DNA of 63,122 nt, filler included, from Octopus bimaculoides (GCF_001194135.2; 4 parts of 3 records of this genome joined end to end with filler, not necessarily neighbours in it), one strand, 5' to 3'; counted from the whole stretch's first letter, positions 1 through 63,122 are shown. Program-made: numbers and translations. Notes: generated by a model from the letters alone, not told the origin.

Positions 1-34
1 GCTGCTACACCAGTCATTGGGTATGACTCCTTCG

Positions 35-120
35 TGTATCACCTGGTTCGTAATACGGGTGACTGTATCACCTGGTTCGTAATACGGGTGACTGTATCAC
101 CTGGTTCGTAATACGGGTGA
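35..120. repeat. Tandem repeat, 3 copies of a 29-bp unit (TGTATCACCTGGTTCGTAATACGGGTGAC)
   Basis: Units start at 35, 64 and 93; identical, the last lacks its final base; no spacers. Confidence 0.95.
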
Positions 121-727
121 AGATAAACAAATGGAATTAAATACTACATACGTTAACAAAATTAAATTAAATACAAAAAAAACGAAAACAAAACACAAAA
201 AAAGAAGTAGGTATAAACACATGAACAAATAAATAAATAAAAACAAAAATAAACGAACATGTATTAACAGAGGATATAGATAATACAGGCACTCCCCATA
301 CACACACATAGAGGGATACGCATGCGTAGACACATACAATAGGAATACAAAATCGCTGATAGTTAGCAAGGTGGGACACACATAAGAAAGAAGAAAGCAA
401 AGGACCACTGATGAGGTCACAGAAGTGTGACGAAAGAATTCTGGCCGAAATAGGATTAATGTAATGTAATGTAATATAAAGCTGAAGCAAATTAACACCA
501 AATATACAGTGCGTGTGTTTTTATTGGCTAAACTGGCAATATGACCATCCCCAAATACAACATCTGTTTCAACACACGATTTCACATCAAAAATCTTGCA
601 AAACAAATATATAATAATTATTATTATTATTATTACTATATAAGTACATGCATGCACACACACACATGCATGCACACACACACACACACACACACTCACA
701 CATGAACACACACACAAACCCATAGCT

Positions 728-1680
728 CATCATCATTACCATTATTTAATGTCCACGTTCCATGCATTGTGCTCCAGTGTGTGCTTTGGCTTGGTTTCTG
801 CAGCTGGATGCCCTTCCTAGTGCCAACTACTTCACGTCATGTACTTGGCACATTTGTCAAAACACCAGCGCTAGTGAAGTTGCCACGCAGATTGCAAGAC
901 TAAGATCCCTTTCAACTAAGTGGGGCTGCATTAGAGAGGAAAATGGCTTTATGAAAGGAGACAAGGGATTGAAAATTGAGAGAAGAGACTAGAACAGGTT
1001 TCTTGCTGTAGAGGGGCTACATGGCCACTCATGTTATAGAAGAGACAGTGGGAGCAACCAGAGGTTGTGTTGGAAAGAAATAAAAATAGTGATAGTGAAG
1101 TGTCAGGGTTGACCCTCAAGATATGAGGTGAGTAGAAGAGAGCAGGTGACAGAAGAACAGAGATTATGGATGTGTAGAGGTAGCAAGAATGTATGGGAAA
1201 AGTGAGGGCTGGTTAGAGTGACGGATAATATGTAGGGAAGATAGGAGAAAATAGGTGACAACTATAGAGATTGGGTAGGTTTGAGGGATAGGTGTAGTAA
1301 ACTGTGGATAAATGGTGGTGGATGATAATAATATATATGAGTTTTTGGAAGGTAGGGGAGAGTAGAGTATGACTGAGAGCACAGAAAATGTGGGTGAAGA
1401 GAGCAGAAGAGAAATAGTGATATAGCAGACAAGAGATGGAGGTGATCGTAGTGGGAATGTCTTGAGGAGGAAACTGGGTGAGGAGGCCTGTTGTGCATAA
1501 TATATACTTTAGTGTGCTTCCAGAAACTCAATTACACCAAGATAGGCAGGTCTTCTTGAGAACAGCATATTGCCAGTCATCCCAGTCCTTTGTCATCTCC
1601 TCCATGAGGTTTGAGATCTGGAGGTCAGCATTCATTATGTCATCCCATTTCTTCCTGGGCTGCCCTGTTTCATAAGCTCC
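728..1680 (-). mobile_element. RTE-clade LINE 3' remnant (ORF C-terminus plus 3' region/tail)
   Basis: Minus strand 1545-1680 reads GQPRKKWDDIMNADLQISNLMEEMTKDWDDWQYAVLKKT, matching the RTE C-terminal GRPRKTW...DRDxWR pattern. 728-870 has the CATCATCAT...TTTAATGTCC...GGATGCCCTTCCT motif typical of RTE-derived tails. Assignment of the GA-rich middle part is uncertain. Confidence 0.65.
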
Positions 1681-2139
1681 ATTTACATTAAGTATTTAGT
1701 ACTTTTTTATACAGCTGTGCCCATCCATATGCACCACTGGCCCACTAATCTAGCTTCTTTTATGTCCAGTTTTCTCTCAACACATTTGTACTCTGTCATT
1801 TATACACATTTATATTGCACATATAGGTGTGCATACTAGCTTCATATCTTTCCTTTCTTCTTAAGTTATCTGTATTCAAGAGCCAGATTTTTCTACCTAA
1901 AACTCTAATGCTGCAGCATTAAGACAAGTTGATTCTGACATAGGCTGCCATGTAAAGGCTGTAGAGTGCATGGAGATAAACCAGCAGTTGCTGACATGGT
2001 AATGACACGATGCAAGATTGGTTTAATTGAAATGGATGAAACAATTGTAAACTAAGCAATAAACACAATTTTCTAACTCCATTCTTCAATACTTTCTTGT
2101 TGTGTATGTGTGTGTGTTTGAAGCCCTGAAATGCATTAT

Positions 2140-2586
2140 AGAACAAGTAGAAAGATGCATTTTTCAACGCGTAAATACTGATAGAACAGTATATATAGGA
2201 TAAATCCTTTTTTAGAGCAGAATAATTTTTCAGTAACCAGCCATGAAGAACGAACTCACACCCCTCTGATATCCAGTCAGAATGCTCTACCTTTAAGCTA
2301 AACTGCTGACCGACAAATTCTTCTACAATTTTAGAAGTTATAAAGTCATCAAAGAAATGCTAGATGATATATAAATTACGTCATATGTAAACAAACATAA
2401 GTTTGTTTTTGAAGATTTGAAATGTATTAAAGAACAAGTAGAAAGATATATTTTTCAACACATAAATACTGATAGAACAGCATATATGGGATAATATCCT
2501 TTTTCTGCGCTAATAAAAGATGTTATCCCATATATGCTGTTCTATCAGTATTTACATGTTGAAAAATATATCTTTCTACTTGTTCT
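2140..2586. repeat. 64-bp motif present as a direct repeat (2140-2203, 2431-2494) and an inverted copy (2523-2586)
   Basis: AGAACAAGTAGAAAGAT...GGATAA read directly; 2431-2494 and the reverse complement of 2523-2586 differ at 2 positions. Confidence 0.9.
2235..2314 (-). mobile_element. Degenerate tRNA-like (SINE head-like) sequence
   Basis: Minus strand AGCAGTTTAGCTTAAAGGTAGAGCATTCTGACTGGATATCAGAGGGGTGTGAGTTCG has A-box-like and B-box-like motifs, but no intact acceptor stem is evident. Confidence 0.5.
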
Positions 2587-2832
2587 ACAATATATGTTAG
2601 TATATGTATGTGTGTGAGTGTGTATATATATATATATAAAAACACACATGTACATATACTGATGCGTATATACTTTTATATATTTTTATATATAAATACA
2701 TACATACATATAAGATGTATATATTCATAAGATGTATATATTCATAAATACATACACCCATATGCACATGCACACACACATACACACACACACACACGCA
2801 TACACACACATACACACACACACGCATACATA

Positions 2833-3160
2833 CAGGGTGTTCAGGACAAATTTGGCAGTTTGTGTAAAAGGAAAAGTAAACAATATGCCCCCACCCCACC
2901 CCAAAAAAAATATTCTAAGAAATCAAAAAATATCAACTAGATTATGGTTGGGAGATAACAATTTACTTAAAGTAGTTGCCCTCAGCTTCGACCATGGCCT
3001 CAAGATGGCTTCAGAACCAGGCACCTGCATTTCTCACTGTGTCCTTGGAAAGATCTTTGAATATCTCTTTGACCTTCACCACCAACTTGGCCTTGGCATT
3101 GTAGGCAGAGTGGTTGGTATCCTTCTCAACTGTGCCCCACACATGAATCCTGCAAAAGCT
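2833..3160 (-). mobile_element. Tc1/mariner (maT/DD37D-like) transposon 3' end remnant
   Basis: Starts TA|CAGGGTGTTC (TIR-like). Homologous to 51179-51565. Minus-strand translation ends in ...EAEGNYFK*, like the maT-type C-terminus. Confidence 0.7.
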
Positions 3161-3169
3161 ATTACTATT

Positions 3170-3420
3170 TGATACCTTGCCAAAACACCTGAAAGATCAA
3201 CATGGAGTAGGTGTAGATGTGTCCAAGAAACAACTTGACCTTTTGTCCAAGGTCCCAGATGAACCTACATCACAGTAAGAAACTCAAAAGAGGGCAGTAA
3301 TATCGAACTCTCTCCTTCACCAAATGCCAATCATAAAAGAATGGTTATTGAAAAGGTGCTAAGACTGGCAATGCTTGAGCATGGCCACAGTTTTTGAGCT
3401 CAAATGCACAAAAAAATATA
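3170..3420 (+). mobile_element. CR1-clade LINE 3' end fragment
   Basis: Reads LPKHLKDQHGVGVDVSKKQLD..SKVPDEPTSQ*ETQKRAVISNSLLHQMP, resembling the C-terminus of invertebrate CR1 ORF2. Confidence 0.65.
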
Positions 3421-3599
3421 TGCATGTATGTGCATATGTGTACATGTATACTTATGTGTTGGGTTTTTTTTTTTGAAGACATCTAGTTCTACCAATTATT
3501 TCTCTCACCTATGGTACCAGTAACTATTGAGCATATACAACTTGCTGTATTGAATGGTATGTTCCTTTTTGTATGGGAAGGGTGGCAAGATCTAAAATT

Positions 3600-3980
3600 T
3601 AAATACTAGTGTGAGTCTGTGTCGTAGATGTAGAGATCAGTTGTGACTGTCTTATTTTCCTTAATTATTAGAATGTTCAGAAAAAAGAGTTCCTTTCCAT
3701 TCGTTTCCATAGGGAATTGGATCAATTCATGAATGCTGCTTATTAATTTAAGGAATCTTGTATGGTCCTCCTTACTTTTATTCCAAAATATGAAGCAGTC
3801 ATCCAAAAATCTTAGGTTTGGAACTGATGATCAACAGTAGTTCTGGACAGAGCATATCCTTTTCCTTCCAAGTACTCCATTACAAGAGTCACAAAAGTTA
3901 GTGTGATTTTCATCCTCATGGCTGTCTTAGTTGTCAAAGAAGTAGTTGTTTTCCAGTACTAACTGCAATCCTTCATGTAT
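3600..3980 (-). mobile_element. Penelope-like element reverse transcriptase fragment (pseudogenised)
   Basis: EGLQLVLENNYFF...TAM followed by DDCFIFWNKSKED...IQFPMETNGKELFFLNILIIKENKTVTTDLY..TDSH, matching the PLE RT pattern (RYxDD..F; F(T)ME..LPFLD; TDxYxKxTxSHxYL). Confidence 0.8.
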
Positions 3981-4059
3981 AAATTCTTTTGGGAATCTCT
4001 TCTAAATTCTTATTCTTTGATGATATTGGTTTATCCAGAACTCTATCTATCAACACATA

Positions 4060-4095
<36 letters not shown>

Positions 4096-4097
4096 CT

Positions 4098-4420
4098 CTA
4101 GAAGAAGCAGTCAAAATGATCAAAACCACATTTAAGTGCAATTTTGAAGGGAATGAAAAATAATAACTTTTACCTTGTTATTTCTTTATGATCATACCTA
4201 GGTTTCGAGTTTTATTTAGCAAATAAAATAATTTGCTAGGCGAAATTCTCATCAGTGACCACGCCATAACATTAACATATAATTTAGAAACAAATAACAT
4301 GTGTCTCTTCATTATATATTGTAATTTTTCAAATTCACCGTGCAAGTGCAAATTCATTCGAAATTTCTCTTTGAAATTGCTCTTAAATGTGGTTTTGATC
4401 ATTTTGACTGCTTCTTCTAG
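4098..4420. repeat. 47-bp inverted repeat pair (4098-4144 / 4374-4420) next to the PLE RT fragment
   Basis: CTAGAAGAAGCAGTCAAAATGATCAAAACCACATTTAAG(T/A)GCAATTT on both strands, 1 mismatch. Confidence 0.9.
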
Positions 4421-4820
4421 TGTGTAAAGCTGTTTGTTAAAGGCAGCTTCACTTGTGTTTAAATGTATACTATTTTATATTGAGAATATGTTGTCCATTG
4501 ACTTTTTTTATATACATATATATATATACACAGACACACACACACACACANNNNNNNNNNNNNNNNNNNNNNNNNNNNNNNNNNNNNNNNNNNNNNNNNN
4601 NNNNNNNNNATATATATATATATATATATATATAAGCAATGTTAATTCTCTAAATGAAGTATTAACAGTAACTGCACGATAAAGTGTAGTATATTGCCAC
4701 TTAAGTGTGGCTGACCCCTAGGGGTGGATGTTACTGTTGCTTTTAGCCCCAGGAGGCTAAGCAACAGTATACACAAATATATATACACAAATATATATAC
4801 ACATATATATATATACACAG

Positions 4821-4857
<37 letters not shown>

Positions 4858-4988
4858 CACACATATATATACATATATATATATACACACACATATATAC
4901 ACACACATATATATATATACATATATACACATATATATACATACACATATATATACATACATACATACATACATATATNNNNNNNNNN

Positions 4989-5079
<91 letters not shown>

Positions 5080-5241
5080 CACACATTGGTGGGAAGATGA
5101 CTAAGAACGATACTTAGAATAACGTAGAGGAGAATGGTGAGAGCATGAGAGGAATGGAGCAAATGCTGTGGTCAGTGAAGCCAATGTGGCACCAGGCAAC
5201 CTGGCCAATCCAGGTGATGTATACACACACATGTATATATA

Positions 5242-5275
5242 CTAGCTGAATACCCTGTTGTTGTCAGGCAATTTT
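5242..5275 (-). mobile_element. Degenerate Helitron-like 3' terminus
   Basis: A|CTAGCTGAATACCCTGTTGTTGTCAGG resembles the intact end at 47921 (CTAGCAGAAATACCCGGCGTTGCCCGGG), with the CpGs decayed. Confidence 0.5.
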
Positions 5276-5859
5276 TATAGTAGAATGTCTTATATAAATT
5301 TTTATTTATTCCATGTCAGAGCATGCCTTCCACATCAGATAGGCCTCTTAATCAGGACAGATTTGAGCAAATTTTCGCCAAAAACTTTGTTGAGGATTTT
5401 TTCCCCTTTTAAATTATTTACATGTCTGTTTGACTGTTTCACATGTCTGTTTGACTGTTTCATTAAAACTTCAGAACTTTAGTCATCGTAATGCTTTGCT
5501 TTCATTTGTTTAATAAAAATTCCTCCTCCTAGTGATTTTGCTTTCATTTCTTGATAGACACCTATCATGCAGAAAATGCCAGCTTCCAAGTCCTGTTTTC
5601 TGATTAGGTAATAATTTATTAACCTTTAAACCTCAGTAACATTTTTCTGCAACTTTTCTGGAACAAATAAATAACAAAATCGGATTTAACATAGAAAATT
5701 ATTCCAATATACCAAATTTGGAAATTTTTATGTAATTTTAAAATCTCATATTAAGTGACAGCAACAGGGAAGACCCCACAAAAGTAGAGAGACAGACAGT
5801 TATAGGATGTGACACACACACACACACATTTACAAATGTACACACAGGTAATCATGAGA

Positions 5860-7500
5860 GAGGCTAACATACATCAACACAGCCTCCTGTCACCCAGCCA
5901 TCATGTTCAAGAACCTGGTAAAGGGTGTTACTAAGAGGATCACGAGCCTTTCCTCCAACCAAGAGGCTTTTGATGCAGCAGCCCCATACTACAACAAGTC
6001 CCTGGTTGCCAGCAGATTTAGGGACCACATCTACATGCTGGAACCCAACAGCCACAGAAGGAAGTGCCACAGAAATACAATTTGGTTTGCCTCCAACATC
6101 CCCCTTAACACAATAACGCCCATAGGTAGACTATTTCTTAAATTAATTGACAAGCATTTCACTAGCTCTCATAGGTACAGGCTCATTTTCAACAGGCACA
6201 ATGTTAGAGTCTCGTTTAGCTGTGCCCCCAATATTAAGAGCATTCTAGTTAAGGAAGAGGCAGGTTGTTCATGCAAGGACCACAACAGTTGCCTGGTAGG
6301 AGGCCACTGTGAAACCAAAGGGGTCGTCTATCAAGCTGAAATACTAGTAAACCCTGGCAATGCCACCCACAGAATAGCAGCCGTAAACATGAAAACAGAG
6401 CCAACACCACCACCACCATTGCCACAGTTGGCAGCATTAGAAACATTAGCAATGACAGCACCAGCGACAGCATTAGCAGTCCTCCCAACAGCAACATCAC
6501 TAACAATAACAACAACAGAAGCATCGCCATCAGCACCAGCCTTACCAATAGCTTCCCTAACATCCACAGTAGCAGACCTGACAACTCCTATAGCAGCAAA
6601 AGGTCCAATGCCAACAGCAGCTATAATGGCAATAACAGCAGCAGCAGCAGCGACAGTGGCCCTAACAAAAACACCAGTGGTACCACAGCTAATGACACCT
6701 CTAGCAGCAGCAGTAACTTCACCACCATTGACGGAGACCGCAATAACGACAACAATATCAACAACAGCACCTTCACCATAACTGGCAGTGGTGATTTCAT
6801 TACTGACGCCACCACCAGCAACCTCAGCTCCAACAGCAACAATATCAGTGACAGCAGCAGCAACAACAACAGCAGTAGAAGCAACTGTAACAGCAATAAC
6901 AGCAACAGATGCAGCACTAGCAACACATGCCCACGGAGATACATTGGATGTGCTGGAAATTCTCTTGACCAATGAGCTTCCAACCTCAGACCCTCCTTCA
7001 GAGTTCCAGAAAGGAGATACATAACATACCTGGCCAGTCATGTCTGGCAACTAAGAAATAGCATCCCATACTCGATCTCATGGAAAATGTTTGAGACCTC
7101 AAGCCCCTACATCAACGGGATAAAGCATTGCAAGTTACGCATAGCAGAACACACAAGAATCCTAAAAGACTTGCTCAAACCAAGGAGCATCCTTAACCAC
7201 AGATTGGAGATTTTCAGGCCATCTTTACATTTTAGGAAATTCCTGCTAACCTTTTGGAGCCCACAAAATGGCAGCACAACTGGAAGTTGATAGCCAATGG
7301 CAAAAGGTATATAATCTCTTATTGTTTACCTTTGTAGTGAGGCTTTGCCCCTTCCATATTTTGAAGAGGTCTTAGGCCAACAGGTTTTGGGGTCTGATGA
7401 TACACCATAAAGCTAATCCCTTTATGGACGGGAAACCCAAGGTAATCCCATAAATTGGTCTTCCCCACTTTTAATATATTAATATATACTGCTCTACATC
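5860..7500 (+). mobile_element. Penelope-like element 3' half: RT thumb region, Cys-rich linker, GIY-YIG endonuclease (disrupted) and 3' terminal region
   Basis: YINTASCHP..FDAAAPYYNKSL..RNTIWF..IGRLFLKLIDKHF..IFNRHNVRVSFSCAPNIKSI..CSCKDHNSCLVGGHCETKGVVYQA; later RRYIG (YIG at 6940-6948) and HVWQLRNSIPYSISWK..PYINGIKHCKL..LNHRLEIFRP. Stops and a frameshift are present. Confidence 0.85.
7388..7450 (+). ncRNA. Type I hammerhead ribozyme-like motif at the PLE 3' end
   Basis: Stem I TGGGGT(7388-93)/ATCCCA(7445-50); CTGATGA 7394-7400; stem II CCATAAAG/CTTTATGG; GAAA 7432-35; short stem III ACC-CAA-GGT; GTA cleavage triplet 7442-44. The base of stem II is mispaired. Confidence 0.7.
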
Positions 7501-7569
7501 TTAGAGAGGGCTTCTTCTCTGGATTTATGTTTTCTACAAATGATACACACACACACATACACACACATA

Positions 7570-8125
7570 TTGGGTTGAATCATAAATAACTTCCAATTTT
7601 GTTAAACACCTATACTCATGAAAAAATTTTACAAAGAATTATTTTCAATTATCAGTATAGTTGCCATTATTTCGAGTGACTTTTTGCCATTTATCAGATA
7701 GCTTTTTGATTCCTCTTCAGTAAAATGCAGCTGGCTTCAACATGAAGAAGCTTCCCACCTGATCTTCTGGAGAAAATTTTTTCACCATCAGAACATTGTG
7801 TAGAGAGTGCAAAAGATGGAAATCAGTTGGTGCAAGGTCTGATGAATATGGTGGATGGGGTAGAACAGCCCAAATCCAATATTTTATCCTGTGTGATTCT
7901 TGCTGAATGAGGTCTTGTGTTATCATGGAGAAGCACAATGTTTCTCCTACTGATGAGTGCGGGATGTTTTCTTAAAAGATTTTCATGCATGTGCTGCAGG
8001 CGTTGAGAGTATAAGTTGGCATTTAGTGTTTGATTGTGGTCTAAAAACTCAAAATGCATAATACTTCAGTGATCCCACCATACACACAACATAATCTTCC
8101 TTCCATGAAGCTCAGCCTTTGAGGT
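7570..8125 (-). mobile_element. Mariner (DD34D) transposase remnant with right TIR
   Basis: KAELHGRKIMLCVWWD..MHFEFLDHNQTLNANLYSQRL..LLHDNTRPH..WAVLPHPPYSSDLAPTDFHL; end TA|TTGGGTTG. Frameshifted. Confidence 0.9.
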
Positions 8126-8149
8126 AGGTTGTGTTGATGAGGATCCAAC

Positions 8150-8795
8150 ATCAGCAGCTAAATGCAAAAAGCATGCACAGAGTCCTAATATCATCATAAC
8201 ACATAACTGGACAAAAAGTCCAGGAAATTTATCAGTAAAAACCCTGAAAGGTCAGTCAGGCAAAGGACCTCAAAATTTCAGAATCTGCTATCAGAAGAGT
8301 TGCGCATAAGGACATCCAGTACAAGTCATATGTGATGGAGAGGGGTCAGTTAATGTTGGATGTGACAAGAGAGAATCATGCAATTCATGCAATGCACTTG
8401 CTAAACAAGTGAAAACTCCAAAAGGCTGGAGTGCTTTGATCTTTCTCTGATGAGAAAAATCTTGGTCAGGAGCAAAAGGTAAACTGAAGGAACAACAGAT
8501 GGTGATGGAGAGACCCAAATGAGGTTCCATCGGTCATATATGCTAAGTTGCCAGCAACTGTGATGATTCTGCCTTCTCACTTTTTTTCCCAGAGCTTCAT
8601 ATTCAATGCCACCATCTACACAGTTGGAGAAAGTTGTGAGACCCTCGATAGACAGATATCCAATGGAAGACTGTATGTCATCTAACAAGACTCTGCACTC
8701 TCTCATATGGCTAGGACAACCCAAGTGTGAATGTCTCAAGCTCCATGATCATGTACTCCCAGACACATGGCCTCCTAGTGCGCCTGACATCAAAT
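8150..8795 (+). mobile_element. Tc1/mariner maT (DD37D-like) transposase remnant
   Basis: Across frameshifts: DIQYKSYVMERGQL..FSDEKNLGQEQKVN*RNNRW..DPNEVP..KLPATVM..QDSALSH..HDHVLPDTWPPSAPD. Confidence 0.8.
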
Positions 8796-8839
8796 ATATA
8801 CACACGCACACACATACATATATATGCATGGATATAAAG

Positions 8840-8874
<35 letters not shown>

Positions 8875-8929
8875 GTAAAGATATATGGGTGTGTGTAAAT
8901 ATATGTATGTATAGGCATGTATGTATATT

Positions 8930-9050
8930 ACAGGGTTTTTTTTCTGTTTCCATTTACCAAATCTACTGACTTTGGTCAGCCAACAAGTTGCAACACATGA
9001 TGGTTGAACCCATGTGGCTTGAGAGCAAACATCTTAACCACACACACATA
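8930..9050 (-). mobile_element. Degenerate tRNA-derived SINE head fragment (OK-like family)
   Basis: TTTCTGTTTCCATTTACCAAATCTACT...CCCATGTGGCTTGAGAGCAAACATCTTAACCAC matches the family at 42862-43270. Confidence 0.6.
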
Positions 9051-9229
9051 CATGTGTGCACTAAGACACACACACACACACCTTCAACCTGCCCTTTACT
9101 CTGAAGGAAACAATTGTATGACACTTGTGTTAGAACAGCTATGGGCATGGCAGTGGGACATGTGTCTTGAATGCGGGGGAAGACAGGAGAAGACTGAAAA
9201 GAAATGAAGTGTGCATGCTCCATTATATG

Positions 9230-9530
9230 TGCCATGCAAGTGTGCACGAGTGTCACATTGCAAATGTCAGATAAAAACTAGGCACAAAAGGAATCAGATG
9301 TAATAATGCAAATATGAATATTGCACTAGGATGGACATGTGACGTGAAGGGATAAGGACAGCTACATAAATGAATGCAAGATAGAACTTGCAGAAGAGGG
9401 AAACCCAGGAAAATATGGGATTAAGTGACGAAGGCTGATGTCAGGACCTTGAACCTCACAAAGAAGGTGACAAATGACCAGGATTACTGGTGATATGCAG
9501 TTATCAAAACGATCTGCCAACCACAACAAA
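9230..9530 (+). mobile_element. RTE-clade LINE ORF C-terminal fragment
   Basis: GHV...GKPRKIWD*VTKADVRTLNLTKKVTNDQDYW*YAV. Confidence 0.65.
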
Positions 9531-10748
9531 ACTGAGTTCTGGAAGCTCTCTCTCTCTCTCTCTCTCTCTCTTTGTGGTTATTGCCAGGAGTTAAAGCTTT
9601 ATCTAAAATCATCAGTTACTCGCTTATGTTGTGAGCCCCTAAAAGCTAGTGTTTAGCTCCATTTACATGATGTGAAGCAAATGAGAAATAAAATCTCCCA
9701 GATAAAACTCAAGTCTCTTGAAGCTAACATTTTATCTAAAATTTGGACCTACATTTTATCTAAAACCTGAAATACTGTCGGAATTTCAAAAAAATTCCAG
9801 TAAATTTAAACTCGTCACTCACATTACTTTTGTTTGTTTGCCAGAATAAAAGTAGTAATAGAATTTATCTTATGTTCAAATTCCTCCATAGTTGACTTTC
9901 ACATTTATGAGAGTTGATAGAGGATTAATAGTACAGGTTGCATTTTGCATTTTAACCAGATATTTCATCTTACGTACAGGGACCATTTTAGTTGATTATA
10001 ATGACATATTTCTATAAAGATTAGTCTAATCAGAACAAATCAATATTTCAGAAAGAATAAAAGAAGTAGAGCAATTTGTTTTGTCTTATAGCACAACACA
10101 ATAGTTGTAGTAGTCTTTGCATTTATAACCATATAATCAGTAATCCAGAATCTTAAATTCCAAGGCCCCATTATTTAAGTCAGACTATGATAATATATTT
10201 TGTACAAAGAAAGGACCAATTTTGTCCAAATGCAAGCTTCAGTTAGTTCAAGAAATTATCGATAATTTAAAGATTTGTAAAAGAGAAAAGGTCAAGTTAG
10301 TTTAGTTTGGATGAGAGTAAAGGCAGTGTGATACTTAAAAATTCTAATCCAACTCAATACCAAATCCATTGTATATACTGACCAAAGTATAAAAATAATT
10401 ATCCTTACATCAAATAAAGTGAGGATCGTTTTGATATTGTCAAATGAATCACAGTAGCAAAGAGTAGATTATCCATCATATCTATTTCCATCTTAAAGAG
10501 ATTGAAGAAAGTAAGGAGAGTTCAAACTTAATCTGCCATGCTTTCTTTGTTAGTCAAGACAATACAGTTCTCTCTGCCTCTGAAGGCAATCTACCCACCT
10601 AGCTCTCTGGCAAAAATAAAAAAGTTACAATAACAGTTATTCTTTATATTGTAACAAGAAAGATTTTTACCTGCTATGTATTTTTTCAAGTTTCTATATC
10701 AGTGTTCATTTGGTCATTTTCCCAAACCATATTCACTTTTCTTGTGAA

Positions 10749-11071
10749 GGCACATGGCTTGGTGGTTAGGGGTATTCAGTTCACAATTATAAGGTCGTGA
10801 GTTCCATTCTCAGTGGCATGTTGTGTCCTTGAGCAAGACACTTTATTTCACATTGTTCCAGTCCACCCAGCTGAGAAAAATGAGTTATATTTGTTAATTG
10901 AAAGGGCATGTCTTGTCACATTCTGTGTCATGGTGAATCTCTTTGAGAACTACATTAAGAGTGTGCACGTTTGCTAAGTGCTGAGCCACTTACATATCAA
11001 TTTCATGAGCAGGCTGTTCCATTGACCAGATCAACTGAAACACTCATCATCATAAACAACGAAGTGCCAGT
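10749..11071 (+). mobile_element. tRNA-derived SINE with a TGTGTCCTTGAGCAAGACACTT central domain (V/Meta/CORE-like; superfamily not resolved)
   Basis: A-box-like TGGCTTGGTGG, B-box-like GAGTTCCATTC, conserved central motif, and 3' tail GATCAACTGAAACACTC...GTGCCAGTT. Confidence 0.7.
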
Positions 11072-12240
11072 TATTGTTATTAATTCTTCTTAATTATGAA
11101 TGAATATATTCCCAGTGATATATTCCAGTAACTTCTTTGGTATTTTTTTGTTTGCTACTAAAGTTTGTCTCCTCTTAATAAATTCAGTTCAATATTATCT
11201 CCATATAAAGACCTGTTTGAATACTCTCCCCACCCACCCCACATACACATATGGGAACCCTCAATTGTCTAGGTATATGTATAACACCTTCATAAAAATA
11301 TTGATGTAACTGTAATTTCCATTCCAAATTATAAGGTTTTATCTTTCTTCTACTAATAATATATAGCATTTTTTAATATTCTATTGCACCAGGAATGCAG
11401 TGCAGCAACAGTGGCAATATACGAAGTTAATCTGAAACAAACTGCACCTCTTACAGAAGAATGATTGTCATTCATAAAGACAAGGCAAAGTTTGTAGCAA
11501 TTCAATGAATTCATACTTTTATTGAAAATCAACTCTTAAGAATTTTGAAAACAAATTAAAACATGATTATTTTTAGAGAAGTTCAAAAAGAATTGAAATT
11601 TTTATTCAGTCATACACAAGTGCACAGTGAGTTTGTAGGAAAGGGATCAACCCTTAAATTTGTAAACATAAATATCGTTGGTTCAATAAAAAAAAAATAA
11701 TAAGTAGCTTATTATAACTATTTTTCAATGGTTCCAATTTTGACTTAATTACAAATATGTCATTGGTTGATTTCAAACTCAAATTAATTAATGCTTAGTG
11801 GAGATAAACTCTTGCAGGTTAATTTAGTCAATTAGTTTGTAAGAGTAATCTTTTTTTAAGGTTTGTTTCATTTCTTTTTTTTTTAATATATATATATAAT
11901 GAAAATATATAATTGTATGCAAAAACTGAAACAGAAAAATTAAAGTATTTATGTATATATAAAAAAAAAATTCCTAAGTGTTTGGAACGGATCATCTACT
12001 GAATTTGTACACAAAAAGTTTAGTAGATTTTTGTCTTTTGTTTTGTCTCTTGTTCATTCTGTAGACAAGATGTGAACAAGAACTGAATGATCTGCTATGA
12101 ACACAGATCTGTAATATACAAAGCAAGTGGATAATAAAAAAAAAAAACAAACAAAAAATCAAACAGTTTTAAAAAAAACATCCACACTCATTCAAGTATA
12201 AAGAATAAGTGGGCTGTGAAGAATTATGAATGGGTCAGCA

Positions 12241-12402
12241 TTCACAACCGTACGTTCACAAGAGCAAATGACCCAGAATTCACAACCATACGTTCACAAG
12301 AGCAAATGGCTCAGTGTTCACAACCATACATTCACAAGAGCACTGATCTGACGTTCACAACCATACGTTCACAAGAGTACTGATCTGACGTTCACAACCA
12401 TA
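12241..12402. repeat. Minisatellite, ~4.3 copies of a 37-38-bp unit (TTCACAACCATACGTTCACAAGAG...)
   Basis: Units start at 12241, 12279, 12317, 12354, 12391. Confidence 0.9.
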
Positions 12403-13097
12403 GAAGTTTACATATTACAGACTATTTCAGTCAGTCTGATCAGATGGATTGGGGATAAAAAAGAAAAAAAATAACACACACACACACATATATATATTTA
12501 CACATACAGAAAAACAATCAACATGTGTCGTGTCAAATACAGTAAATGTATTAATATTTATGAGCCTCATTTAGTTAACACCAGTCTTCTTTTCCAGCAG
12601 CTTTATTTTAATTATTTTGTAAGAAATAGGATCCTAGCAAAAGAAGGAAGATCAACCACACAGTTTATTGGAATTGGTGTGTTTCAATTTCTTCAGAGAC
12701 AATATTCTAAGAATTCTTTTCTTATTTTTACACTAATTTTTCAGAGTGTCAATGAATTTTTTTTAATACCAAACTGTATGGGAATTTGAAGTGCAAAAAT
12801 AATGTTGGGAAAGAAATATAAACCTGTAGTGGCTTTGAAGAAAATAAACTAATTTCATCATTTTTGGTTTTTCTCAGAAAATAAAAGAAAAAACTTTAAT
12901 CCTGCCATATTTTTTAGAAGAAATATGAGAGTAAATCTAGAATTTCAAATTCCCTTACAATAGGTAATAGAAAATTTAATTCAACTAAAGCAGATCAAAT
13001 TATTTTAATTTTACCTTCCTTCTTTTTGACTAAATTTATTTCTTTATAAGTTCAGATTTTTTGGGGGTGGGGAATGCACATGTATGTATGTATGTGC

Positions 13098-13132
<35 letters not shown>

Positions 13133-13304
13133 TGAGTGCCAGTGGAATTTGAAGTGGTGCCATAAGACTGCAACTTTGACTTAACCAGTGCAAGAGTTGG
13201 TTGTCTGTTGCAAAATCTCTTGAAAGACTAATATCAACAGCAGAAATCAGAAGAAAACATTTATTTGATTTGATTGAAGTGAAATAGTTAAAAAATTCAC
13301 ATTG

Positions 13305-13345
<41 letters not shown>

Positions 13346-14049
13346 GTAAAATTCTATTGTGTACAGAATGGTAAGAAGTCTATGTTATGGAAATCTATAT
13401 GTGTGGTGGAGGAGGTTAACACTGCATGTTGTTTTCTCTTGATTCTGTTACTGTTTTGTGCAAATCATGAGGAATATTTAATTCTATAGAGAAGGTCCTC
13501 AGTTCGAAGTGGCATCTGGCTGTAAGAACCAAATATCGGCAAAGGGGGATCTGTTACCAAGATGGGCAACTAATACAATTTAACCATTTCACTGAAGACC
13601 TTCCATCATTATCAGTGGTGGGAGGAAGAGAGTGTTGAGTGTGGTGGTCATGTTATATTTAGATGTATAGAGAGTATGGGGTGAGTGTATATATAAATGT
13701 ATGAGTGTGTGTGTATTTACAGGGTGTGTTTTTGGATGTTTACTCAACACATCTGTTTACTAACACACAAATATCACAACCAGACTTAAAACCTCAGATT
13801 GGTAAGAAGTAGGAGTATGTGAATGAGAGAATGTTGGAGAGGTCAGAAGGAGGTTCCAGCTCACTTTAGTCTGTAAGACAGAAGTTAGAAAGGAAAATAA
13901 TAAAATAGGTAATAGTAACACATGCTGTGTCATTATTATATTGTAATAGGAATTATAATAGTAAATAATGATTTCTTTACTTGCTTGAAATATTGTATAA
14001 CAACAATAATTGATTTTGACTAAACACCACAAAGTATTTAGTCAACAAT

Positions 14050-14905
14050 AATTGATTCTGAGTAAAGACAGGAGAATTTTTGAGAAGATAAGGTAGAGTT
14101 GACTGATTTGATGTTAGATCTTTACTAGAATTTATTTTATCAAGTAGACAGGATGAAAGTAAAATATCAGTACAACATGAACAATTCTAGTTCAACCCTC
14201 AATTTTTTCTACTAGTCCATCTGCTTTTCCCAATAATAATTGTTTCTAAAAAGGTACAAATCTAGAAATTTAGAAGAAGGAGAACAGTTAATTATATTGA
14301 CCCTAGTATATTTAACTGGTGATTTATTTTATCAAAGATAAAAATGCAGAGTTGGATTTAAACTCAAACTGTAAAGATTGACAACTAAACATCACATCAC
14401 AATACATTTTGTTTGATGTTTTAACAATTCTGCCAATCTCAAACTTTAATAATAATAATATTTCTAACATAGGCACAAGGCCTGAAATTTGGTGGGGTGG
14501 TTAGTTGATAATATCAACACCAGTTCTAAACTGGTACTTTATTTAACTGACCTTGAAAGAATGAAAGGCAAAGTTAACCTCAGTAAGAAATTAACTCCAA
14601 ACATAAAGATCCAGAAAAAATGTTGCAAGACATTTAACTAGAGCACTAATGGTTCTGCAAATCCACCAACATCATATAATAATAATAATAATAATCCTTT
14701 CTACTATAGGCAGAAGGCCTGAATTTGGTGGAATGGGGCTAGTCGATTACATTGACCCCAGTGCATAATAGGTATTATTTCATTAACCCCTAAAAGGATG
14801 AAAGGCAAATCGACCTTGGTGGAATTTGAACTCAGAACATAAAGATGGATGAAATGTCGCTAATCATTTTGTCTGACTTGCTAATGATTCTGCTAGCTCA
14901 CCATC

Positions 14906-14979
<74 letters not shown>

Positions 14980-15100
14980 AATAAATTTCCCAGAATGACA
15001 TGAGATCACACATTTTTGTGAAAGGAAGGTGATGAAATCAACTAACGTATTACTGGTACTTTGATCTAAAAGTGATGAAAGTTAAAGTCAACCTTATCCT
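14050..15100 (-). mobile_element. Cluster of 3 clear and 2 very degenerate co-oriented Nin/Deu-domain SINEs separated by (AAT)n/(GAT)n
   Basis: Copies at ~14232-14446, 14447-14672 and 14677-14907 carry ...AGGCACAAGGCCTGAA...GACCCCAG...GATGAAAGGCAAAGT..ACCT...GAACTCAGAAC; fainter copies at ~14050-14180 and ~15015-15095. Confidence 0.75.
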
Positions 15101-16547
15101 GACGTAACAGTACTAAAGTGAGGGAATGGTGACAAAAAGGAAGAAGATAGAAGAGTTGTAGAGAGAATGTAATGAATATTTTTCTTTTCCTTTTTTTTCT
15201 TTCTTTCTTTTTTTTTTTTTGCTAATTTTGTTAGTATTTCAGCAGGTGATTTGAGGCTGAATTTGTAATTTGTACAGTCAACTTTTCCTCTTTAGGATTA
15301 AGGCAAAAAAAAAAAAAAGAAATGTGAGTAGTGGGTGCATATGTAGGTGTGTATACTTGTATAAGTGTATGTAAATGATGTGTGTGTGTGTGTGTGTGTA
15401 TGTGTGTGTGTTAGTGTTTATGTTAGTATGTGTGAGGCATATAAACACTGAAATTTCTATATCTGTTTCTTCATTTAGATAAGACTTGACATATACCAAA
15501 CAGTATTTAAACTGCTGAACAACACAACAGCCATGCAGCCAGTCATTGTGAGTTAAAAAGAATGATAAAAATGTCGGTATTCAGAAAAAACAATTTTACA
15601 ATTTTTAAAAAGGAGTAGAAAAATGATAGAAATAAGGAGTTAGGTTATTTTTGGATTATAAAAAAAGAGTATTTGATTGATAATCCATGTTATCTTTGAA
15701 ATACTTATGATTTCGTTATTGTTATTGTCATATTTTTTCGCTTCTTTTCTTTTGTATTTTTCTTGTAATCTTACTTTCACTTTTTTTGTTATTTTTTTTT
15801 TCATAATATATTTCCAAAAAGTTTTAGTATTATTTTTTTAAGTTTTGAAAAAAAGAATTTTTTTTAAAATTTTATACATACATATTTATTTTTTTTTAAA
15901 TTTAATGTTCTTTAATTTGAGATATTTTATGAAATATGGATATTGTGATATCCAGAAATATTAGATTAAAACCGTGTGAGGATAGTTAATAAAAACTAAT
16001 TAGAATAAAAGTACCTCGTATGTCTGAAAGCAAGAGAGAGAAAAAAAATTTAGAAACATTTTTATTTTATAATATTTTTAAGGAAATTGCACAAGTGATA
16101 CTTTTGGGGAGACGGGGGTTAGTTGTATATTTTTTAATAGTTATAATTTTGAAGGGATCTGGTGGGGCAGGAGAGTTAGTTATAAGGTAGCTAGGTTGGG
16201 GTAGGCAGATGGAAGAGTTCTGTGTAAACTGGTGGGAAACGGTTTGGATAGGAAATATGAAGTGTATGTGTATGTCAATGTGTGTGTGTGCATGTGTGTG
16301 TGAGTGTGAAAAGAGAAAAATAGAGGAATAGGATTATAGAGGAAGATATGATGTTTGTGTGAGTGTGTGTATGTTTAGGTAGGGGATACAAGGATGTAGG
16401 GAGTTGGTGGAAGAAATAATGAATATTAAGAGGATATAAAAAAAGTCTTTAGTAAAAAGATGACATTCACAAACAACGTTAATATCTGCACGGGTTAGAA
16501 AGAGAATAAAGCAAATTGGACTTGGTTAGTTGCTATATCAAGATTAC

Positions 16548-16581
<34 letters not shown>

Positions 16582-16735
16582 GTTGTTACTCATGTTTATT
16601 TTGCTAAGGGTAAAAAAAAAGAAAACTCATTTGTATATTTGTTGCTGTCTTTTTACTTAATCTTTTTAAAACTCTAGACAAAAAACAAAAATTCTGGCCA
16701 AAGTTGATCTTGTAAAACTATACTATTTGTGTGCA

Positions 16736-16844
<109 letters not shown>

Positions 16845-19800
16845 TGGGGTTGAATCAAGTGAAAGACTGGAAAGAAAATAAATCTAAAAGAAGGAAGAAA
16901 ATGAAGAAGATTTATGATTAGTCATAATATTTTTTGTTGTTACCCCTTTACTTTCTCTAAATAGCAATAGTTAATATGTTTTTATAGTAGCATTGAAGAT
17001 AACTGATATGATGATCAAAGATGGGTATTTTATGAAGAGATGAAATAAAAGGTGGAATAAATTGTTAAAGGAGGTTTTACATTCATCACCATTAATATGG
17101 CATGTTATTTCAATTGTCATCTTGTCAACATTTTAACAATAATGATGATGATGATGATGACGATGACGATGACGATGATGATAGTAATGATGATGATAAT
17201 GATTGGTAGGATAATAAAAAAGGAATAAGGCTATCTTAATTAGGTGTAAAACCAAAGGCAAGCAGAATCAAGTGTCTCCTCTAGGAACAAGTAACACAAT
17301 GCCTTCAGTAAAATATAAACTCACTCTCAGGAGCCAGGAATCTGAAATTCTTAATTCATTTAATAATAATAATGGTTTCTAATGTATATATGAGTGATAT
17401 GGCACAATGTAACAGCATTTATGACTTTACTAAGGAAATGAAATCATTCAAACAAAATATTTAAACCAAGCTTTTTCATTATCATTATTATTATTATTAT
17501 TATAGTCACCTATCATTTACCAATGCTTTTATTGACCTGCCACAGGAAGAGTAATATTCATTACATAGGTAAGAAGCCCTATGTATGTAGAAAAGTAATA
17601 AGTTGCAGCACTTCAGTTGCCTTTTCTAATTCACCAGCAATGTATAAGAAGTAGTTCAAACTGAGAAAGTGAAACATCAGCAGAGGAATTAACTTGCAGA
17701 GAATATATCACTACATAGTTATCCATCATATTAATAATGATAGCTATCCTAACCTCAAGTTTCCAGTTTAAAGAGTTACAGTCAATTTTAAATGACACCA
17801 GTGTTTTAGTGATATCAGTTTTATTGATCCAGCCAGAATGGAACTCACTGTGAACTTTGGTGGTATTGGTATTCAAAACTGTAGTGCATCACTATAAAAA
17901 TGTAGTATATCTCTCAACTATTTCAGTCATTTCCTCTACTCTAAGCATGATTATAGTATAAACAACTATAATATTGTTTATTATATTTTTTTTATGTAAG
18001 ATGAAACTTACATATATCAAAGATGGAACCCAATCTCAGTATTTATAGAACTCTTCTCAAAGAAGTTAGAAAATGTACAATACATTTTCATTTTACTTAT
18101 TTAGTGGAAAAATATAAAATATTGTTTGAAATTTAAAAAAATAATAAATGATTAAGTAAACAGAAAAAAGCTTATTCATAAACAGTTACAAATGTGAGAT
18201 TGATTTAGACTGGAGTAAAGATATTAGAAGGAGTCACTTGATATCAAAGAATACTTATGTTACAAAACTCCATTGACTTACCTCACCTCTGCAAAATACA
18301 AAGGTATCTTCAATGAAGCAAGTTTTGTAATTTATATGTTATGTGTGTTTTTATTAATTATATGGGCTCAAATCTGAGGTGGTCTCATAAATGTATAGAA
18401 ATTCTCAGGGTTTTGCTACACCAAAGTAGAAGAGTAGCATAAGTGATAGAAATTCAGAGTGCATGCTTTAGGAATAACTTACAGATAATTTTCTTAAAAT
18501 CTTATTAAAATATTTAAAGGGGTTTTAATTTTGTTTCCTTCAAATTTTCAATATTTTTTCTTTCTTTTCATTCCCCCAACTTTCACAAGATTACAATGGA
18601 AAAAAGTAGGCAAGAATTTTACATTTGTTTTTTTTTTGTGATTTTGTTTTGAATGATTAATTTCAATGAAAGAGTTGGGCTGATAAACATAGGCTTGACA
18701 TATAGTGTATATAAAGGTACAAGCTATAGAAAACAAAGTAACAAGGTGCAAAGTAGCAGGTGATATTTTAACTGACTTTTTTTTAAAAATTTCATTTATA
18801 AAAAATGTTTCAACACTTTTTTTTATATTTTTCTATAACATTGTTGTCATTATTGCTCTTCAACCAAAATGGTTAATTCCTGGGAACTCCAAGCAAAACA
18901 GACAGCAATGAATGTATAGTGACTTCTACAGCAATCAAATATGTTCAGAAGAATCCATGAAAAAATGGTAGGGATTACTTGTTTCTTTGAAATAATAATT
19001 ATTAAAAAAAAACAAAAGTCCAGAAAAAATTTGATTGCTGTTGAAATTATTATCTGGTAGAGAAGGAATTAAAGAAAGATATGTTTTAAAAACCTTACTT
19101 AACTACCTCCTGAGACTTTATTGTGATGGACAGCTTAAACACATGGTTTGAGTAAGCATACTCAATAGGTTGCTTTTATAGCACACCAGCTCAACCTTGC
19201 TAACTGATACCAGAAGTTCAATATAGTCTTGCCTACTTTCAACCTTGTGTTTCCCATTCCAGAATGTTAATGTATTGGCTTCCAGACTTGAAGTATCACT
19301 TGAAACTTGGCTGTCCTGCATAGCTGTGCGGCATATTCAACCTTGAATTTTATGTAAAAAAACCTGAGAAGTTTCCAAAAGATCCCCCCAATCACCACCT
19401 CCACAACTTAAAAAAAAAAAAGATTTAATAATAATAAAACCAGAAAGAAAAAGAAAGCTTTGTTTACATCCCTGAGCCACATTCCCTGCTATCAGTTTGT
19501 AAGAAGTGAACTCTTTAAGGGAAACCATGTGCAGTACAAATGCCAATGAACATAAAGTTCTGATAATCAGTTGCATTCAGTTGCTTCACCTTTCACAGCC
19601 AAAGAGATTGGTTAGGGAAACAATAACTTGGAGGTATTTGAAGCTAATATGATGAGCCTGCACAATATTTTTAAAATTTTGAAAAGGTTTATCAGTGAAC
19701 ACCTGCCATACTTCAGCTGATACTGGAAGAAAATCCACCAATAATTTACACTAACCTTGAATCAATTACTAAGTAATTATCTATTCAAACACCCCACCAC

Positions 19801-22544
19801 CAACATAACAACAACAACAACAACCACCATTCTTGTCACCATTTAAATTCAGTACTTGGCTGGTTGTAAGCAACTAGTCTCTTTGATTCCTGCCTAAAGT
19901 ATACATACACACACATATATGCATGCACCATATATGTGTGTGTATGCATGAGTGTGTGTGTATGTGTGTGTGAGTTGTTACAGCCCAATACAAATGTTTA
20001 GATACATATATGTATATATGATCAAATATATATACAAATATATTTTAAAAAATTAGATATATATATACATATATCAAAAAAAAAATGATGGGAGAAGATA
20101 AAGATAAGATTTGAAAAAGAAATTGTTGCGAACCAGAATATATCCGACTATTCTTTTCTATTATAAATTTTATGAGAAAATAAAAATACAGATGAATAGA
20201 AAATAAAAGCAATAATGTAGAAAATCTGTGAAAATACCACAACCTCCATTAACTGATTAAAAAAGAACAAAAAAACATTGATAAGGATCATGATTTCAAA
20301 CTACATACAATTAAAAAAGAAAAGGTAATTTATAAAAATCTGGTAAATTATTTCACACAAAATTGTTTTGTTTGAACTTAAATATTAGTTAATCTCTCTC
20401 ACTTTCTCATAGCCAAAAGCAAGCAAATATAGTCAGTTTAACAGAAAGTAATTCCAGTAATATCATCACACTATCCTAAAGTAAGCATTCTTCTATGTAC
20501 TTTGGAGTATAAAGAAGAATGTTTACTTCAGCAAACAATACATCATAATGATTCTGTATGAAGGAATTTCACCTAGCTTCCATAGACAGTAAATGTTCAG
20601 TCTAATTCAAATATAATACATTGAAAATATGTTAAAAACCAAAAAGGGCAGGATGACTATAAGGTGTTCTGGAATTGGTTCAAGTGGAAGTAGTCTGTTT
20701 CTGATGCTACTCAATCTTTATCATCATTATGAAGTCATATCAACAGCTATTTTCTTGGTTATAAAAATCTCTGATGACCAATTTGAAGGAAAGCAAATGG
20801 TAGAAGGAAATGAGGCTGGTTTGAACTCAACACATTGAGGATAGTGAGTCAGCCACGCAACACAAGTCACAAAGACTTCCAGTGTAAGAACTATTTACAA
20901 TGTTACATATAATGAAAAACTGAGTTTATATAAAAAAAAAATAAATAGTGGTGGTGATGGTGGATGGCACAATGATAAACTACTAAGTTAATACTAAAGA
21001 TAGAAGTTGGGAAAATCATGTCTGTTCTGGATAAATAAAAGTGAAGTTGGGAACCTGAATATTGAACTCAGTTTTCTAGCACAACCAACATTCGTAATAG
21101 GAAATTTGAAGCTGTGATGTTAATATCTTACCTAATCAAACTGAGAAAGAAGTTTGAACAGTCATGAGAATATTTTGTGAGAAACTTAACACTGCACTTA
21201 AGTACAAGTATCTCAATTTTATAAAAGAGATGTTTAACTGAATAAACAAATTCCAAAGTATTACAATATACTTAATTTATCGTTTTAAGTGATAAATAGA
21301 AAATCAACTAGGGTAAAGTGTGCTCAGAACAATATAGAATAACACTTGAGAGGCAGAAGTTGATTTCATATCAGTAGAATATTAACAGTAAACTTCAGAA
21401 TCCAACTAATGACCTAATGAGGATCTGTTCATGAAAATCCAACAGACCAAAGAAATATAGTAGGAAAGCCTAAAAGTGGCTATGGGCACTGATCCATCTA
21501 ATGAACAATGAAAAAAGAAAAATGATGCATATTACCTCCCATCTCAGAATGGATTAAAATTAAAAACACATGAAACTATTAAAAAAAAGTCTCATTAGAA
21601 TACACAACCAAGAATTTTAGATATTACACATTACCTTTCAACTATAAAAAAGCATAGTTGAGTTTCAGTAAGATTATATTTAATGGTATATAAGTGTGTT
21701 AAGGTGTGTGTGTGTGTGTGTGTGTGTTTGTGCTTGTATTTTGATAGATATAGAGTGATAGAAAGATATATAGTGGGCTCTGTTTTGCAGAGAGATTTCA
21801 CATTATTTAACATCCCACTCCAGTTTTAAACTATATCTCAGAATACATATCATCCTCTTGCCATGTCCAAAGATACCTCTTAAAAAAAAAATAAAAAATA
21901 AAAATAAAGTGAATCACCAGATCTTTTTTTTTACCAACAGCTGATCTTGGCTGATGTATGGGGAAGGGCATATCATGTCATCTTATTGAAACAATAAACA
22001 TATCTTGTTGCTATCATTCATTGATAGCCATAACATGAGTAACTTTGAAACTGATGGAATGGAATTCATATTTTGATTAACACATACAAATATATATTTG
22101 ACCCTGGTGACAGTGATTTCTCGAACAGAAAAACATTATATATGTTATGTTTGAGGACTGTGTTCTTCCCTGCTTATATGGTTACAATGTTACCTCAGGA
22201 ACTGTAGAGATAAAAGCAACATCACTGGCTGACAATTACAACAATATACTACATTTATAATATACACAAATACTATATACAGAGGAACTGACAACTTAGT
22301 CTGAATAAATCCTTAACCACCCATATTAACAAACTTTTATCAAAGTTGTTAATTGGTTTTCTTTCCTTAATTCCTTAAAGACAATAGAAGAAACCATCCA
22401 GAAATACCTGGAATAATTGGAGAATCATAATAATTATTTTCATGATTATTTATGCTTCATGTGTTGTTGATTTTCATACCAGATATGAACCATAAATAGC
22501 TTCTTTCCTTTTATTATTTTACCTCAAATTTGAATAATAATAAT

Positions 22545-22648
22545 GAAAATAATAATAATAATTCTTTCAACTATAGGCACAAGGCCTGAAATTTTCTGAG
22601 AAAGGGGCTTGTCAATTACATGGACCCTGAAAGGATGAAAGGCAGAGA
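22545..22648 (-). mobile_element. Nin/Deu-domain SINE 3' fragment
   Basis: (AAT)n-TTCTTTCAACTATAGGCACAAGGCCTGAA...GAAAGGATGAAAGGCA. Confidence 0.7.
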
Positions 22649-23434
22649 AATTTCTTCAAAGTTTCTAGGTAAGTAGTGTTGATTAATTGACTGGGGCAGT
22701 TATGAAAAACAGAGAAAAAGAGGAAAAGTAAACAGGTAAATTCGGCCATAAAGAATTAGAAATATTCAGATAACAGATAGTGATAGTAGTAGTAGTAATA
22801 ATAATAACAACAACAGTAATATTAATAAAGAGGATGATGACGACGATGATGAAAATTTAAAAAAATGATATTATGGATGGAAGAAATAATAAGATAAAAG
22901 TTCATTGGAACTTTTCAACAAAAATCCATAGAGGATCTGTGAAGAATTTAATTTGAAATTTACAAAAAAGAAGATAAATAAAATAAATGATTAAAGAAAT
23001 AAAATAAAACAGCACAGACATTTCAATAGACTTTTTCATTCTTTCATAGTTAATCATCGCTCTCATAAAAACTTATCAATTTATATTAAGGACATCAATG
23101 CCACTTAAACCGCCAATAATTTCAAAATATAAACACTGAAATCTACACACAACTCTCAAAGTGTATATGTGAAAGTAAACACATATAATTAACATACTTA
23201 TTTGTTTTAATTCGGATGTGGGAAATAATATCTTTTCTGGTTACTATAATAGTTGTACTTTGAATGAGGGACTGCCAGTAAACGTACATATGTAAAAATA
23301 TATGATGTGTATAAATATATACACACACACACACACACATATATAAATACATGTATGCATATATACACAAATACACACATACATGCATACATACCTAAAT
23401 ACATACATATATATATTTATATATATGCATATAT

Positions 23435-23472
<38 letters not shown>

Positions 23473-23572
23473 NNNNNNNNNNNNNNNNNNNNNNNNNNNN
23501 NNNNNNNNNNNNNNNNTTAATTAATTAANNNNNNNNNNNNNNNNNNNNNNNNNNNNNNNNNNNNNNNNNNNN
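23473..23572. other. Artificial 100-bp scaffolding gap: 44 N + TTAATTAATTAA + 44 N
   Basis: The same 44+12+44 layout recurs at 42195-42294 and 48201-48300; the 12-mer puts TAA in all six frames. Confidence 0.95.
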
Positions 23573-23579
23573 TATATAT

Positions 23580-23612
<33 letters not shown>

Positions 23613-23949
23613 TGTGTGTCTGTGTGTGTCTGTGTCTGTGTGTGTTTGTACGGATTTGTAAATGACGAATCTAATCAACACTACAATCATCAGCTTTTTC
23701 GTACGTTTTGCTTCTTCAGTTAGATTCTCGGAAGTGAACGAGAAACTGTGTGAATGAAAGTGAATAAGAAGAAAGACGAAGAGAGAAAGAGAAAGAAAAT
23801 GATTGAGTAAGGTTGGAGATATCGAAACAATTTACATTATGAAAAATATTACTTAGATACACGCACACACATACACACGCAGAAGTACAGGATAAATATG
23901 AAAATACAGATGCACTTACATGTGTTTTATTGCGAGAGTGTTAGTGTAA

Positions 23950-23998
<49 letters not shown>

Positions 23999-24185
23999 TA
24001 AGATTCAATGTACTGATTCTTTATTTTTAAAATTATTTCCATGTTTAAATAAATTCCTTACGTTCACTTCACCTCAAATTGACAGTAAAATTCATCGAAT
24101 AAATAACAGATAAGTTATAAAAAATGTTTTGTTAACGATTATGTCAGTTCGCCGCCATCCCTACATACGTACATGCATACATATA

Positions 24186-24221
<36 letters not shown>

Positions 24222-24702
24222 TGATTTTTATTTTATTATTTTAATGATTATTACTTTGTATTTCATTATAGTTCTTTTTAGTNNNNNNNNNNNNNNNNNN
24301 NNNNNNNNNNNNNNNNNNNNNNNNNNNNNNNNNNNNNNNNNNNNNNNNNNNNNNNNNNNNNNNNNNNNNNNNNNNNNNNNNNNNNNNNNNNNNNNNNNNN
24401 NNNNNNNNNNNNNNNNNNNNNNNNNNNNNNNNNNNNNNNNNNNNNNNNNNNNNNNNNNNNNNNNNNNNNNNNNNNNNNNNNNNNNNNNNNNNNNNNNNNN
24501 NNNNNNNNNNNNNNNNNNNNNNNNNNNNNNNNNNNNNNNNNNNNNNNNNNNNNNNNNNNNNNNNNNNNNNNNNNNNNNNNNNNNNNNNNNNNNNNNNNNN
24601 NNNNNNNNNNNNNNNNNNNNNNNNNNNNNNNNNNNNNNNNNNNNNNNNNNNNNNNNNNNNNNNNNNNNNNNNNNNNNNNNNNNNNNNNNNNNNNNNNNNN
24701 NN

Positions 24703-24766
<64 letters not shown>

Positions 24767-25220
24767 ATGTAAAAACACTGCGAAGGATATATTTTAAATA
24801 CTTAAGATTATTTATGAATATATCAATGGCCAAACATCTTATCATAAAATATAAAAAGAAAAAACGTTTATGCTTATGAACAAGACAATTATAACAAAGG
24901 GTTAAGAAATCCTTACATGTTAAAAATAGCAACCAAAACGGCTGTAATGCCATTATATCACTCATATAATTTCTCCTCACGATAAAAACTGTCTTCGGGC
25001 AAAATGACAAATAGGTCACAAATGTTGCAAGTTTGAGAATTACAGGTCAGTGCATGTGGTATATTTGCAGCCGCTTTCCTTCTTTGCCTTGCACCTCGAA
25101 GCCTGTGAAATGTTTACCGGGATTTATTTAGTTTTAAGGCATTCGGATCTTGTTGAGAATATTTTTCCGCGCCGAAATTCTTATTAATATTACTGAATTA
25201 TTTTTCATGTTTTAACCTGT

Positions 25221-25639
25221 CTTGTATTCGTTTCAGTCATTGGAATGTGGCCATGCTGGAGCACAGCCTTTAGTCGAGCAAATCGACCCCAGGGCTTATT
25301 CTTTGTAAGCCTAGTACTTATTCTATCGTTTCCTTCTGACGGACTGCTAAGTTACTGGGACGGAAACACACCACCATCAGTTGTCAAGCGATGGGAAGGG
25401 ACAATGACAGACACACAAACATATACATATACATACATGCACACATGCACGCGCGCGCACACCCACCCACATATGTATATATATATAGGACGGGCTTCTT
25501 TCAGTTCCCGTCTCACTAGGTTTTGGTAGGCCCTAGGCTATAATACAAGACACTTGAACAAGGTGCCAGGCAATGAGACTGGACCCGGAACCATGTGGTT
25601 GTTAAGCAAGCTACTTACAACACAGCCATGCCTGCACCT
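25221..25639 (-). mobile_element. Composite tRNA-derived SINE (OK-like head + internal microsatellite + 3' tail)
   Basis: TTTCAGTCATT..GGCCATGCTGGAGCAC..TCGACCCCAGG.CTTATTCTTTGTAAGCCTAGTAC..(CA/TA)n..GACGGGCTTCTTTCAGTT..ACCATGTGGTTG..CACAGCCA. Confidence 0.9.
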
Positions 25640-26774
25640 CTCCTGCGCCATTGTCTGGTATATATTTTCGTTGTCTTTATGCTAGGCACAGAGATACTTA
25701 TACACACAAAGGCACATAGAAACAAACATACACATATGCAACGGGCTTCTATACAGTTTTTGTCAACTAAATTCAATAGCATGACACTGAGATGTCTGCG
25801 GGTTGAGTAGAAAAAAATTCGCTTCATATTCTGCGGAATGAGTATGAATCCGAAACCACGTGGCTCTTAAAGGAGATTCTATACCCCCAGCCTTCCTTGC
25901 GTCCACATCCAACCATACATTGTCGCCTTTAATTATAGCGAGGATTCCACTGATGTTTGTTTATTATCATATACTTATTACATTTAATCTATTCTATCTA
26001 CTTTCATGCTAAGTTTTACTGCAAGTGGGTTTTTATGAAGACGCACATTTTCATATATGCCTGCTTTTTTTATTTTAACTTACACACAATCATGTGTACG
26101 TCTGGGTAACGAAACCGGTATGACAATAAGTTTGAATATGAATATATCTCAGCCGGTGTGTGAGCGATTATGCATGTGCAAGATTACGTAATCGCATTAT
26201 TTGTGTATATAGTCAGCTATATAATATGTGTCTTATGTATAAATGCGCATTAAAATCTCAATGTACGCGAGCATTATATATTGATGAATGGATTATGCGT
26301 GCGTGTATGGGCATGAGTGAAAATCAAATAATGTCATTATGTGCACGAGCGTGATTGCGTGTAAAGGATTATGAGAGGTTACACTCTAAAACAGATATAA
26401 ACCTACATATAATTCTGAACGCATGTACGTATATGTACATATAAGTTTGAAACGCGTGAGCATACAAGTTTATGAATAAATTCTGGGCGCATTGGCGAGT
26501 GTAAATCTGTGCATATCCAGAGTGTAATGATATGTTTAGAGATGTGTGTATTTCTATGTGTAAAATCAAGTCTATGAGCATTGGTATACGCGTTTGCATG
26601 CACGAATATTAATACTCATATAGTTCTTGTATATGCGTGCAGGTAAACTTCGCACATATTTACATATATTCACAGAAAACTACTTATACAATGAAATATA
26701 AATACATAAGCACACATGCAAACACAGGCATGTGCGTGCGTATACGAGTGTGTGTTTATATTCGTGTATATATC

Positions 26775-26823
<49 letters not shown>

Positions 26824-27580
26824 TTATCTATATATATCTATATATATCTATATATANNNNNNNNNNNNNNNNNNNNNNNNNNNNNNNNNNNNNNNNNNNN
26901 NNNNNNNNNNNNNNNNNNNNNNNNNNNNNNNNNNNNNNNNNNNNNNNNNNNNNNNNNNNNNNNNNNNNNNNNNNNNNNNNNNNNNNNNNNNNNNNNNNNN
27001 NNNNNNNNNNNNNNNNNNNNNNNNNNNNNNNNNNNNNNNNNNNNNNNNNNNNNNNNNNNNNNNNNNNNNNNNNNNNNNNNNNNNNNNNNNNNNNNNNNNN
27101 NNNNNNNNNNNNNNNNNNNNNNNNNNNNNNNNNNNNNNNNNNNNNNNNNNNNNNNNNNNNNNNNNNNNNNNNNNNNNNNNNNNNNNNNNNNNNNNNNNNN
27201 NNNNNNNNNNNNNNNNNNNNNNNNNNNNNNNNNNNNNNNNNNNNNNNNNNNNNNNNNNNNNNNNNNNNNNNNNNNNNNNNNNNNNNNNNNNNNNNNNNNN
27301 NNNNNNNNNNNNNNNNNNNNNNNNNNNNNNNNNNNNNNATATATATATATATATATATATATATACGTGTGTGTGTGTTTGTGTATTGTGTGTGTATGTT
27401 TATACATACATGTGTATATAGATAAATAGATAGTGACAGAAGGATGCGGACACACGTGAGAAAAGAATGTATGTTGCACGAATATTTCTATGGAACCATT
27501 TTCTGCAATATTTAGTGTCACATTTTGCCCTTTCTTGTTCTTCTTCCTGTTTTTGAAAAATGTATCTTTCAATTCACTCG

Positions 27581-28804
27581 TATAATCACCACATCAAACG
27601 AAGTGTTCGCCTGAGTAAAGAATATTCAACTAAAATTATTTTTTTCGTGACAATCTTCTCCGTAGTTTGCATATTTTGATATTTTCCGTATTTTTTGTAG
27701 TTCTTATGCATTGTAAAACAGCAAAGGATGAGCACCGTACAGATACAACCCCACACACCTATAATGTTTATGCGGGCGCAAATATATAGGAAGATAAAAA
27801 TCACTACATTTTCTATCAAAGCAAAGCACGCCACTGACATATTCCCGCTCGTTTTCTGAAAATATTTTTCAGGAACTTCGTTCTTTCGGGTTTCTCGTTC
27901 ACTTGTCCTAAGAAAGCATTTTCACATGAAACTTTACTGTGAATATATTTACATCCTAGGTTATACTAACCTTAAATTGCACCACGTCCTAAACAGCGAA
28001 ATCCTGAATCTTTTTCATATATAGTGGCAATTTCACTGTCCGCTTATTCTAATATAACTACATATATAGTATTTTGTACTTTTGTTTTTTTTTAAATAAA
28101 ATTTATGAATAATTTAATGATAAACTATATATGTCGCTGAATATGCCAGGCTTCAGCATATTGTAAGCGTGGCATCATAGTCCTGCCACCATCATACATT
28201 TGTCATTTTCATAACATTGCAGCCACGTGAAGGCTGTTGTAGTATAGATGCTTAAGTACTTGGAAGCCATTCTGAATTTCTCGCAAGGTATCATTCCTCT
28301 GTCTCAGGACATCATAAATCTATAATAAGACCTTTTAAACATCGAATGTGTGGGAGGATTAATCTGAGTAAAATAGCAACCAAAAGAGACCCATATTTAT
28401 AAAAATGGTTGAGAAACATTGGCGTAGACAAAAACGTTTTTAAATTTTAAGTAGGCTATGGAATAACCCTTTCTCTTAAAGGCAGAAAGCCTGAAACATA
28501 GGGAGAGAAGACGAGTCGATTACATAGTCACCAGTGCTCAACTGGATCATGTTTTATCGCTCCCGAAAGGATGAAAGGCAAAGTCAACCTCGGCGGAATT
28601 TGAACACATAACGTAAGGGATGACGATATACCGCATAGCATTTCGTCAGGCGTGCTAACGATTCTACCAGCTCGGCACCTTAAGATCTACAAAAATACGG
28701 AAAATATCAAAATATGCAATCTACGCAGAAGATTGTCACGAAAAAATAAATTTAGTTGAATATTCTTTACTCAGGCGAACGCTTCGTTTGATGTGGTGAT
28801 TATA
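27581..28804. mobile_element. Non-autonomous element with ~125-bp terminal inverted repeats (27581-27706 / 28681-28804)
   Basis: TATAATCACCACATCAAACGAAG.GTTCGCCTGAGTAAAGAATATTCAAC...GTAG.TCTTA on both strands with a few mismatches; the ends read TA...TA. Confidence 0.8.
28467..28682 (-). mobile_element. Near full-length Nin/Deu-domain SINE nested inside the TIR element
   Basis: ...GAAAGGATGAAAGGCAAAGTCAACCTCGGCGGAATTTGAAC...GTGCTAACGATTCTACCAGCTCGGCACCTT. Confidence 0.85.
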
Positions 28805-28840
28805 TTACAACGTATTTCAGTTCTATCGTTTCATTGGTTT

Positions 28841-29221
28841 CTTTTGTTTGATTCAGTCTGCGGCCAAGCTGGATCACCGCCTTTTGTCGGAGAAATAGAC
28901 TCCGGGACTTATTCTTTGTAAGCCTAGTACTTTTTCTATCGGTCACTTTTGCCGAACCGCTAAGTTACGGGGACATAAACACACTAACATCGGTTGTCAA
29001 ATGATGTTGCGTTGGCAAACAAACATAAACACGCACACACACACACACACACACATGCGCACACACATATGCACACACACACATTCACACACATACATAT
29101 ATCTACGACGGGCTCCTTTCAGTATCCGTTTACAAAATCTACTCACAAGATGCCATGCTGTGGGACTGAACCCGATACCATATGGTTGGTAAGCAATATA
29201 TTTACCACACAGCCACTCCTG
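28841..29221 (-). mobile_element. Composite OK-like SINE
   Basis: Same tail / (CA)n / head arrangement as 25221-25639. Confidence 0.9.
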
Positions 29222-31076
29222 GTTGTGCATTGTATTTCTATTTTCCTTTATGATCCAGTCATTTCAGTGCAACCATCCTGGGACATTGTCTGTAAAGGTC
29301 TAGTCGTATACAATGAACACGTGTTCGTTTTATAGTTTCATGATTTTTCTTTCCCAGATTTTAGACCACTGCATAGATATATTGCCAACCTAAGCAATAC
29401 AAATGAAACGAATGCTAAAGAGGAACACAGAGCCACCCACACGTGCACGCGCGCACGTACACACATACAAACCCACACACACGCACATACACACGCATGC
29501 ACTCACACACACTTCCCTGTAATTTCACAGGGGAACAGAACTGGAAAAACCAGATTTTCAATGGTTTCAAAGTACGCACTTACATAACCCCCCCCCCACA
29601 TATATATATATATATATATATATATANNNNNNNNNNNNNNNNNNNNNNNNNNNNNNNNNNNNNNNNNNNNNNNNNNNNNNNNNNNNNNNNNNNNNNNNNN
29701 NNNNNNNNNNNNNNNNNNNNNNNNNNNNNNNNNNNNNNNNNNNNNNNNNNNNNNNNNNNNNNNNNNNNNNNNNNNNNNNNNNNNNNNNNNNNNNNNNNNN
29801 NNNNNNNNNNNNNNNNNNNNNNNNNNNNNNNNNNNNNNNNNNNNNNNNNNNNNNNNNNNNNNNNNNNNNNNNNNNNNNNNNNNNNNNNNNNNNNNNNNNN
29901 NNNNNNNNNNNNNNNNNNNNNNNNNNNNNNNNNNNNNNNNNNNNNNNNNNNNNNNNNNNNNNNNNNNNNNNNNNNNNNNNNNNNNNNNNNNNNNNNNNNN
30001 NNNNNNNNNNNNNNNNNNNNNNNNNNNNNNNNNNNNNNNNNNNNNNNNNNNNNNNNNNNNNNNNNNNNNNNNNNNNNNNNNNNNNNNNNNNNNNNNNNNN
30101 NNNNNNNNNNNNNNNNNNNNNNNNNNNNNNNNNNNNNNNNNNNNNNNNNNNNNNNNNNNNNNNNNNNNNNNNNNNNNNNNNNNNNNNNNNNNNNNNNNNN
30201 NNNNNNNNNNNNNNNNNNNNNNNNNNNNNNNNNNNNNNNNNNNNNNNNNNNNNNNNNNNNNNNNNNNNNNNNNNNNNNNNNNNNNNNNNNNTATATATAT
30301 ATATATGCATATATATTTATATAGATAGGGTGATAAATTGAATATTAATTCAATTTATTACCCTATCTTTATAAATAATAATTTAAATAGTTATGTTCTC
30401 CAACTGGCAACATTATACTGCAGTGAATTATTTTCTGCATAATATTTTCCGGAATTTTGCGCGCCGGAGCTGAGGCATTTTGAAAAGCAGCCCCAATGTA
30501 ATTGGTAGAACTATATGGAAGTCTTGTTTCATGAAGACAATTCGTGTATAATTCTGCAAATTATATTGATTCTAGAGCATCTATACTGATGAGAACACAA
30601 ATGATATTACGTAAGTATAACGTTAATGTTCGAAACTGCAGTCCATAGATAACTCTTTATTCTGCATATTTCAAATTTTGTCCTGTTCTGGCGTTTTCCG
30701 AAATTTTTCTGGAGAGCATTATTTTGGTTGGGTCGTTGATGACCTCTTTCTAGCATATTGGATGTCCACCTAGTGGTCATCCCTTATACACTATATGCAT
30801 GTATATATATACATATATATAATGCATATACATACGAACATACATGTGCCTAAGTGTATGTATTTGTTTGTGTGTGTGTGTACTTGTTGTGTACGTTCAG
30901 GCGAGTCTTGATTCTTCACTCACTGTGTTTGTATATGTGGAACGGATATATATGTACGTGTATCCAGTTTACGTATTATGAAGAAGGATAATACTGTGTT
31001 GTATATAAATGCTTTTCAGTCTTACTTATTTATTCATTTATTTTTGTTTTACAGCAAACACTTCTTTCTGGAGACA

Positions 31077-31952
31077 ATGGATGTAGACAACGCAATCAAG
31101 TCATTGATACATTTATTCGTCTTAATCATCGGTTCCGTGTTTAATATCTACTGCTTTGTGTCAATTCTGAGAAGCAAAGTTAGGCGATCCAAAATATGGA
31201 TGTACGTTATAATTTTGAACGTAACTGACACCATCGCTATGTACGGCTACAGTATCATAATCATATGCCATTTGAATGAGTTCAATATACTGAATGATAT
31301 AAAAGCCTTATGTAGATTAGTGTTTCTACTAACGGCGTTTTGCGGATTTGTTTCAATTTGGGTTTCAGCAACTATCGGTATTGAACGGACGTTATGCATT
31401 TTCTTTCCCATCATACACCGCGTAAATTGTACTTCATCTATCACAAAGACTGTGTTATTAATCATAATTATTTTATCTCTGCCATACTCAGTGGTGGCCA
31501 CTATTTACGTGCGCGAAGATAACGTGTGCTTTTACAAATACAAACACCTGTTCTATATAGATGTTACTCTGCAGGCTATACTACCCGCTGTGATAATGGG
31601 CTTCTGTAATATTGCCATTATCTACAAACTCTTTCATCGCCCTACTTCAATAGGAACCAATCCGTCATCAAAACACGCGGTCAAATCGCTTAAGCTCATT
31701 TTGGTCAACAATTTCATATTCATTGTTACAAATGTGATGGCTTTACTGATTTCAATTCTATCAAATGAATATGACTTGCTCCAATCCGATCATTTTGTAT
31801 ATTACATTATCGGAACTATATTAAACCATTTCACTAACGTATTCTTCTATCACAAAATGGCGTTTCAGTTTAGAGCCATGTTTAAATTCGAAAAGCGGCT
31901 TAAACATTTAAGGACACCCAGTGCCGACGCTCTAGCTCTATCGGCATATTAA
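31077..31952 (+). CDS. Orphan class A (rhodopsin-like) 7TM GPCR, copy 1 (291 aa; possibly extended by an upstream exon)
   Basis: Intact ORF with seven hydrophobic segments. Motifs: GSVFN (TM1), LNVTD (TM2), C before TM3, IERTLCIFFP (DRY-equivalent), LSLP (TM4), ECL2 Cys, LPAVIM..CNIAI (TM5), LNHFTNVFFY (TM7). ATG in ACAATGG context, 22 nt after the acceptor TTTTTGTTTTACAG (31054). The ORF-track start at 30978 is probably intronic. Confidence 0.9.
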   Translation: MDVDNAIKSLIHLFVLIIGSVFNIYCFVSILRSKVRRSKIWMYVIILNVTDTIAMYGYSIIIICHLNEFNILNDIKALCRLVFLLTAFCGFVSIWVSATIGIERTLCIFFPIIHRVNCTSSITKTVLLIIIILSLPYSVVATIYVREDNVCFYKYKHLFYIDVTLQAILPAVIMGFCNIAIIYKLFHRPTSIGTNPSSKHAVKSLKLILVNNFIFIVTNVMALLISILSNEYDLLQSDHFVYYIIGTILNHFTNVFFYHKMAFQFRAMFKFEKRLKHLRTPSADALALSAY

Positions 31953-31974
31953 AAATCTTACTGGAATCACAATG

Positions 31975-32022
31975 AATAAAGATGAGGAAATATACCGCTT
32001 TCAGGAATTATAATTGAATAAA
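31975..32022 (+). promoter_or_regulatory. Candidate polyadenylation signals of GPCR copy 1 (AATAAA at 31975 and 32017)
   Basis: Hexamers 23 and 65 nt after the stop, followed by GT/T-rich sequence; same in copy 2 (36252, 36294). Confidence 0.55.
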
Positions 32023-32474
32023 AAATTGTAATTAAACAATTACATACTTAAAACAACGTTATTTGGTCAGTTATTGTTGATTAATTTGTGTTGCTTTCCT
32101 TTCTGCAAAGTAATTTGGTGTAAATCTAAACATTGTGGTCTAAGTTTTTTATAGAATCGGTATCTCAAGATCATACACTAGAATTTCTTTACTGTTAAAT
32201 CGCATATTAACGTTAGCGTCTTCTATTTTCATATTAGAGTGATAATGATACTAAGAGACACAATAAGATGAATATTATCAAGATGCTGAGTCATTCATGA
32301 TCGATAGTAAAATGCATTGTGCATGATAAACCGAAGCATTTCCATCCACACAATTCTATCCAGGAATGTTTTTGAATAGAAATGAAATTCCCAAATCATC
32401 GGAATCATACTTAATTACATTTATATACCTTAGAACGACACAGTCTTTATTAATGAAGAACAACGTACTAAGTG

Positions 32475-32526
<52 letters not shown>

Positions 32527-32529
<3 letters not shown>

Positions 32530-32668
32530 TTTTATATTTATATAAGGGCATTACTATATAATAACGCCTCACGCCATGAGGGACTCTAAGGTCAGTAGTC
32601 TGACCTTAGAGTCCCTCATGGCGTGAGACGTTATTATATAGTAATGCCCTTATATAAATATAAAAATA
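32527..32668. repeat. Near-perfect palindrome: 69-bp arms, 4-nt loop (TAGT), one mismatch
   Basis: 32527-32595 pairs with 32600-32668; the only mismatch is C32567 vs A32628. Confidence 0.95.
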
Positions 32669-34204
32669 TATATTTCGGGAATAAATGATGGATTTTTTCC
32701 CTTATGAGATTTTTTTCACGCTAGCTACTTGATACATTCTTGTAAAAGNNNNNNNNNNNNNNNNNNNNNNNNNNNNNNNNNNNNNNNNNNNNNNNNNNNN
32801 NNNNNNNNNNNNNNNNNNNNNNNNNNNNNNNNNNNNNNNNNNNNNNNNNNNNNNNNNNNNNNNNNNNNNNNNNNNNNNNATATATATATATATATATATA
32901 TATAACGATATATTCATATTGTTTAGTTAAAGAATATCAAGATGTAAATTGGCCAATATTACAGTGCACTGCAGATCCTTCGTTGCTGTGATAATCAGAT
33001 ACCCATCCATGCTGCACTAATGTAATCATTTCTCGTTGAATTGATAAATTGATTGAAGTAAATTCTATATGTTAGTCATTAAAGTGTCTCATACCTTAAA
33101 TATGAACGTTAAAACGGAAAGGGTCTCAAATTATATATGACGGCCAACAATTTATGAAGTTTTACAGTGTAAAAGATACCGTATTCGATATGGAAAATGC
33201 TGAATACATTTTAATAGTAAGAAACCCGCATTTATAGGACGCTCCCACTTATGGCAGGTGTTGTAAATTATAGCTGGGCAGTCACACAACCACAATACCA
33301 ATCCGTAAAACGTCGTCTCTTGATATTCTAGTCAAAATAACGTAATTTACCTCGCCTCAGAATCCGATACTGCACACATATCTTTGCTTGTTGGTGTCAT
33401 CGCTCAGAGTTGGCCTGACGTTAAATGGGAAAAATAACTATGCCGTTCTGTAGCGTCGTTCGTGTAGAATAATTAAGCATACATAGGGAAACACCAAGTC
33501 CCATATTTTTCTGGAATGTGTTAAAACCATAACGAAGAATTGATATATTTTTAGCGAGAAAATTATTCTTATTTAACAAACAATTTTAAACCCCGTCATG
33601 AATATTGACAAAAGTTGTAAGTGAAACCAAATATAAATATGAATTTATTTACTTTGTAACTTTCTCAGACTCTTTTATCAGTTGTACTTCATTATCACAC
33701 AGGAAGGTATTCATTAAATTCACGAAAAAGTAATTAGTAGGTTCTTTATCTTTTGACAAGGTAAACGTCAAATGGGTACTCACTCGCTTGACAGTAACCA
33801 GTCAAAATATTATACAGGTATGCTGAATGAAAAGTAACGGATATTTAAGCAATGCCACTTTATTAGTTTATCTGAGGTCGACTAAATGCTAGAGCTTCGG
33901 CAAAATAAACTGACAAAAGAAATGCCAAACTAATGAAATGCAAAACATAATTGGGGTCAACTTGTTGAAGGAAGCCTGTCGCAGTCCCAATGTCGCAATG
34001 CGCAAAAGTATCAAATTTGAAGACGCTGTTATATGCAGACAATGGCTCTCAAGTGTTGTTTCTCAGGTCTTCTATTACATAAAAAAATGGCTCTTAAAAT
34101 GTTTGTGTGCCCGTATTTAGCAATATAAAAATCAACGACTATTCAGTCATTTGGAAGTTCATTTCAACAATGGATTAATATTCTTCCTTTCTGAGACTCT
34201 TCCA

Positions 34205-35095
34205 GAAGTGGCTGTGTGGTAAGAAGCTTGTATCCCAATCACATGGTTCTGCGTTTAGTCCCACTGCGTGGCAGCTTGGGCAAGTGTCTTCTACTATAGT
34301 CTCGGGCTGACCAAAGCCTTGTGAGTGGATTTCCTAGACGAAAACTAAAACACGCCAGTCGTATCTATCTATGTATCTATCTATCTATCCATCTCTCTTT
34401 CTCTCTGTATATATATATANNNNNNNNNNNNNNNNNNNNNNNNNNNNNNNNNNNNNNNNNNNNNNNNNNNNNNNNNNNNNNNNNNNNNNNNNNNNNNNNN
34501 NNNNNNNNNNNNNNNNNNNNNNNNNNNNNNNNNNNNNNNNNNNNNNNNNNNNNNNNNNNNNNNNNNNNNNNNNNNNNNNNNNNNNNNNNNNNNNNNNNNN
34601 NNNNNNNNNNNNNNNNNNNNNNNNNNNNNNNNNNNNNNNNNNNNNNNNNNNNNNNNNNNNNNNNNNNNNNNNNNNNNNNNNNNNNNNNNNNNNNNNNNNN
34701 NNNNNNNNNNNNNNNNNNNNNNNNNNNNNNNNNNNNNNNNNNNNNNNNNNNNNNNNNNNNNNNNNNNNNNNNNNNNNNNNNNNNNNNNNNNNNNNNNNNN
34801 ATATATATATATATATATATGAGTATGTATGTATGTATGTATGTATGTATGTATGTATGTATGTATGCATGCATGTATGTGTCTAGGTATGTACATGTTT
34901 GTGCGTCTGTGTTTGACGCCTAACATTGCTTAACAACAGATTATTCGTTTACGACAATGTAACCTAGCAGTTCGGCAAAAGTTACCGATATAATATGTAG
35001 TAGGCTTACAAAGAATAAGTCCTGGGGTCGATTTGGTCGTTCACAGGTGGTGCCCCAGCATGGCTGCGTTCAAATGACTGAAACAAAAAAAAAAC
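34205..35095 (+). mobile_element. Composite OK-like SINE spanning an N-gap, at the junction of the GPCR duplication
   Basis: Head GTGGCTGTGTGGTAAGAAGCTTG...CCTTGTGAGTGGATTT (34205-34365); microsatellite plus gap; tail ...GTTCGGCAAAAG...AAGAATAAGTCCTGGGGTCGAT...CAAATGACTGAAAC. Confidence 0.85.
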
Positions 35096-35353
35096 AAAGA
35101 ATAATATATATATAACACATATACATAGAAACATACAAATGAGTGTGTGCGTGTGTGTGTGCTTGTTGTGCATGTTAGTGTGAGTCTTGATTCTTCACTC
35201 ACTGTGTTTGTATATGTTCAACGGATATATATCCGTATATACTGTTTCCGTATTATGATGAATGTTAAAACTGTGTTGTATATAAATGCTTTTCCGTTTC
35301 ACTTATTTATTCATTTATTTTTGTTTTACAGCAAACACTTCTATCTGGAGACA

Positions 35354-36229
35354 ATGATTGTAGAACACGTAATCCAGTCAATAATACATTTATTCTTCAT
35401 AATCGTCGGTACTGTGTTTAATATCTACTGCTTTGTGTCAATTCTGAGAAGCAAAGTTAGGCGATCAAAAATATGGCTGTACGTTATAACTTTGAACGTA
35501 ACTGACACCATCGCTATGTACGGCTACAGTATCATAATCATATGCCATTTGCATGTGATCACCATTCTGAATGATATAAAACCCTTATGTAGATTAGTGT
35601 TTCTACTAACAGCGTCTTGCGGATTTGTTTCAACTTGGGTTTCAGCAACTATCGGTATTGAACGGACGTTATGCATTTTCTTTCCCATCATACATCGCGT
35701 GTATTGTACTTCAGTTTTCACAATGACTGTGTTATTAATCATAATTATTCTATCGCTGCCATACACAGTGGTGGCCACTATTTACGTACGCGATGATAAC
35801 GTGTGCTTTTTTAAATACAGACACCTATTCTATATAGATGTTACTCTGCAGGCTATACTACCCGCTGCGATAATGGGCGTTTGTAATATTGCCATTATCT
35901 ACAAACTTTTTCATCGGCCTACTTCAATAGGAACCAATCCGTCATCAAAACACGCGATCAAATCGCTTAAGCGCATTTTGGTCAACAATTTCATATTCGT
36001 GACTACGAATGTAATCGTGTTACTGCTTTCAATATTATCAAATGAATATGACTTCCTCAATTCCGATCTGTTTTTATATTACTTTCTAGGAACTGTATTA
36101 AACCATTTCACTAACGTGTTCTTCTATCACAAAATGGCGTTTCAGTTTAAAGCCATGTTTAAATTCGATAAACGGCTTAAGAAGTTATGGATACCCAGTG
36201 CCGACGCTCTAGCTCTATCGGCATATTAA
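35354..36229 (+). CDS. Orphan class A (rhodopsin-like) 7TM GPCR, copy 2 (291 aa)
   Basis: Same length, motifs and upstream acceptor (TTTTACAG at 35331) as copy 1; 48/291 residues differ by manual alignment; offset 4277 bp. Confidence 0.9.
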   Translation: MIVEHVIQSIIHLFFIIVGTVFNIYCFVSILRSKVRRSKIWLYVITLNVTDTIAMYGYSIIIICHLHVITILNDIKPLCRLVFLLTASCGFVSTWVSATIGIERTLCIFFPIIHRVYCTSVFTMTVLLIIIILSLPYTVVATIYVRDDNVCFFKYRHLFYIDVTLQAILPAAIMGVCNIAIIYKLFHRPTSIGTNPSSKHAIKSLKRILVNNFIFVTTNVIVLLLSILSNEYDFLNSDLFLYYFLGTVLNHFTNVFFYHKMAFQFKAMFKFDKRLKKLWIPSADALALSAY

Positions 36230-37137
36230 AAATCTTACTGGAATCACAATGAATAAAGATGAGGAAATATACCGCTTTCAGGAATTATAATTGAATAAAA
36301 AATTGTAATTAAACAATTACATACTTAAAACAACGTTATTTGGTCAGTTATTGTTGATTAATTTGTGTTGCTTTCCATTCTGCAAAGTAATGTGGTGTAA
36401 ATCTAAACATTGTGTTCCTAAGCTTCGAATAGTATCGGTGTCTTAAGATCGTACAATGGTATCTCTTTACTCTGACATCACATATTTAATGCTATTATTG
36501 AAGTTAGAATCTTCTACTTTCTTATTCCAGTGATACTGACACAAAGATACATGATAAGATGAACATTATCCATATGGAGAGTCATTTATGCTCCATAGTA
36601 CAATGCATAGTATAGTGTATGATAAACTGAAGCATTTCCAGCTATATAATCCTTTCCAGAAATGTTTTTGAAGAGAAATGCAACTCCCAAAATATCGGAA
36701 TCAAACTTAATTATATTTATATACCTTAGCGCTACTCATTCTGTGTTAATGAAGCTCTCGTCAGATTATTGCACAGGTATGCTGAATGAAAATTAACGGA
36801 CATTTAAGGAACGCCACTTTATTATTTCTTCTGAGGTCGACTAAATTCTAGAGCTTCCGCAAACTGAAGTACAGTAAAAGAAAATTGGGGTCGACATGTT
36901 GGAGGAATTCTGTCGCAGTTTCAACGTCCGAATGCGCAGAAGTATTAAATTCGAAGACGCTTTTATATGCAGGCAGTAGCTCCCAGGGTTTGTTTCTCAG
37001 GTATTGCATTACATCAAAATGGCTGTTATAAATGTTTGTCTGCTCGTATTTAGCAATAGAAAAATCAAGGACTATTTAAGTCATTTTGAAGTCCATTTAA
37101 AAACTGGATTAATATTCGTATTTTCTTATACTTTCCT

Positions 37138-37272
37138 TGGTGTAGCTGTGTGATAAGAAGCATTCAGTCCCGTGGCATGGGACCTGTGACAGGTGTCTTC
37201 TATTATAGACCCGGGCCGACAAATCTTTGTGAATGGATTTCGTAGATTGAAACTGAAAGAAGCTCATCGTAT
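37138..37272 (+). mobile_element. OK-like SINE head at the position equivalent to 34205 in the second duplication unit
   Basis: The flank 36770-37130 aligns with 33810-34200, and both are followed by the SINE head. Confidence 0.8.
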
Positions 37273-38385
37273 GTACATATATATATATATATANNNNNNN
37301 NNNNNNNNNNNNNNNNNNNNNNNNNNNNNNNNNNNNNNNNNNNNNNNNNNNNNNNNNNNNNNNNNNNNNNNNNNNNNNNNNNNNNNNNNNNNNNNNNNNN
37401 NNNNNNNNNNNNNNNNNNNNNNNNNNNNNNNNNNNNNNNNNNNNNNNNNNNNNNNNNNNNNNNNNNNNNNNNNNNNNNNNNNNNNNNNNNNNNNNNNNNN
37501 NNNNNNNNNNNNNNNNNNNNNNNNNNNNNNNNNNNNNNNNNNNNNNNNNNNNNNNNNNNNNNNNNNNNNNNNNNNNNNNNNNNNNNNNNNNNNNNNNNNN
37601 NNNNNNNNNNNNNNNNNNNNNNNNNNNNNNNNNNNNNNNNNNNNNNNNNNNNNNNNNNNNNNNNNNNNNNNNNNNNNNNNNNNNNNNNNNNNNNNNNNNN
37701 NNNNNNNNNNNNNNNNNNNNNNNNNNNNNNNNNNNNNNNNNNNNNNNNNNNNNNNNNNNNNNNNNNNNNNNNNNNNNNNNNNNNNNNNNNNNNNNNNNNN
37801 NNNNNNNNNNNNNNNNNNNNNNNNNNNNNNNNNNNNNNNNNNNNNNNNNNNNNNNNNNNNNNNNNNNNNNNATATATATATATATATACACACATGCATA
37901 ACCTTGTCCTTTCAGTTAACGTCTAACAAATCTCCCATTCAGTAGGTGTCAATACGAACACATCAGAGCCTGCGCCTATATAACTTTATTTGCATTAGAA
38001 TTTGGTCTATCACCAGTCATGCCCGCCTGCTTATTGATTAAATATTTGAAAACGATTATTTTATGGATGTAGGTTTAGAATGTAAGTATTGTATCTGATA
38101 TAAATATTTTATTTCTAAGGAAAATATCAGCAGGCATCTCAATACCTCCGTTTAATAGCTTCATCGTACTAGCCTTCTTCTTCTGAAAACTTAACGCCAT
38201 GAAACGGGTGTTAGTATTCAGTTTACGGTGAAGTAATTTAGAAAAGTACCTCATTTATATTGGTATGGTTATGAAATATCAGACTTAAATTTCGTACATA
38301 TGATGATATCGTCGCTTATCTGCAACTATTGACCGTTATAATATAGGGGAGAAGAAACTAGTCTTTATTAAATATTTACAATTCT

Positions 38386-38520
38386 CCGCCAAGGTTGAAT
38401 TTGCATTTCACCCTTTCGGGGTCGATAAATTAAGCACCAGTTGAGTACTGGGGTCGATCTAATCGACTGGCCTCCTCCCCACAAAATTCAGGGCACTCTG
38501 CCTACAGTAGAAAAGAATAT
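38386..38520 (+). mobile_element. 5'-truncated Nin/Deu-domain SINE
   Basis: CCGCCAAGGTTGAATTTGCATTTCACCCTTTCGGGGTCGATAAATTAAGCACCAG...GTAGAAAAGAATAT. Confidence 0.85.
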
Positions 38521-38602
38521 ATACAAGTCTGTACATTCTTTGAGTGATATTACCAATCGTTTGCTCACTTACATACCTACTTAGCTATATAAATAAAGGT
38601 TG

Positions 38603-38652
<50 letters not shown>

Positions 38653-39351
38653 CACGGGTCTCTTTGGGCTTGTATCTACAAAATACTTTCACAAGCTTTT
38701 GTCGGCTAGACCTACAGCACAAAACACATGCTCAGGCGGTAGAAATTAGCCCAGTCACATGTATGAAAAGCAAGCTTCTCGCCACACAACCACATCATAT
38801 ATACTATATATTTATATTTGTATGTATGTATTTATGCATGTATATGTGTTTGTGCACTCACGGTATTAAAGTCGATGCTAGGTAGCACACCTAATAGGAT
38901 AAGCCGAGAGCTTTGAAACTAATACCATTACATTCTTAATATTTTGAACAACCTTCTAAATTATTTATTCTGGCCGAAACAGAAGACTAGAGAAACAACT
39001 TGAGAGTTTATTAAAATTAATTAAATCTCGAATATATTTTTTTCTAGAATGTCTTTGATATTTGCCAGAACGGTTACCGCTCCGGATATATTAGATATCG
39101 ATGATAATTGAAAACCGAATATAATACACATGAATGGAAGATAGCCGCATCAATAAATCCGATGGTTGATTAATTTTCTTCAACGCAGTGATATTATTCT
39201 TAGCACTGGAAAATGACAACAACATAGAACAATATTGTATAATAATCAGCAAGCAGTGATCTCTAATATTGTTACAAATGTAGAATTTAAACTTACACAT
39301 ATTACGTATACAATACGATTTGGAGAAAAATGAATTACTTTATAGCAAATA

Positions 39352-39585
39352 CAGTAATCCCTCGCAATGTCGTTGTTCACCTATCGCGGTTCACCTATCG
39401 CGGTTCACCTATCGTGGTTTATTATCTAAGATTCCTCTGTGGTGTTGTTTCGCATTTATAATAAAATAAATATATAGAAATTATAAGAATAATTAAAAAG
39501 AATATACAGTAGTCTTTTGACTTCGCAGATTTTCACCTATCGCGGGTTTTGGAGCATAACATCCGCGATAGTCGAGGGATCACTG
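39352..39585. mobile_element. Tigger/pogo-like MITE (234 bp) with TA target-site duplication
   Basis: TA|CAGTAATCCCTCG...CGAGGGATCACTG|TA (12/13 TIR match); internal TTCACCTATCG(C/T)GG repeats. Confidence 0.85.
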
Positions 39586-39702
39586 TATAATGATTACTTT
39601 AGCAACGACAGTTGCAATGATACCCGCAATGAGTGATATGATATCCGCGTAGCACATTGTTACGCATCCACACAAAAATCATTTACATGTAGATATGTCA
39701 AT

Positions 39703-39756
<54 letters not shown>

Positions 39757-39912
39757 CNNNNNNNNNNNNNNNNNNNNNNNNNNNNNNNNNNNNNNNNNNN
39801 NNNNNNNNNNNNNNNNNNNNNNNNNNNNNNNNNNNNNNNNNNNNNNNNNNNNNNNNNNNNNNNNNNNNNNNNNNNNNNNNNNNNNNNNNNNNNNNNNNNN
39901 NNNNNNNNNNNN

Positions 39913-39946
<34 letters not shown>

Positions 39947-40009
39947 TTATGCAAACGAGTAGTAAAACTTTCCAGTTGGACATGTTTTTAATCTTTTAAG
40001 TTTTGCCGG

Positions 40010-40310
40010 TTTGAATCATTAGATTGCGGCCTTGCAGGTACACCACCTTTCTTATCTAGTTGAATGAATGAATTGCTCCCAGTACTTCTTTCATTTAAGC
40101 CTGGTATTTATTATATCGGGCTTTATGCTGATCCACTAAGTTACGGGGACGCAAGCACACCGACACCGGTGGTCCAGCGGTAGAGGTGGGAAAAGCACAG
40201 ACACAAACACACACATATGCACACACATATGCACACGCATACACACACACACACACCTGCACACACACACACACATGTACGATGGTCTTCTTTGAGTTTC
40301 TCTCTACAAC
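40010..40310 (-). mobile_element. Degenerate OK-like SINE tail and partial head
   Basis: TAAGCCTGGTA.TTATT..ATCGG...CTAAGTTACGGGGACG...(CA)n..ACGATGGTCTTCTTTGAGTTTC. Confidence 0.75.
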
Positions 40311-40379
40311 GAGACTAGATATGACTGAACAGAACGCTAAATGAAGAACCAGTGAGAAATAATATCTAAGAAATACCAT

Positions 40380-41400
40380 ATATTTATTGAGTGTATGTCA
40401 TATCCAAGAAATTAAGAACATTGAGCAAAATCATGCCGTATCCAGGGCGATGAAGAGATCGCAGAACATGCATTTGATAATTGTTCCTGACAGGTATACT
40501 TGTCAAAACTATCAGTACGAAACAGAAGGAATGACATTCAGATACTTAATCTCGACAGGCATCAATGTGTCAATGCCTTTTCTGCAATCCAACAAAATAT
40601 TCTTTGCATATGAGGAAATTTCTCGCCAAACTGCAAGTATTTTCCCTGAGTAATCTGCAAAGGCTTGGACCTGTTCCATGATAAGAACTGGTGGGAACAC
40701 AAACCCGGAAGTGCTTGAAGATGACCACATCTCACTCATTTGGAACTTCACTGTTCAAACTGACAGAAAGATAGATGCGAACACGTGAGACATTATATTG
40801 AAAGACTTCAGGCAAAAAATATACCTCCTTATCGATATGACTGACCCAATCCAACATGAATGTATCTGTCAAGACCGACTAAAAACTAATCAAGCATAAA
40901 GATCTTGAAATAAAAATTGGCAAAATGTGGAATGTCAAAACTAAGACAATATCCTTTGGCATAGGTGCCATAGGAATGATAGCAAAAGAGGATGATTGCT
41001 GCATAACTGAGATACCAGGAAATACCCAAATGGAAGAAATTATAAAAATAGTGCCTATTGGAACTGCCATTTCCTACGTAAAATACTGTCTATGTAATCC
41101 GAAAAATATTCTAATCTACAAACAGTGTCAAAATACTTTTAAATGTACATAGCAACAAACACCTTTTACTGTCATCTTAACATCAGACTACCATCTCACC
41201 AAATTAATTTAAAGACAAACTTTTAATTTCCTTATGTTTTGATAGACATTCTTTAGAACAATACTTGTGCAAAACTAGCTATAGAGCACCCTAGTCATAA
41301 TACCAACTTGAACTTTTAACTTGTTGTCTCTCGATGTCTCTGTGTATGACTTGGAGCCAACTTGTACAAGATCAAAACAAAAACCAACCATATGATAATA
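40380..41400 (+). mobile_element. R4/Dong-like non-LTR retrotransposon 3' remnant (restriction-like endonuclease domain plus 3' UTR)
   Basis: KNWWEHKP..VLEDDHISLIWNFTVQTDRKIDANT*DIILKD..LIDM..KHKDLEIKIGKMWNVKTKTISFGIGAIGMI..IPGN..EEIIKIVPIGTA, matching the REL PD-(D/E)xK region. Confidence 0.8.
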
Positions 41401-41439
41401 AGAATATAGTAGTTTTCCAATTAAACCATATCCCTTTGA

Positions 41440-41810
41440 TTCCAGGATCATAAAGGAAGAAAACGACAGACAAAAATATACAATCCATTATAATTTGAAA
41501 TTGAAAGAATTTCGAATATGGATGCTGCAATATTTGTGCCTAAAGTTATTGGTGCATTCGCAAGTGTAAGGAAAGGTATAGACAAATGGTTGCAAGAGAT
41601 TAGAATAGTATGTGAATAGTATGTCCTGAAGAGCTTCTACAGAAACTTTGCCTTTTCGGGACAGGAAAGATTATCAGGAAGGATGTAAACACTTGAAATA
41701 CTGTTAAAAGCTAGTGGATATCTAAGGTTCCAAGTAGTAACCCGCAATCGAGATAAATACTAGCAAAAATAAGACCGAACATGAGTCAAATGAATAATAA
41801 TAATAATGAA

Positions 41811-41866
<56 letters not shown>
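41440..41866 (+). mobile_element. Second R4/Dong-like 3' end with (AAT)n tail
   Basis: FEIERISNMDAAIFVPKVIGAFASVRKGIDKWLQEIRI..ELLQKLCLFGTGKIIRK, then a short UTR and an (AAT)n run to ~41866. Confidence 0.7.
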
Positions 41867-41868
<2 letters not shown>

Positions 41869-42294
41869 CGTGCGATCACACACGCAAAACCAACACCGGA
41901 AAGTTTACAAACTATATAAAAAAGAAATAGAACAAAATAGTAAGTACATATATTGAATAACTACGCATACACTCGAACGTGTACACAAAGATATATACGT
42001 TTCGATACCCACAGAACTACGCATGCATCTTAATGTTTACACAACTACCTGAAAATCACAGGACACACTCACGCATACGAAAACACATATCACACACGAA
42101 GCAAAACCAAAACTTTTTTTTCTTCTTTATATATTTTTATTTTGTGAACAAACACAGACAGTGAACCATTCATAAGTTTAAAACGCCACACACANNNNNN
42201 NNNNNNNNNNNNNNNNNNNNNNNNNNNNNNNNNNNNNNTTAATTAATTAANNNNNNNNNNNNNNNNNNNNNNNNNNNNNNNNNNNNNNNNNNNN

Positions 42295-42334
<40 letters not shown>

Positions 42335-42861
42335 GTGTGTGTGTGTGTGTGTGTGTGTGTGTCCTTAGCAACAAACGTATATTTATTTACACGAAGAAAC
42401 ATGAAAGATATAATACAGTTACAGAAATAACATACGTCCTATACATAATAACGTATCTTGTATACATATATAAACACAAGCGTATATAATTGCCTAAACA
42501 CACATACATATACACACAGCAACTATAAGGAAGCATATCTAAACAGCTTAAACACGCATGTATCCACAAATACATCCAGTCAAATGATTGAAACAAGTAA
42601 CAAAAATAAAAGGGATATATATATATTTAACGTTGCGTCCTGCCCGAAGCTCGTCGAAACGCCGGTGTTAAAACGTGGGTAGCTGATGAAGTAGAATGTT
42701 CTCTATGTGGCTCGTGTGTTCTCGTCTACGTTTGTTTGCAATGTCCTGTACCCAGATATGCACCTATACATACAGGTGGATGTCGGTATGCACATACCTG
42801 TACGTATATATGCATATACTCATTTACTTTTGTTTTTATATATATATATATATATATATAT

Positions 42862-43270
42862 TTCTTTTATTCGTTTCAGTCATTTGACTGCGGCCATGCT
42901 TGAGCACCACCTTTAGTCGAACAAATCGACCCTAAGACTTATTCTTTGTAAGCCTAGTACTTATTCTATCGGTCAGTTCTGCCAAACCGCTAAGTTACAG
43001 GGACGTAAACACACCAACATCGGTTGTCAAGTGATGATGGGTGGGGCAAACACGGATACAAAAAACAAACACACACACACATACATATATATACATATAT
43101 ATATATATACGACGGGCTTCTTTCAATTTCCGTCTACAAAATCCATTCACAAGGTTTAGGTCGGCCCGAGGCTATAGTAGAAGACATTTGCCCAAGGTGC
43201 TATGCAGTGGGACTGAACCCGAAACCATGTGTTTGGGAAGCAAGCTTCTTTCCACACAGCACGCCTCCGC
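42862..43270 (-). mobile_element. Full-length composite OK-like SINE
   Basis: Well-preserved tail, (CA)/(TA) core and head (…GTGGGACTGAACCCGAAACCATGTG…CCACACAGC). Confidence 0.9.
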
Positions 43271-43274
43271 CCAA

Positions 43275-43348
<74 letters not shown>

Positions 43349-43814
43349 ATATACACACATATATATTATACATATATTACGTGTGTATATATACACCCAC
43401 AGACATACACACACACACAAAGAAACATACACAAATAAAGCGCAACGTTTGAAACACAGAACGTGAAGAATTACTGAGCAAAAATCAAAGAAGTGAAGAG
43501 GATCATTTGTGAAGAAAAGTGCCATGGAATGTCGAGTGTGAAATATTCCTGTAATTTATGGCTTTCGAAAGAATATCCCAACAGGGCCCACTTATAATTA
43601 GCTGACAAGTCCCTCGAAATCCCTATCGTCTCTTGTGAATCCTTAATCTTCTATTTTCATTACTAGCGTACGAGCAGTTTCACCTTGACATTTTAAAGAA
43701 GTAACGGAGGGAGATGTTGGTCTATTTTTGTTCTCGATACACGTCAAAGAATTTAGAGCAACCCTTGTCAATGTTTGAAGGACCTACCTGAACAATGTGT
43801 GGCATCTTTCACCT

Positions 43815-44015
43815 TTTGCTTGTCTCAGACATTAGACTGCAGCCATACTGGGACACCGCCTTCAAGAATTTATTTAGTCGAATGAATCGACTCCAGTAAT
43901 TTTTCCTTTAAGCCTGGTAGTTATTCTACAGGTCTTTTTTTCTTTTTTTTTTTTTGGTCGAACTGTTGAGTTATGGGGACACTGCTTGACAACCGGTGTC
44001 AGGAGACAAACACAC
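43815..44015 (-). mobile_element. Degenerate OK-like SINE tail
   Basis: GACTGCAGCCATACTGGGACACCGCC...TAAGCCTGGTAGTTATTCTA...GGAGACAAACAC. Confidence 0.7.
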
Positions 44016-44200
44016 ATACACATTATTTATTTAAAGGTCATAATACATGTATCTCCTACAAATAGTTTCATGTGTTGAAAACACTCAGATATATTCCTCA
44101 GGCGCAAACCACATATCATAACGAACTAAAGAAACAGAATAATAGAAGAAACACGTAAACAAATTGTGACCTTTCGATAGAATAATATTTATCTCTCACC

Positions 44201-44698
44201 AAGGCAGCGGGTGAAATGCTTAGCGGTATTTCGTCTACCTATACGTTCTGAGTTCAAATTCCGCCGAGGTCGACTTATTCTTTCGGGGTCGATAAATTAA
44301 GTACAAGTTGCGTACTGGGGTGGATCTAATCGACCCCAGGGCTTATTCTTTGTAAGCCTAGCACTTATTCTATCGGTCTGTTTTTGCCGAAACCCTAAGT
44401 TACGGGGACGTAAATACACCAACATCGGCTGTCAAGCGATGGTGGGGGACAAACACACACACACAAACATATACATATATACGACGTGATTCTTTCAGTT
44501 TCCCGCCAACCAAATCCACTTACAAGGCTTTGGTCGGCCCGAGGATATATATATATATATATATATATACATGACAGGCTTCTTTCAGTTTCCATCTAAC
44601 GAATCCATTCAGAAGGCAGCTGGTCGGCCCGAGGCTATAACAGTAGACACTTGCGCAACCATGTGGTTGGGAAGCAAGCTTCTTACCTCCCGCCACAC
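44201..44698. mobile_element. Tail-to-tail SINE chimera: + strand Nin/Deu SINE (44201-44334) fused to - strand OK-like SINE (44328-44698)
   Basis: Junction CTGGGGTGGATCTAATCGACCCCAGG; the OK-like part also has an internal duplication (44482-44544 vs 44572-44634). Confidence 0.8.
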
Positions 44699-45119
44699 AT
44701 TGAATATGAATATATTAAAGTGGTACCCGTCTTATGATGAGGTACTTTGGAAGGTATATTTTTGCTACCATGAGTAATATCGAAATATATGTCATACATC
44801 ACAGTATCAAAATATCTACCGGACCATCAGAAGTTGTTATGCACCGCTCTAGTCACAATGCACTTCGAATCCAATTCATTCTTAATACGTTCCGGCAGAC
44901 TTGAACGTGAAAATGCAAATCGCTGTTATATTTTCTTCTACGAAGAACAACTTTGTTTCTTATTTATATAACTTCCAGCATAAACACTGTCGTATACTCC
45001 TTCTCCTCCTCCTTCTCTGACACTGGTGATACTGTCTCAATCTGTGCGAGTGTGTGTGTGTTTGCGAGTGTGTGGTGTTCTTTTACTCACTGCCTGCCAC
45101 CAAGCCTAGTATGCGCACT

Positions 45120-46790
45120 TCTCCTGTACCTCTTATATTAACTCTCTCTTTCCTTTCTATATATCTCTTTCTCTCTCTGAATCTCTCTCTCTTTCTCTCT
45201 GTATCTCTCCCTCTCTTTTTATCTCTCTCTCTGTATCTTTCCCTCTCTTTTTATCTCTCTCTCTCTCTCTCTCTCTCTGTATCTCTCTCTCTCTCCCTCT
45301 GTATTTCTCTCCTTTGTCTTTGTCTCTCTGTCTGTCAGTCTTTCCCCCCCCCCTCTCTCTCTCTCTCCGATGTGAAGCACGTGACTACAGCAATCAGCCA
45401 ATTCCGTACTACAATACAACCACTTCTACCACTGAGAACAATACTAGCGCCACCTTCTCTACCAATACCAACACAACCACCAGCTACCACACTACCACAG
45501 CACCACTACCACCAGCTCCTATACCATATACATAGCTGTTTGTGTCAGCAAACACACCAATGCATTCTAATAGCAAACAGATGTCCAATGTTCATAGGCG
45601 GATGATGGGGAGGCTGTTGTGTTTGGTGGTGGTGGTGGTGGTGGTGGTGGTGGTGGTGGTGGAGATTGTTGTGACGATGGTGATGGTGGTGGGTAGGGAT
45701 GGAAGTGATAGTAGAGGTGGTGGCANNNNNNNNNNNNNNNNNNNNNNNNNNNNNNNNNNNNNNNNNNNNNNNNNNNNNNNNNNNNNNNNNNNNNNNNNNN
45801 NNNNNNNNNNNNNNNNNNNNNNNNNNNNNNNNNNNNNNNNNNNNNNNNNNNNNNNNNNNNNNNNNNNNNNNNNNNNNNNNNNNNNNNNNNNNNNNNNNNN
45901 NNNNNNNNNNNNNNNNNNNNNNNNNNNNNNNNNNNNNNNNNNNNNNNNNNNNNNNNNNNNNNNNNNNNNNNNNNNNNNNNNNNNNNNNNNNNNNNNNNNN
46001 NNNNNNNNNNNNNNNNNNNNNNNNNNNNNNNNNNNNNNNNNNNNNNNNNNNNGATGGTGGTGGTGGTGGTTGTGGCGGCGGTGGTGGTGGTGATGGTGGT
46101 GGTGGTGGCGTCGGCGAATAGCAGAGATAAATTATGGAGATGGGAAAAGAAGTAGGAGGAAGCGGAGTGAGATAGTGTACGAGAGGAAGATTAGAGGAGT
46201 AGTGAGAGGGAAGGGAGGGAGGGGGGAGACATGAGAACGAAATGAAGAAGAAAGAGAGAAGGGAAGAGACAGAACATAGGACTGAGGAAAGAGAAAGAGA
46301 GAACGAGAAAGCGAGGAGGAATGAGAGAGGGAGAGAAAGAGAGATAGAAGGAGAGAAGGAATGAGAGAGAGAGAGAGAGAAAGAGAGAGGAATGAGAGAG
46401 AAGGAGAGAGAGAGAAAGAGAGAGAAGAATAAGAGAGAGAAAGTGAGAGAGAGAGGAGAAATGAGAGAGAGAGAGAGGAAGAAAGAGAGAGAGAAAGAGA
46501 GAGAGGAGGAATGAGAGAGAAAGAGAGAGATAGAAGGAGAGAGGAATGAGAGAGATAGAAGGAGAGAGGAATGAGAGAGATAGAAGGAGAGAGGAATGAG
46601 AGAGATAGAAGGAGAGAGGAATGAGAGAGAGAGAGAAAGAGAGAGAGAGGAATAAGAGAGAGAAAGTGAGAGAGAGAGAGGAGAAATGAGAGAAAGATAG
46701 AGAGAGGATGAATGAGAGAGAAAGATAGAGAGAGGATGAATGAGAGAGAAAGAGAGAGAGGAGGAATGAGAAAGAAAAAGAGAAAGAGGA
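45120..46790. repeat. Large low-complexity block: (CT)n, (CCA/GGT)n and GA-rich sequence including 4 copies of a 25-bp unit at 46523-46622
   Basis: Direct inspection; unit GAGAGAGATAGAAGGAGAGAGGAAT; N-gap at 45726-46051. Confidence 0.9.
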
Positions 46791-47920
46791 GGTTTGGTCT
46801 TAGGACGTAGGAAGCCGGAGGACGTGCTGCTAAGCATTTTGTCCGATCTGCTAATTTAGGAACAGTAACCACGAAATCTTTTTGATTTTCGCGAAAATTC
46901 CATTCAGTTCTGTACCAGGTTATTAAGTGTGACTAAATATGTGCGCAGCACGTTGGGTCGGTGTGCTTGACCACAGCTGTGCTTGACCAGGGATGATCGA
47001 TATTTTGTGAACGGAATTTGGTAACCGCAATCTGTTCAAAATTTCGTCATGAATAGAGATGTGTGTTTTGTGTCTTATTGTTTCGCCATCGCGCTCTAAT
47101 TGCAAATACCTAAAGCCAATCGTCTTTATACAGCTATAACACTACTGCTTTTAAATAAACTTATCCAGCTTCTGGTGTACGTAAAGCAAAATTCTATTCA
47201 ACATCAAATAACGATTATAGGTCCCTACTTGCTTTTAGCCCCACCAACCCCTATAAAATCACTAAGGAATCTATCACCATATAACAAAGTTCTCATCGTG
47301 TCTGCGTATAACATATTTGGTGTTTTACGTTAGGAAGATACGTGAATGGATGCGTATCACAAGGAAGAGACCGCAAAGCTTGAAGTTTAATCGTCCAAAA
47401 TAAACTTCTTGTTTGTATGTGTGTGTTTGTGTCTCGTTGTTTTGCAATCATACGTTGTTAGTTGTAAACAAATGTGGCTGTCATATTAGCGGTGTTTATT
47501 GTTTGCAATCCTCCATGGAAACATGTCCGGTTGTCGCTGCTACTACTAATTTTCAAATGAGTAAACTGAAAAAAAGGACATGAAATGTGGCGCCAAGCTC
47601 AAAGCACAACGCGCCGCCTGGGACGAGGATAATATCTAAGTGCGACTAAAACGAATGAAACAAATGCATGAAAATTAAAATAAAGTTACATACATAATAT
47701 ATTGTACGGTTTCTCCAGCAGCAAGCGTGATTCTAGGAGTCGGGCTTTCATAGGAATATAGGGGGACGCGATTCCTTCATCAGTGGACCTGCAAAGAGAG
47801 AAGATGTAAGAGCACCTTATTGTTTATGTACGCTACAGTGTAAAGACTGGTGACACATACAAGTAGCTGAAACATCAAGAACATGCTTGATATGATAGTC
47901 AGTATATATATATATATATA

Positions 47921-48011
47921 CTAGCAGAAATACCCGGCGTTGCCCGGGTTAAAGAGAATAATGAAATCTAAAAACGCCGTCTAGACTACGCATCATCTTT
48001 ATATATAGAGA
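47921..48011 (-). mobile_element. 91-bp non-autonomous mini-Helitron
   Basis: Minus strand A|TCTCTATATATAAAG...CCCGGGCAACGCCGGG-TATTTCTG-CTAG|T: 5' TC, 3' CTAG, subterminal GC hairpin, A/T insertion site, no TSD. Confidence 0.85.
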
Positions 48012-48384
48012 TGTATATACACACACGCACCCAAACACACGTATATATATGTATATCAATATAAATATATGAAAGTCAATGAAGTTTCGTAAAAGAAGGT
48101 GATCATGTACATACTTTCTTGCTGTTGTGATTATAACACCTCATTGTAAACTATGTTCCTTGTTTTCCCTTGTGGAGCATATACAAATAGGTTTTTTGTT
48201 NNNNNNNNNNNNNNNNNNNNNNNNNNNNNNNNNNNNNNNNNNNNTTAATTAATTAANNNNNNNNNNNNNNNNNNNNNNNNNNNNNNNNNNNNNNNNNNNN
48301 ATTATATATAATTATATATAGACCGGAGTAAGCACATAAATGTGCAACAAGCTGGAAAAAAGAGCACTCAATAAATAAAGTATA

Positions 48385-48423
<39 letters not shown>

Positions 48424-48639
48424 ATATATATATATATGTTGGATTCCTTCGTCGTGAGCGACAAATGAGGGTTCCGTAAGATAAAGAGGTTATCATGTTC
48501 TATCGATACGCTTGTCTCTTGAGGCCGGCTGGTGCCTATATATATAGAGGAATGTTTGTGTGTGCACAGAATGTATCTACTCTCTCAGATATGTTATATT
48601 AATTCCGAATTTTGACACCAAAACAGCAATTTCGGGTGA

Positions 48640-48805
48640 GAGGATAGGTTGTTTACATCGACCCCAGTCTCTCACTGGTACTAATGCTATCGATCCCGAA
48701 AGCACGAGTGTACAAGTCGACCTCGGCGGAATCAGAACGTAAGGACATACGAAATGCTGCTATGCATTTTGCCCGGCGTACTAACTATTCTCTCAGCTTG
48801 TCGCT
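48640..48805 (-). mobile_element. Nin/Deu-domain SINE
   Basis: CATCGACCCCAG...ACTGGTAC...CCCGAAAG...AGTCGACCTCGGCGGAATCAGAACGTAA...GCATTTTGCCCGGCGTACTAAC. Confidence 0.8.
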
Positions 48806-49261
48806 TTTGAAACTTGTTATATTGGAGACACAAACGTGTCCAATTATTTTCTTAATGAATATTCATATTTCATTTTCCGTTAATGATGCTTCCCTTGGAA
48901 CAATATTAAAGACAAAAGTACAAACCAAAAATCAATACATAGAGACAGAACACGCGTAATATACTATGAAAGTAATTTGGAGTTAACAGTTAAACAAATT
49001 TTAAATCTGGTGATAAAGATTTTATCAATTACGACATCATTCTCATGATATTAGCTGCTTGCTAGAGAGAAAGAAAAACGACAGCAGAATCACGCCTGTC
49101 TTCAGTGTATCATTTAGCAGATGACTCCAAAACTTAATGGAAGCGATAATGGGTTTATGAACATTGATTCTAAATAAACACAAAAGACTACTAATAATAT
49201 ATGAGAAAATCATTCAGCTCGAGCATCTTCGTGTCTCCAGTGTTCTATACACATACATCAA

Positions 49262-49310
<49 letters not shown>

Positions 49311-49332
49311 TGTATGTATGTATGTATGCATG

Positions 49333-49399
<67 letters not shown>

Positions 49400-51178
49400 A
49401 TGTTTGTATATATGTATACATGTTTGTATATGCACTTGTACATACATACATATGGAATAATAGTTTCAGTGAAAGGACTGTAAATGTTCGAGTAAACATT
49501 TTCAAAATTCAGAGTCAACAGTGTTATAATATAAAAGAGAAATTAACATAAATTCTTGTACAAAACAGACATCACGACTTTCCTACAATGTCATTATGAG
49601 ACACTCGCTCTCTCTCTCTCTCTCTCACACACACACAGAAATAGATACACGCACACATACACAAACATGCACACACATATCTGTATATATGAGTGCGTAT
49701 GTATATATGTACATATACGTATATCTGAGTGTCTGTCTCACTTTCTGTATATGAATGTATGTGTATATACATACATACATATATATANNNNNNNNNNNNN
49801 NNNNNNNNNNNNNNNNNNNNNNNNNNNNNNNNNNNNNNNNNNNNNNNNNNNNNNNNNNNNNNNNNNNNNNNNNNNNNNNNNNNNNNNNNNNNNNNNNNNN
49901 NNNNNNNNNNNNNNNNNNNNNNNNNNNNNNNNNNNNNNNNNNNNNNNNNNNNNNNNNNNNNNNNNNNNNNNNNNNNNNNNNNNNNNNNNNNNNNNNNNNN
50001 NNNNNNNNNNNNNNNNNNNNNNNNNNNNNNNNNNNNNNNNNNNNNNNNNNNNNNNNNNNNNNNNNNNNNNNNNNNNNNNNNNNNNNNNNNNNNNNNNNNN
50101 NNNNNNNNNNNNNNNNNNNNNNNNNNNNNNNNNNTATATATATATAAATGGATGTGTGTATTTTTCCCTTGTTTACAATTAACAATGAATAAATAGATAA
50201 ACAGTTACCAGGGCAGAACAAATTTGGATAACCCCTGCGTTTAACTCCATTTATATATATACTCTTACTCGTTGCAGCCATGCGGCCGTGGTCAAAATCC
50301 TTGTTACATAGAATATGGCATCAGCATGTAACATGCTTCCCCTAATTAGGTAACAATGACGTCGGAAGTACACAGAAACACACTCAAGCCTTATGTTGGT
50401 GCATTTGTGTATACAATTACATGGACGAGTGCATATTTGATTTAGGAATCAATGTTTAGCGAGTTGTATACTTCCAAATTACAGGCGACTGGTTAAAAAT
50501 ACGCCTAAAAGTTTTAAGCTTAGAGTAGTTTTGGTAAAGCACAGCACGATATTTTATGTTAGATGCGTTATACAGCCAATGCAATGCCAACTGTAATATA
50601 GAAGTGAAAAACAGAAAGACGACAGAGAAATGATCTTACCTTACTTTATTTTCTATAATTTGGTGTATTAATAATCCCTTGTGAGGAAGAATTAGATGTT
50701 GTCAATCTGGTATCTTTTACTGAGCTCCACATCTGACAAAATGGTATTTACTCCGAAACATAATTATATAATGTATTAAAAGTTATTCTTGTTATCCATA
50801 CTTTTGATTTCATACCTATATTTGAATTTGCATTGCATTGGCTTTTGATGTTTAAAATTGCTCAGTTACCTCTGTAAACAATTTTTTGGGAAAAGACAAA
50901 GACATAAATATAAAAATATTTTAAAAAAATATATGCTGACTGGAACTTAAAATTTTGCTTATGGGCTTGCTCTGCTAGTCTAGTTGAATAAATCACAAGT
51001 TGGCTCTACAGTCAACATTGAATTACTATCAACGAATTTTCCGTTGTTATTCTTTAACTTGCTTTAAAATAATCACCGCAATTTCAAAAATACATTTATT
51101 GCTATTAGGCTCAGACACGTTTATTTGGTTTTGCAAGCACGTTATTTCAGCTTTGATCCAACTTTATATAGATATACA

Positions 51179-51565
51179 GGGTGTTCGGGCCAAATTTACA
51201 CCAAAGGAAAAGAAAACACTATATAACATCCTTAAATAAAAGAATTGAAAGATCAACCAGATTATGGCTGGGGAATAACTGTTTACTCAAAGTAGCCGCC
51301 CTAAGCTTCTGCCACGGTCTCAAGACGGTTCGGAAACCGGGCGCATACGTTACTCAATGTAACCCTGACAATATTTTCGAACACTTATTTGATATTGGGA
51401 ACCACCTCTACCTTGGTTTGCAGGCAAGAGTGGTTGGTCTGTTTCTCAGTCACATGACACATTAAGCCATGAGATTAGAATCGGGGAAATTGGGAGGCCA
51501 GAAGTAGGGGCTGGGGAAGTTGTGGAAATTCTATGACAACCGCTTCTGCTTCCTTCCAGAGGTAA
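51179..51565 (-). mobile_element. maT/DD37D-like transposase 3' remnant with TIR
   Basis: TA|CAGGGTGTTCGG; minus strand FWPPNFPDSNL...NVCARFPNRLETVAEA*GGYFE*. Confidence 0.8.
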
Positions 51566-51569
51566 TGCT

Positions 51570-52660
51570 TAGAGTTGAATTATAATAGAATATAAGAATA
51601 TGGAATATTGATGTAAATTTATTGGACAGATTAAGAATAGAGCAGCTGAAATCTCAAAGGAAATATGCTGAATTAGAATATATAGTATAAAAATATAAGG
51701 TGTAACGGCTATAATAAAAGAGCTGAAACAGAGTATCTTGGCCAAACCATTTAACATCAAAAGATACGAACAAAGAATATACATGTACAGTCAAAATCGA
51801 ATATTACGTATGGATCAGAAAGGAATGTCTAATGAGTTGAATAGAAACATTAAGTCAAGAACAGTTTATTCTAAATGCACAAGAAAGTAAGAAGCACTGG
51901 AGAGAAATACTGGGCAAACAAAAAATTCATAATATTGAATCTGATCAGCGAAAGGCATTTAGAGATGAAAAAGGAATCAATAAGCAAGTGAATATACATC
52001 AATAAGGTTACAGATCTTGAAAGCTGGTGGTAAATAATTTGCAGTGTAGTAAAATCCTCAATCGAAAAGAACCAGCTCATAAGTGCGTTCAAAAGTATTG
52101 GCTAAAGAAAGTCAAATCATTACATGAGAGAATATCCGAGTAACTGAATAATTTGATACATAATGAAGATATGTTGCCTTATTGGATAATATATAAAGGA
52201 ACAATTTTAGTGTCAACAGAATAATCAAAGAAAAATAGAGTCGACTATTTTCTCCCAGTATCATGCTTTTTTGATGTGCACCAGCTCGACCCATTGCTAG
52301 AGTTAGAAGAAGTAATTCCACTTTGGATTTTCAGCTTCCAATACGATCACGTGATGCATAAGAGATCTGATATTATTAGTGTCGAGAGAGAAAACATTTT
52401 GTTCGATAATTAATGCAAGATCAGTAGGAGACAAAGAAGCATGTGGGAAAAAAAGAAAATATTGAGTGGTATCGAAATTTGAAGAGAGATATCTAAATTG
52501 GGACATGAAACAGGTATGGAAAATGTTGAAGTGATGGATGCAGGTGTTGCTAAAATACTCATCCAAAATTTTGAAGTGGGAAATGCAAGGAAATTCTTTT
52601 CAAAAGTTGGAAATTGATAGTAACAGATTGGATAGGGCGGTATTTTGTATGTGAGGCCTT
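51570..52660 (+). mobile_element. Internally deleted R4/Dong-like retrotransposon (pre-RT region joined to REL domain)
   Basis: IKELKQSILAK..IKRYEQRI..QNRILRMDQK..NAQESKKHW..QKYWLKKVKSLHERI..LNN..LPYW, followed almost directly by LWIFSFQYDHVMHKRSDII..EREN; RT core motifs are absent. Confidence 0.7.
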
Positions 52661-53611
52661 TAGTCACTTGTTTTGTTTTGATTTGTGCTTTCAGCTTAAA
52701 TAATCGTCGTATAGCGGTCTGTTGAAAGGCGATGACGATGTCGACGACGACGATAATGATGCTGAAGATGCTGATGGTAAAGATGATATAGCATAGGACC
52801 TCATTTTTTCTTCAAGATCAGAAAATAATTCCGATTCTAATAATTGCTAACACTCTACAAATATTAACTGAAAAAGTAAAGCCCACAAAGAAGTATTAAT
52901 TCTATGCCTAGGACAGTGCTTCTACACACACGCAGAGTCTGAACTGCATCAAAGGAAGGATCATTTGAATGGGTAGTCATGCGTATAGGACGAAGATGTT
53001 CAAGATTTTGTTTAGATATGTTTCTAGATAAATCGTTGTTGCGTTCACATACCAAAAGTATCAGCATGCAGGGGATAAAAGAAGTATTTGACTGCAACTG
53101 TATCATTTATACATTTAAGATGATCGAAGTCATATTGAGAGTATACCAGGATCAGAGACGTTGCCTTTAGAGAAAGGAGAAACATTATATTACGATTACT
53201 TTGATGAGGAAAGATTCAGAGACAGCACAGCGTATTTGGAGAAAGCTGGAAGATAATTTATTGATCCGCTGTAATAAGTGAACTTAAAAAGAATACAGAG
53301 AAATAACTTTCTGTTACTTATCCGTCAAAGAAAAATAGTCAAGATAAGATTTAGCTGAAGTTCAAAATTCACCTTCTTTGGAACAGTTACATTTACGTAT
53401 CGGTAATTCAAGAAAGCCAACCAATATATATATTACGATGGTGGTGCTGGTGGCGAATCACAGTCGGTTGATGACAACATTCCGTTTTTCGATCAGGTGA
53501 ATAGACGTCTCCTGAGTTAACGTAGGTAGTTCTTTTTGATTACTTTATGACAGTTGAAGATTCTGCTTAAGATATTTCAGCTATATTTAAATTGAATTTT
53601 TTTATACACGA

Positions 53612-53653
<42 letters not shown>

Positions 53654-54271
53654 GATTCTTCTACAACACGAGGGGGCGGTGACTTCGAGGTTTCGCTCTG
53701 CTGGCCTTCTTGGGGATGTTCGACAGGCAAAAACAGCGAAACTGCCCGGCTTCTTGTAAAAGTATAACAAGTAAATACTCAAGAAGCGTACGTGGGTGCC
53801 TGAGTGTATGCGAGCGCGTGCGCGCGAGCGTACGTCTGTGTTTGTGTAATGCTTTTAAAGCTACACTGCGAATACTAATCTTATATTTCTATCCAAAAAG
53901 ATAAAATGGTCTTTCTTATATGATTGTTTTACAAGTTTGTCATTCATCAGAAATCGTACTCGATTAATGTAAATAGCTTTTTATACTAGCAAAGCTGGTT
54001 AGTTTGATTTGTCTTCCGTGCATTTATGTGCAATACTATCAGTTAACTAGTATTTATTTTGTACAGTGTACCGTTTATTCGAAATTCAACGATCATATTA
54101 TTGAAATGTTATTTATACTTTATTCATCTCGCTCAGTTATTTCCAGTCATTTTAATGGAAGCATATGGTTTTCCTTGCTTCTCTCCTCCCTGAGGAAAAG
54201 GGATACATATGATGATATTTACGACCAGACCTGTCTTTACATGTATGGTATAATATTTATGACCATGACCG

Positions 54272-54432
54272 GCTGTCTTTACGTTCTGAGTTCAAATTCC
54301 ACCAAGGTCGACTTTGCCTTTCATCCTTTCGGGGTTGATAAACTAATCACCAGTTGCTTAATGGGGTCGATATAATCGACTGGCCCCACCCCCAAAATTT
54401 CGGACCTTGTGCCTAGACTAGAAAAGAATATT
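54272..54432 (+). mobile_element. 5'-truncated Nin/Deu-domain SINE
   Basis: GTCTTTACGTTCTGAGTTCAAATTCCACCAAGGTCGACTTTGCCTTTCATCCTTTCGGGGTTGATAAAC...CTAGAAAAGAATAT. Confidence 0.9.
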
Positions 54433-55205
54433 TATAAGCGGTCAACACACTTGTCCTTTATTCATGATAGAAACAGTCTTCTAGTCTTAGATTTAGTAGT
54501 TGATAAAGAGATAAATGAATTAGAAATGAATTACAATCCCTTACAACACTATGACCCCAATAGGCTTCATGCGATTCCTGGAAGTGTAGTCTATTCTTAG
54601 CTACAATAGCAACAACATGAATTTCTTCCATCTTCTTGGTCTGTTATACACACCTTAATAAAGTTAAATCATGTTATGACGATATGATTGAAGTTTATAT
54701 TTCAACTATGGTGGAAGAAATGATTTCCCTTAAACTTGCAACAAGACTCGAGTGTTAATAATTCAATAATGAAAAATCGAAAATAGAATAAATATATAAT
54801 GAAAATAGCACAAATATAGTTGAAAGAAGATTTGATTGTAGGTGCATTTTATATAAAGTGTCTCATATTAGCTGTACAATTGCATTTCAAATTAATCAAG
54901 ATTTGCCCTTTTAATACGTTATTGCTGAAACAACATTACCACATTTCCCTACGGGCATATGAAAGACATTGATAATATTTTATTAATAATGATTGCATTT
55001 CTCAACCATGAAAACAGCAACCACATTATTGCCATCTGTATAACCTTAATGTGCACGAGATTACATTATAATAATACTTTGGTATTATTGTTTTACAAGA
55101 TAAAGAGATGAGATCTAAATAAGGAAATCTCTTCTCCATCTGTATACATTGATACATGCATACATAAATACATACATTCATGCATAGATACATATGAACA
55201 TATGC

Positions 55206-55242
<37 letters not shown>

Positions 55243-55654
55243 CATACATACACACACACATGCAAAAACAACACAAACACAGTCATATTTCATACATAAG
55301 TTGATGGATGGAGCTGTCAAGCGAATTGTGACTTCTGGTGACCCTGTTTAATAATGCTCATCCACAAGATTTTCATGGCACATAATAGACATGGATTGCT
55401 TTTACTTTTCTTTGCCCTTCAATGCTTTCCAGATGTCACATTGAATTCGTTTTTATACAGTTACTAACTCTTTTATCATATGATATGACGCGTCTTTTGC
55501 TATACTACCTGCGTTGTTCCAAGTTATGCACTCTCTCGCGCGCGCAGACGCACACACACACAGATAGATACACACACACACACACACACAGATAGATACA
55601 TAGACACAGACACACACACACAGATAGATACACAGACACACACACACATACATC

Positions 55655-55891
55655 TTTTATCTGTTACTGCTTTCGGTCATCAAACTGCGGCCATGCTGTG
55701 ACAACTCCTCGAATAACTTCAGTCGAACGAATCGACATCAATAGTTTTTCAAGCCTGGTACTTATTCTATCGGTTACTTTTGCCGAACCGATAGTTACAG
55801 TGTGTAAACAGACCAAAACCTATCGTCAAGCAATGGTGGTGGACAAATATAAGCACAAAGTCTCTTTCTCTCTCTCTCTCTCTCTCTCTCA

Positions 55892-55929
<38 letters not shown>

Positions 55930-56132
55930 ATCTTCCTCACCCACACACCCACACATACATATTTATATACTTGACGTGATCCTTAGAGTTTCTGTCTAAC
56001 AAATCCACTCACAAAGCATTGATTGGTCCGAGGCTACAGTAGAAGTCACTTGTCCAAGGTTCTACACAGTGGGCCTGAACCTGGCACCATGTGACTGGAA
56101 AGTAAAATTTTACCACACAGCTATGTCTGCAC
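55655..56132 (-). mobile_element. Composite OK-like SINE with a (CT)n core
   Basis: Tail and head as in the other copies, but the internal microsatellite is (CT)n rather than (CA)/(TA)n. Confidence 0.85.
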
Positions 56133-56141
56133 CGGTGAAGG

Positions 56142-56724
56142 CAGACCGTCACCACATCCCCTTCGTTTTTTTTTTCTTTTCTACAGAAGCCCATGTTTTC
56201 TGCTACGGTAATTAAAACTTTCAATTCCCCAACAATTTCTTAATTTTTTACTTTTTTCAGAAATTTTGTTGGGCGAAAGACGAGGAAAAATACGGAAATT
56301 ATGATTCTGAAAAACAAATAATAAATAAAAATAAGAATAATACCCCCCTCACCTCTCGTGAATGTACAGCATATACAGGATGTCTTCAAACCCTTCGGTC
56401 ACTGCGCATGCGTATGGATTTTCCAACCCACGCATTGAATAGGCCTTTATGCAGTCTTTCGACGTGCTAGAAATAACAGCCAAATCTCCGATAAACTTTA
56501 CATACTTTGTAGGCATTCCTACACAAGTGTGCCTGCTCAACTTTGTTTCCTCATAATTTTCAGAAAAAATGGATATTTTCTAATAAAAGTTTTTACATAT
56601 ATTCTTCATACGGTGTAGATTCCGATCATACCGGAATTTTGTTTGGAAAAGATATATCCGAACAGTGGCGAGCGGAGTTTCAAAAAAATCCTATATCGGC
56701 TTTGTTTCTTCGCTAAACTTTCTA

Positions 56725-56765
<41 letters not shown>

Positions 56766-57259
56766 TTCAAATACTGTCAGTTTTGATTACATAGGAATTT
56801 GTTGGGAGCAGAGAATGCAATAAAATAAAGAAAGGCGAACAGAAGCAATAAAATAATGAAAGAAATATGCAATCAATCTACTCGCCTCTCTGCAAAGATG
56901 TCTTTCAGAGGAATTTCCCGGGGTAAAATGAAGTTTACTGTGATAGAAAGTGAAATTAAAGTGTTCTATGTTTTTGTTTTACTACAGAAGGTGTTTTTTT
57001 CTACTAAACGAAGCTTGAAATTTACAAAAAAATATGAGTCGTGCATTTGTGTGAGTTCAAAGTCTATATTGCTTGTTCAAACTTTCTATTGGGATATCTA
57101 ATTTTGTCTTTTATTTTATCGACTTCATCCAATACCCTTGGCATTGAAATTTTGAAATGCCAATTTTCTTTTATAGATTCGGAATCTCCGTGGCCGAAAA
57201 CGTGGGTTTCTGTAGAAAAAAAAACAAAAAAAAACGGAAGTGGGTGTGATGACGATCAG
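56142..57259. mobile_element. Possible old TIR element with ~70-bp degenerate inverted ends (56142-56208 / 57188-57259)
   Basis: CAGACCGTCACCACATCCCCTTCG-Tn-CTACAGAAGCCCATGTTTTCTGCTACGG vs reverse complement CTGATCGTCATCACACCCACTTCCG-Tn-CTACAGAAACCCACGTTTTCGGCCACGG. Confidence 0.6.
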
Positions 57260-57852
57260 CCATGTCCGTCCCCTGCGCCTATCATATACGTATGCAACAC
57301 AGACGTTAATGCAAAATTTAACAATGTATTACACGCGATCGTGAGATGTAGCCATACAGAAGCGTTTTGAGAATATGGGCAGAGAACAAAATCAATGATG
57401 AAGCATTAAAAATGGTAAAAATTAAAACTAAATTATTTGGGAATTTAATGAGAAAGCAATGCCTTAGAGCGAAATAAATGGGGACAGAGTTAAAGTTCGT
57501 CCTTTGACTATATTAAGAATCGCCAGGGTTAAAATGTATTGAATGCTTAAGTAAAGCAAAAAGTAAGTCCACGTGGCAAACACGTACAGGTGTATATACG
57601 TACAGGTGATGAATTGAAGTTGGCAGGTAATCACAGTCAGGTGGACTAGGTCATTTTGTGAGTTAATTGTTATCGAAACAAGCACAAGGCAGGTTCCGTG
57701 ATCAGGGCATGAGTATTGTACGAACCTCACAACCAGTCGTATTCTACCCATTCCAATTGGCAATCTGCGCCACACACTCTCATATCAACCAAAAGGTGCC
57801 AGTAAAATTTGTATTAACCAATAGTAATGCAAGATTCCAAATTTCTTTATTT

Positions 57853-57888
<36 letters not shown>

Positions 57889-59026
57889 ACTTTCTTTCTT
57901 TCCTTCTTTCTTTCTTTCTTTCTTTCTTTCATAATTCTATCGACATCTAGGTCTTCACATTTCGTAAAACATCGATGGTTGAACATTTTCCGAAGATTTG
58001 ATTCGAAATTTTTCCTCACTTTCAACGATTTTCAGAACATAAAACATTTATTTGTTGCCTACCTCAACATTTTCAACAAGAGGCTTGTCGATATTTAGCT
58101 TTGGAACTTTCCTAAATCATTGAAAGTTGAATTTTTTCTGAAAGTTCCATGTGAAATCTGTTTTTATCACATTAGATGATTTGAACGACACATAGCACAT
58201 TCATTTCTGGCATTTCTCGATAATTTCGACAAGAAAATCGTTGATAATTAACATCGCAGATTTTGTAAATCTTCCAAATAGAAATTTTTTTTCTACGATT
58301 CTTGACGAAATTATTCATCCACACTGAGAATTCACACAACATATAATAAATTTATTTCGTGCATTTGTTAACGTTTTTCTGCAAGATATTCGTTTGTAAG
58401 TCATCAAACGGTGAATTTTTTCGAAGATTCAAATATTTGCAAAATAGCATTCAGGTATACCATAATATATTCTAAAAAAAATAGGAGAGGGAGTGAGAGA
58501 AAGAGAGAGAGGGAGAGAGGGGGAAGGAGCGAAGGAGAGAGAAAAGGAGAGGGAGAGAACGAGAGGGAGAGGGAGAACGAGAGATAACGCGAAATACAGA
58601 GAAAAAACGACAGGTGCATAAAAAGAACGGAAGTAAAGAGAAAAGAGAGAGAGAGAAAATAGAGGAAGGAAAAATACAAGGCAGAAAGAGAGAAAAATAT
58701 ATATAGATAGAGAGAGAAAAAGAGAGCGAGAGTGAGTGTGTCAGTGTGTGTAAAAATATAATTAAAGACATGTCTAAAAGGTTACAATGGAATTTTTTGT
58801 ATCACTGTGTCATCTTTTAACAGTTTTCCATTAACAACAGAACGGAAATTCGCTTTTATTTAATACACAAGATTGTCACCGCCTTAATTGCTTAGGCACA
58901 TATATGAACATGACTAAATATATCTACATTAGTGCAGACGAACTGAAGCGTATGTAACCATGCATACATACACAATCACATACATATATGTACCTACATT
59001 TATATATATATGCATAGCATATGCGC

Positions 59027-59057
<31 letters not shown>

Positions 59058-59062
59058 TACAC

Positions 59063-59101
<39 letters not shown>

Positions 59102-59544
59102 TGCGTTTGTGAGCGAGTACGTATTTGTGTATGTACATGCATAGATCTTTTTAACTCTTTCTCTCTATGAATATTTTGTTATGGGCTCAACCGTTATCAA
59201 ACGACGGATGGGGGACACGCAATTCTTTGTTGAACAAACGCACACATGGTTTGTCTATAGTGATCAAATGTTTGTGTTTCCATTAGCTCACTCTTTCCAT
59301 CAAATCGACATTGTCTCTACGGGTGCAGAAGTGTACAATGCTTCAGATGTCGAAATGAACGTAGAACAACGTGATATGTGGGCACTCTGTCTCTTTCTCT
59401 CTCTCCTTATATATATATATATATNNNNNNNNNNNNNNNNNNNNNNNNNNNNNNNNNNNNNNNNNNNNNNNNNNNNNNNNNNNNNNNNNNNNNNNNNNNN
59501 NNNNNNNNNNNNNNNNNNNNNNNNNNNNNNNATATATATACATA

Positions 59545-61150
59545 TAATAAGAATGTATGGTCCACGGAGGGTTACAGACATGCAAGCTGCTAGAAGCACC
59601 CAACTACTTTCCAGTCTGATCTTTCACGAAGCTGATTGGAATGTTATTGAGAAAGAGGTCATAGAACAAAACTGGTCTTCCAGTCACTCTATGCAAGATA
59701 TTAACATAAAGCTTCAGCATGACAATCATGCATGACACATGCAGTAAGTTTGTTCCAGAGAGAATGCCAAACCAACCGAAAAATATCATTTCTATGGATA
59801 GGAACATTTTAATGAGACGAAGAGTAAAAATGTAAAACTGTCTAGCTAGGTCATTTAGGGATAACAAACGAGCCTATTTCAAACACTGCTCGAGATTGTA
59901 AGTGAACTCAAACACTCCCACAAAAAGGAGAAAGCAGAAAAAGAGGCCAGGGCTGTCAAAATTATTAAGACAAATCCCAAAGCCTTTTATAGATATGCAA
60001 AAGAGTCTGCTTCAGTATAATATAAGATAGGGCCACTGTTGGAAGAAAATAGCTCGCCAACTGCAGACCACCAGAAGATCTCTGAAATACTGAATGTGCA
60101 ATACGAGAGTGTTTTCAACACGCCCATGGGGCACTTGCAAGTAGCTATGCCTGATGATTTCTGCGGTACCACAGCTCTACATAAAGAAATGGCAATTATT
60201 GATAGCATCAACACAGCTGTAATATCATTTATCGATGAAATGAGTCCAAACTCAGCCACAGGCCCTGATTGATTCCCAGCAATCATCCTAAATAAATGAA
60301 AAGGGCTGTAGAAAGACGACTTCAGATTCTCTTCCAGAGCTTCTTCGAAACTGAGAGCCTTCCCAATTAGTTAAAGGAAGGTATATGTCCTATCCATAAG
60401 GGAGGTAGCAGAGTAGATGTTAAAAATTACAGACGTGTCTCTTTAAACTCTCATGTCAGGAAAGTCACGGAACAGATTGTTAGGAACAAACTTATTGCGT
60501 CCCTTGAAGATAATGACTTGTTATCTGGCACCCAGCATGGCTTCCGCTCAAGTAAAAGCTGCCTTACCCAGCTTTTACAGCATTATGACTGGATATTGAG
60601 TCAATTAATGAATCATTCAAACGTGGTTGTAATATATCTCGATTTTGCAAAAGCCTTTGATAAGGGTGATCAGAGGATATGTCACAAGCTACGTAGACCC
60701 GGCATTGCTGGAAAACTGGGAGAGTGGTTTAATGACTTCTTAAAAGACAGTCTGTGGCAGCGAATGGAGTCCTCTCCAAGGAGACATTAATAGAGAGTGC
60801 CTCCAGGAACTGTATTATTGCTGTTCATGGTGACTTTTACTAGCTATACCGACGACACAAAAGTAGTACAAGCAAGTCAAGGAACCTTCTTACAGAAACA
60901 CCTATATGCTATACATATGTGGGCTGAAGAAAACAATATGCAATTTAATGCAGGTAAATTCCAAGCTCTTCGCTACAAGCTAATTGGTGCTCAGAAGCCG
61001 TGACAACAATACTTTGGAGCAAAAGAAGCGGCAATCCCAGAGTTATGTGCAATGCATAATCTGGGGCCTGATATGAGCAACGATGTTTTCTGTCATATGC
61101 ATATCACCAAGATAGTATCAATTTGCAGGTGAATAGCCGGATGGATCAGC
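59545..61150 (+). mobile_element. CR1-clade LINE ORF2 remnant (post-endonuclease region and RT), pseudogenised
   Basis: KTNPKAFYRYAK..KIGPLL..ISEILNVQYESVF..SATGPD..PIHKGGSR..KNYRRVSL..QHGFRSSKSCLTQLL..VIYLDFAKAFDK..PGTVL..YTDDTK..WAEENNMQFNAGKFQALRY; many stops and frameshifts. Confidence 0.9.
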
Positions 61151-62034
61151 TAAAGTCTAAACTGAAGTATTTATATTTCTGCAAACGTTCAAACATTATC
61201 TATCACTTTCCAAAGGTACAGTGAAAGTTTAAGTCTGTAAACATCTATGGTTCTTTTCAGTCAATAACCTATTAAACCTTTCGGAGCTATATTTTTCTGA
61301 ATCAATACATCCTCGTATAGAATCACCATATTGCTAGAAAACCTTACTACACGAAAATCTCATGAATTTTTAGAAATTCTAAAGGGAAGTGATAATGCTG
61401 GCAACGTTTTCATCATTGAATTTTAATATATTTTCTCTAGTATCCCGATAACGAGAACCGTAAGTAAATCTTGTACGGGAACTATAAAACATTATCTACA
61501 GTGTATACATCATAGAAAATAATAAGCTTTTATGTCAAGAATCATGTTAGAAAACTTTCTTTTGGTTTGTGCATCTGCATTCTCTTCAAGTTTATTGTAA
61601 ACACTGATGATAACGGAGCGGTTATTTGTTTCTATTCAAGCCCAAATTGGTAACATTCTACATAGCCAATGTAGAAAACAAAGTCTTTCTCAAATAAAAC
61701 GCATTATCTGCACAATGTACGTTGATGAGATATGTTTTGTGACAGACGTACATACAGGTTGGCTCTTAAAAATGACTTTTAAAAATAACTTTATCCTTAC
61801 ATATACAATTCAACATTGATATAGCTTGAATTCAGAACATAGCCACCACATTTTAAGATATAATTATAGTTATAGGGAACAGTATACATAGAATACTTCG
61901 AACTAATTACAAAAGTTACTACCAAAATTGGCCCAAGCCATAGCTAACTTAATAACACCACTCGAATAAGACATTGTATGCTGTTTCATATTCGTAATTT
62001 TTAGGGTACCCATAGCCCATTCGAACAAAGTAAT

Positions 62035-62365
62035 TATTTGCAGAGATATATCTGGGTGCAAATGGTTTGTCTGGAATTTGTTGGAGATATTCTTACAGGA
62101 ACACTTTCAATGGTATCCGATCTTCACTTATGTGTCTTGGTAGGAGCAAGTCCAGTTAAGGTGAAATAGTTCTGTCTCTGCTTTTTGATGTGATGCAAAG
62201 ATGCCGGATGGCAACTGGGCCAAGGCTTGGGTGATTTCTAAAGTTGGTACCAGCATCATTTAGGCAATATACTGTTGGAATATTTTGTACATGATGCAAA
62301 TGATACAACACTGGCAGCGGTTTTGGAGTGAGTAAAGTTTGAGGTTCTCCAGACAATCCCAATAA
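62035..62365 (-). mobile_element. CR1-clade LINE C-terminal fragment
   Basis: WDCLENLKLYSLQNRCQCCIICIMYKIF...EYLQQIPDKP. Confidence 0.65.
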
Positions 62366-63041
62366 TCAATACCTGTGATGTGTATTTTGTTTTGTGAACG
62401 GTCACCGGGGCGCTTCAGTTCTTATAATATTTTCTTTCGTCAAGGAATGCCAACAGTATTCAAGGTGAGAAGAAGTGAAGGTGAAGACGAGAAGGATAAT
62501 GGTAGGAACGTCTCTTGACCGAAAATTTCCGAAGATCCAGAAGCACGTCTTGCGAGCGATGTTGAATTTGTTGTTAATGTGGACACTCCAGCTTTACAAA
62601 CAATTACATGAGGGAATAACAATCACACGAATAGATAGAAAGCTGCTGGATCAAATAGTTGAATTATAGTTAGCAGAGATTGGAAGCCCCAACTTTTCCA
62701 TATCGGATGTTCTGCTATATCCAGCAGCAATTACGATTCGCCAACAGACGAGAGTAGCGGAGAAAGACCGCAGTGAAAATAAATAACCAGACATATTGCA
62801 AACCCAGGAGAAATTATGAGCAGCTGAACACTATCATTAAGTAAAAACTGAATAATAAATTCACTAACCACCAGCTGCAAATTTATGATAGATTATCTAA
62901 AGTCTGTTGGAACTGTCAAGTAGAAATACTAATAGACAAATTAATTATCCTTAAACAGTGAGCGCAGTAAGCGAGCAATTTCGTTATGAATGCATTTATT
63001 TATGCATGTATATATATATATGTATACACACACACACACAC

Positions 63042-63122
<81 letters not shown>

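What the first reader, a model, noticed from the sequence alone, without database searches (positions are those of the whole stretch)
30812..37272. Tandem pair of intact, diverging orphan GPCRs with non-canonical class A motifs
Seen in the sequence: two 291-aa ORFs, both free of stops and frameshifts, differing at 48 residues. Changes cluster at the N-terminus/TM1 (10 of the first 20), ECL1, and TM6-ECL3-TM7 (positions ~216-248), while ICL1 (21-40) and the TM5-ICL3 stretch (181-200) are identical. Motifs are atypical: ERT for DRY, no TM4 Trp, no CWxP, NHFTNVFFY for NPxxY. Established: NxxxN(F/V)xxY-type TM7 and tandem single-exon arrays occur in FMRFamide/srw-like receptor expansions, which include proposed molluscan chemoreceptors. 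Inference: a young chemosensory or peptide-receptor subfamily diversifying its ligand side while conserving G-protein coupling.
Basis: partly seen in the sequence, partly recalled or inferred. Interest (0 to 1): 0.72.

Follow-up and report, generated by a model that had tools for sequence, protein, structure and literature searches.

The report
Tandem pair of divergent orphan GPCR genes
Two neighbouring, intact copies of a fast-evolving orphan G-protein-coupled receptor gene, made by a recent local duplication of a kind already described in molluscs; their function is untested.

Summary
Two uninterrupted 291-codon reading frames (31077-31952 and 35354-36229, + strand) differ at 48 residues. 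They sit in a ~4.3 kb tandem duplicated unit, and neither touches an assembly gap.

They encode very divergent class A (rhodopsin-like) 7TM receptors. Their nearest relatives, at 20-26% identity, are short invertebrate orphans of the FMRFamide-receptor-like / GPR139 type. ERx for DRY, no CWxP Trp and N-F-x-x-Y for NPxxY are traits of that whole family. Only the lost TM6 proline and the Val in TM7 are specific to this clade.

A related species has one co-orthologue (81% identity). A codon model gives omega 0.18 on that branch and 0.79 on the two post-duplication branches (p=1e-5), which cannot be told from 1 (p=0.36). Intact frames in both copies are still unlikely under pure neutrality (roughly 1e-4).

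Amino-acid changes are about 2-fold enriched on the extracellular side (p=0.012). However, omega is the same on both sides (0.62 vs 0.57), and constraint relaxed at least as much on the cytoplasmic side. So "ligand-side diversification with conserved coupling" is weakly supported, and a chemosensory role is untested.

This is a new member of a known kind: lineage-specific tandem class A GPCR duplicates in molluscs. Interest is modest.

The parts
31077..31952 (+). Copy A coding sequence: 291 aa plus stop, a single uninterrupted exon encoding a 7TM class A-like receptor
   Evidence: ORF and translation. Pfam 7tm_1 scores 38.5 bits against a cut-off of 30.5. AlphaFold2 model has 7 helices plus helix 8, pTM 0.72. 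Foldseek TM-score is 0.72-0.75 to opioid and somatostatin receptors.
35354..36229 (+). Copy B coding sequence: 291 aa plus stop, gapless alignment to copy A with 48 aa differences
   Evidence: Pfam 7tm_1 scores 28.4 bits, just below the cut-off of 30.5. All family-invariant residues are retained.
30813..32458 (+). Duplicated unit, copy A, proximal block (264 nt upstream flank, CDS, 506 nt downstream flank)
   Evidence: blastn self-comparison: 87.3% over 1665 nt to 35106-36754. Flank divergence is 13% with 5 indel events.
35106..36754 (+). Duplicated unit, copy B, proximal block
33801..34384 (+). Duplicated unit, copy A, distal block, ending at a microsatellite and gap 34420-34800
   Evidence: 73% identity over 586 nt to 36760-37292
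36760..37292 (+). Duplicated unit, copy B, distal block, ending at gap 37294-37871
32459..33800 (.). Stretch present only downstream of copy A (insertion in A or deletion in B). It begins with (TATC)n and a near-perfect 150-nt foldback at 32523-32672, and contains gap 32749-32879
31036..31054 (+). Pyrimidine-rich tract ending in CAG (TTTATTTTTGTTTTACAG), 22 nt before the ATG. It looks like a splice acceptor and may mark a 5'UTR intron. The copy B equivalent is at 35313-35331
   Evidence: Conserved in A, B and both related-species contigs, while conservation further upstream drops to about 50-57%. Inference only; no transcript data.
31916..32099 (+). 184-nt tract (last 12 codons plus 147 nt of 3'UTR, with AATAAA at 31975 and 32017) that is 100% identical to copy B (36193-36376). 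Probable gene-conversion patch and/or constrained 3'UTR
   Evidence: Longest identical run, and 84.8% identity to L001. Sliding identity profile. Sequence. No RNA structure signal, z=+0.78.
34420..34800 (.). Assembly gap between the two units. The tandem adjacency depends on this join
   Evidence: Flanked by (TATC)n/(TA)n and (TA)n/(TATG)n microsatellites.

Best explanation
These are two paralogous genes, each with a single coding exon, made by a recent DNA-level tandem duplication of a ~4.3 kb unit. Each encodes a short (291 aa), very divergent class A 7TM receptor. The receptors form a lineage-restricted offshoot of the invertebrate FMRFamide-receptor-like / GPR139-related superfamily.

Shown:
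- The gene was under purifying selection before the duplication (omega about 0.18).
- After it, both copies evolved about four times faster at the protein level (omega about 0.8).
- Both copies kept their reading frames and every family-invariant residue.

Inferred:
- Both copies are still functional receptors under relaxed, possibly partly diversifying, constraint. Occasional gene conversion between them would explain the identical 184-nt 3' tract.
- They work like other class A receptors. A small ligand or peptide binds in the extracellular pocket, and the signal passes through R3.50, Y5.58 and N7.49/Y7.53 to a G protein.
- Loss of W6.48, P6.50 and P7.50 suggests the TM6/TM7 switch may operate differently.
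- The near-absent N-terminus, short length, rapid turnover and tandem arrangement fit a chemoreceptor-like or lineage-specific peptide-sensing role. No expression or ligand data were available.
For: Structure of the locus:
- Intact 291-aa ORFs with a gapless alignment.
- The duplicated unit includes the flanks, so this is not retroposition.

Receptor identity:
- 7tm_1 match.
- 7TM model and Foldseek matches.
- Both copies retain N1.50, D2.50, the C3.25-ECL2 Cys pair, E/R3.49-3.50, P5.50, N7.49, Y7.53 and the helix 8 Phe.
- In an exhaustive HMMER search the nearest hits are short orphans (E 1e-19 to 1e-15) followed by a long tail. 45/58 of the nearest hits carry N-F-x-x-Y and 43/58 carry T-x-P.
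- The relatives hit Pfam Srw and Srsx.
- The family profile's best solved structure is GPR139 (2e-30), which also has NFFLY. GPR139/142 are reported as sister to the protostome FMRFamide-type-1/MIP/myosuppressin receptor clade (PMC8557429).

Selection:
- Pairwise dN/dS is 0.60 for A-B, against 0.20 and 0.23 to the related-species gene.
- Three-taxon ML branch model: omega 0.785 post-duplication vs 0.176, LRT p=1.3e-5.
- Under neutrality, P(no stop in both copies) is about 0.03-0.07. About 5.8 indels would be expected in the CDS from the flank rate and none is seen, P about 0.003.

Gene start:
- In the related species there is a stop 38 codons upstream of the start Met and no other Met in between, which supports the 291-aa start.

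Precedent:
- Tandem lineage-specific class A GPCR duplicates are documented in cephalopods and other molluscs (PMC6408891; PMC11886862; PMC11589774).
Against: - Post-duplication omega cannot be distinguished from 1 (p=0.36), so one copy could already be drifting.
- Copy B scores below the Pfam cut-off and has the higher branch omega (0.95 vs 0.63, not significant).
- There is no transcript, expression or ligand evidence.
- Three micro-switch residues normally needed for class A activation are missing: W6.48, P6.50 and P7.50.
- The window clade alone matches solved GPCRs only weakly (best hit GPER1, 1.9e-6). Placement in the FMRFamide-R-like/GPR139 group therefore rests on ranked similarity, not on a phylogeny.
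- The host organism was not identified by any tool.
- Adjacency of the copies crosses an unresolved gap.
Confidence: 0.62

Rival explanations
1. One copy, more likely B, is a young pseudogene or a gene on the way to loss. After duplication it has drifted neutrally and simply has not yet acquired a disabling mutation, while the other copy carries the ancestral function.
For: - Omega on the post-duplication branches is 0.79 and not different from 1.
- Branch estimates are A 0.63 and B 0.95.
- B falls below the Pfam 7tm_1 cut-off, 28.4 vs 30.5 bits.
- Constraint relaxed on the cytoplasmic side as much as on the extracellular side.
- P(no stop) for a single copy under neutrality is about 0.2, which is not small.
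Against: - No indel in 873 nt of either copy, although the flanks carry 5 indel events in 754 nt, none a multiple of 3.
- None of the family-invariant or nearly invariant positions is hit in either copy.
- Substitutions are split about evenly between the lineages, 17 in A and 21 in B.
- The A versus B omega difference is not significant, p=0.57.
Confidence: 0.22
2. Adaptive diversification, the reader's reading: positive selection on ligand-contact residues drives the two copies to different ligands while the G-protein interface is held constant.
For: - Amino-acid differences are enriched on the extracellular half, 30/133 vs 18/158, p=0.012.
- The N-terminus/TM1 cluster has P=0.025.
- By my own numbering from the conserved anchors, which is inference, differences fall at positions that line the pocket in other class A receptors: 3.40, 6.51, 7.39 and 7.43.
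- Branch-level positive selection has been reported in cephalopod class A expansions (PMC6408891).
Against: - Omega is below 1 everywhere. The extracellular half (0.62) and the cytoplasmic half (0.57) do not differ.
- The extracellular bias is also present between species, where it reflects ordinary weaker constraint (omega 0.30 vs 0.15).
- There are 18 cytoplasmic-side changes, including ICL2, TM6 positions 6.31 and 6.36, and helix 8.
- Three to four hits among about 20 pocket positions is what chance predicts (about 3.3).
- The identical stretches are not longer than chance, P=0.38.
- Three sequences cannot support a site test.
Confidence: 0.13
3. Assembly artefact: the two copies are unmerged haplotypes, or were mis-scaffolded across the 34420-34800 gap, and the real genome has one gene here.
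For: - The two units are separated by an unresolved gap.
- The assembly is highly fragmented, with 7 gaps in 18.6 kb.
- Only one copy was found in the related species.
Against: - Divergence is 9% in the CDS, 13% in the near flanks and 27% in the distal block, plus a 1.34 kb indel. From general knowledge, that is far beyond allelic variation.
- The sequence upstream of each unit is different.
- Even if the join were wrong, these would still be two distinct paralogues elsewhere in the genome.
Confidence: 0.03

Closest known systems
Lineage-specific tandem expansions of class A GPCRs in molluscs and cephalopods (Ritschard et al. 2019, PMC6408891; Nath et al. 2025, PMC11886862; 'FMRFamide_R-like' clusters in Lymnaea, PMC11589774)
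   Same: - Tandem local duplicates.
- Class A 7TM receptors.
- No one-to-one orthologue: two copies here against one in a related species.
- Elevated omega after duplication.
- Greater variability on the extracellular side.
- Orphan ligand status.
   Different: - Only a pair is visible in this 18.6 kb piece, and no third copy or fragment was found. The published cases are clusters of 4-26 genes.
- I could not check whether this pair belongs to one of the published groups.
- Nath et al. report that their lineage-specific expansions keep DRY and NPxxY as the common motifs. This clade has ERT and NVFFY and lacks P6.50.
GPR139/GPR142 and the protostome FMRFamide-type-1 / MIP / myosuppressin / proctolin receptor supergroup (Thiel et al. 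2021, PMC8557429)
   Same: - GPR139 is the best solved-structure match for the family profile, 2.1e-30.
- GPR139 shares the Phe in place of Pro in TM7 (NFFLY).
- The relatives match Pfam Srw.
   Different: - Only 20-26% identity even to the nearest invertebrate relatives.
- The window clade alone does not pick GPR139.
- GPR139 keeps DRY and W-A-P in TM6, whereas the window clade has ERT and no W6.48 or P6.50.
- The N-terminus is much shorter.
- Ligands (amidated aromatic peptides, aromatic amino acids) are untested here.
Nematode serpentine chemoreceptor families Srw, Srsx, Srx and Srbc (Pfam PF10324, PF10320, PF10328, PF10316)
   Same: - Short 7TM proteins.
- Fast-evolving and arranged in tandem.
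- Weak profile similarity.
- Relatives of the window proteins pass or approach the Srw and Srsx thresholds.
   Different: The window proteins themselves are below every cut-off: Srbc 16.6 and 20.3 bits against 22, Srx 14.2 against 23.8, Srsx 11.7 against 24.1, and no Srw hit at all.

Membership tests
Class A (rhodopsin-like) GPCR, Pfam PF00001 7tm_1 | Profile score at or above the curated gathering threshold (30.5 bits) | tested here: inconclusive
   Copy A scores 38.5 bits and passes. Copy B scores 28.4 bits and falls just below. The related-species orthologue and all 12 aligned relatives match 7tm_1.
Class A (rhodopsin-like) GPCR, Pfam PF00001 7tm_1 | Seven-transmembrane fold with helix 8 | tested here: met
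   AlphaFold2 model: pLDDT 71, pTM 0.72, seven long helices plus helix 8. Full-length Foldseek matches to class A receptors, TM 0.72-0.75, probability 1.00.
Class A (rhodopsin-like) GPCR, Pfam PF00001 7tm_1 | Anchor residues N1.50, D2.50, C3.25-ECL2 disulfide pair, R3.50, P5.50, Y7.53 | tested here: met
   N23, D51, C79/C151, R104, P170 and Y258 are invariant across the 12-sequence family alignment and present in both copies.
Class A (rhodopsin-like) GPCR, Pfam PF00001 7tm_1 | Canonical micro-switch motifs D/ERY, CWxP and NPxxY | tested here: not met
   The window clade has ERT and no W6.48. P6.50 is replaced by M, I or V at residue 221, and TM7 reads N-V-F-F-Y. The first and last deviations, and the lack of W6.48, are shared by the nearest relatives.
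FMRFamide-receptor-like / GPR139-142 supergroup | Nearest relatives among all proteins belong to that group (TM7 N-F-x-x-Y, TM6 T-x-P, Srw-type Pfam hits, GPR139 as best solved structure) | tested here: met
   Exhaustive HMMER ranking. Motif census: 45/58 with NFxxY and 43/58 with T-x-P. Srw hits in 7/12 relatives. GPR139 is top for the family profile.
FMRFamide-receptor-like / GPR139-142 supergroup | The protein itself carries the family's TM6/TM7 signature and matches GPR139 best | tested here: not met
   TM7 has Val rather than Phe at 7.50, and the TM6 Pro is lost. The window-clade profile alone ranks GPER1 first, at only 1.9e-6.
FMRFamide-receptor-like / GPR139-142 supergroup | Phylogenetic placement inside the clade with support; activation by peptides with an amidated aromatic C-terminus | not tested
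   No reference receptor set could be obtained for a tree. Ligand assays are experimental.
Nematode-type serpentine chemoreceptors (Pfam Srw, Srsx, Srx, Srbc) | Profile score at or above the curated threshold | tested here: not met
   All scores are below cut-off for both window proteins, and there is no Srw hit.
Lineage-specific tandem class A GPCR expansion (as defined by Nath 2025 and Ritschard 2019) | Tandem arrangement and no one-to-one orthologue in related species | tested here: met
   Two copies 4.28 kb apart on one scaffold. There is one co-orthologue in the related species, with dS 0.14 within the pair against 0.47 between species. Caveat: a gap lies between the copies.
Lineage-specific tandem class A GPCR expansion (as defined by Nath 2025 and Ritschard 2019) | Large clade (at least 10 cephalopod genes in Ritschard's criterion); expression in sensory or peripheral tissue | not testable with these tools
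   No access to the whole genome or to RNA-seq. Only 6 protein families reach E<1e-10 in 1.84 billion representatives, so the clade is small.

The most novel reading that the evidence does not exclude
The clade could be a functional class A receptor that has dispensed with four activation micro-switch residues at once: Y3.51, W6.48, P6.50 and P7.50. It was nevertheless held under purifying selection between species (omega about 0.18). It might therefore signal by a non-canonical TM6/TM7 mechanism. Alternatively it might act without a G protein, for example as a constitutive, scaffolded or co-receptor protein using its conserved S/T-A-aromatic C-terminus. The duplication would then be a natural experiment in how such a receptor diversifies.
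Probability: 0.1. Interest if true: 0.55.

Novelty: new member of a known kind. Interest (0 to 1): 0.25.

Why it matters
If both copies are expressed receptors, the pair is a small, clean example of how new invertebrate receptors arise: duplication, a roughly four-fold relaxation of constraint, and patchy gene conversion. It is also a class A receptor clade that lacks the TM6 proline and toggle-switch Trp. Two things follow for the scan. First, the 'atypical motifs' are a family signature and should not be read as novelty. Second, extracellular clustering of differences needs a dN/dS control before it is called ligand-side diversification.

Tried and rejected
1. Word-indexed protein searches with copy A, with a 12-sequence profile and with P0004 returned almost nothing beyond self-hits and gave no source names. 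Relatives came only from the exhaustive HMMER search, which carries no annotation. Cluster look-up gave no names either.

2. Exact look-up of both window proteins in public assemblies found nothing.

3. I tried to identify the organisms behind the relatives through run and assembly accessions in the literature (SRR11869384/85/91, ERR3431203, GCA_022702875). There were no hits, so the host taxon stays unverified. From my own memory only, the AT-rich, microsatellite-dense sequence and the SINE-like repeat fit an octopod genome.

4. Rfam and tRNA scans of the whole piece found nothing.

5. Folding the conserved 3'UTR tract gave no structure signal.

6. tblastn for further copies or pseudogene fragments in the piece found none.

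7. The upstream in-frame ATG (324-aa and 360-aa ORFs) was rejected as the start. It is not conserved, and in the related species a stop precedes the start Met with no other Met in between.

8. Retroposition was rejected as the origin, because homology extends well into both flanks.

9. Enrichment of differences at canonical ligand-pocket positions was considered and dropped. The 3-4 hits equal the chance expectation.

Full report
**What is in the sequence**

The piece (23573-42194) is 35% G+C and is broken by seven N-gaps. All but one gap is flanked by microsatellites.

Two long ORFs on the + strand stand out. Each encodes 291 aa, and the two align without gaps. There are 48 amino-acid and 80 nucleotide differences: 83.5% and 90.9% identity.

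Neither coding sequence touches a gap. Gap 32749-32879 lies in a ~1.34 kb stretch (32459-33800) found only downstream of copy A. Gap 34420-34800 lies between the two repeat units. The frames are therefore continuous, but the adjacency of the copies depends on a scaffold join that I cannot verify.

A self-comparison defines the duplicated unit. Region 30813-32458 matches 35106-36754 (87% over 1665 nt), and 33801-34384 matches 36760-37292 (73%). The period is about 4.28 kb. Homology runs through both flanks, so this is a DNA-level tandem duplication and not retroposition. No third copy or fragment is present in the piece.

**Where the gene starts and ends**

Both copies have open frame upstream of the Met, giving the 324-aa and 360-aa ORFs. 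In the related-species contig, however, a stop lies 38 codons upstream and there is no other Met in between. A 4-nt indel also breaks the frame upstream. The 291-aa start is therefore the conserved one.

A pyrimidine-rich tract ending in CAG lies 22 nt before the ATG (31036-31054 in A). It is conserved in all four sequences, while conservation further upstream falls to about 50-57%. It looks like a splice acceptor for a 5'UTR intron. This is inference without transcripts.

Two AATAAA signals follow the stop, at 31975 and 32017.

**What the proteins are**

- Copy A passes Pfam 7tm_1 (38.5 bits against a cut-off of 30.5). Copy B falls just short at 28.4 bits. The nematode chemoreceptor families (Srbc, Srx, Srsx) score below their cut-offs, and Srw does not hit.
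- An AlphaFold2 model of copy A (12-sequence alignment, pLDDT 71, pTM 0.72) has seven long helices and helix 8, with only two or three residues before TM1.
- Foldseek aligns the model full-length to opioid and somatostatin receptors at TM 0.72-0.75.
- The family alignment keeps N1.50 (N23), D2.50 (D51), the C79/C151 pair, E103-R104, P5.50 (P170), N254, Y258 and the helix 8 Phe. All are present in both copies.

**Relatives**

The word-indexed search found only the window protein itself and one 291-aa protein of 81% identity, P0002. P0002 is encoded on 1.7 kb contigs from sequencing runs of another organism. Those contigs align through both flanks and are therefore genomic DNA.

An exhaustive HMMER search of 1.84 billion representatives gave 253 hits at E<1e-3 but only six at E<1e-10. 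The nearest are short orphans of 275-311 aa at 20-26% identity. One of them, P0004, comes from the same sequencing project as P0002. None carries a name.

Of the 58 nearest representatives, 45 have N-F-x-x-Y in TM7 and none was detected with NPxxY. ERx with a non-Tyr third residue is usual (ERT in six), and 43 have T-x-P where CWxP would be. Seven of 12 aligned relatives hit Pfam Srw.

The family profile's best solved structure is GPR139 (2.1e-30), which itself has NFFLY. GPR139/142 are reported as the deuterostome sister of the protostome FMRFamide-type-1/MIP/myosuppressin/proctolin receptor clade (PMC8557429).

So the 'non-canonical motifs' are a family signature. Specific to the window clade are Val at 7.50 and loss of the TM6 proline (M, I or V at residue 221). 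On its own the window clade matches solved GPCRs only weakly, with GPER1 best at 1.9e-6. I therefore file it as a derived offshoot near that superfamily and not as a demonstrated member.

**Selection**

Pairwise Nei-Gojobori estimates:

| Comparison | dN | dS | omega |
|---|---|---|---|
| A vs B | 0.085 | 0.142 | 0.60 |
| A vs related-species gene | 0.097 | 0.476 | 0.20 |
| B vs related-species gene | 0.108 | 0.473 | 0.23 |

The duplication therefore post-dates the species split, or has been homogenised since. The related species shows one co-orthologue.

I wrote a three-taxon maximum-likelihood codon branch model (F3x4). It gives omega 0.785 on the two post-duplication branches and 0.176 on the remaining branch (LRT p=1.3e-5). 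Fixing the post-duplication omega at 1 is not rejected (p=0.36), and A (0.63) and B (0.95) do not differ (p=0.57).

Pure neutrality in both copies is nevertheless unlikely:
- Simulated substitutions leave both frames stop-free only 3-7% of the time.
- The flanks carry five indel events in 754 nt, none a multiple of three. That predicts about 5.8 in the coding sequence, and none is seen (P about 0.003).

The joint probability of roughly 1e-4 is my arithmetic from them.

**Where the changes fall**

I used the model's helices to split the protein into an extracellular half and a cytoplasmic half. The extracellular half has 30 differences in 133 residues and the cytoplasmic half 18 in 158 (Fisher p=0.012).

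Omega, however, is 0.62 and 0.57 respectively. Between species the same halves give 0.30 and 0.14-0.17. The extracellular bias is therefore the ordinary one. Constraint relaxed at least as much on the cytoplasmic side: about 3.7-fold, against about 2-fold on the extracellular side (my arithmetic).

Permutation of the 48 differences shows that only the N-terminal cluster is nominally unusual (P=0.025). The TM6-TM7 patch (P=0.12) and the identical stretches (P=0.38) are within chance.

Numbering from the conserved anchors (my inference) puts differences at 3.40, 6.50, 6.51, 7.39 and 7.43. Three or four hits among about 20 canonical pocket positions is the chance expectation.

**Gene conversion**

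A 184-nt tract (31916-32099: the last 12 codons plus 147 nt of 3'UTR) is identical in A and B. It is only 84.8% identical to the related species. At the coding-sequence divergence of 9%, a run this long is very improbable, of order 1e-5 by my arithmetic. The best explanation is a recent conversion patch, possibly combined with 3'UTR constraint. There is no RNA-structure signal.

Windowed dS ranges from 0.05 to 0.39, so the copies may be mosaics and dS may understate the age of the duplication.

**Comparison with the literature**

Tandem, lineage-specific class A GPCR duplicates are documented in several places:
- In cephalopods, with elevated omega on some branches and greater extracellular variability (PMC6408891; PMC11886862).
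- In Lymnaea, as 'FMRFamide_R-like' clusters of 4-26 genes (PMC11589774).

This pair fits that kind. I could not test whether it belongs to a published group, whether the organism is a cephalopod, or whether either copy is expressed.

**Verdict**

The most likely reading (0.62) is two functional, recently duplicated orphan receptors under relaxed, possibly partly diversifying, constraint with occasional gene conversion. The main rival (0.22) is that one copy, more likely B, is on the way to loss. Directed ligand-side positive selection (0.13) lacks support, and an assembly artefact (0.03) is unlikely. This is a new member of a known kind, and its interest is modest.

Noticed in passing
window 31916-32099 (copy A) and 36193-36376 (copy B): A 184-nt tract spanning the last 12 codons and 147 nt of 3'UTR (with two AATAAA signals) is 100% identical between the paralogues. 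The rest of the CDS differs by 9% and the flanks by 13%, and the tract is 84.8% identical to the related species. Probable gene-conversion patch and/or constrained 3'UTR element.
   Followed up: partly
window 32523-32672: Near-perfect 150-nt foldback (inverted repeat, 94.7% self-complementary) directly after a (TATC)n microsatellite. It lies inside the ~1.34 kb stretch present only downstream of copy A, and looks like a MITE or foldback element.
   Followed up: no
window 25218-25511, 28838-29135, 34825-35096 (- strand), 40096-40309: Four copies of a ~250-300 nt dispersed SINE-like repeat with an internal (CA)n run (72-75% pairwise identity). No tRNA-like head was found by ARAGORN or Rfam. One copy abuts the start of duplicated unit B, so repeat-mediated unequal exchange could have made the duplication (speculation).
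   Followed up: partly
C-termini of copy A and B (window 31941-31949, 36218-36226) and of relatives P0002-P0060: The window proteins and their closest relatives end in [S/T]-A-[Y/F/I] (LSAY, LTAF, KSAI). 22 of 59 related proteins end in [S/T]-x-hydrophobic, which resembles a class I PDZ-binding motif and hints at scaffolded receptors.
   Followed up: partly
window 31036-31054 and 35313-35331: Conserved polypyrimidine tract plus CAG, 22 nt upstream of the start codon in both copies and in the related species. It looks like a splice acceptor, so the genes may have a 5'UTR intron although the coding sequence is a single exon.
   Followed up: partly
window 40883-41149: An 89-codon open frame (KLIKHKDLEIKIGKMWNVKTKTISFGIGAIG...) that, from memory, resembles the conserved C-terminal region of a non-LTR retrotransposon ORF. 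Probably a decayed LINE fragment.
   Followed up: no
window 27581-27706 and 28681-28804: A 126-nt inverted repeat pair (94% identity) about 1 kb apart, upstream of the receptor genes. Not examined further.
   Followed up: no
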